A DNA stretch of 64,000 nt from Clostridiaceae bacterium (GCA_012518025.1 JAAYTP010000008.1:9303-73302); one strand, 5' to 3'. Shown: positions 1-64,000, numbered from the stretch's first letter. Translations and numbers: made by a program. Notes: generated from the sequence alone by a model not told the origin.

Positions 1-313
1 ATACGGTGACAGGATTGATCCTTTGAGTATTCACAATGAGCCTGCCGTTTTCAGAAAGACGCTTTATGTTCCTTACTGTTTCGCAAAGCTCAAAACCTAT
101 CATCAGATCGGCCTGACCGAAGGGAATGGTGGCCGATTTGCTTTCTCCGCCTATTCGGACATGACTGACCACCGAGCCGCCCCGCTGAGACATCCCAATG
201 GTTTCCCCAGTCCTCACGGTATAGCCCTCAAGTATGGCTGCCGCACCTATGAGCCGGGATGCCAGAATCTGACCCTGCCCGCCAACACCTGCAATAAGAA
301 TATCAGCCTTCAT
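1..313 (-). CDS. iorB: indolepyruvate:ferredoxin oxidoreductase subunit beta (IorB), N-terminal part, runs off the window start
   Basis: Absent from the ORF track because there is no stop in the window. The reverse-strand ATG at 313 overlaps the iorA stop (ATGAAGGCTGA). My translation is MKADILIAGVGGQGQILASRLIGAAAILEGYTVRTGETIGMSQRGGSVVSHVRIG..., with the GxGGQG motif typical of this subunit class. It sits directly downstream of iorA. Confidence 0.8.
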   Translation of the reverse strand, partial: MKADILIAGVGGQGQILASRLIGAAAILEGYTVRTGETIGMSQRGGSVVSHVRIGGESKSATIPFGQADLMIGFELCETVRNIKRLSENGRLIVNTQRINPVTV

Positions 314-2099
314 GATTCATACCTCCAATGGCTCCAAAGGGGCATATACTGCTGCATAACCCACAGGCATAACAGGTGGATGGCTCGATTTGCACCTTGC
401 CATCTTCCTTCAGGATCATGGATGGGCATCCGATCTCCCTGATACACAGACCACATGCCCTGCATATATGGGAGTCCACCCTGAGAGGCTCAGGCTTTTT
501 CACCAGTGCGATACAGGGAGCTTCAAATATAATAGCCGAAACGCCCTTCACGTTTGATGCTTCCTTCACCGCCGTGATGGCCGCTTTCTGGTCAAAGGGG
601 TTTATTTTTTGTACCCACTTAACTCCGATGGATCTCAATAGACCCTCGATATCTATTTTTTCCGATACATTGCCCATCATGGTCTTTGCTGTTCCGGGGT
701 GGGGCTGATGCCCGGTCATGGCTGTTGTGCTGTTGTCGAGAACCACAAGTACAATATCGGTCTGGTTATAGACGGCGTTGATAACACCGGGTATTCCGGT
801 ATGAAAAAATGTGGAATCCCCAATAAAGGCAAACAGCCTGGTATCCGGTTCGACCCGCTTGATTCCCTGTGCCACACTGACCGAAGCGCCCATGCACAGG
901 CAGGTATCCACCATGTTAAGAGGCTTCGCATTGCCAAGGGTATAGCAGCCGATGTCACCTGTAAAAACAGCTTTTTGTCCCTTCATGGCCTTTTTGACCG
1001 CATAGAAGGAAGCCCTGTGGGGGCATCCGGCACAAAGCACCGGAGGTCTCGATGGAAGCGGTGGAATGGCCGGTTCATTAATGTCCGCGCCCGGCAGGGC
1101 TGCAAAATCAGAAATGGCTTTATGTACAAGCTCATATGAAAACTCTCCGGCATAGGGTGTGGCGCCGTTCTTCTTTCCTGAAATACTGATTCTGAGTCCT
1201 TTACTTCCAGCTATCTCAAGAAGGGCTTCCTCTACCACCGGATCAAGTTCCTCCAATACCAGCACCCTATCAAGTCCCTCCAGAAAGCTTTCAGCAAGCT
1301 TTACCGGGAAGGGATAGGGTGTGCCCACCTTGAAGGTCTTAACATTCAAGCCCAGATCATTGATCACATCCTGAGCATAGGACCAGGCGATACCCGATCC
1401 GGCTATGCCCAGGGAGCCTTTTCCGGAAACCGTGTTGAACGGGCTTTTGCTGAAAATAAGTGAGAGAGCCACTTGGATCTTTTCTATCTCAATATGTCTT
1501 CTATAGGAAAGCTGGGGAAAGATAACCCAGCGGGAGTCCTTTTCAAATCCTGAAGGTATGTGTTCTTCACGGCTGTCGGAAATATCTATGGAAGAGCAGG
1601 CATGGCATATTCTGGTGGTTGGGCGCAAAAAAACAGGAAGACCAACCTGTTCCGAAAGCTCAAAAGCTGCCTGAACCATCTCATAGGCCTCTTCTGGGGT
1701 TGAGGGATCCAGGACGGGCAGGTTGGAGAATTTTGCAAAGTGCCGGGTATCCTGTTCTGTTTGGGAGGACAGAGGTCCCGGGTCATCGGCCACAACGATT
1801 ACCATCCCGCCTTTTACACCTATATAGGCAAGGCTCATGAGAGGGTCGGAGGCAACATTCAGACCCACCTGCTTCATGGTTACCATGGTCCGGGCGCCTG
1901 AATATGCAGCTCCAGCAGCGACTTCCATGGCGGTCTTTTCATTGACCGACCATTCCACATAGATGGAGCCGTCATTGTTCTTAGCTACGGTCTCGAGAAT
2001 CTCGGTTGAGGGTGTTCCCGGATATCCGGATACAACACGAACCCCCGATTTTATTGCACCAAGGGCAATAGCTTCGTTGCCCATCAGTAATTTAATCAA
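303..2099 (-). CDS. iorA: indolepyruvate:ferredoxin oxidoreductase subunit alpha (IorA), TPP-binding, with two C-terminal 4Fe-4S motifs
   Basis: 598-aa ORF. The N-terminus is M..LL.GNEAIALGA. It has a TPP-binding GDIGCYT/GDSTFFH region and C-terminal CRACGLCIREIGCP and CYACGLCSSICP ferredoxin motifs. The start is TTG at 2099 behind GGGTGG. Confidence 0.9.
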   Translation of the reverse strand: MIKLLMGNEAIALGAIKSGVRVVSGYPGTPSTEILETVAKNNDGSIYVEWSVNEKTAMEVAAGAAYSGARTMVTMKQVGLNVASDPLMSLAYIGVKGGMVIVVADDPGPLSSQTEQDTRHFAKFSNLPVLDPSTPEEAYEMVQAAFELSEQVGLPVFLRPTTRICHACSSIDISDSREEHIPSGFEKDSRWVIFPQLSYRRHIEIEKIQVALSLIFSKSPFNTVSGKGSLGIAGSGIAWSYAQDVINDLGLNVKTFKVGTPYPFPVKLAESFLEGLDRVLVLEELDPVVEEALLEIAGSKGLRISISGKKNGATPYAGEFSYELVHKAISDFAALPGADINEPAIPPLPSRPPVLCAGCPHRASFYAVKKAMKGQKAVFTGDIGCYTLGNAKPLNMVDTCLCMGASVSVAQGIKRVEPDTRLFAFIGDSTFFHTGIPGVINAVYNQTDIVLVVLDNSTTAMTGHQPHPGTAKTMMGNVSEKIDIEGLLRSIGVKWVQKINPFDQKAAITAVKEASNVKGVSAIIFEAPCIALVKKPEPLRVDSHICRACGLCIREIGCPSMILKEDGKVQIEPSTCYACGLCSSICPFGAIGGMNHEG

Positions 2100-2205
2100 A
2101 AATAACCACCCGGCTTTCCATTAACCTGCAGCCTTTGGCAAAAGGTTTCTCTGTTGTTTTTTGCCCTGATTTATGGCAGTTTCTCATGCCGGTTCCAACA
2201 GAGAA

Positions 2206-2967
2206 TCAGCCAATAGCAATGCTTAACAGCAAAACAGCCACGACTATGATTATAGCCAATAAGTCGAATAATGTAAATCCAAGCTTTTTCCTGCAAGAGC
2301 GGGGTCCGGTGCAAAATCCCCTTGTCTCCAGGGATATGGCCATGGTTTCAACCCTCCTGACTGACGAGATTAACAGAGGGATGCACATGGGAAGGATAAC
2401 CCTGACCTTTTTAAAAGGGTTTCTGGTATCGGTTTCATGCCCCCGGGATCTCTGTGCCTGCATTATCTGATCCATCTCCTGGGAGAAGGTAGGTATAAAG
2501 CGCAGTGCCGTAACCACCACAAAGGCGTATCGATAGGGAACTCTCAGGTTGTGCGTCATGGCAGTCAATAACTCGTTCATTGGGGTCAACATCAGCATTA
2601 ATGATAAGGGGGACAGAGCTGCCATCATCTTGAGCATTAAAAGCAATGAAAAGCTTAAGCCTAAATCGGTAACAGGTACACCGGGCAGTATGTAGAAATA
2701 AACACGCCCATGGGGGGTGAATAAAAGCTGAAACAGCATCAGGAACAGACCCAGAACCAACAGGGCTTTGAATACACCCATGGCTCTGCCCAGCACCCCG
2801 CTTATGCCAGCTATTACAATAGTCATTAACAGTACACCCAGAAGGAATAGATGGCTGCTGCTTATGAAGCATGCCACACAGGTCACAAACGCCCATATAA
2901 GCTTTATTAATGGGTTTAGCCGGTGAAATATTGAGTTGCCATGAACATACTCCAGCATTTGTTTCAT
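2206..2967 (-). CDS. ecfT: ECF transporter transmembrane (T) component, EcfT/CbiQ family
   Basis: 253-aa polytopic membrane ORF. It overlaps the stop of the upstream ATPase gene by 4 nt. It carries the conserved ARG-type coupling helices (ALRFIP...RSRG). Confidence 0.85.
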   Translation of the reverse strand: MKQMLEYVHGNSIFHRLNPLIKLIWAFVTCVACFISSSHLFLLGVLLMTIVIAGISGVLGRAMGVFKALLVLGLFLMLFQLLFTPHGRVYFYILPGVPVTDLGLSFSLLLMLKMMAALSPLSLMLMLTPMNELLTAMTHNLRVPYRYAFVVVTALRFIPTFSQEMDQIMQAQRSRGHETDTRNPFKKVRVILPMCIPLLISSVRRVETMAISLETRGFCTGPRSCRKKLGFTLFDLLAIIIVVAVLLLSIAIG

Positions 2968-3791
2968 ACCCTCACACCCCCAGACACGGTGCAGGAAATA
3001 ATGGTTTTAGCCATCTCCTCAGGGGAATTCACTTTGTGGAATGATGACCCAAGGCGCAGGGCAAGCTGGATGATCTGAGGCGGTTCCAGACCAGACATCC
3101 CAAGACTTTGGCTTTTACGCAGGACGATACTGGTCTCATCATCCTCCAGCACACGGCCATTATTAAGAATGATGGTTCTTTTGCAGTAATCCCCCACGAC
3201 CTCCATATCGTGAGACACCATGATAATTGTCTTGCCTTGCTCGTTCAGACTCTTAACAATCTCCATGATCTCCATGCATTCCTTATAATCCTGTCCGGTG
3301 GTAGGCTCATCCAGGACCAGGATATCTGTTTCAAGCGCCAATACCGATGCAAGGGCTACCCTTTGCCGCTCACCCCTGCTCAATGTGAAGGGGTTTCTGG
3401 CCAGTATATGGTCAAGGCCAAGAAGTCCGGAAATCTTCCTTATTCTTTCATCAATCAGCTCAGGCTGGCATTTGATATTGACCAGCCCAAACCTTATCTC
3501 ATCGTAAACCGTGTTACAAAAGATCTGATGATCCGGGTTCTGGAACAAATAACCGATATGGCGGGCAAGCTCACTGGTTCTGGTGGTCGCCGTATCCAGT
3601 CCGTTGATGGTGACGCTGCCGGAAGATGGCCTTAAAAGTCCGTTCAACTGTTTCAATAAGGTAGTCTTACCCGCACCGTTCTGCCCGATCAGAGCCACAA
3701 ACTCACCATGTCCAATCTCAAGATTTATATGATCCAGAATCAGGGGGGCTTTTTTATTGTAGCGATAGGTCAGATTCCGAATACTGATCAT
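2964..3791 (-). CDS. ecfA2: ECF transporter ATPase component A2
   Basis: Walker A GQNGAGKTT, ABC signature LSRGERQRV and Walker B ILVLDEPT. It lies between ecfA1 and ecfT. Confidence 0.85.
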   Translation of the reverse strand: MISIRNLTYRYNKKAPLILDHINLEIGHGEFVALIGQNGAGKTTLLKQLNGLLRPSSGSVTINGLDTATTRTSELARHIGYLFQNPDHQIFCNTVYDEIRFGLVNIKCQPELIDERIRKISGLLGLDHILARNPFTLSRGERQRVALASVLALETDILVLDEPTTGQDYKECMEIMEIVKSLNEQGKTIIMVSHDMEVVGDYCKRTIILNNGRVLEDDETSIVLRKSQSLGMSGLEPPQIIQLALRLGSSFHKVNSPEEMAKTIISCTVSGGVRV

Positions 3792-4635
3792 AAGCTCCCT
3801 CCATTATTCTTCTTATAACCGACTCAGCCTCATTTACATCCACAGGGAATTCGCCAAAATAGAGCGAGGCATTCTTAAGGAGCTTTGTCAGAGTAACAAC
3901 TCTGGGACAATTGATGCCAAGCTCCAAAAGCTTGTCGTGATGCTCCAGCACCTGCCTCACAGGTCCGTCCATAATGATCCGTCCCCTTTCCATAACCATG
4001 AGCCGGCTGCAGAACTCGGAGAGCAGCATAACCTTTTGCTCTACAATGAGTATGGTCATGCCATATTCCTGATTCAAGCGTTTAAGGGTCTTGAAGACCT
4101 GTCGGCTTCCCTGGGGATCCAGTTCAGAGGTTGGTTCATCGAGAACCAGTATTTTTGGCCTTAAGGCAATGGCGGCGGCAATGGTCACCCGTTGCTTTTG
4201 CCCTCCGGAAAGGGCAGCGGTGCTTTCGTGCCTTAAATGTTCAATTCCAGCCATCTTAAGGGCATCTGTCATCCGGTTTTCGATCTCATCTGCAGGGAGG
4301 TTGAAGTTTTCAAGACCAAAGGCAATCTCATCCTCAACAACCGTTGAAACCATCTGGGACTCCGGATCCTGAAACACGCTTCCCACATGATGGGATATCT
4401 CTCCGCATGAGCTTTCCACTGTATCCTTGCCGCAGACAAGAACCTCACCATAAAAATCACCCTTGAGGTGGTGCGGGATCACGCCGTTAATCAGGTTGAC
4501 AAGGGTGGACTTGCCAGCTCCCGAGGGACCGATGATTCCAACAAATTCACCCCTGTCAATATGTGCATGAATGTTTGAAACTGCCAGTTCTTCGCAGTTA
4601 TCGTACGAAAAAGAGACATTATTGAACCTGATCAT
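3754..4635 (-). CDS. ecfA1: ECF transporter ATPase component A1
   Basis: Walker A GPSGAGKST, signature LSGGQKQRV and Walker B ILVLDEPT. I moved the start to ATG 4635 (MIRFNNVSFSY), which overlaps the end of the S-component gene. The track ORF extends to 4686, probably spuriously. Confidence 0.85.
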   Translation of the reverse strand: MIRFNNVSFSYDNCEELAVSNIHAHIDRGEFVGIIGPSGAGKSTLVNLINGVIPHHLKGDFYGEVLVCGKDTVESSCGEISHHVGSVFQDPESQMVSTVVEDEIAFGLENFNLPADEIENRMTDALKMAGIEHLRHESTAALSGGQKQRVTIAAAIALRPKILVLDEPTSELDPQGSRQVFKTLKRLNQEYGMTILIVEQKVMLLSEFCSRLMVMERGRIIMDGPVRQVLEHHDKLLELGINCPRVVTLTKLLKNASLYFGEFPVDVNEAESVIRRIMEGAYDQYSESDLSLQ

Positions 4636-5209
4636 TGGTAACCTTCCTTCCAAGAGCCAGCTTGATTGGTACATACAATACCTCAACTATGATGGAATTG
4701 ATGGCTGCGGTTCCCAGAATAATGCCCAGAAAGACTGCCACAGGCATGGTGGAAACTTCTGCTCCGGCGTAGAAAAGGAGATAGAGTACGCCCAGGAAGG
4801 AAAAACCGCTACTCAAAGTTGCAATAAAGGTGGCGAAGACAGGCTTTAACGGTATCTTGCCTATATAAAGTTTTAGGGGTATGAGCATGAGCAGATACAT
4901 TACAACTGCTCCTATGGGCTCACTGATAAGGTTCAGATAGGGTGTCCCGGGGAAGAACTGGGATACAATGCCTGCCAGGATTCCTATGATAAGGGCTTCA
5001 GACAGGCGGGGTCTGATCAGCAGGATGGCAAGGCAATACATTGCGATGATGAAATTGGGTTTCATGCCCGCTGTGAAAAAGGCTCCAACAAACAGTTTAA
5101 GGACTGCGCCCGCTGCCAGCAACACACCCACCAGGAGGATATCGGTTACCGACATGCCTTTTCTGGATTTGCTCCGAACAGTTCTTTTTTGCATGGTTTC
5201 TTGTGACAT
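4619..5209 (-). CDS. trpP: ECF substrate-binding (S) component resembling the tryptophan transporter TrpP
   Basis: 196-aa membrane protein and first gene of an S-A-A'-T module. Segments GMKPNFIIAMYCLAILL, LIIGILAGIVSQFFPGTPYLNLISEP and NSIIVEVLYVPIK resemble Bacillus TrpP/YhaG as I recall it. RBS GAGGAGG lies 7 nt before ATG 5209. A TRAP-type leader lies upstream. Confidence 0.6.
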   Translation of the reverse strand: MSQETMQKRTVRSKSRKGMSVTDILLVGVLLAAGAVLKLFVGAFFTAGMKPNFIIAMYCLAILLIRPRLSEALIIGILAGIVSQFFPGTPYLNLISEPIGAVVMYLLMLIPLKLYIGKIPLKPVFATFIATLSSGFSFLGVLYLLFYAGAEVSTMPVAVFLGIILGTAAINSIIVEVLYVPIKLALGRKVTNDQVQ

Positions 5210-5270
5210 AAGAAAACCTCCTCGAAAAATGATATCCCGCAGAGGTGTGATGATAAAGAATAATAGTACA

Positions 5271-5298
5271 AATAAAAAAGGTCAGGAGACACCTGACC
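5271..5298 (-). terminator. intrinsic terminator inside the trpP leader (attenuator)
   Basis: On the minus strand: GGTCAGG-TGTCT-CCTGACC followed by TTTTTTATTT. It lies between the promoter and the trpP start codon, so it is an attenuator rather than an operon end. Confidence 0.6.
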
Positions 5299-5328
5299 TC
5301 AGAATGCAACACAAAATAAGCCATTAGC

Positions 5329-5375
5329 CTCTTCTCATCTCTTCTCGATATTCTATTCCAGTCTCATCTCATCTC
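5329..5375 (-). promoter_or_regulatory. TRAP-type (G/U)AG triplet array in the leader RNA
   Basis: Minus-strand RNA reads GAG-au-GAG-au-GAG-ac-UGG-aa-UAG-aa-UAU-c-GAG-aa-GAG-au-GAG-aa-GAG. That is ten triplets, eight of them canonical (G/U)AG, mostly separated by 2 nt. Confidence 0.55.
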
Positions 5376-5386
5376 TGCTTTCCAAT

Positions 5387-5416
5387 AATATACCCCGAAT
5401 GAGCCTTCTCTGTCAA
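5387..5416 (-). promoter_or_regulatory. sigma-A-type promoter for the trpP leader
   Basis: Minus strand: TTGACA (5416..5411), an 18-nt spacer, then TATATT (5392..5387). The triplet array begins about 12 nt downstream of the -10. Confidence 0.45.
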
Positions 5417-5640
5417 GGAATACCGGGTTTTTTGCATGGGCTTAATTTGATTTTCATATCATGCAAAAGCTCATCACGGATTTGTTATAATATAAAGTGA
5501 TTGCTGTGAATTGGTTTGATGAGCGATAACATGTATAATAACTGATACTGATAGTTTTCAGCGGCTATACTGATATGCAAAGCTGTCAGGTATTTGCCCT
5601 TATGAAAACTGTTTGACTTGGCAACACGGAGGAAACAACC

Positions 5641-6075
5641 GTGAAAAAGATAGTTTTAATCATATTATCAATGGTTTTTGCCGCTGGTTTGAGCATGAAT
5701 GCCGGGGCGAGTACGGAGTGCCTTGTGGATTCGGTATCCCGTGAAACAGCGATTCTGGAGTTTGATCCGGGCTGCCAGACCATAGCGGCTGTGTCGCAGC
5801 AGGCCGGCTCGGGCAGTGATCCTAATGAGGAGCCCCCGCCCGGTATTCCAAAAAGCTTTGAGGAAAATGAGGGTTCAAGGACTTCAAAAACCGGTAAGAT
5901 AATCATGACCCTTCTGCTCACAACCCTGGTTATAATAGGTCTTTCCATCATGCCCATGCTCATGATCAGCCGGGCGGCAAAGACACGAAGGGAACAGCTT
6001 AAGAAGGACAGGGAAAAAGAACTCGACCCTGTGCCGGAGGATGGAACTGCAGAACCGGGGGATGAATCCGAATAA
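5641..6075 (+). CDS. small hypothetical exported, membrane-anchored protein
   Basis: GTG start behind GGAGGAAA. It has an N-terminal signal-like helix MKKIVLIILSMVFAAGLSMNAGAS, an acidic and Pro-rich middle, a C-terminal TM helix IIMTLLLTTLVIIGLSIMPMLMI, and a charged tail. Confidence 0.5.
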   Translation: MKKIVLIILSMVFAAGLSMNAGASTECLVDSVSRETAILEFDPGCQTIAAVSQQAGSGSDPNEEPPPGIPKSFEENEGSRTSKTGKIIMTLLLTTLVIIGLSIMPMLMISRAAKTRREQLKKDREKELDPVPEDGTAEPGDESE

Positions 6076-6090
6076 GCCGATCTTTCCGAG

Positions 6091-6130
6091 AAATAAAGAA
6101 CAGCCGTCAGCGTTTGCCGACGGCTGTTAT
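6091..6130. terminator. bidirectional terminator hairpin between convergent genes
   Basis: AACAGCCGTC (6099-6108) pairs with GACGGCTGTT (6119-6128). The flank downstream of the minus-strand permease is T-rich (TTCTTTATTT). Confidence 0.6.
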
Positions 6131-6155
6131 TGTCCCTTAAAAAACCTTTCTGATG

Positions 6156-7544
6156 CTATTCGGCATCATTGGTCAGCTTAAGCTTTTCAAACACATAGAA
6201 TATAAGGCTCATTATAATTCCTGTGACAGCTGCCAGAGCCATGCCCTTAAGATCCACTTCGCCAAGCTTAATGGACATTCCGCTGAGGCCAACAATAAAT
6301 ATGACTGCCGTAAGAATCAGGTTTTTAGACTTGCTGTAATCCACCTTAGCTTCAACTATCATCCTTATACCAGATGCCGCGATAACACCAAAGAGCAGGA
6401 TGCTGATACCGCCCATTACGGCGCCTGGGATGCTGTTGATGATTCCGGTCAGTTTTCCTATGAAGGCCATAAGGATGGAGATCACACCTGCACCGCCTAT
6501 AACCCATACGCTGTAAACCTTGGTGATGGCCATAACTCCCATGTTCTCACCATAGGTGGTGGTGGGGCAGGATCCCGCCAGGCCTGATATGGCGGTGGAA
6601 AGACCATCACCCAGCATGGAACGTGTCAACCCGGGATCCTTGATCAGGTCTCTGTCTACAATCTTACTGGTTACGATGATATGGCCGATATGTTCGGAGA
6701 TGACCACCAGTGTGGCCGGCAGGATGATGAGTATGGCATTTATATCAAAGGTGGGGGCCGTAAATTCCGGAAGTCTTGCCCATGGTTCGGCTGCTACTGT
6801 ATCGAAATTAATGATTCCAGGATTATTGATGTTCAGGATGGCAGCCAGGGCATAGCCTGCAACCACTGCTACCAATACAGGTATGGTTGCGAGGAATTTT
6901 TTAAACAGCAATGTCCCCAATATGACAACCACTAATGTAAACAGGGCGATGACCACATTGGGCCAGTAGAACTGTCCGCTGCCGTCGGGAAGCAGCCCGG
7001 CGTTTCCTGCTGCAGTGCCTGCCAGTTCGAGTCCGATGAGAGCCACGATGGGTCCCATAGCCGCAGGCGGCAATACGATATCAATCCATTTGGTGCCCAC
7101 TATCTTAATCAGTATAGCTACCAGACAAAAAATAACACCGGAAACGATAAAACCGCCCAGTGCTTTCGAGAAATTTGCCTGGTATTGAGTAGAGCTGGTG
7201 ATTATGGCGAAGGTGGGTGCGAGATATGCGAAGCTTGAACCAAGAAAGGCGGGAGATTTTCCCTTACAGAGGAAAATGTAAAGTAATGTGCCAAAACCAT
7301 TCATCAAGAGAACCAGAGCCGGGTCGATGATGGTGATGGCATTGACCTGTTCCAGTTGTGCCGGTGTCAGCCTGTCCATTGTGGTCTGAAGCACATTGGC
7401 AACATAATGGGTTCGCGCCGCGTTGTTGAAAAGAAAGGGTACCAGCACTGATGCGCCAAACATGGCGAATAAATGCTGCAGGCTCAAGGGCAGTCCCAGG
7501 AGAAAGGGCACCCGTTCTTCCACATGGTAGATCTTTCGTTGCAT
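6156..7544 (-). CDS. nucleobase:cation symporter, NCS2 family (uracil/xanthine permease)
   Basis: Polytopic ORF with LSLQHLFAMFGASVLVP and EHIGHIIVT.. motifs typical of uracil/xanthine permeases. I set the start at ATG 7544 (MQRKIYHVEE) behind AAGGGGGA. The track ORF extends to 7595. Confidence 0.85.
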   Translation of the reverse strand: MQRKIYHVEERVPFLLGLPLSLQHLFAMFGASVLVPFLFNNAARTHYVANVLQTTMDRLTPAQLEQVNAITIIDPALVLLMNGFGTLLYIFLCKGKSPAFLGSSFAYLAPTFAIITSSTQYQANFSKALGGFIVSGVIFCLVAILIKIVGTKWIDIVLPPAAMGPIVALIGLELAGTAAGNAGLLPDGSGQFYWPNVVIALFTLVVVILGTLLFKKFLATIPVLVAVVAGYALAAILNINNPGIINFDTVAAEPWARLPEFTAPTFDINAILIILPATLVVISEHIGHIIVTSKIVDRDLIKDPGLTRSMLGDGLSTAISGLAGSCPTTTYGENMGVMAITKVYSVWVIGGAGVISILMAFIGKLTGIINSIPGAVMGGISILLFGVIAASGIRMIVEAKVDYSKSKNLILTAVIFIVGLSGMSIKLGEVDLKGMALAAVTGIIMSLIFYVFEKLKLTNDAE

Positions 7545-7711
7545 ACAAGTGTTCCCCCTTATTAAATTAAATAATATCCAGATGACCAGAGCCATCGTAG
7601 AGGCAAGAACATTCTTAAAGAAGTATATCTAAAGACTCGTGATTAGTCCATATAAAATAAGGAAATCTCAGACAAAAACCTTCATTATGTTCCCGTAGAA
7701 TCTGACAAATC

Positions 7712-9496
7712 ATGGACGACGGCATAGCATCACTTTCCTTTGAGTTAAATGAATTATATAATATAAGGAATCAAGTTTTGGAGGGTTCACATTTGGACTT
7801 TATATTCGCAGCAGTCGTTTTTGGAATATTCGTGCTTATCAGCCTGCTCATCGACAGGGGTAAAAAGGATGACAAAGTATTGAAACGCCTGAGAGATCAT
7901 TGGGGCAAACTCCCTGAGAACAGTCATACCGACTTTGATTTTAGGCGCATTTCGGTGTTTTTCAGAGAGTATGGGAAAAAGAATGCCCGATACTATATCG
8001 ATGATACTACCTGGAATGATCTGGAGATGGACAAGCTCTATGCTCTGATAAACAGCACCCACACATCCATGGGGGATGAGGTGCTCTATTCTCTTCTTAG
8101 GACGCCTCTGTACGACAGCATTAGCATGGAGGAGAGGCTTGCGCTTATAGAATACTGGGAAGAGAACCCGCAGGTCAGGGAAAGTGTCCAGATGCTTCTG
8201 GAGCGGTTTGGCAAGTACAGGGATAAGGGAGCCTCAACCTTGATGGGGGATACCGAACACCTCAAGCTCAGGAAGGGCAATTGGTTCAGGCTGCTTACCT
8301 TTCTCCCCCTCCTTGCCATACCCGTAATTTTTGCTAATGTGGGCTTTGGCATGCTTTTGCTCATCCTGTCCATTGGGTTCAACGTTCTCTATCATGAAAG
8401 GGCGATTAAAGAAATCGATTCAAAAATATCCATAGTAACATCAGCCGTTGCCATCATAGCCCTTGCCGATAGAATAGCCGGGCTGGATTTAAAGGGTGTT
8501 CCAAGGATAAACACCCGCCTGAACGATCTGCTCAAAAGTTTGAGGGAGGTTGCCCGAAAAGGTTCTCCCAGCCTTTTTATCAATAAGGAGGTTATTGATG
8601 ATCCTTCAACTCTGCCAAAGATGATTTTTCTGATTGATATATGGAGTTATCAGGCATCGGTTCTTCTGCTGAAGCAAAAGGTTGATGAATTTGCTCAATT
8701 GTTTGAAATAATTGGCCTTTTGGATGCCACCATAAGCCTGGCATCATACAGAAAGACGCTGGAAAAATGGTGTGTCCCAAAGATTGAGTGGGAGCACGAT
8801 CAAGGTATTAACAGTATTAATGCTTTTAACGTCAGGCATCCAATGGTGAAAAACTGCGTGGGAAACCCTGTTCTCCTTAATAAACCTGTTTTGATCACTG
8901 GCTCCAATGCATCAGGAAAGTCCACATACCTTAAAACTGTTGCCATCAATACCCTTATGGCACATACCATTGGCACATGCCTGGCTGAAAGCTGGACATC
9001 GGTACCTCTTTTCCCCATTACCTCCATGGCGCTGAGAGACAGCATTCTCGATGGTGAGAGCTACTTTATTGCCGAGATCAAATCCTTTAAGAGGATCTTC
9101 TCTGCTGTTAATCCCCGTATCAAATGCTTATGCATCGTGGATGAGGTTTTGCGGGGAACCAATACCATAGAAAGGATTGCGGCATCGTCAAGGGTTCTGG
9201 AGTCTCTTGCCCGCCAAAATATCTGTCTTATGGCAGCCACCCATGACCAGGAACTTGCCGATATACTTGAGGAAATCTTTGAAAACATGCATTTTGAAGA
9301 AATCGTTACCGATAGTGAGGTAAGTTTTGACTACAGGGTCAAAGAGGGAAGGGCAACAACTCGAAATGCTATAAAACTTCTTAAAGTCATGGGGTTTGAT
9401 CCAAAGATAGTCTCTGACTGCATGGACGCGGTTGCCCATTTTGAGGCCACAAGGCATTGGAAAAGGATCGAAGAAAAACCAGAACTACCTGGCTGA
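7712..9496 (+). CDS. MutS-family ATPase (domain III/V only) with N-terminal transmembrane helices
   Basis: Walker A GSNASGKSTYLKTV, Walker B CLCIVDEVLRGTN and a TH motif (AATHDQEL). There is no mismatch-binding domain. Hydrophobic helices are at FIFAAVVFGIFVLISLLI and LLTFLPLLAIPVIFANVGFGMLLLILSIGF. Confidence 0.75.
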   Translation: MDDGIASLSFELNELYNIRNQVLEGSHLDFIFAAVVFGIFVLISLLIDRGKKDDKVLKRLRDHWGKLPENSHTDFDFRRISVFFREYGKKNARYYIDDTTWNDLEMDKLYALINSTHTSMGDEVLYSLLRTPLYDSISMEERLALIEYWEENPQVRESVQMLLERFGKYRDKGASTLMGDTEHLKLRKGNWFRLLTFLPLLAIPVIFANVGFGMLLLILSIGFNVLYHERAIKEIDSKISIVTSAVAIIALADRIAGLDLKGVPRINTRLNDLLKSLREVARKGSPSLFINKEVIDDPSTLPKMIFLIDIWSYQASVLLLKQKVDEFAQLFEIIGLLDATISLASYRKTLEKWCVPKIEWEHDQGINSINAFNVRHPMVKNCVGNPVLLNKPVLITGSNASGKSTYLKTVAINTLMAHTIGTCLAESWTSVPLFPITSMALRDSILDGESYFIAEIKSFKRIFSAVNPRIKCLCIVDEVLRGTNTIERIAASSRVLESLARQNICLMAATHDQELADILEEIFENMHFEEIVTDSEVSFDYRVKEGRATTRNAIKLLKVMGFDPKIVSDCMDAVAHFEATRHWKRIEEKPELPG

Positions 9497-9551
9497 CTGG
9501 GCGAAAGAGTATCCTTTGGCTTCAGTTGCATATATCCACCGGAAAGGATGA

Positions 9552-10313
9552 ATGAATATGACAAGACTGATTTCATGGAATGTAAATGGCTTAAGAGCTG
9601 CTATAGGGAAAGGATTTCTGGATTTCTTGGACAGCAAATCTCCAGATATATTATGCCTTCAGGAGATCAAACTGAGCGAGGGGCAGTTGGATCTGGAGTT
9701 GGAGGGATATACCCTCTATTTCAACTATGCAGAGAAAAAGGGCTATTCCGGAACCGCTATTTTCACAAAAAAGCAGCCTCTGAAGGTATCCTATGGAATG
9801 GGGATGGAAGAGCATGACAGGGAAGGGAGAATGATCACCCTCGAATTTGACGATTACTATCTGGTGAATATCTATACCCCCAACTCCCAGAGAGGTCTGG
9901 AGAGGCTTCCCTACAGGATGATATGGGAAGATGATTTAAGAAACTACCTCTTATCGCTGGATGCCCATAAGCCTGTCATATTCTGTGGGGATCTCAATGT
10001 AGCCCATAAGGAGATTGATCTTAAAAACCCAAAATCCAATGTAAAGAATGCGGGTTTTACCCCTGAGGAAAGAAGCAAGATGACCCAGCTTCTCGAATCG
10101 GGATTTATAGATACCTTCCGCCATTTCTATCCTGACAGAACCGATGCCTATACCTGGTGGTCCTATATGTTCAAGGCAAGAGAAAAGAATGTGGGGTGGC
10201 GTATCGACTATTTCTGTGTATCGGAAAGATTCAAGTCAAGGCTTGTGGACGCTGCCATATTGTCCGATGTCTATGGCTCTGATCATTGTCCTGTGGAACT
10301 GATTATCGAATAA
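9552..10313 (+). CDS. xth: exodeoxyribonuclease III (AP endonuclease)
   Basis: 253 aa. Motifs: [23 protein letters not shown] and GSDHCPV. Confidence 0.9.
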
Positions 10314-10950
10314 GCCCGATTCCTGCCAGCAGTATCAGAATCAGGGACGGAAGGTATTTGGCTAATGAAGAGGATGGTTTATTTACAAATCTCATTCCCA
10401 GTTTTCCGCCTATGATGAGGCCTGCCAGTTGACCAATACTCAGCGCTACAGGAAAGAGGATTGTGTTCTGTCCTATAAGGGCGCTGCACAGAATTAAGCC
10501 CACCGAGTCCAATGTCAGGGCAACGGACAGAAGAATGGATTCCAGGGGATCTATCCTGCCCGATTGGTCTATATCAGCTTCCGATGGATACTTTAGCACC
10601 TGGATGGTGATGCCGGCTGATTTCAGAACAAGTTTGAAGAGTGTTCTTGGTGTTGTATCGATAAGATCACTCTTTTTTTTGTGCTTTGGTTTACTGTCCA
10701 ATAAGGTTGTGAGCAGCATGAATAATCCCATTATGGCAAGAATGATCTGCCCTAAAATCTCAGCAAGGCCTGATGGAATGAATTTTGTAAGTGAGGCCGA
10801 AGCCAGTTCTGAGATACAGCCAACAACCAGAGCCGTAATAAAGATAAGGAACTTCGAAACAAAGGGGATACGGATCCCTCTGGCTGAATAGGACATACCC
10901 GCCAGAACACAGTCAAAGCTCGAAATGAGGGTCATAACCAGTATCCACAT
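10303..10950 (-). CDS. ytaF: sporulation membrane protein YtaF-like (MntP/DUF204 superfamily)
   Basis: 215-aa polytopic ORF with N-terminus [20 protein letters not shown]. Its 3' end overlaps the convergent xth gene by 11 nt. Confidence 0.65.
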
Positions 10951-11174
10951 AAAGACAGCACCTCATGCAGCTCTCTTCCTATGATATGCAGCCCGGCAAT
11001 ATGAAGTTAAGCCATATAAACATCAACAGCAGCCATCCCCTCACACACATAGTGTTTTCGCACGACGGCCGTCTCCTGTCGTAACGGGAAGCCTGTACTA
11101 TTACGGCCGGAAACAGCATAGGATAGATTGTCCTGTTTGGTGGTTTTATTGCAAAGTACCTAAGGAGTGATGTT

Positions 11175-13868
11175 GTGGAAACGGAAAGACAACTCCCCAT
11201 AATGGACAATTACAGGAATGCCGCTCATGGGCTGACTGGAGAGGAAGCTAATAAAAGACTGGAAATCCACGGAAGAAACGTTCTAAAGCCCGCAAAGCGT
11301 CATGGATGGCTTAAGATCCTGTTTTCCCAGTTTACAGACCTGATGATAATTATTCTGATAGCGTCCTCCATAATATCGTTTACCATGGGAGAAAACAGTG
11401 AAGGTATCGCCATTCTTGCCATCATTCTATTGAACGGACTTTTGGGATTTATCCAGGAGATGAGAACCGAAAAAGCCATGGAGGCTCTTATGAGCCTTGC
11501 CGCGCCCCATGCCAGAGTGGTCAGGGATGGGGTTATACGGGATATTCCTGCCGAAGAGGTGGTACCAGGAGATTTGATCGTTCTTGAGGCCGGGAATCGT
11601 GTGCCGGCAGATGCAGTTTTGCTGGAGGCCAACAATCTTTATTCTGATGAATCAATGCTCACCGGGGAGTCAATCCCTGTGGCCAAGATCCGAACTGATC
11701 AGACAAATGCCAGTCTGACCGGTGTGACATCCCGGAATATGGTTTACATGGGAAGCATGATCACCAACGGAACCGGACGAGCCCTGGTCATGGTTACCGG
11801 TATGGAAACCGAGATGGGAAAAATCGCTGAAATGATGGAAACCGCAGGCGTTCAGGATACCCCCCTCCAAAAAAAGCTCGAGAAGCTTGGAGAGTATATG
11901 GTTACCGGATGCCTGGCTATCTGTGCCATTGTGGCGGTACTGGGCATTTTGAGAGGTGAGCCTGTCATCCAAATGCTCCTTGGAGGTATCAGCCTTGCGG
12001 TAGCCGCAGTTCCTGAAGGATTGCCTGCGGTTGTAACAATTGCTTTGGCCATCGGCGTTAGAAGAATGGTTCAGAAAAATGCTCTCATAAGACGCCTGCC
12101 TGCTGTTGAAACCCTGGGATGTGCCACGGTTATCTGCTCGGACAAGACAGGAACCCTTACAGAGAACAGGATGACCGTTGTTGAGGCCTATGCCGGAAAG
12201 AACCCGTATGTGATGCGGAAGAACAACCAGGGCAGATTAAGCGCTTATTGTCGCGGAAGAGAGGTACATGTGGAAAAGACCACAGGCCTGAAGCTCCTTT
12301 TAAAGATTGGCATGCTCTGCGGCAACACCCGGATCATGGAAAGCAACAGTGATGCGGATCTTGATATAGAGGGCGATCCTACCGAGGTTGCTCTTGTGAG
12401 AGCTGCCATCGATACCGGGCTTGATAAGGAATCTGTTTTCAGTGCCTACAGAAGGGTTAGGGAAATCCCCTTTGATTCGGAGCGGAAGCTCATGTCGGTT
12501 ATTTGCAGATCCCAAAGCGGCGAGCTCTTCCTTTTTGCCAAGGGTGCACCGGAGATCATCATGGACAAATGCTCCAAAATCATGATCGCCGACAGGGAAA
12601 GGGATATCACCCAGGATGACCAGGATAAGCTGCGGGATGAATGCGCCGCCATGACATCCAGAGCATTGAGGGTCATGGCCTTTGCATATCGTACCGTTCA
12701 GCCCTACCAGTTATGGCGCGATGATTTGGAATCTCAGCTGGTATTCATAGGATTGGCTGGAATGACCGATCCCCCCAGAAAGGAAGCCATCGAATCGGTG
12801 GCCAAATGCAGACGGGCAGGAATAAAGACCATCATGATAACCGGCGATCATGTAAAAACCGCCACATCCATTGCCAAGTCCATGGATATATACAGGGATG
12901 GTGATCTGGTTGTCAATGGCAGAGAAATAGATCAGATGTCGGACCAGGAACTGGAAGAGGCCTGCCGGAAGGCAACGGTTTTTGCCAGGGTTTTCCCAAA
13001 GCATAAGATGAGGATAGTGAGAGCTATCAGAAACAACGGCAATATTGTTGCCATGACAGGGGATGGAGTGAACGATGCGCCAGCAGTAAAGGATGCCGAT
13101 ATAGGAATTGCTATGGGCAAATCCGGGACCGATGTAACCAGACAGGCGGCATCCATGATCCTTATGGATGATAATTTCTCCAGTATAGTGGCTGCAGTGG
13201 AAGAGGGCCGCAATATTTATTCCAATATAAGAAAATTTATCAGATACCTGCTGTCTTGCAATGTGGGTGAAGTACTCACCATGTTTTTATCCATGATAAT
13301 GGGTCTGCCTATTCCGCTTCTTCCAGCCCAGGTACTGGCTGTAAATCTTGCCACCGATGGTCTGCCCGCCATTGCTCTGGGGATGGAGCCGGGAGAACCC
13401 GACATTATGGAAAGACCACCCCGCAGTCCCGATGAGAGCATATTTTCACACGGGCTTGCCAGGCTGATCATGGTAAGGGGTATTTTTATTGCTATTTCTA
13501 CGATAGCAAGTTTTATGATAGTAAATACTATGAGCAAAAACCTTGCTGGTGCAAGAACAGCCGCGCTGGTGACCCTGGTTCTGTCCCAGCTCATCCATGT
13601 GTTTGAGTGTAAGTCGGAGCATAAGAGTCTGTTCGAACTGCCTGTGTTTTCAAACAAATACCTGATCTTTGCAGTGCTTTCTTCCATCCTGATGCTGCTG
13701 GGGATTATTTATCTGCCTTTCCTTTCTGCAATCTTTGGAACCACTGCCCTGGCACTGAACGAGTGGCTGATCGCCGGAGGCATCAGTCTGCTGGTGCCCA
13801 TACTGGTTGGTATTGTGGGTGCAAAAAAAACCATGCCGATGGAAGAGGCTGGACTGGAGCATAACTGA
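11175..13868 (+). CDS. P-type cation-transporting ATPase, P2A (Ca2+-type)
   Basis: 897 aa. Motifs: phosphorylation site ICSDKTGTLTEN, TGES, MITGDH, GDGVNDAPA and PEGLPAV. GTG start behind AGGAG. An ATG at 11202 is an alternative start. Confidence 0.85.
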   Translation: METERQLPIMDNYRNAAHGLTGEEANKRLEIHGRNVLKPAKRHGWLKILFSQFTDLMIIILIASSIISFTMGENSEGIAILAIILLNGLLGFIQEMRTEKAMEALMSLAAPHARVVRDGVIRDIPAEEVVPGDLIVLEAGNRVPADAVLLEANNLYSDESMLTGESIPVAKIRTDQTNASLTGVTSRNMVYMGSMITNGTGRALVMVTGMETEMGKIAEMMETAGVQDTPLQKKLEKLGEYMVTGCLAICAIVAVLGILRGEPVIQMLLGGISLAVAAVPEGLPAVVTIALAIGVRRMVQKNALIRRLPAVETLGCATVICSDKTGTLTENRMTVVEAYAGKNPYVMRKNNQGRLSAYCRGREVHVEKTTGLKLLLKIGMLCGNTRIMESNSDADLDIEGDPTEVALVRAAIDTGLDKESVFSAYRRVREIPFDSERKLMSVICRSQSGELFLFAKGAPEIIMDKCSKIMIADRERDITQDDQDKLRDECAAMTSRALRVMAFAYRTVQPYQLWRDDLESQLVFIGLAGMTDPPRKEAIESVAKCRRAGIKTIMITGDHVKTATSIAKSMDIYRDGDLVVNGREIDQMSDQELEEACRKATVFARVFPKHKMRIVRAIRNNGNIVAMTGDGVNDAPAVKDADIGIAMGKSGTDVTRQAASMILMDDNFSSIVAAVEEGRNIYSNIRKFIRYLLSCNVGEVLTMFLSMIMGLPIPLLPAQVLAVNLATDGLPAIALGMEPGEPDIMERPPRSPDESIFSHGLARLIMVRGIFIAISTIASFMIVNTMSKNLAGARTAALVTLVLSQLIHVFECKSEHKSLFELPVFSNKYLIFAVLSSILMLLGIIYLPFLSAIFGTTALALNEWLIAGGISLLVPILVGIVGAKKTMPMEEAGLEHN

Positions 13869-13993
13869 CCATGTTCAGGGTATAATCCAGGACAAAATCC
13901 TGTCCTTTTCATCTTAAGCGAAATAACGGCAAATACATAACCGTTGACTCTGCTGCCGGTGTTGGATAAACTGTAAACAGCGGACAGGAAGGG

Positions 13994-14740
13994 GTGATCG
14001 TTGTGCTTTCAATAAAAAATGTTTCCAAGAGCTATGCAAAGGGAAAGGTAAAGGCTGTCGACGATATTTCTCTTGAGGTAAGGCCAGGAGAAATTTTTGG
14101 GTTTTTAGGACCCAATGGTGCTGGAAAAACAACCACCATCAAGATGATTACCGGGGTACTTCCCATCGATACGGGAACCATAAATGTTAACGGACATGAT
14201 ATTGATAAGGATCCCATAAAAGCCAAGATGAGCATGGGCTATGTACCCGATACCCATGATATCTATGACCGGCTTACCGGCATTGAATACCTGAATTTCA
14301 TTGCGGATGTCTATGAGGTATCCCGTAAAGAACGGAAGCAGAACATAGAAAAGTACCTGGATATGTTCGAGATGAAGCAGGCTGCTGGTCAACCCATCAA
14401 AAGCTATTCCCATGGTATGAAGCAGAAGATCATCCTTACCGGGGCGCTTCTTCATAACCCGCCTCTCTGGATCCTGGACGAACCCATGACCGGCCTGGAT
14501 CCCAAATCAGCACATCTGATGAAGGAGGAGATGAACAGGCATTGCCAAAAGGGATATACCGTTTTCTTCTCCACCCATGTTCTGGAGGTCGCAGAAAGGC
14601 TCTGTCACCGCATCGGCATTATCAACAAGGGCAGAATCATTGCCGTAGGGACCCTGGATGAGCTTCGCAGATCGGGGGACAAGTCGCTGGAGAGTATTTT
14701 CCTGGAGCTTACTGATGAAGGAAGTGCTGGCCATGAGTAA
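13994..14740 (+). CDS. ABC transporter ATP-binding protein (ABC-2 type)
   Basis: Walker A GPNGAGKTT, signature YSHGMKQK and Walker B LWILDEP. The start is GTG 13994 or GTG 14003. Confidence 0.85.
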   Translation: MIVVLSIKNVSKSYAKGKVKAVDDISLEVRPGEIFGFLGPNGAGKTTTIKMITGVLPIDTGTINVNGHDIDKDPIKAKMSMGYVPDTHDIYDRLTGIEYLNFIADVYEVSRKERKQNIEKYLDMFEMKQAAGQPIKSYSHGMKQKIILTGALLHNPPLWILDEPMTGLDPKSAHLMKEEMNRHCQKGYTVFFSTHVLEVAERLCHRIGIINKGRIIAVGTLDELRRSGDKSLESIFLELTDEGSAGHE

Positions 14741-16409
14741 GTTTTTAAGTCTCCTGAAACTGCAGATAAATTCCCGGTTTGGGCTCTCCATGGCCAGGTA
14801 TAACTTTAGAAACGATAAAAAAGAGTTATGGAAGGCCGCAGGGCTTACTTTCATTATTGTTATTGCCCTGGGACAGGTTGTCTTTCTCTATAGCTATATC
14901 ATGCAAAGGTTATATATGGCGGCACAGTTGCTGAACTCGCCCCAGTTGATCCTTACTATGGGAGCGTCGGCTGCCGGACTGCTCATTCTTTTTTTCGGTA
15001 TATTCTATATACTGGGAGCCTTGTTTCTTGCCAGGGATACCGAGTTTCTGGCCTCCCTGCCCCTTAAGCAGAACAGCATATTCCTGTCCAAATTCATATT
15101 GGTTCTTTTGGGAGAGTACCCCATTGCCCTATTCTTGATGCTACCTCCCGTAATAATCTACGGAGCAGGGGCTCAGAAGGGTATTCTCTATTATATTACA
15201 GCTCTGATATGCATTCTTTTTCTGCCCATAGTACCCCTTATCATATCCTCGTTGCTGTCTTTGTGCCTTATGCACATTGTAAGCCGTTCAAAAAGAAGGG
15301 ATCTCATCATCATCGTGGGTTCCATCATCTTGTTTTTGGCTCTATTTGTGGGGCAGAATCTTCTTTTGTCCCGGATGCCCGAGAGCGGAACGGAAATGGA
15401 GTTTCTTCTCGAGATCCTGCAAAGGAGCGACGGGCTGGTTGAATGGTCGGGAAGGATATTCCCGCCCTCGGTATGGATCACCAAAGCTCTCTCCCATACA
15501 GGGGCGGAAGCCTTAAAGAACCTTGGATATCTTGTTCTTTTGTCGGTTGTCTCCTTCATACCCGTTTGGCTTCTTGCCTCGCTGATCTATCAAAGAGGGG
15601 CGTCTGCGCAACTGGAAGCTGAAAAAAGAACTATCAAAAGAAAACTGACCTATAAAGGCTCATCACCCATCATGGTCATTTTTAAGAATGAGTGGAAGAT
15701 GATCCTCAGAACCCCTGTATATGCTCTCAACTCTTTGATTGGGATAATTGTCGGACCGGTGATCATGGCTATGCCGCTCTTTGGAGGCAGCTTTGCTCAG
15801 GATCCTGATTTGCAGGCAATTTCTTCACTCATCGACCAATTCGGTTCATCCCCTGCACAGGTTTTGATTCTGTCGGGTATCTTAGTCCTGTTCGGATCAT
15901 TTAATGCTGCAGTTTCCAGCACCTACTCCCGGGAGGGGAAATCACTGTGGATCCTGAAGAGCATCCCGGTTAAGCCCCAAACCCAGGCTGCGGGAAAGCT
16001 GTTGGCGGGATACTCCATATCACTGCTCTGTGTTATTACCACCTCGCTGGCTATGGTATTTGCCCTGCGACTGAGCTTTGGCCTTTGGTTGTCCAGTGTT
16101 GTTCTCAGCGCTGCAGCGCTTTTTCCCATATGCCTTTCGGGAACGCTCATCGATCTTATCAGGCCCAAACTACATTGGAACAATCCCACCGAAGCCATCA
16201 AGCAAAACTTTAATGTGGTCTTGGGTATGCTGGCCGGAGTTATCATCATTATGGTTCTGGTTGCTCTTTGCTATGGTTTCCTCCAGCTTCAAATGAGCCC
16301 CGTTTTTCTCTATGGTCTTGTAGTCCTTATATTGGCAGCCTTATCCTGGGCAGGTATAAGTATTTTAAGGAAAGCCGCAGTTCGGGCTTACAGAAGACTG
16401 GAGGGCTGA
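14733..16409 (+). CDS. large polytopic ABC-exporter permease partner
   Basis: The start ATG at 14733 overlaps the ATPase stop (ATGA). The ~558-aa product has many hydrophobic helices. The family assignment rests only on genetic coupling to the ATPase gene. Confidence 0.6.
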   Translation: MSKFLSLLKLQINSRFGLSMARYNFRNDKKELWKAAGLTFIIVIALGQVVFLYSYIMQRLYMAAQLLNSPQLILTMGASAAGLLILFFGIFYILGALFLARDTEFLASLPLKQNSIFLSKFILVLLGEYPIALFLMLPPVIIYGAGAQKGILYYITALICILFLPIVPLIISSLLSLCLMHIVSRSKRRDLIIIVGSIILFLALFVGQNLLLSRMPESGTEMEFLLEILQRSDGLVEWSGRIFPPSVWITKALSHTGAEALKNLGYLVLLSVVSFIPVWLLASLIYQRGASAQLEAEKRTIKRKLTYKGSSPIMVIFKNEWKMILRTPVYALNSLIGIIVGPVIMAMPLFGGSFAQDPDLQAISSLIDQFGSSPAQVLILSGILVLFGSFNAAVSSTYSREGKSLWILKSIPVKPQTQAAGKLLAGYSISLLCVITTSLAMVFALRLSFGLWLSSVVLSAAALFPICLSGTLIDLIRPKLHWNNPTEAIKQNFNVVLGMLAGVIIIMVLVALCYGFLQLQMSPVFLYGLVVLILAALSWAGISILRKAAVRAYRRLEG

Positions 16410-16455
16410 CAGTCCCGGGATATTGTTTCTGGGTTGCAGTTCGACTGTATGAAGG

Positions 16456-16489
16456 AAAAAGGGAAGCCTCGGCTTCCCACTTTCTTTTG
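16456..16489 (+). terminator. intrinsic terminator after the ABC pair
   Basis: GGGAAGC-CTCG-GCTTCCC followed by ACTTTCTTTTG. Confidence 0.6.
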
Positions 16490-16620
16490 CGGCTATACTG
16501 CTAAAATGAAAAAACACAGTTTTAGAGCCCTATATTGACTTTACAGGTTTTGTCATGTAGTTTTATTATTATAAAGGAAGGCCAGATATTGGCTATTTGG
16601 AGTTTTGGGTGGGCAGGCAT

Positions 16621-19617
16621 ATGCAAGAAAATGAGATCTATAAATATGATGCGTTTATCAGCTACCGTCATACTGAGCCCGATAAGGCAATAGCAGAGAA
16701 GTTACATAGGATGCTGGAAAGCTTCAAGGTTCCCAAAAGCCTGATCAAAAAAGGCAGCCAAAAGAAAGTGGGTAGAGTCTTTCGTGATCGTGAAGAACTT
16801 CCAACCTCTTCGAACCTGGCAGACAACATCACCGAAGCCCTGACCAGTTCCGAACATCTCATTGTTATTTGTTCGCCCAGAACACCCCAATCAAAATGGG
16901 TGATGAAAGAGATTGAAACTTTTTCCAAGCTTCATGGTCAAGATCGAATCCTCGCTCTCCTCATAGAAGGGGAGCCCTATGAATCCTTTCCCGAACCCCT
17001 GCGCTTTGTCAAACGGCAGGTGGTGGGTGAGGATGGTAGCATTGAAGAAGTGACTGAAGAGGTCGAACCGCTGGCGGCCGATATCCGGGCTGACAGCCTG
17101 GGAAAGATGAAGAAAAAGCTCAAGGTGGAGATTTTACGGCTTTTGGCTCCTATCCTAAACTGCCGTTTCGACGACTTAAGGCAACGCCACAGGGAACGAA
17201 CCATCAAGCGGATTCTGTCGCTGTCCATATCCCTTTCCCTGTTTTTTCTGGGCTTTGGATCCTTTAGTGCCTGGCAGGCCTGGCAGATCAAGCAAAAATC
17301 CATTCTCCTTGAACAACAGGTGCAAAAGACACTTGAAGGGCAGTCCCTATATATGGCCAATATTTCAGGGCAACTCCTTGCAGAGGGAGACCGCAGAACA
17401 GCCATCATGGTGGCAAGAGAGGCTCTGCCGGCCGATTTGGATAACCCTGAGCGTCCCTATGTAGAAGAAGCCGAATATGCCCTGGGTCAGGCTTTACAGG
17501 TCTACAAAACCGATAACCGGTTCCTGCCGGATATCGCACTAAAGCATGCTAATGCAGTTAATTTCATCAAGCTGAGTTTCGATGGAAAAACCGCCGTTAC
17601 ATCGGCCAAGGATGGCTACCTGTATGTATGGGAAACCCAGCATGGGGACTTACTCGGGAAGCATTTTATCGGAGATAAATATCTAGGTAAGGACAAACTG
17701 GATTTTATCGATGACAGAACCATCGTCTATGTTACCGGCGGCATTTTAACATGTATGGATCTTGATACTATGGAGGCAAAATGGCAGTATGATGAGTATA
17801 CCTCCTACATTAAATTCTGTTCGGACCGCAAAGGCGTGGCTGCGGTCAGCAGCAGTGCTGTTGCTTTATTGGATGCGCAGACCGGCAATGCGCTTTTCAA
17901 GCAGTCCATAAATGACTATCTGGAAGGTGAGGGATTTGTCTCTGTCACAAGCCTGGCTATGGATGGTTCAGGCCGCTATCTCTGTGTGGGAACCAATTCC
18001 GGTCAGGTTCTTCTTTTTGACCTGAATAGTCATCGCTTATTATACGACTATAGGGTTGATAACCAACAAATTAACGATGTGGCTCTTTCCGACGGTGTTC
18101 TGGCAGTAGCATCCAGCAATTTCTCCCTTGAATCTCTTAACCTTCTTTCAAAAGGGGAAGGCAGACTGGATGTCTTCGACTTTAACGGTTACAGGCTTAT
18201 AGAGAGGGATTTCGACTACTCCAGCATTTCTGATCTGGCGTTCTCACCCTATGATGAGAACATGCTTATCTTTGTGGAAAGCGAAAAGATCAATGTTTTA
18301 GATGTTTCTGAGAACAAGATTTTGTATACCTTCATCAACGGCGGTAATATCACCGATTACATCATATGGGACGGGTTCGTGGTAACATCGTCCTATGATG
18401 GTTCCATTCGCTTCTGGGTTATGGATGATATAGGCTGGGAGTATTTTCCCGGAAGGATTGAGCTTTCCCGGGGCATCAACAATTTTATTGTCAGTTCAGG
18501 TGTTGTAGCGGCTTCCTGTGACCACTCCAATAAAGCAGTCATTCTCAGAGATTTACAAAATGAAGATATTATTAGACTGGCGGGCCATAATGATTCGGTT
18601 TACAGGTGCAGCTTTAGTCCCGATGGCAGCAGGCTCCTTTCCTATACCTCCAGCAGGGGAGAAATTGCTGTTTGGGATTGGGAAAACAAAGAGCTTACAG
18701 GCTTGATCGATACCGGCGGCAATCTTACCTATGCCTGCTTCGTTGACGATGGCAGTAAGATATTCACCACAAACCTGGAAGGTCAGGTCTCGGTATATGA
18801 TGCACAGACCATGGAAGTTATAACCCAGAAAACCAACGACTACAGTGTTGACAGAAAACACATCAGTTCCGATGGTTCTCTTTGTGTGTTAAGAACCTGG
18901 GATAATCTTCAGATTATACGCACCAAGGATTTAAGCCCTGTGGCTGAGATAGATACCACTGTGTTTGGAGCAGTCATTTTCTACGATCAAAACAGCAGGG
19001 TTATCTTAAGCTCACCCTATGATGACACGAAGGTTTATAGCACCAAATCCGGCAAGGAACTCTTTACATTTCCGCAGAAGGAGATAAGGGATATTGCCAT
19101 AAGTGACAGCAGCAAAACACTTGCTGCAATCTACCCGGACAACAGTATACGGCTTGTGGATTCCCAAAGCTTTGAAGAGCGTTTCGTCCTCAATGATTTT
19201 GACATAGCGGCATTGAAGGTGATATTTGATGCCGAGGGCAGGTATCTGTTTGTAAGCTTGGATGACTACAGTCTGCGCTGTTATGATGCCCAATCCGGAA
19301 AGCTGCTGGCCGAACTTAAGGGTATGTCTCAAGTTGCCTCAAATGTTATTTTCGACAACAGCAGAACCTTACTTATAACTCAGGGTGAAAGCGCTGAGGC
19401 CATTATCTGGCGATGGGAAAACAAGAAGAAGCTGAGCTATATGGATCGTCTGATCGAGGTTTCGCCCGATTTCAAAACGCTTATCAGCAGTCATAATAAC
19501 GAACTTCTCCTGATGCCCTTCTACGATACCCGAATGCTGGTGGAGATGGCCGAGAGGCAGCTTGACGGAAGAACCCTTTCGGACAGGGACAGGACTGATC
19601 TGTTTATCTCAAAATAA
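16621..19617 (+). CDS. TIR domain - single TM helix - large WD40-like beta-propeller protein
   Basis: TIR hallmarks: YDAFISYRH, HLIVICSP and SKWVMKEIE. A basic stretch RQRHRERTIKR precedes the helix ILSLSISLSLFFLGFGSFSAW. About 775 aa of repeats of the type SFDGKTAVTSAKDGYLYVWE and SFSPDGSRLLSYTSSRGEIAVWDWE follow. I prefer ATG 16621 to the track's TTG 16597. Confidence 0.8.
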   Translation: MQENEIYKYDAFISYRHTEPDKAIAEKLHRMLESFKVPKSLIKKGSQKKVGRVFRDREELPTSSNLADNITEALTSSEHLIVICSPRTPQSKWVMKEIETFSKLHGQDRILALLIEGEPYESFPEPLRFVKRQVVGEDGSIEEVTEEVEPLAADIRADSLGKMKKKLKVEILRLLAPILNCRFDDLRQRHRERTIKRILSLSISLSLFFLGFGSFSAWQAWQIKQKSILLEQQVQKTLEGQSLYMANISGQLLAEGDRRTAIMVAREALPADLDNPERPYVEEAEYALGQALQVYKTDNRFLPDIALKHANAVNFIKLSFDGKTAVTSAKDGYLYVWETQHGDLLGKHFIGDKYLGKDKLDFIDDRTIVYVTGGILTCMDLDTMEAKWQYDEYTSYIKFCSDRKGVAAVSSSAVALLDAQTGNALFKQSINDYLEGEGFVSVTSLAMDGSGRYLCVGTNSGQVLLFDLNSHRLLYDYRVDNQQINDVALSDGVLAVASSNFSLESLNLLSKGEGRLDVFDFNGYRLIERDFDYSSISDLAFSPYDENMLIFVESEKINVLDVSENKILYTFINGGNITDYIIWDGFVVTSSYDGSIRFWVMDDIGWEYFPGRIELSRGINNFIVSSGVVAASCDHSNKAVILRDLQNEDIIRLAGHNDSVYRCSFSPDGSRLLSYTSSRGEIAVWDWENKELTGLIDTGGNLTYACFVDDGSKIFTTNLEGQVSVYDAQTMEVITQKTNDYSVDRKHISSDGSLCVLRTWDNLQIIRTKDLSPVAEIDTTVFGAVIFYDQNSRVILSSPYDDTKVYSTKSGKELFTFPQKEIRDIAISDSSKTLAAIYPDNSIRLVDSQSFEERFVLNDFDIAALKVIFDAEGRYLFVSLDDYSLRCYDAQSGKLLAELKGMSQVASNVIFDNSRTLLITQGESAEAIIWRWENKKKLSYMDRLIEVSPDFKTLISSHNNELLLMPFYDTRMLVEMAERQLDGRTLSDRDRTDLFISK

Positions 19618-19767
19618 ACCATTACCGTCCCTCTTTGATGGAATTTGTACATGCTAAGGCCGCTTTGGCAGATCCCATCATGTTTCCTGCACACTGCAAG
19701 ACAGGTTTCACCTGCAGGTTGAATAATCCATGCCAATGCTTTAAAATGATAAGACTAAACTCCGAGG

Positions 19768-21507
19768 TTGATGACAATGAATAAACTTAAAGCATTTGTT
19801 CGCTACTACAAGCCGTATAAGGGCATGTTTTTTCTGGATATGCTGTGTGCCACCATCCTTTCAGGGATTGATATATTTTTTCCTGTTCTGATTCAGTATC
19901 TTCTGGACGAGGTGTATGGCAAGAGGCCAGATAATATGCTGGAGATAATCCTCCTTTCTGCGGGAGGACTTCTCTTTCTATATATCATCCGGTATTTCTG
20001 CCAGTATTATATTACCTCTTGGGGACATATCATGGGAACCAGGATGGAGGCCGACATGAGGAGGGATCTGTTCAGCCATTTGCAGAAGATGTCTTTCTCC
20101 TTCTACGATGACAGCAATACCGGTAAGCTCATGTCCCGTATTACCAATGATCTGTTTGAGATATCAGAGCTGGCTCACCACGGCCCTGAGGATTTGTTTA
20201 TTTCCATACTAAAGATCATCGGTTCGGTGGTTGTTATGATGACCATCGATGTGAGGGTCACCCTGATCCTTCTGGGGCTTACCATCTTCATTGTGGGCTT
20301 TACAGCATTCTACAACCTGAAGATGAGAGCGGTCTTCACAAAGAACAGGGAGAAAATTGCCCAGGTCAATGCCAGAATTCAGGATAGCCTTGCCGGGATC
20401 CGTGTGGTAAAATCCTTTTCTAATGAGGATATGGAGCTCAGCAAGTTTGATGCCGACAATCATGAGTTTGTGAAAACAAGGGAAGACAGCTATACCCTCA
20501 TGGGACGCTTTTTCAGCGGGAACTCTTTCCTTCAGGGGATTTTATACATTGCAGTTCTGGTAGCCGGGGGTATATTTGTGACCCGGGGAACTGTCAGTGC
20601 CACCGAAATGGTGACTTTCATTCTCTTTATCAATGTCTTTTTAAATCCCATTGAGAGGCTTGTCAATTTCACCGAGGCCTTTCAAAGGGGAATGTCTGGA
20701 TTTGACCGCTTCTTGAGTATGCTGAAAAAAGAGCCTGAGATTGTTGACAGCCCCGATGCGGTGGAACTGCAGTCGGTCAGGGGTGAGATTATCTTTGATG
20801 ATGTATCCTTCAGCTACAATGACAAGACCGAGGTGCTCAAGAATATCAACCTGAGAATAGAACCCGGACAAAATGTTGCACTTGTAGGACCATCGGGAAG
20901 CGGGAAGACCACATTCTGCAGCCTGATTCCCAGATTCTACGAGGTAAATGAGGGCAGGATTCTGGTGGATGGTACAGATATCCGGAATATCAAACTGGAA
21001 TCCCTCAGGAAGAATATTGGTGTGGTGCAGCAGGATGTGTATCTTTTTGGTGGTTCCATAAGGGATAATATACTCTATGGGAAGCCTGACGCAAGCGACG
21101 AGGAAGTGATAACTGCTGCCAGGCTGGCTAATGCCCATGACTTCATAATGGAGTTGGAAGACGGTTATGATACCTTTGTGGGTGAACGGGGCGTTAAGCT
21201 CTCCGGAGGCCAGAAACAGCGGATATCCATTGCCCGCGCCTTTCTGAAGAACCCGCCCATCCTGATACTGGATGAGGCCACCTCTTCACTGGACAACGAA
21301 AGCGAAAGACTGGTTCAGGAGTCCCTGGGAGTTCTGGCAAAGGGCAGAACAACATTGGTTATCGCCCACAGGCTTACTACCATCAAAAACGCTGATCTGA
21401 TTGTTGTGCTTACCTCAAAAGGTATAGAGGAGATGGGTACTCATGAGGAATTGCTGCAGGCAGGCGGTCTTTATGCTGAACTGTATCAGGAAGGATCCAC
21501 GATGTAG
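19768..21507 (+). CDS. ABC exporter, fused permease/ATPase (MsbA/MDR type)
   Basis: Six-helix N-terminal domain followed by Walker A GPSGSGKTT, LSGGQKQRI and ILILDEATS. The true start is probably ATG 19771 or 19777. Confidence 0.85.
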   Translation: MMTMNKLKAFVRYYKPYKGMFFLDMLCATILSGIDIFFPVLIQYLLDEVYGKRPDNMLEIILLSAGGLLFLYIIRYFCQYYITSWGHIMGTRMEADMRRDLFSHLQKMSFSFYDDSNTGKLMSRITNDLFEISELAHHGPEDLFISILKIIGSVVVMMTIDVRVTLILLGLTIFIVGFTAFYNLKMRAVFTKNREKIAQVNARIQDSLAGIRVVKSFSNEDMELSKFDADNHEFVKTREDSYTLMGRFFSGNSFLQGILYIAVLVAGGIFVTRGTVSATEMVTFILFINVFLNPIERLVNFTEAFQRGMSGFDRFLSMLKKEPEIVDSPDAVELQSVRGEIIFDDVSFSYNDKTEVLKNINLRIEPGQNVALVGPSGSGKTTFCSLIPRFYEVNEGRILVDGTDIRNIKLESLRKNIGVVQQDVYLFGGSIRDNILYGKPDASDEEVITAARLANAHDFIMELEDGYDTFVGERGVKLSGGQKQRISIARAFLKNPPILILDEATSSLDNESERLVQESLGVLAKGRTTLVIAHRLTTIKNADLIVVLTSKGIEEMGTHEELLQAGGLYAELYQEGSTM

Positions 21508-21648
21508 AGACCACAGCCTTCCATAAAAGCCCATGAAATCATTGAGTCCAATTCGGAGAATCACAGTATTTATAGGGAAATCTATAAGAGAGCCATGATT
21601 TTTATGAAGCAATCAAAATCATGGCGCCGGAAATTGAGGAGGTAAGGT

Positions 21649-23100
21649 ATGCATAGGAGTGATATTGGTCTCATCGGCCTTGCCGTTATGGGTGAGAACC
21701 TGGTAATGAATATGGAAAGCAAGGGGTTCTCGGTGTCGGTGTACAACCGGAGCACCGACAAGGTGAAGCGTTTTGTGGAAGGCAGGGGAAAGGGGAAAAA
21801 CATCATTGGAACCTACAGCATAGAAGAACTTGTTGACAGCCTGAAAACCCCCAGGAAAATCATGATGATGGTCAAGTCCGGAGACCCTGTAGATAATCTG
21901 ATAGAGCAGCTGATTCCCTTTCTTTCAAAAGGAGATGTGTTGATTGACGGGGGTAATTCCCATTACCTGGACAGTATAAGAAGAACAAAATACCTTGAAG
22001 AAAAGGGATTTTACTTTATAGGTACTGGTGTCTCCGGCGGAGAGGAAGGAGCCTTGACGGGGCCGAGCATCATGCCGGGCGGATCCCAAGCGGCATGGCC
22101 CCTCGTCAAGCCCATTTTTCAGGCCATTGCGGCCAGGGTGGAGGACGGTTCTCCCTGCTGCGACTGGGTAGGGGAGGACGGTGCGGGACATTTTGTAAAG
22201 ATGGTACACAACGGCATTGAGTATGGGGATATGCAGCTGATCTGCGAATCCTATCAGCTCATGAAAGATCTTCTGGGCTACGATGCCGACACCATGGGTG
22301 GGGTCTTCCATGAATGGAACCAGGGAGAGCTCAACAGCTACCTGATTGAAATAACCCGGGACATCATGGGGGTTAAGGATGAGAATGGGAAGCCTCTGGT
22401 GGACAGTATCCTGGATGCCGCTGGCCAGAAGGGGACGGGTAAATGGACTGTGATGGCGGCTCTGGATCAGGGAGTGCCCCTCACCTTGATAGGCGAGGCG
22501 GTCTTTGCAAGGAGCCTGTCTGCCATGAAGGAGGAGAGGGTAAATGCCTCCAAGGTGCTTGCCGGCCCCTCCATCACTGCTCCCCACGACCGGAAGGTCT
22601 TTTGTGAAGCCATAAGGAAAGCCCTCTACGCATCCAAGATCGTATCCTATGCCCAGGGTTTTGCCCTTATGCGTGCTGCAGCAAAAAACTATGGCTGGCA
22701 TCTGAACTATGGTGGTATCGCCCTCATGTGGAGGGGTGGATGCATTATCCGTTCCATCTTCCTGGGAAAAATCAAGGAAGCCTTCGACAAAAACCCGGAT
22801 CTTGAAAACCTGATGCTTGACAGCTTCTTTAAAGAGGCACTGGAAAAAGCCCAGGATAGTTGGCGGGAGGTGGTGGCGCAGGCCGTTTTGAACGGGATAC
22901 CGGTTCCGGCTATGTCCAGCGCGCTGTCCTATTATGACGGATACAGAACTGCCAGGCTTCCGGCCAACCTTCTGCAGGCTCAAAGGGATTTCTTCGGTGC
23001 CCACACATTTGAGCGTGTAGACAGACCGAGAGGGGAGTTTTTCCATCATAACTGGACCGGACGTGGCGGAAACACGTCAGCAACCACATATAATGCGTAA
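21649..23100 (+). CDS. gnd: 6-phosphogluconate dehydrogenase, decarboxylating
   Basis: 483 aa. Motifs: IGLIGLAVMGENL, the GNSHY region, HNGIEYGDMQLI and a QRDFFGAHT C-terminal motif. Confidence 0.92.
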   Translation: MHRSDIGLIGLAVMGENLVMNMESKGFSVSVYNRSTDKVKRFVEGRGKGKNIIGTYSIEELVDSLKTPRKIMMMVKSGDPVDNLIEQLIPFLSKGDVLIDGGNSHYLDSIRRTKYLEEKGFYFIGTGVSGGEEGALTGPSIMPGGSQAAWPLVKPIFQAIAARVEDGSPCCDWVGEDGAGHFVKMVHNGIEYGDMQLICESYQLMKDLLGYDADTMGGVFHEWNQGELNSYLIEITRDIMGVKDENGKPLVDSILDAAGQKGTGKWTVMAALDQGVPLTLIGEAVFARSLSAMKEERVNASKVLAGPSITAPHDRKVFCEAIRKALYASKIVSYAQGFALMRAAAKNYGWHLNYGGIALMWRGGCIIRSIFLGKIKEAFDKNPDLENLMLDSFFKEALEKAQDSWREVVAQAVLNGIPVPAMSSALSYYDGYRTARLPANLLQAQRDFFGAHTFERVDRPRGEFFHHNWTGRGGNTSATTYNA

Positions 23101-23106
23101 CAGCAA

Positions 23107-23200
23107 CCTCAAAGCTCTTCTTGCACTCTCATTTCCTACCTCCCACATCCCACCTCTAAAAGGTGAGATTGCTTCGTCGTCTCCGACTCCTCGCAATGAC
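23107..23200 (+). repeat. dispersed intergenic repeat, copy A (core plus right arm)
   Basis: Aligns by eye almost base for base with 60134..60225 (CCTCAAAGC...CCTCCCACATCC.ACCTCTAAAA..GAGATTGCTTCGTCG...CTCCTCGCAATGAC). It lies between convergent gnd and galM. Confidence 0.7.
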
Positions 23201-23210
23201 ACGAAGGGTT

Positions 23211-24266
23211 TTACCTTGCCCCGAATTTGTAGATGGTGATATGGTGATAGACCTCACCCGCTCTGAGAATGGGCGAGGGGAAGTGGGTATGCTTCATGGA
23301 ATTTGGGAAGTACTGGGTTTCCAGGCACAGCCCGCTGTGTTTTTTATAATCTGCTCCTCCCTTTCCCTTTTCATTCAGGTGGTTGCCTGTATAGAACTGC
23401 ACTCCGGGCTTGGTGGTGTAGACCTCCATAAACCGGCCGCTTTGAGGGTCATAAACTTCGGCGGCTTTTTCCGGTTCCTTCCCACTCACATCAAGAACAA
23501 AGTTATGGTCATAGCCGCTTCCAAACTTCATCTGTTCATCGTTCATGCATTCAAGCAGGCCCTTCCCGACGACCCTCATCTTTGTAAAGTCAAAAGGAGT
23601 ACCTGCCACATCCCGGATCTCTCCTGTGGGCAGGCATTCACCGGATATAGGAGTGAACCTGCGGGCATTGATCATCAGTTCGTGATGGTAAATGGTGCCG
23701 GAATCATGACCGGACAGATTGAAATATGCGTGGTTAGTAAGGTTGACCACCGTATCCTTGTCCGATACCGCATGGTAGTCGATAACCAGCTCATTATTAT
23801 CGCTAAGGGTATAGGTTACTGTTACATCCAGATTGCCCGGATAATTCTCTTCCATATCCGGGCTCAGATATTTCAGCCGGAGACTTTCCCGTCCGGAATC
23901 GCTGATTATTTCGGAGAACCATACCTTTTTATCAAAGCCCACGAGTCCGCCGTGGAGCTGGTTGTTTCCCTCATTGCTGTTGAGCTCATAAAATACATCG
24001 TTGATGGTAAAGGACGCATCTTCCAGCCTGTTGGCGTGACGTCCGATGATGGCGCCAAAGAATGGGTGAGGGCGGGTATAATCCTCAAAACTATCGAAGC
24101 CCAGTGTGATATCCTTAAGGTTTCCATCCCTGTCCGGTGCATGGAGTGATACTATAATGCCTCCGTAGTCCATGATTTCTGCCTTCATGCCGTTGTTGTT
24201 CACCAGTGAATAAAGATAAATATCCTGGTTATTAATTCTCCCAAAAGGTTTTTTGGTGATTTTCAT
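23211..24266 (-). CDS. galM: aldose 1-epimerase (galactose mutarotase)
   Basis: 351 aa. Motifs: GAIIGRHANR, NQLHGG, TNHAYFNL and CLETQ. Confidence 0.88.
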   Translation of the reverse strand: MKITKKPFGRINNQDIYLYSLVNNNGMKAEIMDYGGIIVSLHAPDRDGNLKDITLGFDSFEDYTRPHPFFGAIIGRHANRLEDASFTINDVFYELNSNEGNNQLHGGLVGFDKKVWFSEIISDSGRESLRLKYLSPDMEENYPGNLDVTVTYTLSDNNELVIDYHAVSDKDTVVNLTNHAYFNLSGHDSGTIYHHELMINARRFTPISGECLPTGEIRDVAGTPFDFTKMRVVGKGLLECMNDEQMKFGSGYDHNFVLDVSGKEPEKAAEVYDPQSGRFMEVYTTKPGVQFYTGNHLNEKGKGGADYKKHSGLCLETQYFPNSMKHTHFPSPILRAGEVYHHITIYKFGAR

Positions 24267-24499
24267 GATGGTTTGCCTCCTTGGTGGATTTTTACAACTT
24301 CCGGTTACTATTATAACAAAACTGGTTAGTTGAGCATACTGAATATGGATAAACAGGATTGCATGAGAAGAACAAAGCGCATAATGCAGAATTTGGCGAA
24401 TTATGTTTTACAGAAAGCGATATGTGTTCTATAATGTGATTGCCTGAATGATGAATTGTAAGTAGAAAATATCCCTTTGGGGGACATGCGGAGGATGTT

Positions 24500-25681
24500 A
24501 TGATTCAAAAAACCTATTCTATCGGCGGCGAGCATGATATACCGGTGGGTCCTCTTGGGATCATCCCCATGCAGGGAACCCATGAACTCGCAATGCTGGT
24601 GAACAAGCACCTGGTAACAAAGAGGAAGAGCTTGTTTTCCGAGGAAAACAGTCTGAGTCAGCACTATTTGAAGGAATCCTATATAATTTCTGCATCCTGC
24701 CCCAGATTCAGTACTGGTGACGGTAAGGGTGTCATAAACGAATCTGTGCGCGGCTACGATATTTATATCATTTCGGATGTGGGAAATTATAGCTGCACAT
24801 ATAAGATGTTTGGCCAGGAATGCCGCATGAGCCCCGATGACCATTTTCAGGATATTAAAAGGATCATTTCTGCCATAGGCGGGAAGGCCAGAAGGATAAA
24901 TCTGATCATGCCCCTGCTGTATGCGGGAAGACAGCATAAACGCGTCTCCAGAGAGTCACTGGACTGTGCCATAGCCCTTCAGGAATTTGAGGATCTTGGG
25001 GTGGAGAACATCATCACCTTTGATGCTCATGATCCGAGGGTACAGAATGCCATACCAATTAAGGGTTTTGAGAATATCCTGCCCACCTATCAGATAATAA
25101 AAGCTCTTGTAAGGAGCGAACCCGATCTTAGGATAGACAAATCCGGCATGATGGTTATCAGTCCCGACGAGGGCGGACTTTCCAGAAACATCTATTATGC
25201 CAACGTACTGGGTCTTGATCTGGGGATGTTCTATAAACGCCGTGATGTGACCAGGCTGGTTAATGGGAAGAACCCCATCATAAGCCATGAGTTCCTGGGC
25301 GATTCGGTTGAAGGGAAAAGCGTCCTGATCATTGACGACATCCTATCCTCCGGAGACTCCATTCTGGATATAGTAAAGGAACTGAAGAAGCGAAAGGCTG
25401 CAAACATCTATGTGGGTGTCACCTTCGCCCTTTTCACAGAGGGACTGGATAAGTTTCATGATCTGTATGAGCGGGGTATGCTGAACAGAGTATTCTCCAC
25501 AAACCTGACATACAGGAAGGAAGAACTGAAAAAAGCCCCCTGGTACGTGGAGGTTGATATATCTAAGTTTATAGCTCTGCTGATCAACACCCTCAACCAT
25601 GACTCCTCCTTAAGTTCTCTTCTGGATCCTACAGAAAAAATTCGTTCCCTTATGGAGCGTCGCAATGCTGCAAAAAATTAG
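24500..25681 (+). CDS. prs: ribose-phosphate pyrophosphokinase, long form
   Basis: 393 aa. Motifs: the YAGRQHKR loop, FDAHDP, MVISPDEGG and the PRPP-binding loop VLIIDDILSSGDS. RBS GGAGGA. Confidence 0.85.
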   Translation: MIQKTYSIGGEHDIPVGPLGIIPMQGTHELAMLVNKHLVTKRKSLFSEENSLSQHYLKESYIISASCPRFSTGDGKGVINESVRGYDIYIISDVGNYSCTYKMFGQECRMSPDDHFQDIKRIISAIGGKARRINLIMPLLYAGRQHKRVSRESLDCAIALQEFEDLGVENIITFDAHDPRVQNAIPIKGFENILPTYQIIKALVRSEPDLRIDKSGMMVISPDEGGLSRNIYYANVLGLDLGMFYKRRDVTRLVNGKNPIISHEFLGDSVEGKSVLIIDDILSSGDSILDIVKELKKRKAANIYVGVTFALFTEGLDKFHDLYERGMLNRVFSTNLTYRKEELKKAPWYVEVDISKFIALLINTLNHDSSLSSLLDPTEKIRSLMERRNAAKN

Positions 25682-25712
25682 GGTTGAGTATAGCCTTTGG
25701 TGAGGTGATTGC

Positions 25713-27275
25713 ATGCCTGATCATGATAAACGAAGCTTTGAGAATCCTATTTTACCAGGGTTCTACCCTGATCCATCCATATGTAGAGTGGGTGAGGACT
25801 ATTATCTTGTAACATCCAGCTTTGCATATTTTCCAGGAATCCCGTTGTTTCACAGCCGGGATCTGGTCCACTGGAAGCAGATAGGGCATGTGCTGGACAG
25901 ACCTTCCCAACTGGATCTGGATGCAGTGGAGCATTCTGAGGGTATCTTTGCCCCAACCATACGCTTCCATGACGGAAAGTTCTATGTGATCACCACCAAT
26001 GTAACCAGGGGCGGAAACTTCATTGTGACCGCAGACAGGCCTGAAGGTTCCTGGTCCGAGCCATATTGGCTGACCGATGCACCGGGAATCGATCCTTCCC
26101 TGTTTTTTGATGATGATGGCCGATGCTGGTGTGTTGCTACCTGGGAGGTGCCGGAAGGGCCGGCATACTACGGTGATAATGAGATTTGGATGCGGGAACT
26201 GGATCTTGATACCATGACATTAAAGGGTGAGCGTTATGGGCTCTGGCGCGGAGCGCTGAAGCATGCCATATGGCCAGAAGCACCGCATATATATAAAAAG
26301 GACGGGTATTACTATCTCATGATAGCTGAGGGTGGAACCGATTTCCATCACTCGGTCACCATTGCCAGAAGCCGAGATATTAAGGGGCCTTATGAAGGCT
26401 GTCCGTCAAATCCGATTCTTACACACCGCCATCTGGGAAGAGGGTATCCCATCGTTAATGTTGGTCATGGTGATCTGGTGGAAACCCAAAAAGGGGAATG
26501 GTGGATGGTGCTTCTTGCCTCCAGACCCTATGGCGGATACTATCGAAATCTGGGACGCGAAACCTTCCTCGTTCCCGTAATATGGGAAGATGGATGGCCG
26601 GTGGTAAGTCCCGGAACCGGGAGAGTTGAATTCTCCTACCCATACCCCGATCTGCCTTCCTGGGAGCCAGAGCTTCCTGTATTGGTGGATCATTTCGACA
26701 GCGGCAGGCTTGATCCTTGCTGGAACTTCCTGCGCACCTCGGGAGAGGAATTCTACAGTTTGACAGAGCGTCCTGGATATCTGCGTTTGAAGATAAGACC
26801 AGCCAGATTGACCGAACTTGCAAATCCAAGCCTGGTGTGTAGGCGTCAGCAGCATATGAGCTTTGTTGCGAGAACGGTTTTGGAATTTGCTCCTGATCGG
26901 GATGAGGTGGCGGGAATGGTTCTTTTGCAGAGCAATCGCTATCATCTCAGGATGGAGTATGCCCTTGAAGGTGATCAGACCATTGTCCGCCTTGTTCAGT
27001 GTAAGGATGGGGTTGAAACTTTGATCAATACCATTCCCTGGCACTCAGATCGGTTTGAGATGAAGATATCAGCCCATGGCCAGGACTTCAGTTTTTATTT
27101 CGGGGACGGAGAAAAGAATATACCTCTGGCCCAAAAGGTTGATGGCAGGATACTGAGCACCGACGTGGCCGGCGGGTTTGTGGGTACCACCATAGGCCTT
27201 TATGCGTCGGGTAACGGACGGGAGAGCCATAACATTGCGGATTTTGACCTGTTTGAATACAGGGCGATCCTCTAA
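25713..27275 (+). CDS. glycoside hydrolase family 43 beta-xylosidase/alpha-L-arabinofuranosidase
   Basis: N-terminus NPILPGFYPDPSICRVGEDYYLVTSSF, then APTIR and a catalytic-region EGPHIYK-like APHIYKKDGYYYL. A C-terminal beta-sandwich domain is present. Confidence 0.85.
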   Translation: MPDHDKRSFENPILPGFYPDPSICRVGEDYYLVTSSFAYFPGIPLFHSRDLVHWKQIGHVLDRPSQLDLDAVEHSEGIFAPTIRFHDGKFYVITTNVTRGGNFIVTADRPEGSWSEPYWLTDAPGIDPSLFFDDDGRCWCVATWEVPEGPAYYGDNEIWMRELDLDTMTLKGERYGLWRGALKHAIWPEAPHIYKKDGYYYLMIAEGGTDFHHSVTIARSRDIKGPYEGCPSNPILTHRHLGRGYPIVNVGHGDLVETQKGEWWMVLLASRPYGGYYRNLGRETFLVPVIWEDGWPVVSPGTGRVEFSYPYPDLPSWEPELPVLVDHFDSGRLDPCWNFLRTSGEEFYSLTERPGYLRLKIRPARLTELANPSLVCRRQQHMSFVARTVLEFAPDRDEVAGMVLLQSNRYHLRMEYALEGDQTIVRLVQCKDGVETLINTIPWHSDRFEMKISAHGQDFSFYFGDGEKNIPLAQKVDGRILSTDVAGGFVGTTIGLYASGNGRESHNIADFDLFEYRAIL

Positions 27276-27445
27276 TCAAATTCTAATCTTTCTTATATCT
27301 CTCCTTTAGGATTTGAGTATAGAATAAATAATGGAGCGGTATTCAGAGAGTTAAGCTGTCTTACACGGAATGCTTCTTTAAGGCAGGAAGGATGAGCCGG
27401 ACAGCTGTTTTATGGGTTAAACAATGTTTATGAAGCGGGATAGGG

Positions 27446-29119
27446 ATGAAAACAATACTTGTAGCCATAAATGCCAAATACGAGCACGAGGGTCTGGCGG
27501 CCTGGTATCTGAAAGCCGCCTGTCTGAACAACGGTGTGGATATTACTGTTCTTCAGTATTCCATCAATGATTCCAACCAGAAGATATGGTCGGGAATAAT
27601 TGATGAGGAGCCTGATGTGGCATGCTTTTCCTGCTATATCTGGAACCGCATATTGGTGCAGAACCTGATATCCGACCTTAAAAAGGTTAGACCTGAAACA
27701 GTAGTTGTGGTGGGCGGTCCTGAGGTATGCTATGAAGGCGCAGAAGACGATTTCAAATCATATGGAGCCGACTATGTGATTAAAGGAGAGGGGGAGAACC
27801 AGCTTCCAGGGTTGCTCTTGAAGCTGAAGGATCAGGAAAACATCGAAACCGTTTACCGTCCCTCCGAAGACCTGGAAGATAAGGGCTATGTTTCACCCTT
27901 CATTCCCGAATACCTGGATCGGATAAATGGCCGGATATCTTATATCGAATCGTCCAGAGGTTGCCCCTACAATTGCTCCTATTGCCTGTCCTCCATAAGC
28001 AGGGGATTGGAATATTTCCCGCTGGAGGAAATTTTCGGGGGGATCAATGCCCTGGTTGATGCTGGAGCTAAGGTGATCAAGTTCATTGACCGCTCCTTTA
28101 ATGTAAACAACCGGCATTCACTGGAAATATGGAAGTATATCAAAAGGTTTTCGAAAGAGAATGTAACCTTTCATTTCGAGATCAACCCGGATCGGCTTAA
28201 CGATGAACAGATGAAGATCCTGTACGAAATGCCCAATGGACTGATACAGATTGAGGCGGGGATTCAGTCCACCAACCCGGAGACGCTGAAGGCCGTATCC
28301 AGAGTCATGGATGTGGATCTGGCTCTTGAGAATATCAGAAAAATCATGAGTTGGGGCAATATCCATGTCCACGCCGATTTGATTGCAGGATTGCCCTATG
28401 AGGACATGGATTCCTTCAAAAAATCCTTCAACGCGATATATAGCGTGAAGGCACACCATCTTCAGCTGGGGTTTCTGAAGCTGCTCCAGGGCACCAGGAT
28501 AAGGGATGAGGCTGAAAAGCACCATTACCAGTACAGAAGCTACCCGCCCTATGAGGTTCTGTCAAACCGGTATATGTCACCTAAGGAAATCATGATGTTA
28601 AAAGGCATTGAGGAGGCACTGGATCGCTTCTGCAACTCGGGCAGATTAAATTTTACGCTGGATTATGTGCAGACCCTCTTTCCTTCGGCCTTTGATTTGT
28701 ATCATGATCTCAGTCTGTGGCTGAAGGAGAGAAAATGGCTGTTCATGCCTTTCTCAGCCATAAGACTCTATGAACTGTTCCGGGATTTTTCCCTGGAAGC
28801 CGGGGCTGATCCCGAGATTTTGGAAAGCCTTTTGTGCCTGGATTATGTCTGCTCACTAAAAACCACAGCTATTCCTGAAGCCCTTCTGAACCCTAACGGC
28901 AGTAAGGCAGGGCTGGTTGCCCTGGAGCCGGGGGATTTTGCAGACCGGGAATGGATTGACTCAGTGGGCAGGAACCAATTTAGAAGAAGGTTTATCGGTC
29001 TGGAGGGATACTGCCCTGTGATAAACGGGTTAAATATTGAATATAAGAGAAGTAGGGCAGTGGTGGATACAAAAGATGTCGACCCGGTGACCGGAAGAGC
29101 CGGATTGACAGTAGGCTGA
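27446..29119 (+). CDS. B12-binding-domain radical SAM protein with DUF4080-like C-terminus
   Basis: CxxxCxxC cluster motif SRGCPYNCSYC after an N-terminal Rossmann-like B12-binding region. The substrate is unknown. Confidence 0.8.
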   Translation: MKTILVAINAKYEHEGLAAWYLKAACLNNGVDITVLQYSINDSNQKIWSGIIDEEPDVACFSCYIWNRILVQNLISDLKKVRPETVVVVGGPEVCYEGAEDDFKSYGADYVIKGEGENQLPGLLLKLKDQENIETVYRPSEDLEDKGYVSPFIPEYLDRINGRISYIESSRGCPYNCSYCLSSISRGLEYFPLEEIFGGINALVDAGAKVIKFIDRSFNVNNRHSLEIWKYIKRFSKENVTFHFEINPDRLNDEQMKILYEMPNGLIQIEAGIQSTNPETLKAVSRVMDVDLALENIRKIMSWGNIHVHADLIAGLPYEDMDSFKKSFNAIYSVKAHHLQLGFLKLLQGTRIRDEAEKHHYQYRSYPPYEVLSNRYMSPKEIMMLKGIEEALDRFCNSGRLNFTLDYVQTLFPSAFDLYHDLSLWLKERKWLFMPFSAIRLYELFRDFSLEAGADPEILESLLCLDYVCSLKTTAIPEALLNPNGSKAGLVALEPGDFADREWIDSVGRNQFRRRFIGLEGYCPVINGLNIEYKRSRAVVDTKDVDPVTGRAGLTVG

Positions 29120-29239
29120 ATACTCTTTACAGTATAATTTTGTATGTGTAGAATGAATTTACAGGAGTTTTATCATAATTATAGTCCATGTTCATAAATC
29201 AGCGGATATATGTCCGATTATATTATGGTGGTGAAATAA

Positions 29240-29902
29240 TTGAAAAGTTCATGGGCAGGCAGATTGCTGTCTATAATAATAGGGGTTGCATGCTTTGCGA
29301 TCCTGAAGTTCCTGTTCAAAGCAGGATTTTTTGGGGCACTGGTGGTTGGTCTTATCGCATGGCTTACCATAAGTCTTAGTACATCCAAAAAGAATAAGGA
29401 TGACAATATTACAGCCGATGCCATGACCCGGCAGGAAATCAGCAAAACCATTAAGGCCGGCAGAAAGCTTACCATAGCCATGAGACAGGCCTCCTACCGG
29501 CTCATGCAGCTTGAGGTAAAAAAGGAAATTGAGGATTTGTGTAAGATAGCCGAATCCATGTTTGAAATGCTTAAAAAGGATCCTAATGATCTGCGTATTG
29601 TCAAGCAATTCATAACCTATTATCTTGAGCCTACCCACAAGATCATTATGAAATATGTTGAACTGGCCACAACCCGGCCCATGCCGGCTGATGCCGTAAG
29701 CATACTGGACAAAACCGAGAAATCCTTCAAGAGCATTCGTGCCACCTTCCTCCAACAGAAGGAGAAGATGCTGGCAAATGATGTGATGGATCTGGATACT
29801 GAAATAAAAGTTTTTGAAACTATTTCAAGGAACATGAATACAGGCGGGGCGGCCGGGAAGGACAAGAATCGGTCATCGGTTTCTTCAACAGGGCACAAGT
29901 AG
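29240..29902 (+). CDS. xpaC: XpaC-like (5-bromo-4-chloroindolyl phosphate hydrolysis protein family) membrane protein
   Basis: Two N-terminal TM helices followed by a helical domain. It lies immediately upstream of a TelA/YaaN homologue, the same gene order as xpaC-yaaN in Bacillus. TTG start. Confidence 0.55.
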   Translation: MKSSWAGRLLSIIIGVACFAILKFLFKAGFFGALVVGLIAWLTISLSTSKKNKDDNITADAMTRQEISKTIKAGRKLTIAMRQASYRLMQLEVKKEIEDLCKIAESMFEMLKKDPNDLRIVKQFITYYLEPTHKIIMKYVELATTRPMPADAVSILDKTEKSFKSIRATFLQQKEKMLANDVMDLDTEIKVFETISRNMNTGGAAGKDKNRSSVSSTGHK

Positions 29903-29972
29903 GCATTGTTAATTAGGTAACCATTTGGTAAAATGAGTATGTTACTTCTCTTCAAGAAAGGTAGGATAGGTT

Positions 29973-31085
29973 ATGGATGCACAATTGCAAACCTCCCCAG
30001 GCCAGTCGGTTGCTACGACCGAAAACTATGATGTGAATAAATGGAATGAAATGACCCCGGAAGAGCAGCAAAAGGTCATTGAGCTCTCCAAACAGATCAA
30101 TGTGGGCGATTCCCAGTCTGTGATTCAATATGGTGCCCTGGCGCAAAGTGAGGTATCCAAATTCTCTGATGCCATCCTCGATCAGATCAGAGCCAAGGAC
30201 AGTGGAGAGGTGGGTGCCGTCCTGACCGATCTTCTGACTAAGGTGCATGAAGTGGATGTGGACAGCCTTGACCCAAACAAGCAGGGTTTCTTTGATAAAC
30301 TGTTTGGAAACATCAAAAGGGAAACCGGCAAGTTCATGGCTCGTTACGAAAAGCTGGGTGTCCAGATAGAGAAAATTATCGATCAACTGGATCGTGCCAA
30401 ACTCCAGCTCATCCGGGATATTACCACCCTGGATACCATGTATGCAAAGAACCTGGAGTATCTGAAGGAGCTGGACATCTATATCATGGCTGGCTCACTG
30501 AAACTGAAGGAACTCAATGACAAGGTGCTCCCCGAACTCAGGGAGAAAGCCCAAAGGACGGGGGATCCTGTAGATGCCCAGAAGGTTAAGGATATGTCGG
30601 AGCTCATCTCCCGGTTTGAGAAGAAGATACATGATCTGAAGCTGACCAGGATGATCGCCATCCAAACCGCTCCTCAGATCAGGCTTATACAAAACAATGA
30701 CCAGACTCTTGTTGAGAAGATACAGAGTTCCATCATGAACACCATACCCCTCTGGAAGAACCAGATCGTCATTGCCATCACCATGCTGCGCCAGCAGAAT
30801 GCATTGAAGCTTCAGAAGGATGTTACAAAAACCACCAACGAGCTTCTGGCCAAAAATTCCGAGATGCTCAAGACCAGTTCCATTGAAATTGCAAAAGAGA
30901 ATGAGCGCGGCATAGTTGAGATTGAGACCCTCAAGAAGGTCAATGAAGACCTGATGATCACACTGGAGGAAACCATCAAGATTCAGCAGGAAGGCCGGGC
31001 AAGAAGGCAGCAGGCCGAGATGGAACTCAAAACCATGGAGGAGGATCTCAAGAAGAAGCTTGTGGATTTGCGGGATCGCGTATAA
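29973..31085 (+). CDS. toxic anion resistance protein, TelA/YaaN family
   Basis: 370-aa all-helical protein with TelA-like segments (QYGALAQSEVSKFSD, IQTAPQIRLIQNND). Confidence 0.8.
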   Translation: MDAQLQTSPGQSVATTENYDVNKWNEMTPEEQQKVIELSKQINVGDSQSVIQYGALAQSEVSKFSDAILDQIRAKDSGEVGAVLTDLLTKVHEVDVDSLDPNKQGFFDKLFGNIKRETGKFMARYEKLGVQIEKIIDQLDRAKLQLIRDITTLDTMYAKNLEYLKELDIYIMAGSLKLKELNDKVLPELREKAQRTGDPVDAQKVKDMSELISRFEKKIHDLKLTRMIAIQTAPQIRLIQNNDQTLVEKIQSSIMNTIPLWKNQIVIAITMLRQQNALKLQKDVTKTTNELLAKNSEMLKTSSIEIAKENERGIVEIETLKKVNEDLMITLEETIKIQQEGRARRQQAEMELKTMEEDLKKKLVDLRDRV

Positions 31086-31270
31086 TCCCTTTTCATTGAG
31101 AGTTTGGCAAAGCTTAGCGTGACAATCAGTGAGATTTGTTCGTCAGCAAAGCCCCCTCTAAATGACAGTTATTGTAGACCGAATCCTCCAAAGGGTGATT
31201 TATTATCAGCCGGCGGAGGATTTTCATTCCAGGCACCCTTAGAGGCGTCAAATACAACTGTGGACTGGTG

Positions 31271-31299
31271 TTGACACTTCAATCCACTTGGAATATAAT
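31271..31299 (+). promoter_or_regulatory. sigma-A promoter of the ileS leader
   Basis: TTGACA (31271-31276), a 17-nt spacer, then TATAAT (31294-31299). Confidence 0.6.
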
Positions 31300-31305
31300 C
31301 ATTAA

Positions 31306-31572
31306 AGATTGTTTAAAGCGATGATCGGTACGAGTAGGATTCTTGAATCCTTTCAGAGAGTGGGGGAAGGTGAAAGCCTCGCAGGAAGAGGGATCCGAAT
31401 ATCAACCGTGAGCAGCAGCCTGAAAGGCTCAGCCAGCCGAATAAGGTGAGCCGGATTGAGACCGTTACCCTCAAAACAAGTGGTCCTGTAATCCTTTGCC
31501 GGGTTATGGGGCAATTTGGGTGGTACCACGGAAAGCAGAGCCTTTCGTCCCATGGGACGATGGGCTTTTTTA
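31306..31572 (+). promoter_or_regulatory. T-box riboswitch, Ile specifier (AUC)
   Basis: Stem I AGAGAG/GTGA elements are present. The specifier-loop ATC is at 31401-31403, followed by A. The T-box motif AATTTGGGTGGTACCACGG is at 31513-31531. The terminator is GCCTTTCGTCCCATGGGACGATGGGC plus TTTTTT, ending about 31571. Confidence 0.88.
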
Positions 31573-31645
31573 ATTGATTATTCAGTTAAACCGGATTCAT
31601 ATCCCGGAAAGATTTTGACAATGAACGAGATTTGGAGGTATTTAA

Positions 31646-34408
31646 ATGGCAGTTGATTATGGAAAGACACTGAACTTGCCAAAAACCGATTTCCCTATGC
31701 GGGGCGGGCTTCCTGAGAAGGAGCCGCGGATTTTGGAGGAGTGGCAGAATAAGGATATTTACAATAAAAGACTTGAGCGGAACCGGAACTCTGGAAAGAA
31801 GTTTGTGCTTCATGATGGCCCGCCCTACGCCAATGGCGGCATCCATATGGGAACCGCCTTAAATAAGGTGTTAAAAGATATAATCATGCGTTATTACGAC
31901 ATGAAGGGCTATTATACACCCTATATCCCCGGGTGGGATACCCATGGTCTTCCTACTGAGCAAAAGGCCATTAAGGAAAGGGGGCTGAACCGTCATGAGG
32001 TAGGGCCTGTGGTTTTCAGAAAGGCCTGCCAGGAGATTGCCTGGAAGTATCTGAACATTCAAAGGGACGCATTCAAGCGCCTTGGTGTAATAGCAGACTG
32101 GGACAACCCCTACATCAGTTACCTGCCCGAGTATGAAGCCAGACAGATCGGTGTGTTCGGGCATATGGCCAAGCTTGGCTGCATTTATAAAGGCATGCGG
32201 CCTGTATACTGGTGCCCCTCCTGTGAGACTGCCCTTGCTGAAGCCGAGATAGAATACGCAGAGGATACCACCAATTCCATCTATGTCAAGTTCCCCATGA
32301 CAGATGACAAGGGCAAGCTCAAGGGTATTGTGGACACCCTGGAGAATCTGTATGTGGTTATCTGGACCACCACCACCTGGACACTGCCGGGCAATATGGC
32401 TATAAGCCTTAACCCTGACTTCGTTTATGTGGTCATGGAAGCCAACGGCGAGCGCTATATCGTTGCCAGGGATCTGGTTGAGAAGGTGGCCGCTGCTGCA
32501 GGGATAAGTGAATATAAGATTCTGGGTGAAATCATGGGTTCAGAATTGGAGTATGCGGTTTGCAGACATCCGTTCTTAGAAAGAGATTCCCTGGTCATTG
32601 TAGGAGACCATGTCACCCTGGAAGCTGGTACAGGATGCGTCCACACCGCACCCGGCCATGGTGCAGAGGACTTTGAGGTGTGTAAGAATTATCCTGAGAT
32701 AGAAACTCTGGTGCCGGTTGATGATAAGGGTCATCTTACCCAGGAAGCAGGACCCTTTGCAGGTATGTTCTATAAAAAGTCGAACAAGGCCATCCTGGAG
32801 CTTCTGAAGGAGAAAAACCTGCTTCTGGCTGAAGAGGTTATCACACACCAGTATCCCCATTGCTGGCGCTGCAAGAATCCCATCATTTTCAGGGCTACCG
32901 AGCAATGGTTTATCTCCATCAACAAGTTCAAGGATGCAGCTTTAAAAGCCATCAAGGATGTCCGCTGGATTCCGGGATGGGGTGAAGAGCGTATTTCCAA
33001 GATGGTGGAAGACAGAGGGGACTGGTGTATTTCCCGCCAGCGTATTTGGGGAGTTCCCATTCCCATATTCTATTGTGTGGACTGCGGCAGGGAGATAATC
33101 GATGATGAAACCATAAAAGCCATTCAGGAACTGTTTGCCAGAGAGGGTTCCAATTCCTGGTTCATCTATGAGGCTTCTGAGATTCTGCCTGAAGGTTATG
33201 CCTGCCAGTGCGGAGGCCGCAACTTCAGAAAGGAAAAGGATATCATGGATGTCTGGTTTGATTCCGGATCATCCCATGCTGCTGTGGCCGAGCCCAATCC
33301 TGAACTGGGTTGGCCTGTGGATATGTATCTTGAAGGAAGCGATCAACACAGGGGCTGGTTCCAGTCCTCGCTTCTGACTGCAGTTGCCACAAGGGGCCGC
33401 GCCCCATATAGACAGGTGCTGACCCACGGTTATGTGGTGGACGGGCAGGGCAAGAAGATGAGCAAGTCTCTGGGTAATGTGATCGACCCTGTGGATGTCT
33501 GCAAGCAATACGGTGCTGATATCTTGAGGCTTTGGGTGTCTTCAAGCGACTACAAAACTGATATACGCATCTCCAATGAAGGCTTTAAGCAGTTATCGGA
33601 AAGCTACCGGAAGATCAGGAACACCGCCAGGTTCCTTCTTGGAAACATCTATGATTTCAATCCCGGCGAGCATAGCGTGGCCTATGCCGAGATGGAGGAA
33701 CTGGATCGCTGGGCGCTTATGAAGCTCAACAGGCTGGTAGAGAAGATTGAGAAGGCTTACTCCGACTATGATTTCCATGTTATGCTCCATGCCATCCATA
33801 ATTTCTGTGTGGTGGATATGTCCAACTTCTATCTGGATGTGACCAAGGACAGGATGTATGCCTCAGAAGCTGACAGCAAAATGCGCCGTTCAGGACAGAC
33901 TGCTATGTACATCATTCTGGATACCCTGACAAGGCTTTTGGCTCCAGTACTGGCTTTCACCAGTGAGGAGATATGGAAATACATTCCCCATACAGAAAAA
34001 GACAATCCCGAGAGCATCATGCTCAATGACTGGCCGGAGGTCAAGCCCGAGTATGAGGATCAGGTTCTTGCTGAGAAGTGGGATAGGATTCTGGAGGTTC
34101 GCGAAACCGTTCTGAAAGCGCTGGAGAATGCAAGGAATGAAAAACTTATTGGACAGTCCCTGCAGGCGAAGGTGGTTCTGAAGGCGGGCAAGGCCCTCTA
34201 CGATTTCCTTGAAAGTGTTAAGGAAATGCTGCCCACTGTCTTCATCACCTCCCAGGCGGAATTGGAGCTCATGGATAAGAACGGCCTGGAAGTGGTTGTC
34301 AAGCCAGCGGACGGTCAGAAATGCGAGCGCTGCTGGATGTTCTCCGATTCTGTCGGCCACAGCCATGAGCATCCCACCCTTTGTGAGCGCTGCAGCAAAA
34401 CGGTTTAA
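31646..34408 (+). CDS. ileS: isoleucine--tRNA ligase
   Basis: 920 aa. Motifs: the HMGTALNK (HIGH) region, KMSKS and a C-terminal zinc-finger CERCW...CERC. Confidence 0.95.
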   Translation: MAVDYGKTLNLPKTDFPMRGGLPEKEPRILEEWQNKDIYNKRLERNRNSGKKFVLHDGPPYANGGIHMGTALNKVLKDIIMRYYDMKGYYTPYIPGWDTHGLPTEQKAIKERGLNRHEVGPVVFRKACQEIAWKYLNIQRDAFKRLGVIADWDNPYISYLPEYEARQIGVFGHMAKLGCIYKGMRPVYWCPSCETALAEAEIEYAEDTTNSIYVKFPMTDDKGKLKGIVDTLENLYVVIWTTTTWTLPGNMAISLNPDFVYVVMEANGERYIVARDLVEKVAAAAGISEYKILGEIMGSELEYAVCRHPFLERDSLVIVGDHVTLEAGTGCVHTAPGHGAEDFEVCKNYPEIETLVPVDDKGHLTQEAGPFAGMFYKKSNKAILELLKEKNLLLAEEVITHQYPHCWRCKNPIIFRATEQWFISINKFKDAALKAIKDVRWIPGWGEERISKMVEDRGDWCISRQRIWGVPIPIFYCVDCGREIIDDETIKAIQELFAREGSNSWFIYEASEILPEGYACQCGGRNFRKEKDIMDVWFDSGSSHAAVAEPNPELGWPVDMYLEGSDQHRGWFQSSLLTAVATRGRAPYRQVLTHGYVVDGQGKKMSKSLGNVIDPVDVCKQYGADILRLWVSSSDYKTDIRISNEGFKQLSESYRKIRNTARFLLGNIYDFNPGEHSVAYAEMEELDRWALMKLNRLVEKIEKAYSDYDFHVMLHAIHNFCVVDMSNFYLDVTKDRMYASEADSKMRRSGQTAMYIILDTLTRLLAPVLAFTSEEIWKYIPHTEKDNPESIMLNDWPEVKPEYEDQVLAEKWDRILEVRETVLKALENARNEKLIGQSLQAKVVLKAGKALYDFLESVKEMLPTVFITSQAELELMDKNGLEVVVKPADGQKCERCWMFSDSVGHSHEHPTLCERCSKTV

Positions 34409-34432
34409 CAGGGTGATTCAAAGATCACTTGA

Positions 34433-34470
34433 AAGCGGCTGGATAACTGATTCCAGCCGCTTAATAATTA
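34433..34470 (+). terminator. intrinsic terminator after ileS
   Basis: AAGCGGCTGG (34433-34442) pairs with CCAGCCGCTT (34453-34462). An AT-rich tail follows. Confidence 0.55.
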
Positions 34471-34648
34471 TTCATGTATAAAGACTGTTCATGGTAATGA
34501 GAAGCAGATGGCATCCATTGCCAGCTTTATGGTATGATATCAATGCTGAAAAAGCCCGATGCTTATGAGGATAATATTTGGGTATACCATGGACTTGTGA
34601 AGAAAATTGCCCGTATGCGGACAACAGGGCGGAATCGAGGTGTATTTC

Positions 34649-35701
34649 ATGGAATGTCGCGAGCTTATAAGAAAGCTTTGCAGTATAAATGCCGTAACTG
34701 GAAGGGAAGATACGGCTGTTGAAGCCATTTCGGATATCCTGTCGGATTATTGTGATGAAGTGAAGGTGGATGCCTTTTTTAATGTGATCGGGCTGAAAAA
34801 AGGTCAAGGGAAAAATCCCCGCAATGTTCTGGTCACTGCCCATTACGACCAGATCGGCCTCATGGTCACGGGCATTGACGAGAATGGGTTTCTCCGCTTC
34901 ACCAGCATGGGGGGAGTGGATCCTAAAGTGCTGGGGGCTCTGGAGGTAACGGTTCATGGCAGAAGAGATCTCCATGGCGTGATCGGTTCTAAGCCGCCCC
35001 ATCTGATCCCTCCCGAGGATGCCGACAAACCCATTAAGATGGAGGACATGCGAATCGACATCGGATACGATGCACAAAAGGCCAGAGAACTGGTGTCGGT
35101 AGGCGATGTGGTATCATTTAAGTTCCCGGTTCTCGAACTGAAAAACAACAGGATGGCCGGAAGAAGCATGGACAACCGGAGCAGCGTAGCAGCCCTGGTG
35201 GGAATCCTGGAGGAACTAAAGCGGATCAGGCACCAGGACAATGTTTATGTGGCTGCTACCGTTCAGGAGGAATCGGGACTGGTAGGGGCTTTTATGACCT
35301 CTTGGCATCTGAAACCGGATCTTGCCATAGCCATAGATGTTTGTCACGGGGATATGCCCGATGCCCCTAGCGATGAAAGCTTTCCTCTTGGTAAGGGGGT
35401 AGCAATTGCGGTAGGTCCCATCCTGAGCCGGGAGCATACCCGGGCATGCATAGAGATTGCCAAAAGGGAGAGGATTCCCTGGCAGATCGATGCGGAGGAA
35501 AAGGATACAGGTACCGAAGCATCCGTTTATGCGTCGGCATTGGAAGGAATTCCTACACTGCTGCTGTCCATTCCGGCAAAATATATGCATACCACAGTGG
35601 AAATGGTGAGCCTGGATGATGTCAAGGCAACAGCCCGGCTGGCAGCCCGTTATATAGCTTTCAGGGATGAATTGGATCAGGAGGACGATACCCATGAATG
35701 A
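34649..35701 (+). CDS. M42 family metallopeptidase (TET aminopeptidase/CelM-like), paralogue 1
   Basis: Motifs AHYDQIG, DNRSSVA, VQEE.G and a C-terminal H region. I set the start at ATG 34649 (MECRELIRKL). The track ORF starts at 34607. Confidence 0.8.
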   Translation: MECRELIRKLCSINAVTGREDTAVEAISDILSDYCDEVKVDAFFNVIGLKKGQGKNPRNVLVTAHYDQIGLMVTGIDENGFLRFTSMGGVDPKVLGALEVTVHGRRDLHGVIGSKPPHLIPPEDADKPIKMEDMRIDIGYDAQKARELVSVGDVVSFKFPVLELKNNRMAGRSMDNRSSVAALVGILEELKRIRHQDNVYVAATVQEESGLVGAFMTSWHLKPDLAIAIDVCHGDMPDAPSDESFPLGKGVAIAVGPILSREHTRACIEIAKRERIPWQIDAEEKDTGTEASVYASALEGIPTLLLSIPAKYMHTTVEMVSLDDVKATARLAARYIAFRDELDQEDDTHE

Positions 35702-36866
35702 GCAAAATATTCTAAACACGGCCTCCGGGGGATATCCCGAGAGCCTTATAGACATACTGAAAAAGCTGACTATGATGGATGGAGTATCGGGCGATGAAAA
35801 GCCTGTTCGGGATTTCATCATTGAAAGGATAAAGGATCGGGTGGATTCCTGGTATGTGGATAATATGGGAAACTTGATCACCTTTAAGAAAGGCACCGGA
35901 CTTAACAGGAAGGTTATGCTGGCTGCCCATATGGACGAAGTGGGTCTTCTCATCACGGGAATCAATGATAACGGCCTTTTAAAGTTCAAGGCAGTAGGTG
36001 GTATCGATACCCGTGTCCTGGTAGGGAAAAGGGTCAGAATAGGCAAGGACGGGGTTCCAGGTGTAATCGGCTACAAGCCCATCCATTTGCAGGATTCGAC
36101 CGAAAGGCAGAGTACGGTCAAAAAAAGCGGACTGACCATCGATATAGGTGCAAAGGACAGGGATCAGGCCGAGCAAAGCGTTTCTGTGGGCGATACAGCA
36201 GCCTTTGATTATGATCCGGTAGAATTCGGGGATCATAAGGTGATGGCTAAGGCTCTGGATGATCGGGTAGGTTGTGTCATACTCACCGAGCTTCTCAAAA
36301 GCCGTTACTCCTTTGACCTTTACGGGTGCTTCACAGTTCAGGAGGAGATCGGCTTAAAAGGAGCCAAGGCTGCTTCCTATGCGGTTGTGCCTGATGTTGC
36401 CATCATTCTGGAAGGAACCACCTGCTATGATCTGACCGGAACCAGCGAGCATATGATGAGTACGAGACTCGGTGATGGTCCTTCCCTGACTGTCATGGAC
36501 CGGTCGGTGATTTCAGACAGGGACTTGCTTAAGCATATAACCCGTACCGCAGACAAGCTTGGTATACCATGGCAGGTCAAACGAACCATTTCAGGTGGCA
36601 CCGACGCCGGCAGAATCCAGGTCAGCGGTAAGGGTGTTAGGGTATGTCCGATCGCGGTTCCATGCAGGTATATTCATACTCCTGTATCGGTCATGGACAA
36701 AAGAGACTTTTTCCATACCCTGAAACTGGCGGAAGGAACCCTTGCAGAACTGGCTGATTGGCTTACGGGAGACGGTGATACTGATGTAAAGGACAGCGCT
36801 AGAGGGACAGCCCATACCACCGGGCTCGATCAAAATCAATTTTGGGAGGGGAAAAGTGATGTTTAA
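35694..36866 (+). CDS. M42 family metallopeptidase, paralogue 2
   Basis: Motifs AHMDEVG, DDRVGC and VQEEIGLKGA. The start ATG 35694 overlaps the stop of paralogue 1 (ATGAATGA). Confidence 0.8.
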   Translation: MNEQNILNTASGGYPESLIDILKKLTMMDGVSGDEKPVRDFIIERIKDRVDSWYVDNMGNLITFKKGTGLNRKVMLAAHMDEVGLLITGINDNGLLKFKAVGGIDTRVLVGKRVRIGKDGVPGVIGYKPIHLQDSTERQSTVKKSGLTIDIGAKDRDQAEQSVSVGDTAAFDYDPVEFGDHKVMAKALDDRVGCVILTELLKSRYSFDLYGCFTVQEEIGLKGAKAASYAVVPDVAIILEGTTCYDLTGTSEHMMSTRLGDGPSLTVMDRSVISDRDLLKHITRTADKLGIPWQVKRTISGGTDAGRIQVSGKGVRVCPIAVPCRYIHTPVSVMDKRDFFHTLKLAEGTLAELADWLTGDGDTDVKDSARGTAHTTGLDQNQFWEGKSDV

Positions 36867-37839
36867 AACCATAAGCAAGCTGGTGAATGCCTTTGGTCCG
36901 TCGGGCTGTGAAAAGCAGGTGGCAGAGGTCATTGCCAATATGATAAAGGATAGGGTGGACGAGATCCGCTCCGATGCCATGGGAAATCTCATTGCTGTAA
37001 AACGGGGGTCAGGCAAAAAGATCATGCTGGCTGCCCATATGGATGAGATTGGTCTGATAGTAACTACAATAGACGAGAAAGGTTTCCTGCGGTTTGGAAC
37101 CGTAGGAGGGGTTTCACCCTTGATATCTCTGGGACAGCGGGTGGTCTTTGAGAATGGTCTCACTGGTGTGGTTTGGTATGAAGAGAGCATTGAAAACATG
37201 AAGGATGCCAAGCCCGATAAGATGTATATCGATATAGGAGCAAGATCCGGAGAGCATGCCAAAGAGCTGGTGGATATTGGCGATATGGCAGTCTTTGCAG
37301 GTCAGCCTGTTGATCAGAATGGAGTGGTAATCTCTAAGGCGCTGGATGACAGGGTGGGCTGTGCCGTGCTGGCAGAGCTTGCAAGGAGATGTCCTGAGAC
37401 TGACCATGAGATATATTATGTCTTTACAACACAGGAGGAAGTGGGTTTAAGGGGAGCCCGCACAGCAGCTTATAGCATTATGCCCCATCTGGCTCTTGCC
37501 ATTGATGTCACCAGAACCGGCGATACTCCGAAAAGTAAGTATGGGGCCGTAGCCTTGGGGGAAGGTCCAGCTATAAAGATCAAGGACAACAGTGTCATAG
37601 CCCACCCAAAAATAAGAGAAAAGCTGGTGAACTGCGCCAGGGAAAACAGCATCCCTTACCAGCTGGAAGTTTTGGATAAAGGTGGTACCGATGCCGGAAG
37701 CATACACATCACTGCAGGCGGCATTCCTTCGGGAGGGGTCTCGATCCCGACACGATTCATTCACAGTACTGCCGAAATGGTTGATCTTAAGGATGTAGAG
37801 AATGCTATAAAGCTTTTAGAGGCATTCATAAAACGGTGA
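36859..37839 (+). CDS. M42 family metallopeptidase, paralogue 3
   Basis: Motifs AHMDEIG, DDRVGC and TQEEVGLRGA. The start overlaps the end of paralogue 2. RBS GGGAGGGG. Confidence 0.8.
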   Translation: MFKTISKLVNAFGPSGCEKQVAEVIANMIKDRVDEIRSDAMGNLIAVKRGSGKKIMLAAHMDEIGLIVTTIDEKGFLRFGTVGGVSPLISLGQRVVFENGLTGVVWYEESIENMKDAKPDKMYIDIGARSGEHAKELVDIGDMAVFAGQPVDQNGVVISKALDDRVGCAVLAELARRCPETDHEIYYVFTTQEEVGLRGARTAAYSIMPHLALAIDVTRTGDTPKSKYGAVALGEGPAIKIKDNSVIAHPKIREKLVNCARENSIPYQLEVLDKGGTDAGSIHITAGGIPSGGVSIPTRFIHSTAEMVDLKDVENAIKLLEAFIKR

Positions 37840-37988
37840 GAAGGAATTTCCATTGGGCACAAAACCATTTTATGACATTCAACAATGGACAGTGATTTCC
37901 AATTAATTCATCAAAAATGCATGAAAAATTGCTAAAATAAAAAAATGTCTCGGAACAAATAATAGACCCGAAAGGAGGAAAAGAGGCA

Positions 37989-38489
37989 ATGAGCTTTTTT
38001 GATGAGTTATCGAGGGATTCCTTTTTATCAAAGAAAGCTGCTAACAAACAGAGCAGCGCTGCAAGAAGAACCAGGAAAGGTGTAGAAGCCAAGGATGCCC
38101 CAGCCAATTTCAACAGCGGGATTGCCATGAATGCCTCCGGTAAGCAGGATACCGAGTTTGGTTCCGATATGGCCGGTTACAGCCAATATGGTACCCAAAC
38201 CTATTCCCATGCGGGTGTGTCCTTTGACAAGCTTTCTGAAAGCGAGGCCAGAATCAGTTATTCGGGTCTATTATCCAAGTCCGGAGCCGATAAGGTTATC
38301 GGTGTTTACGGATATGGAAGCAACCAAAGCTGGGAGGACGTATCTGAGGTTGTTCTGGCAAAGGACTACACGGGCGGTTTTACTGCAACAATACCCATCT
38401 CAAGGGGCAAGAATATCAACTTCGCCTTTAAAGATTCTGCCGAGAACTGGGATAACAACTCAGGCTTAAACTATACCTTTGTGAACTGA
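37989..38489 (+). CDS. small cytoplasmic protein with a C-terminal CBM25/CBM53-like starch/glycogen-binding module
   Basis: There is no signal peptide. The C-terminal ~85 aa (ARISYSG...VIGVYGYGSNQSWEDV...FTATIPISRGKNINFAFKDSAENWDNNSGLNYTF) match the W...F.F.D....WDNN.G.NY pattern of these modules as I recall it. Confidence 0.5.
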   Translation: MSFFDELSRDSFLSKKAANKQSSAARRTRKGVEAKDAPANFNSGIAMNASGKQDTEFGSDMAGYSQYGTQTYSHAGVSFDKLSESEARISYSGLLSKSGADKVIGVYGYGSNQSWEDVSEVVLAKDYTGGFTATIPISRGKNINFAFKDSAENWDNNSGLNYTFVN

Positions 38490-38498
38490 TATAATAAT

Positions 38499-38525
38499 GG
38501 CGGGCTATAAAAGCCCGCGTTTTCA
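38499..38525. terminator. hairpin between convergent small genes
   Basis: GGCGGGCT-ATAAA-AGCCCGC followed by GTTTTC. Confidence 0.45.
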
Positions 38526-38529
38526 CAGC

Positions 38530-38676
38530 TCACAGCTCATGCTCGTTCACCCAGTTACGAGCCTCTTCTACACTCTCTTCCGAAGCATAGGGAATATTAG
38601 CAGCCGAATCCACTTTTTTGATATCCTGATGGGCTCCAGTGCTCCCAGATGCTGCTCTTTTTTTCTTACTATCCAT
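38530..38676 (-). CDS. 48-aa hypothetical protein, below the ORF-track cutoff
   Basis: My translation is MDSKKKRAASGSTGAHQDIKKVDSAANIPYASEESVEEARNWVNEHEL. A GAGGA lies about 10 nt upstream of the ATG, and the hairpin terminator lies just downstream. Confidence 0.35.
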   Translation of the reverse strand: MDSKKKRAASGSTGAHQDIKKVDSAANIPYASEESVEEARNWVNEHEL

Positions 38677-38842
38677 CCCATCACATCCTCGTACTTATAT
38701 TTCCCTTTTATTGGGGCAAGAAGGACAATCACATGAATTATACTTCTAAGCTTCTCATAGTATTCCCGGGAATGAGTTTGTTTTTCATTAAAAAATTGTG
38801 GGATAATCTATATATGTTTAACTGGCTTAAGGAGGTAACAGC

Positions 38843-40303
38843 GTGAAGGATATCAGGATTTGGTTTGCGTCTTCAGAAGTGGCACCATTTGCTAAAACAG
38901 GCGGTTTAGCTGATGTGGCAGGCTCTTTGCCAAAAGCACTGAAAAAACTGGGTGCCGATGTGAGGGTGGTGATGCCCAAGTACAGGCAAATCCCAAAGAA
39001 GTATGTGGAGCGGATGACTTTTTTGGGCTATACCATGGTGGATCTGACCTGGCGAAAGCAATACTGCGGTGTGTTTACACTGGAACATGAGGGAGTAACC
39101 TTCTACTTTGTGGATAATGAATTCTATTTCTTCAGGGATTGGTATTATGGAATGTTTGATGACGGAGAACGTTTTGCTTTTTTCTCAAAAGCCATTTTGG
39201 ATGTGCTCCCCCTTATTGATTTCAAACCCGATATCATTCATCTTAACGATTGGCAAACAGGCCTGGTGAGCGTACTACTTGACGCCCATTACAGGGATTA
39301 TCGGGAGAACGGGTTCTATAAAAAGATCCATACCGTATTCACCATTCATAACCTGAAATACCAGGGAGTTTTCCCAAAACAGATGATGGATGAGATTCTC
39401 GGTCTGGACTGGAGCTTTTTTAACCAGGACGGGCTTGAGTTCCACGATAATATTAACTACCTGAAGGCCGGGTTGGCCTATTCCACCGTACTGAGCACCG
39501 TGAGCAAAACCTATGCAGAAGAGATTAAGCACGATTTCTTTGGTGAGAACCTTCAGGGACTTATCAGAAAGAGATCCTCTGATATGTACGGCATTGTTAA
39601 TGGAATAGACTATGGTCTGAACAATCCGGAGAAGGATGAAAGGATCTATAAGACATTTTCGGTTGATCGCCCAGAGGGAAAGTATGAAAACAAGAGGAGG
39701 CTACAGGAGGATTGTGGTCTTGAAGTAAAGGCCGATATGCCCCTTATAGGGATAATCTCTCGGCTTATCCAGCAGAAGGGCTTCGATTTGATCGAGCATA
39801 TGATGGCAGAACTCATGGATCTGGGGCTTCAGATCATTGTGCTGGGTACCGGTGACCAACGTTACGAGGATCATTTCAAATGGGCTCAGTCCCGTTATCT
39901 TGGAAGGGTTTCAGCCAACATATGCTATGACTCGGTACTGGCCCAAAGGATCTATGCCGGTAGCGATATGTTCCTCATGCCATCACTCTATGAACCCTGC
40001 GGATTGAGCCAGCTGTTCAGCATGCGATACGGAACTGTTCCCATTGTGAGGGAAACGGGCGGGCTCAAGGATACGGTGATTCCGTATAATATGTACACCG
40101 GCGAGGGTACGGGCTTTACCTTTGCCAACTATAATGCCCATGAAATGAAGGATGCTGTGGTTCGTGCCATCCAGGTTTACCAGGACAGGGACAAATGGAG
40201 GAAGCTGGTGAAATCCTGCATGTCTCAGGATTTCAGCTGGGATCACTCGGCCCTTCAGTATATGCAGCTATACAATATGATACTGGATCGATATGGAAGT
40301 TAG
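38843..40303 (+). CDS. glgA: glycogen synthase (ADP-glucose type, GT5)
   Basis: N-terminal motif SEVAPFAKTGGLADVAGSLP, plus the C-terminal PSLYEPCGLSQL region. GTG start behind GGAGG. Confidence 0.92.
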   Translation: MKDIRIWFASSEVAPFAKTGGLADVAGSLPKALKKLGADVRVVMPKYRQIPKKYVERMTFLGYTMVDLTWRKQYCGVFTLEHEGVTFYFVDNEFYFFRDWYYGMFDDGERFAFFSKAILDVLPLIDFKPDIIHLNDWQTGLVSVLLDAHYRDYRENGFYKKIHTVFTIHNLKYQGVFPKQMMDEILGLDWSFFNQDGLEFHDNINYLKAGLAYSTVLSTVSKTYAEEIKHDFFGENLQGLIRKRSSDMYGIVNGIDYGLNNPEKDERIYKTFSVDRPEGKYENKRRLQEDCGLEVKADMPLIGIISRLIQQKGFDLIEHMMAELMDLGLQIIVLGTGDQRYEDHFKWAQSRYLGRVSANICYDSVLAQRIYAGSDMFLMPSLYEPCGLSQLFSMRYGTVPIVRETGGLKDTVIPYNMYTGEGTGFTFANYNAHEMKDAVVRAIQVYQDRDKWRKLVKSCMSQDFSWDHSALQYMQLYNMILDRYGS

Positions 40304-40368
40304 GCCTGTGTCATGGATCATTCCCACTGCATAGTATGAATCAGACCAAAAGCAAACGAGGTGTTCCT

Positions 40369-40512
40369 ATGGGCGATTGTAGAGATTGCGGCGGCTTTTT
40401 TGGAGGCGGTTGGGAATGGATTATTATAGTCATTCTGATTATCCTGATATTCTTCCCTGGTATTTTCGGTGGGCAAGATAAATGCCATTGTATATCCAAG
40501 GATTGCTGCTAA
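40369..40512 (+). CDS. 47-aa Cys-rich hydrophobic peptide (YjcZ-like tiny membrane protein?)
   Basis: MGDCRDCGGFFGGGWEWIIIVILIILIFFPGIFGGQDKCHCISKDCC. RBS-like GAGGTG lies 6 nt upstream. A strong terminator follows about 20 nt downstream. Confidence 0.4.
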   Translation: MGDCRDCGGFFGGGWEWIIIVILIILIFFPGIFGGQDKCHCISKDCC

Positions 40513-40533
40513 GACTGCTTACTATCAATACTA

Positions 40534-40563
40534 AAGACCGGCTCTCCGCCGGTCTTGATTTTT
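40534..40563. terminator. intrinsic terminator, potentially bidirectional
   Basis: AAGACCGGC-TCTCC-GCCGGTCTT followed by GATTTTT. Confidence 0.65.
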
Positions 40564-40595
40564 GCAAAGTAAATCGAAGCTTTGGCCTTTGAAAA

Positions 40596-41030
40596 CTATA
40601 TGCGCCTTCTTCTTGCAAAGCGAAAGATTGCTGTTACCAGCATGATTCCAAAGGCTATGGAGAAGGCCTTTGCAACCGTATCAATACCCAGCAGGGCAGC
40701 CTCGGACACTTCATTGTCCACAAATGCCTGTATGGTCTTGTATGCGGTTATGCCGGGAACAAGGGGGAAGATGCCGGGAATCACAAAAACCGTTGAGGGT
40801 GCTTTCATAATCTTTGCCATAAGCTCACTGTAAAGACCGATGATAATGGCACCTGCAAAGATCTGGCTGATACTGAAGGAAAAAGAGGAAGGGTTCACCA
40901 GAAGGGCTGTCAGAACCCCCAGCATACCGCCAAGGCCGGCCCACAGGAGAAGCCGTTTTTCTATGTTGATGGCAATAGCGGGCGCAATGCTGCCCAAAAA
41001 TGCCAATGCCAAATACTTCAGGATCATCAT
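40596..41030 (-). CDS. threonine/serine exporter family protein, small subunit (YjjB-like)
   Basis: Four to five hydrophobic helices. The start ATG overlaps the stop of the upstream ThrE-like gene (GCATGATG). Confidence 0.7.
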   Translation of the reverse strand: MMILKYLALAFLGSIAPAIAINIEKRLLLWAGLGGMLGVLTALLVNPSSFSFSISQIFAGAIIIGLYSELMAKIMKAPSTVFVIPGIFPLVPGITAYKTIQAFVDNEVSEAALLGIDTVAKAFSIAFGIMLVTAIFRFARRRRI

Positions 41031-41818
41031 GCAACCACCCCAATCAGATTCCACGCGGCAATACCGATACCGGTTCCTGCCGCTATCGCAAATACCGTCA
41101 TTAGGGCTTCCCCCAGCCTGGAAAGGCCGCTTACAATGTCTCCGTGCAGAAGATCCCTTATTCCATTGGTGAGAGCAACCCCAGGAACCAGGTTTGTCAG
41201 AGCCCCTATGATCACCAGATATGGGTTGACACCAATGAGGACTGAGAAAAGGGATCCCAGAATACCGGCTGCAAATCCGCCGAAAAAATACTCGATGAAA
41301 GGAAAGCTGCTTCCCTGCCGGAATAGGAATCGCAGCAATCCCAGGACAATGCCCACGATGACCGCAGCCGCACTCTCCATCAATGTGCCTCCGAATATGA
41401 GCACATAGACGAAGGCGGTCAGGGCATAAGCCATGGCTATGGTGAGATTGGAATACTTTTTGATGTTTGAGATTTCGTCCAACTCTGCCATAACCTTCTG
41501 ATATTCCGGTTTTTGATTCTGAATTTTTCTTGATAGGGCATTGAGCCTGGATATGCTGGTGAGATCAACTGTCCGGTAAGATATCCGCCTGACAATTGTA
41601 AGGGGTGTCCTTTTACCTTCGGCGCTGACAAATATGCCTGTTGGCAGTACAAAGGCATCACAGGAAAGGCGATAGCTTTGACAGATTCGTACGATGGTTT
41701 CTTCCACCCGGTAGGTTTCGGCACCGCTTTTGAGAAGGAGAGAGCCTGCACGCACTGCGATGTCCAGTATTTTGTCCTGATCCATGAACCTATACCACCT
41801 GCTTTTTAATTGGCCCAC
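41027..41818 (-). CDS. threonine/serine exporter family protein, large subunit (ThrE/YjjP-like)
   Basis: 263 aa. The N-terminal soluble part has LLKSGAETYRVEETI, followed by polytopic helices. It forms the typical two-gene arrangement with the gene at 40596..41030. Confidence 0.7.
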   Translation of the reverse strand: MGQLKSRWYRFMDQDKILDIAVRAGSLLLKSGAETYRVEETIVRICQSYRLSCDAFVLPTGIFVSAEGKRTPLTIVRRISYRTVDLTSISRLNALSRKIQNQKPEYQKVMAELDEISNIKKYSNLTIAMAYALTAFVYVLIFGGTLMESAAAVIVGIVLGLLRFLFRQGSSFPFIEYFFGGFAAGILGSLFSVLIGVNPYLVIIGALTNLVPGVALTNGIRDLLHGDIVSGLSRLGEALMTVFAIAAGTGIGIAAWNLIGVVA

Positions 41819-41838
41819 CCATATGAAAGATTAACCAA

Positions 41839-42021
41839 TTAAGGGGTGTTTCTATTCACCCTGGGCTTGAAAGCATTGCAGGGCTCACCGCTTGATTCAA
41901 GGACCACCTGGGAAGGAAGACGCGTGCCTTTAAACCCGTAAAACCTGCACCCCCTCGGGTGACGGGGATCCCATGTGACGTGGTAAAACTGACATTTCAT
42001 GCATTCTACTGGCTTTTTCAT
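41839..42021 (-). CDS. 60-aa basic four-Cys protein, hypothetical
   Basis: MKKPVECMKCQFYHVTWDPRHPRGCRFYGFKGTRLPSQVVLESSGEPCNAFKPR. It has one CxxC pair plus two distal Cys. I do not recognise a family. Confidence 0.4.
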   Translation of the reverse strand: MKKPVECMKCQFYHVTWDPRHPRGCRFYGFKGTRLPSQVVLESSGEPCNAFKPRVNRNTP

Positions 42022-42059
42022 GTGAGCTATTATATCATGTTTTTGGTGGAGGTAAAAAG

Positions 42060-42692
42060 ATGTTTGAAGGAAGACAAGTTCTTGATGTGACCCGAAGCAT
42101 TCTCAGCGGTATGACGGTTTGGCCGGGAGATCCGGGGGTTTCGGTGGACAGAACCGCTTCCATCGGCAAGGGTTCTGTTGCAAATGTGACCAGGATCAAT
42201 ATGGGTGTTCATTCAGGGACCCATATGGATGCTCCGCTTCATTTTATTGACGGAGGAAAAGATATTGCATCAATTGATTTAGCACGCCTTTTGGGCCGGG
42301 TTCTTGTGGTGTCCGCCCATTCTGATCTGATTGATGAAGATCTTCTCAAACCATATGATCTTGCCGGGATCCAGGCTGTTTTTTTCAAGACCAGGGCGAG
42401 TATGAGGGATGAAAAAACACCCTTTTGGGAAGAATACCCTGCCATAACCCCAGGTTGTGCCGAATACCTGATCCAAAACGGTATCCTTACGGTAGGAACA
42501 GACTATTTCTCGATTGAACTTAGCAGGGACGACAGCTTTCCGGTTCACAAGATGCTCCTTTCCCATGAGGTAGCCATCGTGGAGAACCTGGATCTTAAGG
42601 ATATTGATACGGGTATATATGATTTTATCTGCCTGCCGCTTAAGGTTGAGGGCTCGGACGGTTCGCCGGTCAGGGTATTGTTGATAAAGTGA
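42060..42692 (+). CDS. cyclase-family protein / kynurenine formamidase-like arylformamidase
   Basis: HSGTHMDAPLHF metal-binding motif and C-terminal VENL... of the putative cyclase fold. Confidence 0.75.
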   Translation: MFEGRQVLDVTRSILSGMTVWPGDPGVSVDRTASIGKGSVANVTRINMGVHSGTHMDAPLHFIDGGKDIASIDLARLLGRVLVVSAHSDLIDEDLLKPYDLAGIQAVFFKTRASMRDEKTPFWEEYPAITPGCAEYLIQNGILTVGTDYFSIELSRDDSFPVHKMLLSHEVAIVENLDLKDIDTGIYDFICLPLKVEGSDGSPVRVLLIK

Positions 42693-42800
42693 CCTGCTAT
42701 TCCATAGAAGCATCGGTTATTGTATAATGAGAGGGCTGCCGTCTCTGATGTTAATTAGAATGGCAATATTTTAGTTTTGAAAGGACTGATTAGAGTGAGT

Positions 42801-43902
42801 TTGGTTGAGCTTGAACAAGCAAAGCTTGAATTGGCTGAGCTATTGGATAATATCAAGGAATTGGGGGATTCACTTTGACTTCCCTGCTATAGAGAAGGAG
42901 CTTGAAGAACTGGAACAGAGGGCATCGGAGCCAGAATTCTGGAACGATGCAGAGAAGTCCCAGAAAGTATTGCAACGTACAAAAACTCTTCGATCTAAGC
43001 AGGAATTCTTCAATAAACTTTTGAGCGATTGTGAAGATGCCCTTACCCTTGCCGAACTAGGTCTGGATGAACAGGATGAATCGGTGCTTGAAGAGGTACA
43101 GGCGGGGTTTGACCGTCTGAGAGACCGGTACGAAAAACTCAGGCTGGAAACCCTGCTGACAGGGGAGTACGATGCCAACGACGCTATATTTACCCTTCAT
43201 GCGGGAGCCGGGGGCACTGAGGCCATGGACTGGGTGCAGATGCTTCTTAGGATGTATACGCGCTGGGCAGAACGAAATGGCTTTGAGACCCGCATCCTGG
43301 ATATTCTGGATGGTGAGGAGGCCGGCATAAAGAGTGTAACCGTTGAAGTAACCGGAGAGTATGCCTATGGGTTTTTAAAATCTGAAAAAGGCGTTCACCG
43401 GCTTGTCCGCATTTCACCCTTCGATTCATCGGGGAGGAGGCATACTTCTTTTGCTTCCATGGAAGTGATGCCGGTTCTGGATGACTCGGTGGAAATCGAT
43501 ATTAATCCCGATGACCTGAAGATGGATGTCTACCGGGCCAGCGGTGCCGGCGGTCAGCATGTTAACAAGACCTCATCAGCCGTGCGCATTACCCATATAC
43601 CGACGGGAATTGTAGTGGCCTGTCAGAATGAACGATCCCAGTTCCAGAACCGGGAAACGGCTATGAGAATGCTGAAAGCCAAGCTGCTTGAGCTGAAGGA
43701 ACGGGAGCAGCAGGAAAAAATCTCCCAGATCAAGGGAGAGCAAATGGACATTGCCTGGGGAAGCCAGATCCGGTCCTATGTGTTCTGTCCTTATACCTTG
43801 GTTAAGGATCACAGGACGAACTATGAAGAAGGAAACATCCAAAAGGTGATGGATGGGGATATAGACAGGTTCATTCAGGAGTATTTGGTGAGAAAGCAAT
43901 AA
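42801..43902 (+). CDS. prfB: peptide chain release factor 2, requires a programmed +1 frameshift at 42873-42878
   Basis: Frame 0 from TTG 42801 (or GTG 42795) encodes 25 codons, (M)VELEQAKLELAELLDNIKELGDSL, and ends in CTT TGA C preceded by the SD-like GGGGGAT. The +1 frame continues DFPAIEKELE... and contains SPF and GGQHVNKT. Confidence 0.9.
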
Positions 43903-43977
43903 GGTGAAGTGGATAAAACCGCCCTGCCTTCAGGAACTGAAGCTGCAGGGCGGTTTTAGTTATACAGCAAATGGGCA

Positions 43978-45267
43978 TCAGTAATATCTGGTGTTTCTTG
44001 GTCTTACCTTCAGACGTTTTTTCCGGATCAGGGTAACAACCTTTGAAATCAGCAGAATGACCTCCAGAACCAGTAACCCGATAATTACATAGATCAGTTC
44101 CTTGTTCTCCTTCAGGCGTTCCCTCAGGATCTGAGCCTCTGTCTTCTTAGGGAGGATTTCCTTATCCGGGTACAATTCCACATTGATGACCGTGTCGTCC
44201 ATGAGGGTAAAGGTCATGATGCCCACTATGGAGTTCTTTGTCACAGGTGGCTTAAGCTTTTCCTCATCCACATTGATGGACACATTTTTTATATAGTTCT
44301 GTCCCCTGGGATAGATATAGTGAACATCGGCGGTTGGGATCAGGTTTACGGTTTCATCCTCGATGATGACCGATTTTTGAGCACTTCCTGCAGCCACGAG
44401 GGTGCCGTACCGGAAATTGTCAAAGCCGTAATTGAACAACTGCGCTGAGTCGGTATAAACCTTTTCAGCGGGGACATCGATCAGGATGCAGATGAGCCGC
44501 ATGGAATTTTTTGTAGCGCTGGTGACTATGGACTGAACCGAGGGGTCGAAGTACCCCAGGACACCTCCGTCGATACCCTCATAGCTCCAGAACATGTTAT
44601 TGGCATTGGTAAGCAAAATTGTCCTGTTCTCAGTATACCAGGGCTTAGCCTGTGCGGAGAAAACCCTGTTGAATTCGGTATTTACCAGTGCAGTCCGCAA
44701 AAGCAGGGCTATATCCTGGGCGGTGGTGTATTGTCCCTCATCATATAGTCCGGTGACATTAGTGAAGCGGGTATCGGTCATGCCGATTTTAGCTGCATAT
44801 TCGTTCATAAGCTGGACAAAGCCTGTTTCGCCTCCCCCAACATGCTCGGCAATGGCCTTTGCCGCATCATTGGCGCCGGTAAGGAGCAAGGCATAGACCA
44901 TGTTGCGCACGGAGTATTTTTCACCGACGGTCAACTCAAGAGAGGCGCCTTCCACACTTATGGCCTCATTGCTTGCGGTTACCATGGCATCTGGAGTAGA
45001 TTTTTCCAATGCAATAAGTGCGGTTATCAGCCGGTTGGCCAAAGGGGTCTTTACATGTTCATCAGCTGATTTGGTATAGACGACCTGTCCGCGCCTTGCA
45101 TCCACAAGCAGTGCGGAGATGGCCTCCAATGATGGCTGATTTTCGTTATCGGCTGCAAGGGCGATTGTCCCTGTCAATGAGGCAAGAAAAACAAAGGCAA
45201 CCAGGGTTGCCATTATGAACAAAACCAGAATTTTATCAAAGAAACGTGATTTTTCCCTCAACAACAT
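43978..45267 (-). CDS. peptidase S11 (PBP5-type D-Ala-D-Ala carboxypeptidase) homologue with degenerate catalytic motifs
   Basis: Fold-level similarity is clear (VTSATKNSMRLICIL against the PBP5 [13 protein letters not shown]). The positions of SxxK, SxN and KTG read LANR, GAN and VLG. There are N- and C-terminal hydrophobic anchors. Confidence 0.7.
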   Translation of the reverse strand: MLLREKSRFFDKILVLFIMATLVAFVFLASLTGTIALAADNENQPSLEAISALLVDARRGQVVYTKSADEHVKTPLANRLITALIALEKSTPDAMVTASNEAISVEGASLELTVGEKYSVRNMVYALLLTGANDAAKAIAEHVGGGETGFVQLMNEYAAKIGMTDTRFTNVTGLYDEGQYTTAQDIALLLRTALVNTEFNRVFSAQAKPWYTENRTILLTNANNMFWSYEGIDGGVLGYFDPSVQSIVTSATKNSMRLICILIDVPAEKVYTDSAQLFNYGFDNFRYGTLVAAGSAQKSVIIEDETVNLIPTADVHYIYPRGQNYIKNVSINVDEEKLKPPVTKNSIVGIMTFTLMDDTVINVELYPDKEILPKKTEAQILRERLKENKELIYVIIGLLVLEVILLISKVVTLIRKKRLKVRPRNTRYY

Positions 45268-45497
45268 TCCCCATACTTCCTTAGTTTTGAAGATTCAAGG
45301 GCTGGTCCCACCCATGGAATCCAGCCTGAAACCGCAATTTTTGATGCTTGCTGTAAATACATACTGCAGAGCATAATTATTTAAAGTGGCAGTTTTAATG
45401 GTCTGCCGGCTTTAATGTTAATTTTAGCTATTTCCCCGTCCGGGATGCAAGTTTTTATCGCAAATGTAACAGTAAAGATATATTTTTGAACACATCA

Positions 45498-48056
45498 TCA
45501 TACCCACTTGATCAGGGGCAGGTCATACCTGTTCATCTGATTAGTGTTCCGAGGAATGACCCTGAAGGTATAGCCGTATTCACCACCGTCGGAGAGGCGG
45601 AGCCTGGCCTCATAATGCCAGGCAGCTGAGTCGGTCTGGCGTACCATGCTCATTTCCAGCGGTTTTCCATGGACTATGCGATTGTCGGACAGCGGTCCGT
45701 AAAAGACCTCTACACTGACATCCTCGGGGGTCAGGCTTCCCAACTGAACCGTTATGGACAGCTTGATTTCCTGATCGGATAACACATTGTAATCCGACAG
45801 GCCATGGATATCCTGATTAGCGGTGAGGGCAACCTGGGGCCATGCTGCTTCAACGTGGCGTTTCCATCCTGCCAGTTCACTGACCATGGAATAATTGGAT
45901 TCATTTATTTTCCGGATTCTCTCTATGCATGGAATATACATGGCTTGGGTGTATTCCTTCACCATGCGCTGGGTTCCATAAACAGGCGTAACCGACTTGA
46001 TGGATTCCTTCATCATTCTTATCCAGCCCGTGGGAATTCCCCGCTCGTCACAGTTATAATAGAGGGGGATGATTTCCCTTTCAAGAGTCTCGTAAAGGGA
46101 TTTGCTGTCGGCGTCATCCTGGTGATGCTCGTTGTGGTAGGGAGTATCATCACCAATTACCCAGCCGTTCTTGCCGTTATATCCTTCGCACCACCAGCCG
46201 TCCATAATGCTGAAATTGACCACACCATTGACGCATGCCTTCATGCCGCTGGTGCCGCTGGCTTCAAGAGGTCTTCTGGGATTGTTCATCCAGACATCCA
46301 CTCCCTGAACCAGATATCGAGCCATGCTCATATTATAGTTCTCCACGAGAAATACCTTGCCCTTGAAACCTTCCCTTTTAGCTATATCATGGATACTCTT
46401 TATGACTTCATGAGCCGGCCGGTCCGCAGGATGTGCTTTGCCGGCAAAGATGACCTGAACGGGGGTTCCCTTGCTGTTTAATATCTTCTCGATTCTGGCC
46501 AGATCACGGAATATCAGGCTTGCCCTCTTGTAGGTGGCAAACCTTCTTGCAAAGCCGATAGTCAACGCATCGGTGTCCAGTTGGTTATCCAGATCATTCA
46601 CCTCGTTCAGTGAAACACCATTGGCGATATACTGCTTTTTAAGCCGCTCCCGGATAAAGCGTATCATTTGGGTCTTCAAAGCCTTATGGGTTTTCCACAG
46701 TTCATCGTCGGGGATATTGTCCACCGATTCCCATACCGATTCATCATCCAACCTGTATTTCCAGTCAGATGGGAAATATTTATCAAAAAGATGCCTGAAA
46801 CCCGGAGCCAACCATGTCATGGTATGTATTCCGTTGGTGATATGGGTAATAGGTACTTCGTCCTCGTGAAAACCCGGCCAGATACAGTTGAATATATTGC
46901 GTGAAACGGCACCATGGAGAGCGCTGACGCCATTCTTCCTACCCGACATATTGAGCGCCAGAACCGTCATATTAAAATTGTCCGGATCCCCGGGCTTTAA
47001 ACCAAGCCTTATGAATTCATGCCTCTGAAGCCCTAACTGCTCCCAGTAATGGTTGAAATAACGATCCACCATATCCAGAGGGAATACATCGTTGCCGGCA
47101 GGAACCGGTGTATGGGTGGTGAAAACAGAGGAGGAGTAAACAATCTCCCTTGCCTCTTCAAAGGGTATGTTCTTTTCGGCCACCAGCTTCCTGGCCAGTT
47201 CAAGGCTCATAAATGCTGAATGCCCTTCGTTCATATGGTATACTGTACCCTTGATGCCAAGGGCGTCCAGTGTCCGTATGCCGCCTATGCCCAAAATGAT
47301 CTCCTGCTGAATCCTGGTCTCCCTGTCCCCACCGTAAAGCCTCTCTGTGAGAGAACGGTCGTAGGCATTGTTTTCAGGTATATCTGTGTCCATCAGATAT
47401 AGCTTTACCCGTCCCACATCTATCCTCCATATCCTGGCGAAGACAGTGCGGTTGGAGAGCTCAACGCTTATGGTAAGTGGTTTACCAGTGTCATCAGTAA
47501 CAGGAGTAACGGGAAGCTGTGAGTAGTTCAGGGTTGTAAACCGGGTCTCCTGCCATCCTTCAGCATTTATTCTTTGGTCAAAGTAGCCCTGTTTGTAAAA
47601 GAGCCCTACAGCTGTGAAGGGAAGCCCTAGATCACTTGCTGATTTGCAATGATCCCCGGAGAGGACGCCAAGACCGCCCGAGTAAACCGGTAACACCTCG
47701 TGAAAACCATACTCTGCCGAAAAATATATTATATGCTCATCCCTGTACTGGGGAAAGGCCTGATTGAACCATGTATCCTGATTTGTAAGGTAGTGATTGA
47801 AATCATTCATAACCCTTTCATAACGCTCCATGAAATCAGGACAGGCCATTTTTTCCTCAAGCTTTCGAAGGCTGACCTCCTGAAGGAGCCGCACAGGGTT
47901 GCGGTCGAGCTTTTCCCAGAGCATCAGGTCGATATCCCGGAAGAGATCAATGGCTTCGCTGTTCCAAGACCACCAGAGATTGCAGGATAAATCTTTAAGG
48001 CCGGACAGAGCATCAGGAATGGCGGTAGTCACTTTGATCTTTCCAAATTTATGCAT
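45498..48056 (-). CDS. glgP: alpha-glucan phosphorylase (GT35, glycogen/maltodextrin phosphorylase)
   Basis: 852 aa. Motifs: SAEYG...LP.YSGGLGVLSGDH, a PLP-lysine region EASGTSGMK, and the C-terminal domain typical of the short bacterial/archaeal alpha-glucan phosphorylase family. Confidence 0.9.
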   Translation of the reverse strand: MHKFGKIKVTTAIPDALSGLKDLSCNLWWSWNSEAIDLFRDIDLMLWEKLDRNPVRLLQEVSLRKLEEKMACPDFMERYERVMNDFNHYLTNQDTWFNQAFPQYRDEHIIYFSAEYGFHEVLPVYSGGLGVLSGDHCKSASDLGLPFTAVGLFYKQGYFDQRINAEGWQETRFTTLNYSQLPVTPVTDDTGKPLTISVELSNRTVFARIWRIDVGRVKLYLMDTDIPENNAYDRSLTERLYGGDRETRIQQEIILGIGGIRTLDALGIKGTVYHMNEGHSAFMSLELARKLVAEKNIPFEEAREIVYSSSVFTTHTPVPAGNDVFPLDMVDRYFNHYWEQLGLQRHEFIRLGLKPGDPDNFNMTVLALNMSGRKNGVSALHGAVSRNIFNCIWPGFHEDEVPITHITNGIHTMTWLAPGFRHLFDKYFPSDWKYRLDDESVWESVDNIPDDELWKTHKALKTQMIRFIRERLKKQYIANGVSLNEVNDLDNQLDTDALTIGFARRFATYKRASLIFRDLARIEKILNSKGTPVQVIFAGKAHPADRPAHEVIKSIHDIAKREGFKGKVFLVENYNMSMARYLVQGVDVWMNNPRRPLEASGTSGMKACVNGVVNFSIMDGWWCEGYNGKNGWVIGDDTPYHNEHHQDDADSKSLYETLEREIIPLYYNCDERGIPTGWIRMMKESIKSVTPVYGTQRMVKEYTQAMYIPCIERIRKINESNYSMVSELAGWKRHVEAAWPQVALTANQDIHGLSDYNVLSDQEIKLSITVQLGSLTPEDVSVEVFYGPLSDNRIVHGKPLEMSMVRQTDSAAWHYEARLRLSDGGEYGYTFRVIPRNTNQMNRYDLPLIKWV

Positions 48057-48417
48057 AATAAACCTCCATCATATGACGATATAAAAGTATAGACTTATAT
48101 ATACCCCTTTTATGTTTTTATTAATACCTCATCACATAAAAACCACGGATCGGCTTCATGGGACAGATCCCACGTATAAAACATGGTTTTGTCTGTAAAA
48201 CAGGCAATAGAGAATAGATCTCACAGGATAAATAAATAGTTGTAAATTGGCGCCTTTTACTATATTATATATTTATCTGTGAATCAATACCTTATAAACC
48301 GAGCTTTTTATGGAGAGGGGCAGGGTGGTTACTGGCTTGGCTGTATCCATCACCTCCGAAGGTCTTGAAAAACATGCTCCTATTTATAGTCCATTTTGCA
48401 AAAGGAGAGTGTCGTAA

Positions 48418-48900
48418 ATGCCGGGAGAGAAAAAATTCGGAACGTCGCTTTTTGGATTTAACAAATCGGATGTCAATGCCTACATAGAAAAGATCATCCA
48501 TGAATTCGACCAACGTTTGAAAGAGAAGGATGATGAGATCTCCAATCTGAAACTTCAGATCAGAGAGATGAAGGCACGGTTTGAAACTGCCGCCAACGAA
48601 TCCGAGACCCTGGCCAGGGAGAAGGAAAGGATAGCCAGTGCCCTGATTACGGCGCAGGAAAAGGCTGAATCCATGTTGGAAGAAGCCAAGAGCAAGGCAG
48701 AACAGGAGAAAATAAGGCTCGATGCGGCCCTTGAGGCCGAACGAGAGAAGATTATCGATATCAAGCACGATATCAAGATGATGAAAAGCCAGGTGGTTGA
48801 AGCACTGGCCAGGTACCAGGATTCATTGAATGAGGCGGAAATATTCATAGAGAATAAAGAGCAGGAGTATTATAAGGAAGACGGTCAGGAATCTCAGTAG
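48418..48900 (+). CDS. DivIVA-domain coiled-coil protein
   Basis: The N-terminus FGTSLFGFNKSDVNAYIEKI matches the DivIVA lipid-binding-domain pattern. The rest is a heptad-rich coiled coil. Confidence 0.7.
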   Translation: MPGEKKFGTSLFGFNKSDVNAYIEKIIHEFDQRLKEKDDEISNLKLQIREMKARFETAANESETLAREKERIASALITAQEKAESMLEEAKSKAEQEKIRLDAALEAEREKIIDIKHDIKMMKSQVVEALARYQDSLNEAEIFIENKEQEYYKEDGQESQ

Positions 48901-49032
48901 ACAGGTGCCGAAGGTGGTCTTTTTATAAGACCTGGCGCAGTACTTTTCGATTGATGTGATCCCTGCTTAAGCAAGCAGGGTTTTCTTGTAGCTCAAAGTC
49001 CCGATAATTGCATTTTGAAAGGAGTAATAAAC

Positions 49033-49515
49033 ATGCGACAGGAAATTCTTGATATTCTGCGGAAAAACAGCCGAATCAGCGATGAAGAACTTGCGATCAT
49101 GCTGGATACCGATGTGGAATCGGTAAAGGCGGTCATAAAGGATATGGAGGATAAAGGTATTATCACAGGATATAAAACATTGATAGACTGGGAAAAGGCG
49201 GAGGAGAATGTGGTCACGGCCTATATAGAGGTTCGAGTTACTCCCCAGAGAGGCCAGGGGTTCGATAAAGTTGCCGAGAGGATCTATCAATACCCTCAGG
49301 TAACAGCTTGCAGTCTCATGTCAGGAGGATTTGACCTCTTTGTTGTGGTGGAGGGCAAGACCATGAAGGAGGTTGCCCTGTTTGTAGCTGAGAAGCTGGC
49401 CACCATTGATTCGGTATTGAGCACATCCACCCATTTTGTACTTAAGAATTACAAGGATAACGGAGTAATTTTCAGCCGGGCTCGAAAGGATGAAAGGGAG
49501 GCTGTGGTGTTATGA
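49033..49515 (+). CDS. Lrp/AsnC family transcriptional regulator
   Basis: An HTH region (ILDILRKNSRISDEELAIMLDTDVESV) followed by a RAM/ACT-like domain. The start ATG 49033 follows AAAGGAG. The pairing with the downstream aminotransferase resembles alaR-alaT of Bacillus. Confidence 0.85.
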   Translation: MRQEILDILRKNSRISDEELAIMLDTDVESVKAVIKDMEDKGIITGYKTLIDWEKAEENVVTAYIEVRVTPQRGQGFDKVAERIYQYPQVTACSLMSGGFDLFVVVEGKTMKEVALFVAEKLATIDSVLSTSTHFVLKNYKDNGVIFSRARKDEREAVVL

Positions 49516-50678
49516 ACATAAAGGATAGGATAAAGTCCCACATCCTGGATACACCGCCATCGGGAATCCGGAAATATTTTGATTTAATCAACGAGATGAA
49601 GGATGCCATTTCTCTTGGTATTGGCGAGCCCGATTTTGAAACGCCCTGGACTATACGTGAGGAAGGCATCTATTCCCTCGAGAAGGGAAAAACATTCTAT
49701 TCATCCAACGCAGGATTTATAGAGCTCAGGGAAGAAATCGCCAAATACATGGCCAGGAAGTATAACTTGAGCTATGATCCGGCTTCCGAGATTCTGGTTA
49801 CAGTGGGCGGCAGCGAGGCCATTGATATCGCCCTTCGTACCTTTGCCGGATCTGGTGATGAAGTGATCATTCCCGAACCTTCCTTTGTAGCTTACAAGGG
49901 GTGCGTCATGTTTTGCGGGGCTACTCCCGTACCACTGGAACTGAAGGCTGAACACCGTTTTCGCATTCAGCCCGAGCAGCTAGAGGAGTGTATAACCGAC
50001 AGAACCGTAGCTGTTATTATTGCATATCCCAATAATCCCACAGGTGCAACCATGGACTATGAGGATTATGCCAGGATTGTTGAGGTGCTTCGGGATAAGG
50101 ATATCATTGTGATCTCCGATGAACTGTATGCGGAACTGAACTATAAGGGAAAGCATGTCTCCATAGCACAGTTTCCGGAAATGAAGGGAAAGACCATCGT
50201 GATCAACGGCTTTTCAAAGGCGTTTGCCATGACGGGCTGGAGAATAGGCTTTGCCTGCGGGCATCCCGATGCACTGGAGCAGATGAAAAAAATACATCAG
50301 TATGCCATCATGTGCAGCCCCACCACCGCTCAGTTTGCGGCTATAGAAGCCCTTAGAAACGGTGAGCCTGAAGTTAGAAGGATGGTCGATGAGTACAACA
50401 AGAGAAGGCGTGTTATGCATGATGGCTTTAACAAGTTAGGGCTTGATTGTTTTGAACCCTTTGGTGCCTTCTATTGTTTTCCTGATATAAGATCCACGGG
50501 TCTCAGTTCCGATGAATTCTGTGAAAGGCTGCTGATCGAAGAGAAGGTGCTCACTGTTCCGGGCAACGCCTTTGGTGCCTGCGGCGAGGGCTTTGTCAGA
50601 GCCACCTATGCCACATCCATTGAAAACATCCGTGAAGCCCTGGTAAGGATCGCCCGTTTTGTTGAAAGGGTAAGATGA
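49512..50678 (+). CDS. pyridoxal-phosphate-dependent aminotransferase, class I
   Basis: 388 aa. Motifs: PNNPTG and the PLP-lysine motif NGFSKAFAMTGWR. It overlaps the regulator's stop codon by 4 nt. Confidence 0.85.
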   Translation: MNIKDRIKSHILDTPPSGIRKYFDLINEMKDAISLGIGEPDFETPWTIREEGIYSLEKGKTFYSSNAGFIELREEIAKYMARKYNLSYDPASEILVTVGGSEAIDIALRTFAGSGDEVIIPEPSFVAYKGCVMFCGATPVPLELKAEHRFRIQPEQLEECITDRTVAVIIAYPNNPTGATMDYEDYARIVEVLRDKDIIVISDELYAELNYKGKHVSIAQFPEMKGKTIVINGFSKAFAMTGWRIGFACGHPDALEQMKKIHQYAIMCSPTTAQFAAIEALRNGEPEVRRMVDEYNKRRRVMHDGFNKLGLDCFEPFGAFYCFPDIRSTGLSSDEFCERLLIEEKVLTVPGNAFGACGEGFVRATYATSIENIREALVRIARFVERVR

Positions 50679-50729
50679 TAAGAGTGCATTCAGTTTTGTA
50701 TTTAGTGCCAATGAAAAAGGGCGGATCCG

Positions 50730-50894
50730 TTATATCCGGATCTGCCCTTTGTTTATGTACTTCTTATTTTGCATCTTCATTGCCTCCACTATCAAGTCAT
50801 CTAATTGTCGGCTGATGGTGAGGACGACATCCTTTTTGCACCCGGTTTCAAGCGCCTTGTTGAGCTGACCGCGCACGACTTCAATCCTTTTCAT
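50730..50894 (-). CDS. Spo0E-like aspartyl-phosphate phosphatase (sporulation regulator)
   Basis: MKRIEVVRGQLNKALETGCKKDVVLTISRQLDDLIVEAMK matches the Spo0E-family pattern I..R..L.....V...S..LD.LI. The start ATG 50894 follows GGGGGGA. Confidence 0.55.
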   Translation of the reverse strand: MKRIEVVRGQLNKALETGCKKDVVLTISRQLDDLIVEAMKMQNKKYINKGQIRI

Positions 50895-51182
50895 TTGTAT
50901 CCCCCCGGATAGCAAGTTATAAAACCTTTTGTATTTCTTTGCTAAATCATAACATAATTCGATTGATTAGTCAACAAAAACGGCTTCAGGAGCGGATTTC
51001 GACACGATTCGCCATATGGCGACATAATCGGAATTCGCTGTTAAGTAATGGGGAATGGGGGATATACTATGGCAATAAAAGGCTGTATAATTTATAATTG
51101 GTTTAGGCTTCAACCGGTAGTATGCCGGTTGGAACAGCCAAACCCCGGGATACCGGAAGTTGCGAATGAAAGGAGATAAGAA

Positions 51183-51953
51183 ATGGGAGAGCTGTTAGCA
51201 GGAAGAAATATTCTGATAATGGGAGTGAGAAATAAATGGAGCATTGCTTGGGGGATTGCTCAGGCAGCCCACAGGGAAGGCGCCAATCTGATCTTTACCT
51301 ATCTTGGCGACAGAGAAAAGGAGGAACTGAAAAAACTGACAGCGGATATGGGACCGCTCCATGCCTACCCTTGCGATGTCTCCTCTGATGAGGATATTGA
51401 ACGGCTGTTTGGTTGGATAAAGACCGAATTTGGGGTGCTTCACGGATTGGTTCATGCCATTGCCTTTGCCAAGAGTGAGGATCTTAAGGATTCCTTCCTC
51501 AATACAAGCCGTGAGGGTTTCAGGGTGGCTATGGATATCAGTGCCTACTCCATGGTGGCAGTCTGCCGGCATGCAGCACAGCTCATGACCGAGGGAGGCA
51601 GCATAATAACCCTTACCTATCGTGGATCCATAAAGATCATGCCAGGGTACAATGTAATGGGTGTTGCCAAAGCGGCTCTGGAAGCCAGTGTGCGTTATGC
51701 CGCCTATGAACTTGGCAGCAGTAATATCCGCGTTAATTCACTCTCTGCAGGGCCGATCAAGACACTTTCCGCAAAGGGTGTGAAAAACTTCAGCGATATA
51801 CTGAGCATTGTGGAGGAGCGTTCACCACTTAAACGAAACGTTACCCTGGATGATTTGGGCAAAACAGCGGTATACCTTTTAAGCGACCTGTCATCGGGCG
51901 TGACAGGAGAGGTGATCTTTGTGGACTCGGGTTATAACAATATGGGATTGTAA
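51183..51953 (+). CDS. fabI: enoyl-[acyl-carrier-protein] reductase (NADH), FabI
   Basis: 256 aa. It has N-terminal GVRNKWSIAWGIA and the catalytic Y..M..AK pattern (YNVMGVAKAALE). Confidence 0.9.
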   Translation: MGELLAGRNILIMGVRNKWSIAWGIAQAAHREGANLIFTYLGDREKEELKKLTADMGPLHAYPCDVSSDEDIERLFGWIKTEFGVLHGLVHAIAFAKSEDLKDSFLNTSREGFRVAMDISAYSMVAVCRHAAQLMTEGGSIITLTYRGSIKIMPGYNVMGVAKAALEASVRYAAYELGSSNIRVNSLSAGPIKTLSAKGVKNFSDILSIVEERSPLKRNVTLDDLGKTAVYLLSDLSSGVTGEVIFVDSGYNNMGL

Positions 51954-52011
51954 TTTTTACAAATTGATCACAGTATGTTCATCTCATGTTTCATAATTAA
52001 TTTGGCTATTA

Positions 52012-52052
52012 GGGTGCGGGTTATTGCTGACGGGGCATTGCCCGCACTTTTA
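52012..52052 (+). terminator. terminator after fabI
   Basis: GTGCGGG (52014-52020) pairs with CCCGCAC (52041-52047) and is followed by TTTT. Confidence 0.5.
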
Positions 52053-52222
52053 AATACCGCAAAGGAGGAACCGCATGATAGAGATTTAGGGATTGCTTCA
52101 TTGGCAATGCCTTCTCACGATAACGAGCCTTTTGAAATTTCTACGTATTTCACAAAAAAATATTAAAAACGCGCTTCAAACTTGTTGAAAAATACATATT
52201 GGACTCTTCTATGACTTTTCTG

Positions 52223-52252
52223 TTGATATCCTCATCAATAAACTGTTATAAT
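52223..52252 (+). promoter_or_regulatory. sigma-A promoter of the hydrogenase operon
   Basis: TTGATA (52223-52228), an 18-nt spacer, then TATAAT (52247-52252). Confidence 0.45.
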
Positions 52253-52263
52253 GAAATCGAAGA

Positions 52264-52281
52264 TCGTTAATATGTTCACAA
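52264..52281 (+). promoter_or_regulatory. Rex-like operator (redox-sensing repressor site)
   Basis: TCGTTAATATGTTCACAA matches the clostridial Rex consensus TTGTTAA-N4-TTAACAA at 12 of 14 specified positions. It lies just downstream of the -10. Confidence 0.45.
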
Positions 52282-52314
52282 TATGGATTAGTATAATCAT
52301 CAGGAGGTATTGAT

Positions 52315-52812
52315 ATGGGCGTTTGCTGTTGCAAGGAATCAAAGGAACAAAAGCTTGACGAAATCATCGCCAAGTATAAGGATACCCGTGGTGCGTTGAT
52401 TCCTGTTTTGCATGAGGCACAGGAAATATACGGTTATCTGCCTATGGGTGTTCAGAAAAGAATCGCAGAAGGCCTTAACGTCTCTCTGGCCGATGTTTAT
52501 GGAGTTGTTACTTTCTACACCCAGTTTTCATTGGAACCCAAGGGGAAGTACAAGATCAATGTTTGTATGGGAACCGCATGCTACGTTAAGGGATCAGGTG
52601 ATATTCTTAACAAGCTTAGCGATGTTTTGAAAATCAAGAACGGCCAGTGTACAGAAGACGGGCTCTTTTCATTGGATGCATGCCGTTGTATTGGCGCCTG
52701 CGGCCTTGCTCCTGTTATCATGATCAATGAGGACGTTTATGGCAGGCTGACAGCCGATGATATTCCTGACATCATCAAGTCCTATAAGGAAAAAGAGGCA
52801 GAGGCTGTTTAG
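52315..52812 (+). CDS. hydC: [FeFe] hydrogenase subunit HydC (NuoE-like, thioredoxin-like 2Fe-2S)
   Basis: NuoE pattern: PVLHEAQ, VCMGTACYVKG and DACRCIGACGLAPV. Confidence 0.85.
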   Translation: MGVCCCKESKEQKLDEIIAKYKDTRGALIPVLHEAQEIYGYLPMGVQKRIAEGLNVSLADVYGVVTFYTQFSLEPKGKYKINVCMGTACYVKGSGDILNKLSDVLKIKNGQCTEDGLFSLDACRCIGACGLAPVIMINEDVYGRLTADDIPDIIKSYKEKEAEAV

Positions 52813-52851
52813 GATGTTTCTCACAGCATTTATTGCTGGCAGAGATTAGCT

Positions 52852-53415
52852 ATGAGAGATTTATCACTGCATATTTTGGACATTGCACAAAATGCTGTTG
52901 GGGCAAAAGCTGATCGTATTACCATCAGCTTGACGGCAGAAGGCCGTCCCGGTGTACTGAAAGTCGTTATATCCGATAATGGCAGGGGAATGGAGCCTGA
53001 CCTCCTGGATAGAGTAACAGATCCGTTTACCACCAGCAGGAAGACACGCCAAGTAGGGCTTGGGATACCATTATTGAAACAATCTGCCGAACTGGCGGGA
53101 GGCGTTTTCAGTATCAAATCGGTTGTCAATGAAGGGACAGAGGTAATCGCAACTTTCCCGGTGGATAGTGTGGATCGGGTTCCGGTAGGCAATATTGCCG
53201 ACACTTTGGCTATGTTGGTTGCGTCCCATCCTGAGATTAACTGGGAATTCAGATTTACTAGTGAGTACGAAGAGTTGGAATTCAACCTGGCCGACGTAAA
53301 AGAAGCATTAGAAGGTGTATCAATCACCAATCGTCATGTTCAAGAATGGATACAGAATACATTAAGTGAAGGATTTAAATCGGTTTTTGGAGGTGTTTTG
53401 GATGAAGTCAATTAA
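52852..53415 (+). CDS. stand-alone GHKL/HATPase_c ATP-binding protein within the hyd operon
   Basis: N box LHILDIAQNAV, G1 DNGRGM, G2 GLGIPLL. I see no DHp or His phosphoacceptor region. Confidence 0.7.
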   Translation: MRDLSLHILDIAQNAVGAKADRITISLTAEGRPGVLKVVISDNGRGMEPDLLDRVTDPFTTSRKTRQVGLGIPLLKQSAELAGGVFSIKSVVNEGTEVIATFPVDSVDRVPVGNIADTLAMLVASHPEINWEFRFTSEYEELEFNLADVKEALEGVSITNRHVQEWIQNTLSEGFKSVFGGVLDEVN

Positions 53416-53770
53416 AGAGCTGGAAGCAATTCGTGAAAGAGCTCTCAAAGAGATTTCTGTTCGTGAAAATGAAAATAAAACAAGAATAGTTGTCGGGATG
53501 GCCACCTGCGGCATTGCAGCCGGAGCCAGGCCGGTAATGAATGCCTTTGTTGAGGAATTGAATAAACGAAACATTCATACCGTCAACGTGACCATGACAG
53601 GATGCGTTGGCATTTGTCGTTTTGAGCCCATAGCTGAGATCGTTGACGCCAATGGCGAGAAAACAACCTATGTGAAGCTGGATGCCGAGAAGGCAAGAAG
53701 GATTGTAGCCGAACACATTGTTAACGGAAGACCGGTTCTGGAATTCACAATCGGTGCCGCTGAAAAATAA
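53402..53770 (+). CDS. thioredoxin-like 2Fe-2S ferredoxin subunit (HydD-like)
   Basis: Cys pattern VGMATCGIAAG ... MTGCVGICRFEP. The start ATG 53402 follows GGAGGTG and overlaps the previous gene. Confidence 0.75.
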   Translation: MKSIKELEAIRERALKEISVRENENKTRIVVGMATCGIAAGARPVMNAFVEELNKRNIHTVNVTMTGCVGICRFEPIAEIVDANGEKTTYVKLDAEKARRIVAEHIVNGRPVLEFTIGAAEK

Positions 53771-53796
53771 AGTATGAGGTCAGGGAGGTTGGACTT

Positions 53797-55587
53797 ATGA
53801 TTTACAGATCGCATGTACTTATATGCGCCGGTACCGGTTGTACCGCTTCAAAATCTACTGATATAGAAGAAGCCCTGCATAAGCTTCTTGTTGAACATGG
53901 TATTGATAAAGAGGTCAAAATCGTAAAGACAGGATGCTTTGGACTTTGTGAAAAGGGTCCCATCATGGTTATCTATCCTGAAGGGGCTACATATTCAAGG
54001 GTATCTGTTAAGGATGTACCTGAAATTGTTGAGGAACACCTCGTCAAGGGTCGTATTGTTAAACATCTTCTTCTTGGGGACAAGGATGCTGAAGATGTGG
54101 CAAAATCCCTTGAGAATGTGGGGTTCTTCAGCAAGCAGAAGAGGATTGCCCTCAGAAACTGCGGCGTCATTAACCCCGAGAATATTGATGAATATATCGC
54201 CCATGACGGATACAGGGCGTTGGCCAAGGTTCTCACTGAGATGGAACCTAATGAGGTTATAGACCTCCTTAAAAAATCCGGTCTTCGCGGACGCGGTGGT
54301 GCCGGATTCCCCGCAGGACTGAAGTGGCAGTTTGCTGCTCAGGCTGAAGGTGATCAGAAATATGTTTGCTGCAACGCTGACGAGGGTGACCCCGGAGCGT
54401 TCATGGACAGGTCAGTGCTGGAGGGTGACCCCCATTCAGTGCTGGAGGCTATGACCATAGCCGGATACGCCATTGGTGCCGACCAAGGCTACATCTATGT
54501 CCGTGCTGAATACCCCATCGCTGTTGAAAGGCTAAATATAGCAATCAGACAAGCAAGGGAATATGGCCTTCTGGGCGATAATATTTTTGGAACAGATTTC
54601 TCATTTAATATAGATCTCCGCCTTGGAGCCGGTGCTTTCGTTTGCGGAGAGGAAACCGCTCTCATGACCTCCATTGAGGGACACAGGGGCGAACCCAGAA
54701 CAAGACCTCCTTTCCCGGCTGTGAAAGGCCTGTTCGGCAAGCCGACCCTTCTCAACAACGTTGAGACCTATGCTAATATTCCGGTCATAATCAATAAAGG
54801 ATATGAATGGTTCAACACCATCGGGACTGAAAAGAGCAAGGGAACAAAGGTGTTTGCTGTGGGAGGCAAGATCAATAACACAGGTCTGGTTGAGATCCCC
54901 ATGGGGACAACCCTCCGCGAGGTTATTTATGAAATAGGCGGCGGTATACCCAATGGCAAGAAGTTCAAGGCTGCCCAGACCGGTGGCCCTTCCGGCGGCT
55001 GCATACCTGCAAGCCATATTGATACGCCCATAGATTATGATTCTCTCAACGAACTGGGTTCCATGATGGGTTCCGGCGGTCTCATCGTCATGGACGAGGA
55101 CAACTGTATGGTGGATATCGCCAAGTTCTTCCTGGAGTTCACCGTGGACGAGTCCTGCGGAAAGTGTCCGCCTTGCCGGATAGGAACCAAGAGGATGTAT
55201 GAGATCCTTGATAAGATTACCCAGGGTAAGGGTGAGGAATCGGATATAGAGAAGCTGGAGATTCTGGCCGATAATATCAAGAAATCTGCACTGTGCGGAC
55301 TGGGTCAGACTGCACCCAATCCCGTCCTCAGCACACTGCGGTACTTCCGGGATGAGTATCTGGCTCATGTCAGGGATAAGAAATGCCCGGCAGGTGTGTG
55401 TAAGGCACTGTTGCAGTATGTGGTTATTGCTGAGAAGTGTAAGGGCTGTACCCTGTGCGCAAAGAAATGCCCTGTGGGCGCCATAAGCGGCGAGGTAAGA
55501 AAGCCCCATTCCATCGATGTATCCAAATGTATCAAGTGCGGCGTTTGTATGGAAGCATGCAAATTCGACGCCATCATTACCCAATAA
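53797..55587 (+). CDS. hydB: [FeFe] hydrogenase NAD(H)-binding flavoprotein subunit HydB (NuoF-like)
   Basis: Motifs: GRGGAGFP FMN/NADH site, the ESCGKCPPCR 4Fe-4S site, an N-terminal 2Fe-2S domain and two C-terminal ferredoxin motifs CKGCTLCAKKCP and CIKCGVCMEAC. Confidence 0.9.
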   Translation: MIYRSHVLICAGTGCTASKSTDIEEALHKLLVEHGIDKEVKIVKTGCFGLCEKGPIMVIYPEGATYSRVSVKDVPEIVEEHLVKGRIVKHLLLGDKDAEDVAKSLENVGFFSKQKRIALRNCGVINPENIDEYIAHDGYRALAKVLTEMEPNEVIDLLKKSGLRGRGGAGFPAGLKWQFAAQAEGDQKYVCCNADEGDPGAFMDRSVLEGDPHSVLEAMTIAGYAIGADQGYIYVRAEYPIAVERLNIAIRQAREYGLLGDNIFGTDFSFNIDLRLGAGAFVCGEETALMTSIEGHRGEPRTRPPFPAVKGLFGKPTLLNNVETYANIPVIINKGYEWFNTIGTEKSKGTKVFAVGGKINNTGLVEIPMGTTLREVIYEIGGGIPNGKKFKAAQTGGPSGGCIPASHIDTPIDYDSLNELGSMMGSGGLIVMDEDNCMVDIAKFFLEFTVDESCGKCPPCRIGTKRMYEILDKITQGKGEESDIEKLEILADNIKKSALCGLGQTAPNPVLSTLRYFRDEYLAHVRDKKCPAGVCKALLQYVVIAEKCKGCTLCAKKCPVGAISGEVRKPHSIDVSKCIKCGVCMEACKFDAIITQ

Positions 55588-55606
55588 GGAAAGGAGAGTG
55601 CAGTAA

Positions 55607-57355
55607 ATGTCAGATTTTGTTACTTTGACCATAGACGGTAAAGAAGTCAAAGCCCCGGTTGGATCTACGGTCCTGGAGGCGGCAAAAATCGCGGGCATAC
55701 ATATCCCGACACTTTGCTACCTTAAAGGGATTAATGAGATCGGCGCATGCCGCATGTGTGTAGTAGATGTTGGGGCAAGGAGCCTGCAGGCATCCTGTAT
55801 GTATCCTGTTGCTGAAGGACTGAAGGTTGTTACAAACAGTCCTGAGATCAGAGAGTCCAGAAAGGTTACATTGGAGCTGATTCTTTCCAGCCATGAAAAA
55901 AAATGCCTTTCCTGCGTAAGAAGCATAAACTGCGAACTGCAGAAGCTTGCCCGCGATCTCAACATTCAGGACATTCGCTTTGAGGGCGAGGAGCAGAACT
56001 ACCCCATAGACGATCTGTCGCCATCCATCGTGCGGGATCCCAACAAATGTATTCTGTGCCGCCGCTGCGTCGCTGTTTGTAAGGATGTTCAGACCGTATC
56101 GGCTATTGAGACCATGGACAGGGGTTATAACACCATTGTGGCATCACCATTCCATATGCCACTGAAGGATACCCCCTGCGTCAATTGCGGACAGTGTATT
56201 ACCGCTTGTCCTGTAGGTGCTCTTCGTGAAAAGAGCTCAACTGAAAAGGTTTGGGATGCTATTGCAAATAAGGATCTGCATGTGGTTGTTCAGACTGCGC
56301 CCGCTGTCAGAGCCGCTCTGGGAGAGGAATTCGGCCTTCCTATCGGAACACCGGTTACCGGCAAGATGGTGAGCTCGCTGAAGAAGCTTGGATTTGACAA
56401 GGTTTTTGATACCGATACAGCAGCCGACCTGACCATTCTGGAAGAGGGTACCGAGTTGGTAAGCAGGATCAAGAATAATGGCAAGCTTCCTCTCATTACC
56501 TCATGCAGCCCTGGCTGGATCAAGTTCTGCGAACACTTTTTCCCGGATATGCTGGACAATCTGTCCACCTGTAAATCACCTCATCAGATGTTTGGTGCCA
56601 TGTTGAAGTCCTATTATGCCGAGAAGGCCGGGATTGATCCTGCAAAGATGTTTGTGGTATCCATTATGCCTTGTACGGCTAAGAAGTTCGAGGTTCAAAG
56701 GCCTGAAATGGCGGCAGTTGGTTACCCGGATGTTGACGAGGTGCTGACCACCCGTGAATTGGCTGAGATGATCAAGGAAGCCGGTATCGACTTTGTAAAT
56801 CTTGAGGATGAATCCTTTGACCATCCAATGGGCGAAGCCACCGGTGCAGGCGTGATCTTTGGTGCTACCGGCGGTGTTATGGAAGCAGCCTTAAGGAGCG
56901 TTCCATATCTTCTGACCGGCAAGGATCCCGAGCAGGTTGAGGTGAACTCTGTACGCGGTGAAGATGGAATCAAAACCGCAGAGGTGGAGATTGCAGGTAT
57001 TAAGATCAGAGCAGCTGTTGCTCATGGTCTTGGAAACGCAAGAAAGCTGATGGAGAAGGTACGCAGTGGTGAGGAGACCTATCACTTCATAGAGATCATG
57101 GCATGCCCCGGCGGTTGTGTCACAGGCGGCGGCCAGCCCATCCAGCCGGCTTCTGTCAGGAACGACATCGATCTCTGTGCTGAGAGAGCCAAGGCCATAT
57201 ACCAGGAGGATGAGGCCAGCACCTTCAGATTCTCGCACCACAATCCCACAGTAAAGAAATTCTATGAGGAATATCTGGGTGAACCCGGAGGACATAAGTC
57301 TCACGATCTCTTGCATACCCATTACATTGCCCGTGAGAATTATCCGGAGAACTAA
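55607..57355 (+). CDS. hydA: [FeFe] hydrogenase catalytic subunit HydA
   Basis: H-cluster motifs TSCSPGW, MPCTAKKFE and EIMACPGGCVTGGGQP. An N-terminal 2Fe-2S domain and 4Fe-4S accessory domains are present. Confidence 0.92.
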   Translation: MSDFVTLTIDGKEVKAPVGSTVLEAAKIAGIHIPTLCYLKGINEIGACRMCVVDVGARSLQASCMYPVAEGLKVVTNSPEIRESRKVTLELILSSHEKKCLSCVRSINCELQKLARDLNIQDIRFEGEEQNYPIDDLSPSIVRDPNKCILCRRCVAVCKDVQTVSAIETMDRGYNTIVASPFHMPLKDTPCVNCGQCITACPVGALREKSSTEKVWDAIANKDLHVVVQTAPAVRAALGEEFGLPIGTPVTGKMVSSLKKLGFDKVFDTDTAADLTILEEGTELVSRIKNNGKLPLITSCSPGWIKFCEHFFPDMLDNLSTCKSPHQMFGAMLKSYYAEKAGIDPAKMFVVSIMPCTAKKFEVQRPEMAAVGYPDVDEVLTTRELAEMIKEAGIDFVNLEDESFDHPMGEATGAGVIFGATGGVMEAALRSVPYLLTGKDPEQVEVNSVRGEDGIKTAEVEIAGIKIRAAVAHGLGNARKLMEKVRSGEETYHFIEIMACPGGCVTGGGQPIQPASVRNDIDLCAERAKAIYQEDEASTFRFSHHNPTVKKFYEEYLGEPGGHKSHDLLHTHYIARENYPEN

Positions 57356-57377
57356 AACCCACAAATCCGATTTACTG

Positions 57378-57426
57378 AAAGGAGCTGTTATGGTGGCCAC
57401 TGGTCATAGGACAGCTCCTTTTTTTG
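57378..57426 (+). terminator. intrinsic terminator of the hyd operon
   Basis: AAAGGAGCTGT pairs with ACAGCTCCTTT and is followed by TTTTTG. Confidence 0.7.
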
Positions 57427-57545
57427 TATAGGTGGATATGGTACGGGACTTTAATGCTTAATTTGAGCGCTGCATCTTTACCCAGGCAAATTCTGAAGGG
57501 ATCATGGCATATATTTGTATCAGCAGACCAACCTTCAGGGGGTTG

Positions 57546-58058
57546 ATGGCTATCAAAAAAATAGTTTTAAATGACGAGAGGAAGGATAGCTGGACTCTAT
57601 TAATCAGTGTATCCATCAGCTTGGGTATGGGTTTAATCAGCGCATTGTTATCTTCCGGGATGAGGGTCACCTATGAGATGATGCACAAGCCTGCTATTGC
57701 ACCGCCAGGATGGGTTTTTGGGCCTGTATGGACCTTTCTTTATATCCTGATGGGTATTGCCGCATACAAGGTATTCAGGACAGGCTGGGACAGGGAGGAG
57801 GTCAGGGACGCACTTTTTTACTATGTATCCCAACTGGTGTTCAATTTTATGTGGTCCATTCTGTTCTTCAGATTTGGGCTAAAAGGGGTCGCACTTCTTG
57901 ATTTGATTATACTGGCGGTACTTGTTGTCATAACAACCATGAAGCTTTCAGGTATTGATGCTGTAGCATGCTGGCTCATGATCCCCTATATGCTTTGGGT
58001 GATCTATGCCGGAGTACTGAACTATGCATTGGTTTTGACCAACCAGATCAGTCCTTGA
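57546..58058 (+). CDS. tspO: TspO/MBR family tryptophan-rich sensory protein
   Basis: Five helices with PPGWVFGPVWTFLYILMG and FNFMWSILFF. I set the start at ATG 57546 (MAIKK). The track ORF starts at 57504. Confidence 0.75.
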   Translation: MAIKKIVLNDERKDSWTLLISVSISLGMGLISALLSSGMRVTYEMMHKPAIAPPGWVFGPVWTFLYILMGIAAYKVFRTGWDREEVRDALFYYVSQLVFNFMWSILFFRFGLKGVALLDLIILAVLVVITTMKLSGIDAVACWLMIPYMLWVIYAGVLNYALVLTNQISP

Positions 58059-58232
58059 AAGCCTGTCAGGAAAAAGGATTGTCCCCATTGATGGTTTTTC
58101 AGGCAAAAGTGAGATCTGACTTCTACAATCATGTCCATTGCTTAATTGAAATCTATCAGGTAAACTGTTATTCAAAGTTATTTGTCAGTTATCTGGAAGA
58201 ACAGGGCATGGATTTAATGCGGAGGTGTATGG

Positions 58233-59144
58233 ATGGATCTTATCTTGATCCTGAATCAGGTTCTCATTCTTTTCATCATAATGCTGATAGGATATGTAGC
58301 CGGAAAGGCAGGAGTTATTGACCCGACCGCAAGCAAAAAGCTTTCCGGGGTCATGCTCTATGTCACCTCTCCCATGCTTGTTTTAAAGTCTTTTTTTATT
58401 ACCTTTACCACTGAGAGGCTTATCAATGTCTTCTGGATGATGGGAATGGCCCTTTTTATGTACCTCCTGTCCATATGGCTTTCCAGGCTGATCTATGGTA
58501 GATTCTCAGAGGAAGCAGCCCCTATATTGAGGTTTTCCGCTGTTTTTTCCAACTGTGGATATATGGGATTGCCCATCATGTACGCTCTCTATGGCGATGA
58601 TGGTGTTTTTTACGGCTCTTTCTATATTGTCGCCTTCAACATCATTTTGTGGACCTATGGTTATGTCATGTTTGGAGGTCGGGGGACTAAACGAGAGATC
58701 GTCGCTAAGGTTTTTGCCAACCCCTGTATCGTTGCGGTTTATGTGGGGATGATTATCTTTATCTTCCACATTCCTATACCGGAGCCCGTTGAAAGCGCCG
58801 TAACTATTGTGGGAGATATGACCATGCCCATCTCCATGCTGATTATCGGAGCGGTGATCAGTTCTGCAAAGCTGAAGGATATCTTCTCAGACTGGAGGGT
58901 ATATCTTTCTTCCTTCGTCAGACTGATACTGATGCCGCTGATAGCCCTTGCCCTTACCAGGATCCCAGGGATACCCCCTACGCCGGCAGCGGTGCTGATA
59001 ACAGCCCTGGCCATGCCCGTAGGTGCCAATACCACTGTTTTTGCCGAGATGTTTGACAAGGATGCAGTATTTGCTTCAAAATGCGTTTCTGTATCCACTC
59101 TTCTTTCAATAATAACCATACCGGCTATTGTAAGCCTGATATAG
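58233..59144 (+). CDS. AEC (auxin efflux carrier) family permease
   Basis: 303-aa, 10-helix protein. The N-terminus ILNQVLILFIIMLIGY and the internal duplication are typical of the family. Confidence 0.8.
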   Translation: MDLILILNQVLILFIIMLIGYVAGKAGVIDPTASKKLSGVMLYVTSPMLVLKSFFITFTTERLINVFWMMGMALFMYLLSIWLSRLIYGRFSEEAAPILRFSAVFSNCGYMGLPIMYALYGDDGVFYGSFYIVAFNIILWTYGYVMFGGRGTKREIVAKVFANPCIVAVYVGMIIFIFHIPIPEPVESAVTIVGDMTMPISMLIIGAVISSAKLKDIFSDWRVYLSSFVRLILMPLIALALTRIPGIPPTPAAVLITALAMPVGANTTVFAEMFDKDAVFASKCVSVSTLLSIITIPAIVSLI

Positions 59145-59161
59145 AAGGAGGTAAATATAAA

Positions 59162-60031
59162 ATGAGATTGTCCCGACTGTTCCGAAATAAGAAGCAGGTT
59201 TTGTCCTTTGAGATTTTTCCGCCCAAGCCCGAGGTTCCGCTGGAGAACCTTTTTGATTCTATCCCGGGCTTTAAGGCATTGTCACCTGATTATATCAGCG
59301 TGACATACGGGGCTGGGGGAAGCTCCAGGGGAAGAACGGTTGAAATCGCATCCCGGCTGAAAAACACCTACGGGATCGAAGCCATGGCACACCTTACCTG
59401 TGTAGGGCATTCCGTGGAACAGATAGATCAGGTTTTGGAAAGCCTGAAGCAAGAGAATATTAAGAATGTTTTGGCTCTCAGAGGGGATCCGCCTATTGAT
59501 CAGCCCGATTTTGATTTCAGTAAGGGCGCTTTCCGGTATGCCAATGAATTGATAGCCCATATCCGGAAGGCAAAGGAGGGGGATTTTTGCATCGCAGCAG
59601 CCGCCTATCTTGAGGGGCATGTGGACAGCAAAAGGCTGGATGAGGACAGAAGAAGGCTGAAGGATAAGGTGGACGCAGGTGTGGACCTTCTGGTAACCCA
59701 ACTATTCTTTGATAACAGGCTGTACTTCGACTTCTTGGACCGGGCAGCCCAGATAGGCATCAACTGTCCCATTGTGCCGGGAGTCATGCCCATATTCAAT
59801 GCAAGGATTAAAACAATGACCGCCAGAAGCGGCTGCTCCATTCCTGCTAAGCTGGTGCTCATGATTGACAAATATCAGGACAACCCGGAGGATTTGCGCA
59901 AGGCCGGTATAGAATATGCCGGAAAACAGATCCGGGAGCTTTTGGATGGCGGTGCTCCAGGTGTACACCTATATACCATGAACAGACTGAAATCCACCAC
60001 CGAGATTTTAGAGGTAGCAGGACTGCGTTAA
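59162..60031 (+). CDS. metF: methylenetetrahydrofolate reductase
   Basis: FEIFPPK, ISVTYGAGGS, AHLTC and LRGDPP motifs. The start ATG 59162 follows GAAGGAGG. Confidence 0.88.
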   Translation: MRLSRLFRNKKQVLSFEIFPPKPEVPLENLFDSIPGFKALSPDYISVTYGAGGSSRGRTVEIASRLKNTYGIEAMAHLTCVGHSVEQIDQVLESLKQENIKNVLALRGDPPIDQPDFDFSKGAFRYANELIAHIRKAKEGDFCIAAAAYLEGHVDSKRLDEDRRRLKDKVDAGVDLLVTQLFFDNRLYFDFLDRAAQIGINCPIVPGVMPIFNARIKTMTARSGCSIPAKLVLMIDKYQDNPEDLRKAGIEYAGKQIRELLDGGAPGVHLYTMNRLKSTTEILEVAGLR

Positions 60032-60091
60032 GCCTGCAGGATGTTTCGGCGCCTTATCGCAATGCGTCCTTGTTTTACGTGATCCCTTATT

Positions 60092-60225
60092 GTCATTGCG
60101 AACGGAGCGTCAGCGGAGTGCGGCAATCTCAGACCTCAAAGCCCTTCCTTCACTCTCACTTCCCGCCTCCCACATCCAACCTCTAAAAAGGGAGATTGCT
60201 TCGTCGCTTCGCTCCTCGCAATGAC
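60092..60225 (+). repeat. dispersed intergenic repeat, copy B (complete: ~35-nt inverted arms flanking the core)
   Basis: The left arm GTCATTGCGAACGGAGCG..GCAATCTC (60092-60130) is the imperfect reverse complement of the right arm GAGATTGCTTCGTCGCTTCGCTCCTCGCAATGAC (60192-60225). The core plus right arm match 23107..23200. Confidence 0.7.
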
Positions 60226-60285
60226 AAAAGAGGAGCCTTCTCGCAATGGCAGATCCGAAATGTCATTGCAATAGAAGTCCGGACC

Positions 60286-61056
60286 CTATGACTGTATCAG
60301 TGACGCCTTTTTTAAGGCCGGTGCCATAAGGCCTGCCATCAGAACACCTCCGAAGAACTGGAGCAGATTCGGTGGAATGCTAAAGGTGGCCGGTATGGGG
60401 CCATACATGAAGGATTCCACGATGAAATAGCCCATGACCATGCACATACCGGCAGCGGTCATACCTATTATTGCTTTCATGCTGAAAATGTCGGGGCCGC
60501 TTTTTCTGGATATGAGCCAGGCAGTTACTGACAGAACCAGTATGGTTGATGCGATACCTAAAACCAGGTACAGGGTCAGATTGTTTAATTTATTCTCCAT
60601 GCTTGCAAGAGTTTCGGTATCCACACCTGGATCCAGCACACTCTCAAGAATCCTTCCTTTTCCATGTGCACGGATACTGGATTGAAGATTTATGATTGCT
60701 CCGGAACAGAACCCCGCCCAAACCATGATGGACGTCAATACAGACACAAATGTTCCTTTTCTGCTGCGGCTTTTCAAGATGAGTCCCATGCAAAATGCCA
60801 TCAGAGACTTGATGATCAGGGTTGGGACGGCATACTGGGCATATCCTCCCAAAAGGTCTGCCAGCATGGAGCCTATTCCCGAAGCAAAGGCTCCATAAAC
60901 CGGACCCAGAATCATGACAGAGAGATAGATCATGCTGTCACCCAGATGAATGTAACCGGAGGTATAGGGAACCGGTATCTTGATAAAGAAGGTCAGGCAA
61001 AGTACCAATGCAGTCATGAGCCCGGTAAGAACATATTTTCGAGTATTGTTCACCAT
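60286..61056 (-). CDS. ECF-type S component (unknown substrate), orphan of its own ATPases
   Basis: GYIHLGDSMIYLSVMILGPVYGAFASGIGSMLADLLGGYAQYA is typical of ECF S components. The start ATG 61056 follows GGAGG. Confidence 0.6.
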   Translation of the reverse strand: MVNNTRKYVLTGLMTALVLCLTFFIKIPVPYTSGYIHLGDSMIYLSVMILGPVYGAFASGIGSMLADLLGGYAQYAVPTLIIKSLMAFCMGLILKSRSRKGTFVSVLTSIMVWAGFCSGAIINLQSSIRAHGKGRILESVLDPGVDTETLASMENKLNNLTLYLVLGIASTILVLSVTAWLISRKSGPDIFSMKAIIGMTAAGMCMVMGYFIVESFMYGPIPATFSIPPNLLQFFGGVLMAGLMAPALKKASLIQS

Positions 61057-61314
61057 TATTTCACTGTACCTCCATTTTCCTTTTGGGTAGTATAGCACTT
61101 ATTCTGCTTAAGATAAAGATAAAACTCTTTGTTTCATACCATGTTAATAGCTGTTGATAATAAAAGCTATAAAAAATATGTATGAAGAAAGGATGATTTT
61201 AAGCGGGATTATTGACAGTTTGGATACTTGTTTGGAGTATGGAGGGGGCATTATAATTTTATAAGGGGCATTGTCGCCTTTTAGTATGCGGATTGCAAAT
61301 TTACTAACAAATAA

Positions 61315-61902
61315 ATGCTTCTACTATTCTCGGAAGGTTGTGATTTTTTGCTGGTAGACTATATCAGGGAGTACGTCAAGGGGGAATGCAGCAACACTGC
61401 TATAGGCAGGGAGTTTTATGAGAACCACCTCATCCTTGTAGCCCATTATGGCATAAAGCTGGCGGTGGAAACAGGAGCGGACCCAGAGATTGTGGAACTG
61501 GCCGCCTACCTTCACGATTTTTCTTTTGTGATTGATGAGATGAATATGGAACAGCATGAAACCAAGGGGGTAGCCATTGCAGAGAAGCTGCTCAAGCAAT
61601 TCAATTATCCCAAGGACAAGCTGGAAAGAGTCAAACATTGCATTCTGAACCATTCTTCCCTTGCCAGGGCATGTGGGGCTTCCCCTGAAGAGGCTTGCCT
61701 GGCTAATGCCGATATAATGTCCCTGATTGCAAAACCAGATTACTGGGTAAAAATATCTTCATTGACCAATCAGGGAGAAGAGAATTCAAACTGGTTTTAT
61801 GAACAGATTGCAAAAAGCTGGCCCTTAATGATGGCTCCTGCCAGGGCTATAATGGAAGACAAATTCAACGAATTGAAGAAGGCAGCTCCCATCATGGCTT
61901 AA
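61315..61902 (+). CDS. HD-domain phosphohydrolase
   Basis: An H...HD pattern (VAHYGIKLA...AAYLHDFSF) and a later NHS motif. The start codon is uncertain. Confidence 0.6.
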   Translation: MLLLFSEGCDFLLVDYIREYVKGECSNTAIGREFYENHLILVAHYGIKLAVETGADPEIVELAAYLHDFSFVIDEMNMEQHETKGVAIAEKLLKQFNYPKDKLERVKHCILNHSSLARACGASPEEACLANADIMSLIAKPDYWVKISSLTNQGEENSNWFYEQIAKSWPLMMAPARAIMEDKFNELKKAAPIMA

Positions 61903-61954
61903 CCGGACAGGCGCCATATGATGTAGGGCGGCATTAGGGATAAATGGTGCTTAT

Positions 61955-62461
61955 ATGGATAATATCGTTTTGGTGGGGATGCCTGGAGCAGGCAAAAGCA
62001 CTGTGGGAGTCATACTGGCAAAGACTCTGGGTATGAACTTTGTAGATACCGATCTGGAAATCCAAAGGTCCCATGGTAGACTTCTGCAGGATATGATTGA
62101 TGAATTCGGAATAGCGGGTTTTTTGAAGGCTGAGGAACAGGCAATTCTTAAGGGGTCGTATAACCATACCGTTATCGCAACGGGTGGGAGTGTAGTATAC
62201 AGCAGCAAGGCCATGGCTCATCTGAAAAAAGGTGCTGTTGTCATCTATCTGAAGGTAGATATTGGAACTCTACAAAAAAGAATAAACAATATTGCCACCC
62301 GGGGTATCGCCATGAGCAGGAATCAGACACTGAATGATATTTATCTTGAAAGAACTCCGCTATACGAGCAATATGCCGATATTATCATTGATTGCAGCGA
62401 TAAGGATGTGGAGGGCGCGGTTGAATCCATTCTTGGAAGCTTGAACCCATCCAATCCATGA
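61955..62461 (+). CDS. aroK: shikimate kinase
   Basis: 168 aa. Walker A GMPGAGKSTVG, then FVDTD and the GGS(V)V lid motif. Confidence 0.88.
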   Translation: MDNIVLVGMPGAGKSTVGVILAKTLGMNFVDTDLEIQRSHGRLLQDMIDEFGIAGFLKAEEQAILKGSYNHTVIATGGSVVYSSKAMAHLKKGAVVIYLKVDIGTLQKRINNIATRGIAMSRNQTLNDIYLERTPLYEQYADIIIDCSDKDVEGAVESILGSLNPSNP

Positions 62462-62635
62462 ATCAGGTTATTTAATAATGAAGCGGGATTGGGCTTCCCT
62501 TCAGGAAGCAGCTTTGATACAATCCAAATAGTATATTTCAGGCATCCTCAAGGGCATATATGCTTTTAACAGGATGTCTTACAATAAGCCCATGGTGTAT
62601 GAACCGATACAAATGGCTGAAATGGAGTGATTTTC

Positions 62636-64000
62636 TTGGGAAGAATCGAAATTGGCAAACTCAATGAAACATATGCCCAATATGTGAGGGAGGATGTAAT
62701 GGTATGCGGCTGGGTCCGTACCATACGTGATTCCAAGACCTTTGGTTTTATAGAAATCAATGACGGTTCCTGTTTTCGTAATTTGCAGGTTGTCTTTGAC
62801 GATACATTGACCAATTTTAATGAGATTTCAAAGTTGAATGCAGGAAGCGCCATCCGGGTGATAGGGAGTGTGGTGGAGACTCCCCAGGCCAAACAGCCCT
62901 ATGAAATAAAGGCTGTTCAAATCGATGTAGAGGGTGCGTCTGTGCCGGAGTATCCGCTACAAAAGAAAAGACATACCTTTGAATATCTGAGAACCATCGC
63001 CCATCTGAGGCCCAGAACTAACACCTTCTCAGCGGTCTTCCGCATCCGTTCGCTGCTGTCCCATGCCATTCACAAGTTTTTCCAGGACAGGGGCTTTGTT
63101 TATGTTCACACCCCAATCATAACCTCCAGTGACTGTGAGGGGGCTGGCGAAATGTTCCAGGTAACCACAATTGATCTGGAGAATCCGCCCCGAACCCCTT
63201 CCGGAGAGATAGATTATAGCGAGGACTTTTTCGGGAAGCGCACCGGTTTGACCGTAAGCGGTCAGTTGGCTGTTGAGCCCTACAGTCTGGCATTTGGCAA
63301 GGTCTACACCTTTGGCCCCACATTCCGGGCTGAAAACAGCAATACAACACGCCATGCGTCAGAATTCTGGATGGTAGAGCCCGAGATTGCGTTTGCTGAC
63401 CTGAATGATGACATGAAACTGGCCGAGGATATGATCCGTTATATTATCAGGGATGTAATGGAAAAGGCAAAGTCAGAGATGGACTTTTTGAACAGTTTTG
63501 TAGATAAGGGGCTTTATGACCGACTCAACAAGGTGCTGGATTCTGAATTTGGTTGCATCACCTACACAGAAGCCATTGAGCTGTTGGAGAAGAGCGGCCG
63601 GAGCTTCCAATACCCTGTTAGTTGGGGCTGTGACCTCCAGACCGAGCATGAGCGCTATCTCACGGAGGAGATCATGAAGAAGCCTGTATTTGTAATAAAC
63701 TACCCGAAAGAGATCAAGGCGTTCTATATGCGTGTGAACGATGATAACAAAACCGTGGCGGCCATGGATCTTCTGGTGCCGGGAATCGGAGAGATCATTG
63801 GAGGCAGTCAGAGAGAGGAACGCTATGATGTTCTGGAGAACAGGATGAAGGAGATGGGTCTTGAAAGGGAGGACTACCTTTGGTATCTGGATACAAGGCG
63901 TTTTGGAGGCGCCCGTCATGCAGGATTCGGACTTGGCTTTGAGCGCATGATGATGTACATCACAGGTATGCAGAACATCCGGGATGTCATCCCCTATCCC
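62636..64000 (+). CDS. asnS: asparagine--tRNA ligase, 5' portion (runs off the window end, about 8 codons missing)
   Basis: Absent from the ORF track because there is no stop in the window. My translation from TTG 62636 behind GGAG gives ...[23 protein letters not shown]..., class II motif 2 [21 protein letters not shown] and motif 3 [12 protein letters not shown]. An in-frame TGA lies at 62618. Confidence 0.88.

Follow-up and report, generated by a model that had tools for sequence, protein, structure and literature searches.

Enzymatic bacterial TIR families such as Thoeris ThsB, AbTir and the SPARTA TIR-APAZ proteins are built on a TIR fold with a catalytic-type Glu that follows an S-x-W motif, and their activity depends on oligomerisation; to our knowledge, the bacterial TIR systems described to date all respond to intracellular events. 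Another combination of parts is found in Apaf-1 and in bacterial STAND-WD40 and TIR-STAND-WD40 proteins, where an N-terminal effector is followed by an NTPase and C-terminal sensor repeats. The animal Toll-like receptors (TLRs) are type I proteins with a signal peptide, a large LRR ectodomain, a single transmembrane (TM) helix and a C-terminal cytoplasmic TIR domain, and they follow an outside-in logic via receptor clustering.

The subject of this work is a TIR gene in a 64,000-nt stretch of DNA from a Clostridiaceae bacterium (GCA_012518025.1; the whole analysed stretch is called the window below). Its product has in common with ThsB, AbTir and SPARTA the fold and the Glu after S-x-W, and its activity would likewise be expected to depend on oligomerisation; it differs from them in lacking ThsA, Argonaute or another known partner, in a predicted membrane span followed by a propeller part of ~775 aa, in having a DHH phosphoesterase gene as its usual neighbour, and in its housekeeping contexts. 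With Apaf-1 and the STAND proteins it shares the order of effector and sensor repeats, the repeats presumably acting as the sensor in the form of an Apaf-1-like tandem double propeller of roughly 7+8 blades (Foldseek finds 3sfz/3shf), but no NTPase lies between effector and repeats (no NTPase HMM match; the AlphaFold2 (AF2) model builds residues 129-295 as a hairpin, helices and a TM segment), and the sensor is predicted to be extracellular. As in the TLRs, whose TIR domains are among its best sequence and fold matches, a single TM helix would separate a large repeat ectodomain from a cytoplasmic TIR domain, and outside-in signalling through receptor clustering may be common to both; unlike the TLRs, the protein is predicted to be type II, with an N-terminal TIR domain, no signal peptide ahead of it, WD40 propellers as the repeats, and a TIR domain that is probably enzymatic. 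The resemblance is an analogy and not shared ancestry of architecture.

The reading frame is uninterrupted from 16597 to 19617 on the + strand; translation from the ATG at 16621 gives a product of 998 aa that is identical to the database protein P0001, and an alternative TTG start is present at 16597. The features of the locus are as follows:

16461..16488, + strand: intrinsic terminator of the upstream ABC-type gene (hairpin at 16461-16478 with a 7-bp GC-rich stem and a 4-nt loop, then a T-run)
16540..16569, + strand: promoter-like site TTTACA-18-TATTAT (consensus match only, 10/12; such sites are no commoner in the region than in shuffles)
16621..19617, + strand: whole TIR gene (998 codons plus stop)
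16645..17004, + strand: TIR core, residues 9-128, betaA to alphaD (HMM matches, homologue alignment, AF2, Foldseek)
16909..16911, + strand: codon GAG for Glu97, candidate catalytic residue in S91-x-W93-x-x-x-E97 (alignment, invariance)
17005..17154, + strand: family-specific beta-hairpin insert (129-147), strand betaE and helix alphaE (160-178) (alignment, AF2)
17155..17211, + strand: conserved pre-membrane helix with the basic stretch RQRHRERTIKR (D184, L186 and R189 invariant)
17212..17283, + strand: predicted single TM helix, residues 198-221 (F212-G213 kept in at least 90% of homologues)
17284..17505, + strand: juxtamembrane helices, residues 222-295 ('ALEALP..PDRPYV.EAEYAL'), predicted outside (conservation, AF2)
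17506..19518, + strand: about 15 WD40 blades in two propellers, residues 296-966 (HMMs, AF2, Foldseek)
19519..19614, + strand: conserved C-terminal helical tail ('P.Y..ML..EA..QL.GR.LT..EK..FI') (alignment, AF2)

The upstream terminator sets the TIR gene apart from the upstream operon. Monocistronic transcription is likely, and no terminator was detected downstream of the TIR gene ahead of the following gene at 19768; of the earlier claim of an upstream terminator and a monocistronic gene, the terminator therefore stands and the second half is kept only as likely. Neither the leader of the TIR gene nor the DHH-TIR operons gave any Rfam match to a riboswitch or other RNA element.

The TIR fold is genuine and carries a conserved catalytic-type Glu. 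Residues 12-119 match the Pfam TIR_2 model at 44 bits (cut-off 28), and ThsB_TIR scores 38.3 bits (cut-off 21.2). The AF2 model of the N-terminal 200 residues (pLDDT 82) has the flavodoxin-like five-strand fold and superposes on solved TIR domains, with Foldseek probability 1.0 to RPP1, SARM1, TLR15, RUN1, SPARTA, AbTir and ThsB. Across 104 homologues F12, S14, Y15, H17, D56, C84, S91 and E97 are invariant in the core and W93 is kept in at least 90%, while strand betaE ('EPLAADIR') contributes the invariant residues E149, L151, A153, D154 and R156. The segment 'SKWVMKEI' aligns to 'SKWCLMEL' of L6 and places E97 opposite the L6 Glu, which we take to be the catalytic one; TLR2 also has a Glu at the aligned position. 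The conserved residues suggest that the TIR domain is probably enzymatic.

Only one hydrophobic peak is present in the protein (residues 198-221, Kyte-Doolittle (KD) 1.77), and in 119 of 120 homologues the top peak falls at the same position; the homologous stretches are 19-24 residues long, reach KD values of 2.46 and keep their hydrophobicity despite sequence drift. The helix of the present protein is Ser-rich and moderately hydrophobic, with an alternating LSLSISLSL pattern. Mean K+R content in the 20-aa flanks is 6.3 before the helix vs 3.4 after it, with the N-terminal flank richer in 99 of 104 sequences. In the AF2 model the hydrophobic segment is part of one long continuous helix (183-254), in which confidence is low at 199-215 alone, as is expected of a lipid-exposed helix that packs on nothing. 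Based on the position-conserved helix, the positive-inside bias, the missing signal peptide and the long modelled helix, the protein is probably bitopic, type II and N-in/C-out, with the propellers predicted to lie outside. The Ser-rich, only moderately hydrophobic helix and the typically cytoplasmic location of G-beta-type WD40 propellers speak against this topology; extracytoplasmic propellers do exist. Two further markers of topology were dropped: the Cys content (1.1% post-TM vs 1.3% pre-TM) is uninformative for anaerobic Firmicutes, in which cysteine exclusion is weak (PMC2823432), and the C-terminal domains found in variants of the TIR-TM cassette (PDZ or unrecognised) are not diagnostic.

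Beyond the membrane, many WD40 and beta-propeller HMMs match residues ~310-945, PF00400 (WD40) above threshold at 60.5 bits and the PQQ_2/BamB-type models at 42 bits (cut-off 27.6). The whole-protein AF2 model is confident (pLDDT 91.5) and shows 62 strands from residue 301 to 966, which make up about 15 blades; the top Foldseek matches of this part are 2ymu, Apaf-1 and Utp21, and the double propeller is similar to Apaf-1, with TM-scores of 0.34-0.38, and to a Nostoc WD40 protein. Mean identity is 69% in the TIR core and 21-24% in the propellers, and divergence of the double propeller is about three times as fast as that of the TIR cassette.

A sequence-only reading of this DNA had called the ORF 16621-19617, a TIR domain with a Glu at the catalytic position, one TM helix at about nt 17212-17283 with the TIR domain inside, and WD40-like repeats enough for two propellers. 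The open frame and the identity to P0001 confirm the gene; the domain is borne out by the above-cut-off TIR models and the matches to solved structures, the Glu by the L6 alignment and its invariance, with its codon GAG at the stated 16909-16911, the helix by the single peak shared with the homologues, and the propellers by the HMM matches and the modelled blades. The proposed orientation is supported, as a prediction, by the conserved helix, the flanking charges, the absence of a signal peptide and the model. Its further remark that it knew of no characterised system with such an architecture agrees with our literature search, which found no description of the TIR+WD40+TM architecture or of a TIR-DHH pair.

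The protein is no oddity but a member of a very large clostridial family. A search with the TIR+linker+TM cassette matches 2,717 cluster representatives at E<=1e-30 (50% identity clusters), and relatives are encoded in at least 557 species genomes, with Lachnospiraceae and other Clostridia predominating; all annotations are generic. The N-terminal 230 aa are 46-88% identical, though whole proteins drop to 27-30%, and the cassette also occurs joined to different C-terminal modules (PDZ in L009 and P0296, unrecognised modules elsewhere). Some genomes have tandem or multiple paralogues (L003, L086, L011/L012).

A gene of ~500 codons for a DHH-DHHA1 phosphoesterase adjoins the TIR gene in 50 of 91 loci (the runner-up neighbour in 12) and in 34 of 62 divergent lineages, defined at >=50% identity, which include Lachnospiraceae, Ruminiclostridium, Epulonipiscium, Cellulosilyticaceae, Oscillospiraceae and Defluviitalea. 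The pairs occur in four different gene orders, the commonest of which has gaps of -35 to +60 nt, and stop and start codons often overlap (20 nt in Blautia). Because the adjacency recurs over so many loci, lineages and gene orders, the family has a partner; our literature search found no description of it, and we regard it as a new observation. The earlier statement that there are no partner genes thus holds for the present locus, where tblastn finds no DHH homologue within the window, and fails for the family, and the survey of conserved partners that had been proposed with it yielded the DHH-DHHA1 gene. The DHH protein is nevertheless encoded in the present genome, unlinked to the TIR gene: P0255 (MDI9515271.1/NLI38142.1) and P0001 (MDI9514709.1/NLI37813.1) come from the same assemblies, in adjacent accession series, and the longest contig recorded for both is 2,304,404 bp.

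The DHH protein is a cytoplasmic enzyme whose sequence contains the catalytic motifs DxD, DHH and GGGH, and its nearest solved relatives are NrnA/Pde-type enzymes and TmPDE. It shares the DHH and DHHA1 domains and the motifs with the NrnA, Pde2 and GdpP-type phosphodiesterases and differs from them in an extra conserved C-terminal domain of ~190 aa, for which profile searches against PDB and Pfam gave nothing significant (weak PGDYG matches in 4 of 37 members); no NCBIfam equivalog match to the protein reached its cut-off. The protein is highly conserved (>=50% identity across orders), and in 3 of the 5 DHH loci sampled its gene has no TIR gene beside it; on both grounds it may have an independent housekeeping role. 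Two other neighbours were considered and rejected. A RyR-domain protein, found in 5 loci only (of which L010, L019 and L025 also share two further neighbour families), has no similarity that would make it a divergent DHH protein, and a PRPP-synthetase-like gene is present only in the window, L001 and L010 and is not among the recurrent neighbours.

The present locus belongs to the syntenic core chromosome: the TIR gene has 6PGD on one flank and MutS2, P-type ATPase and ABC genes on the opposite one, and the wider window carries core metabolism genes. No SIR2, SLOG, Macro, STAND, nuclease or integrase gene was found within about 9 kb, as had been noted before. No ThsA gene (SIR2 or Macro/SLOG) is present within ~9 kb or among the recurrent neighbours of the 91 loci. 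The PADLOC matches to the protein cover the TIR domain only (SAVED_TIR 1.4e-8, residues 10-115; PDC-S66 0.0016), and no cyclase is nearby. With TIR-level matches only and no partner genes, membership in Thoeris, CBASS, Pycsar, the SAVED-TIR effectors, Avs or another PADLOC system was rejected. When the 147 nearest neighbours from 76 loci were compared with PADLOC, each family had at most 3 matches, and these were generic; the defence-island survey suggested by the sequence-only reading therefore gave no signal, only housekeeping and syntenic contexts. In Thermoclostridium caenicola a deletion has left only a remnant of the syntenic copy, so the present copy is dispensable. The housekeeping, syntenic contexts and a slowly evolving TIR cassette fit a signalling pathway resident in the genome better than a mobile module against phages, and a defence role such as envelope sensing of phage or competitors is possible but unsupported.

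From these features we infer topology, enzyme activity and biological role in the following form. The propellers outside the membrane would recognise an extracytoplasmic ligand that varies, for example a macromolecule of the envelope, the cell surface or the environment; ligand-driven clustering, transmitted via the TM helix and a short rigid linker, would draw the membrane-proximal TIR domains together; and their assembly would complete an active site around Glu97, as in other enzymatic TIRs. The assembled TIR domains might then cleave NAD+ or make an ADP-ribose-derived nucleotide, which the DHH enzyme would process or degrade so that the signal is terminated or converted. We give about even chances to this reading of a receptor-like bitopic TIR protein that couples an extracytoplasmic cue through NAD+-derived nucleotide chemistry to DHH processing. 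The DHH genes that stand alone, the missing linkage in the window, the dispensable copy and the in vitro inactivity of a distant relative's TIR domain, described below, weigh against it.

The protein could instead be a single-gene abortive-infection or defence sensor, with propellers that sense the adsorption of a phage, its injection or damage to the envelope, and a TIR domain that depletes NAD+ and kills or arrests the cell. The intact catalytic-type Glu, the defence TIRs (SPARTA, ThsB, AbTir) among the nearest folds, the weak TIR-level PADLOC matches, the fast-diverging sensor part, the paralogues in some genomes and the copy lost from T. caenicola would all fit such a sensor, but the neighbours show no defence-island signal, the locus lies in syntenic core chromosome with neither integrase nor transposase nearby, the TIR cassette evolves slowly, and the family-wide partner is a phosphoesterase and no known effector, so that we consider it unlikely. 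This was the explanation favoured by the sequence-only reading. Less probable again is an all-cytoplasmic protein tethered to the membrane by a monotopic or peripheral anchor, an Apaf-1/STAND-like intracellular sensor without the NTPase: the Apaf-1- and Nostoc-like double propeller, true WD40 HMM matches, similar Cys content on both sides of the helix and the Ser-rich helix itself agree with it, whereas the stretch that stays hydrophobic in nearly all homologues despite drift, the consistent charge bias, the straight helix that parts the two halves of the model, and the existence of extracytoplasmic propellers, whose PQQ_2/BamB-type HMMs match here, argue against it.

We see a similarly slim chance that the TIR domain is a non-enzymatic scaffold, comparable to TLR and MyD88 adaptors, which recruits cytoplasmic partners by TIR-TIR or other contacts, with the DHH adjacency being synteny without functional meaning. 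In its favour counts the sole assayed relative found for the family, the distant Bovatus_RS13830 of Bacteroides ovatus, whose isolated TIR domain gave zero NADase product in vitro (Weagley et al. 2022, PMC9092222 supplement). Bovatus_RS13830 shares the cassette of TIR, betaE/alphaE, basic helix and TM segment (31% identical over 202 aa, Glu aligned) and differs in having no beta-hairpin insert, Tyr for W93 and no WD40 match in its C-terminal part; the tested construct stops before helix alphaE, which weakens the result as an argument for a scaffold. The Glu of TLR2 and the solitary, housekeeping-like conservation of the DHH protein also speak for a scaffold; on the other side stand the invariant E97, S91 and C84 with the nearly constant W93, the stop-start codon overlaps, and a DHH adjacency that survives four gene orders and 34 of 62 lineages while other neighbours vary. 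A gut-metagenome family member that seemed 'Inactive' in the same work (PMC9092222 supplement file 2) was set aside, as the columns of the table are shifted against each other (the listed protein does not contain the domain sequence).

It is possible, though on balance rather doubtful, that many Clostridia, including abundant gut and rumen Lachnospiraceae, have a transmembrane outside-in TIR pathway in which a receptor-like protein with WD40 propellers, on sensing an extracytoplasmic ligand, activates a membrane-proximal TIR enzyme that makes an NAD+-derived second messenger; the messenger would be read or removed by a DHH-DHHA1 phosphodiesterase dedicated to it and equipped with a novel C-terminal domain. 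If true, the pathway would follow TLR logic in bacteria with other building blocks and would constitute a new second-messenger module based on a nucleotide. With a TIR enzyme coupled to an extracytoplasmic sensor, bacterial TIR/NAD+ signalling would extend to surface sensing, and the receptor-TM-TIR arrangement known from animal innate immunity would have an independent, convergent case. The conserved DHH partner offers a concrete biochemical handle in the form of a two-protein assay. The family is concentrated in gut and rumen Lachnospiraceae, a setting where cADPR isomers made by other TIR proteins have been found in vivo (PMC9092222). By the count of an earlier survey, Firmicutes have hardly any WD40 proteins (PMC5587647), and the large TIR-TM-WD40 family in Clostridia changes this picture of scarcity.

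The TIR-TM-WD40 feature of the window is real. An uninterrupted reading frame covers 16597-19617 (+), read from the ATG at 16621 it encodes 998 residues, and every sequence feature listed in the sequence-only reading was found where it had been placed, including the Glu codon. Pfam, hydropathy and AlphaFold2 agree with the architecture described there (TIR domain, TM helix and propellers). The signals and domains are as follows:

16461-16478: hairpin followed by a T-run, terminator upstream of the TIR gene
16540-16569: promoter-like site, 3' of this terminator
16909-16911 (+): GAG codon of Glu97
17212-17283 (+), residues 198-221: single hydrophobic peak, with RQRHRERTIKR N-terminal of it
Residues 12-119: Pfam TIR_2 (44 bits, cut-off 28) and ThsB_TIR (38.3 bits, cut-off 21.2)
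Residues ~310-945: many Pfam WD40/beta-propeller models (PF00400, 60.5 bits, cut-off 27)

The gene had been said to look monocistronic. The upstream terminator is real and agrees with this; downstream, a search of the 150 nt up to the ABC exporter gene detected none, so read-through into that gene is possible.

The TIR gene is preceded by genes for a MutS2-like protein, an Exo/endo/phosphatase protein, a P-type ATPase and two ABC-type proteins, and followed by those for the ABC exporter, 6-phosphogluconate dehydrogenase and a PRPP-synthetase-like protein; the wider window carries IleRS, glycogen genes, Fe-hydrogenase and GH43. Neither an integrase or transposase nor a known defence gene was found around it. 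An orthologue with 72% identity lies in the same gene order (L001/L002). In the syntenic locus of Thermoclostridium caenicola DSM 19027 (L015:10001-11834) the orthologous copy is decayed: residues 1-67 (81% identical) run out of frame into residues 453-998 (56% identical). This copy has thereby lost the TM helix, half of the first propeller and most of the TIR domain; the organism retains an intact paralogue (P0031). The PRPP-synthetase-like gene (393 aa, 24500-25681) lies ~5 kb downstream of the TIR gene, and in L001 and L010, too, the TIR gene has a similar gene in its vicinity. Pfam gave no match for the ORFs at 23163-24149 (+) and 10303-10950 (-). As listed, the ABC ATPase ORF (13994-14740) shares 83 nt with the ABC_tran_2/12TM-type ORF that follows it (14658-16409); the corresponding overlap in L001 is 8 nt, and the true start of the second gene is probably further downstream than 14658.

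The AlphaFold2 model, built from a 104-sequence alignment (mean pLDDT 91.5), is composed of the following elements:

Residues 9-128: TIR core
Residues 129-147: family-specific beta-hairpin
Residues 151-154: strand betaE
Residues 160-178: helix alphaE
Residues 183-254: one long helix enclosing the hydrophobic segment, with confidence below 50 at residues 199-215 only
Up to residue 292: two further helices
Residues 301-966: 62 strands, i.e., ~15 blades
After the propellers: two C-terminal helices

In Foldseek the whole model matched tandem WD40 propellers (Nostoc 2ymu, Apaf-1 3sfz/3shf and Utp21), and the N-terminal model matched the TIR domains of RPP1, SARM1, TIR-1, RUN1, SPARTA, AbTir, ThsB and TLRs, which bears out the earlier TIR assignment. 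The proposed catalytic position of the Glu was likewise upheld: SKWVMKEI lines up with SKWCLMEL of L6, a motif whose Glu is the catalytic residue of plant TIR NADases, and E97 is invariant in the family. By sequence the protein belongs to the TIR superfamily, and its TIR domain looks like a candidate for the enzymatic type. The closest tested relative found is the TIR of Bacteroides ovatus Bovatus_RS13830 (31% identity over 202 aa, Glu aligned), a protein that carries the whole cassette (TIR, linker and TM part, ~residues 1-230), TM helix included; when this TIR was assayed in a cell-free system, no NADase product was obtained (PMC9092222 supplement). The tested segment stops at VQAENS, short of the helix corresponding to the modelled alphaE. 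Because of this truncation, and because isolated TIR domains frequently require assembly, the result is a weak negative. In the text version of supplementary file 2 of PMC9092222 the entries under 'domain sequence' are shifted against the proteins (the row of an unrelated Bacteroides dorei-like protein, for instance, shows a YDAFISYRH... family member), and the activity labels of this file are therefore not assignable to sequences.

The family to which the protein belongs is very large and, though already catalogued, uncharacterised. A database protein of the same sequence (P0001), found on 231 contigs, is named 'TIR domain-containing protein' or 'WD40 repeat protein' and nothing further. A search of 1.84 billion representatives with residues 1-230 returned 2,717 cluster representatives at E<=1e-30, and a scan of one genome per species found at least 557 carrier species; Lachnospiraceae, Butyrivibrio, Roseburia, Ruminiclostridium, Thermoclostridium and Oscillospiraceae make up most of the best 80. 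Of the more than 3,000 homologues that were scored, the best 120 are nearly all ~1,000 aa long, and in 119 of these 120 the hydrophobic helix is the top hydropathy peak, in an unchanged position, although its sequence drifts. Identity to the query is strongly uneven along the protein, with means of 69% in both the TIR core and the pre-membrane helix, 51% in the juxtamembrane helices, 24% in propeller 1 and 21% in propeller 2. Invariant residues include F12, S14, Y15, H17, D56, C84, S91 and E97, as well as E149, L151, A153, D154 and R156 of the betaE motif. Other proteins combine the cassette with a coiled coil plus PDZ, or with C-terminal parts that have no assigned domain; since the parts joined to it differ, the cassette behaves as a portable cytoplasmic module. 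One such fusion, L009:17199-19058 (cassette, long helical region and C-terminal PDZ domain), is ~4 kb from a TIR-TM-WD40 gene, in a neighbourhood with a MoxR-type ATPase (bpMoxR 149-1132, same contig), an M48 peptidase and zinc-ribbon proteins. Two tandem paralogues each are found at L003:6141-12524 and L086:4985-11104. A shorter (~830-aa) subfamily in L095 and ~10 Lachnospiraceae loci (e.g., L039, L053, L054, L066, L069, L070 and L075) has a stable block of IMP cyclohydrolase, AICARFT-like gene, DHH, TIR, GlnRS and DUF2225.

The propellers are predicted, with reasonable confidence, to lie outside the membrane (N-in/C-out). This orientation is favoured by the conserved hydrophobic helix, by the charge bias of its flanks (mean K+R per 20 residues 6.3 N-terminally vs 3.4 C-terminally, with the N-terminal flank the richer one in 99 of 104 sequences), by the AlphaFold2 geometry, and by a folded N-terminal domain of ~195 residues that would need cytoplasmic NAD+ and has no signal peptide before it. 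Against it, G-beta-type WD40 propellers are mostly cytoplasmic, the helix of the query is Ser-rich, and Cys is about equally frequent after (1.1%) and before (1.3%) the helix; the Cys argument is weak, since anaerobic Firmicutes exclude cysteine only slightly from exported proteins (PMC2823432). The receptor-like layout proposed from the sequence is the best-supported reading of the protein: the variable ectodomain would set the assembly state of the membrane-proximal cytoplasmic domain, a working mode that, if the model is right, would be shared with TLRs and bitopic receptor kinases. TLR membership itself is ruled out by the opposite polarity and by WD40 in place of LRR. Also ruled out are Thoeris (no ThsA gene), CBASS and Pycsar (neither SAVED domain nor cyclase) and STAND/Avs (no NTPase domain). 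The literature search found no description of TIR-TM-WD40 proteins or of a TIR-DHH pair, in keeping with the sequence-only reading, to which no characterised system with this architecture was known. The 364 Firmicutes of a 2017 census had just five WD40 proteins between them (PMC5587647), and the clostridial family thus lay beyond earlier surveys.

It is possible that the protein is a defence system, as there are single-gene systems, and two or more paralogues are present in some genomes. However, when the contexts of homologues were surveyed, as the sequence-only reading had proposed, they proved to be housekeeping across the family, with genes for purine biosynthesis, GlnRS, translation factors and transporters. 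When the two nearest non-DHH neighbours per locus (147 proteins, 76 loci) were run in PADLOC, no family matched more than three, the models matched being generic ones of the HTH, ATPase and radical-SAM type, so the usual guilt-by-association argument falls away; the query itself matched by its TIR domain only. In its genomic context the protein is more likely to have a resident signalling role than to be a mobile defence module.

The protein had been described as having no known partner genes, which holds at the locus in the window and fails for the family. After ORF calling in 91 loci and clustering of four genes per side, a ~500-aa DHH-DHHA1 phosphoesterase adjoined the TIR gene in 50 loci, the next most frequent neighbour being GlnRS (12/91). 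DHH is upstream on the same strand in 30 loci (gap mostly -35 to +60 nt), downstream on the same strand in 12 (typically 5-39 nt), divergent in four and convergent in four; a Blautia genome has them overlapping by 20 nt. The linkage occurs in 34 of 62 TIR-protein clusters (>=50% identity) and across several clostridial families. Read by eye, the DHH protein has DxD, DHH and GGGH motifs and no evident hydrophobic segment. Among solved structures, NrnA-like enzymes and TmPDE are closest to it, and no NCBIfam equivalog reached cut-off; its conserved C-terminal domain (~190 aa) gave nothing beyond weak PGDYG matches in PDB and Pfam. The 64-kb window holds no DHH homologue, and the assemblies with P0001 (MDI9514709.1, NLI37813.1) also hold the DHH protein P0255 (MDI9515271.1, NLI38142.1). 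For each of the two proteins the longest recorded contig measures 2,304,404 bp, so both coexist in the genome, unlinked. DHH is thus a conserved partner of the family that is unlinked in this genome. It may have a wider role, since three of five sampled DHH loci (L091, L093/94 and L096) lack a cassette protein, present beside or near DHH in the other two (L092 and L095), and its conservation is very high (identity >=50% across orders).

Several individual loci show further arrangements. In the MAG OH_CDB_78 two copies lie on separate contigs (L011 and L012), and the L012 copy alone is DHH-linked. At L092:6001-13476 (Defluviitalea saccharophila CP121687.1) a 162-aa ORF comes after the DHH gene, and beyond it stand two convergent TIR genes, one encoding 778 aa (a different TIR subtype, hydrophobic segment and trypsin-like protease) and the other a 984-aa family member. 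L091:6001-13494, assigned to Methylomusa anaerophila, has DHH with no TIR neighbour in sensor-rich surroundings; the genes downstream of DHH encode a protein whose N-terminal part has a hydrophobic, signal-peptide-like segment, a propeller protein of the Tricorn/PD40 type with Calx-beta, and an nSTAND1-CHASE2 protein. A ~490-aa RyR protein (two N-terminal hydrophobic helices; C-terminal RyR domain, weak Pfam match) adjoins the TIR gene in five loci without the DHH neighbour (L018 at 8514-10013, L010, L019, L025 and L028); L010, L019 and L025 share two more neighbour families, so this recurrence may be plain synteny. A small RyR-domain ORF is also found at L009:14860-15144.
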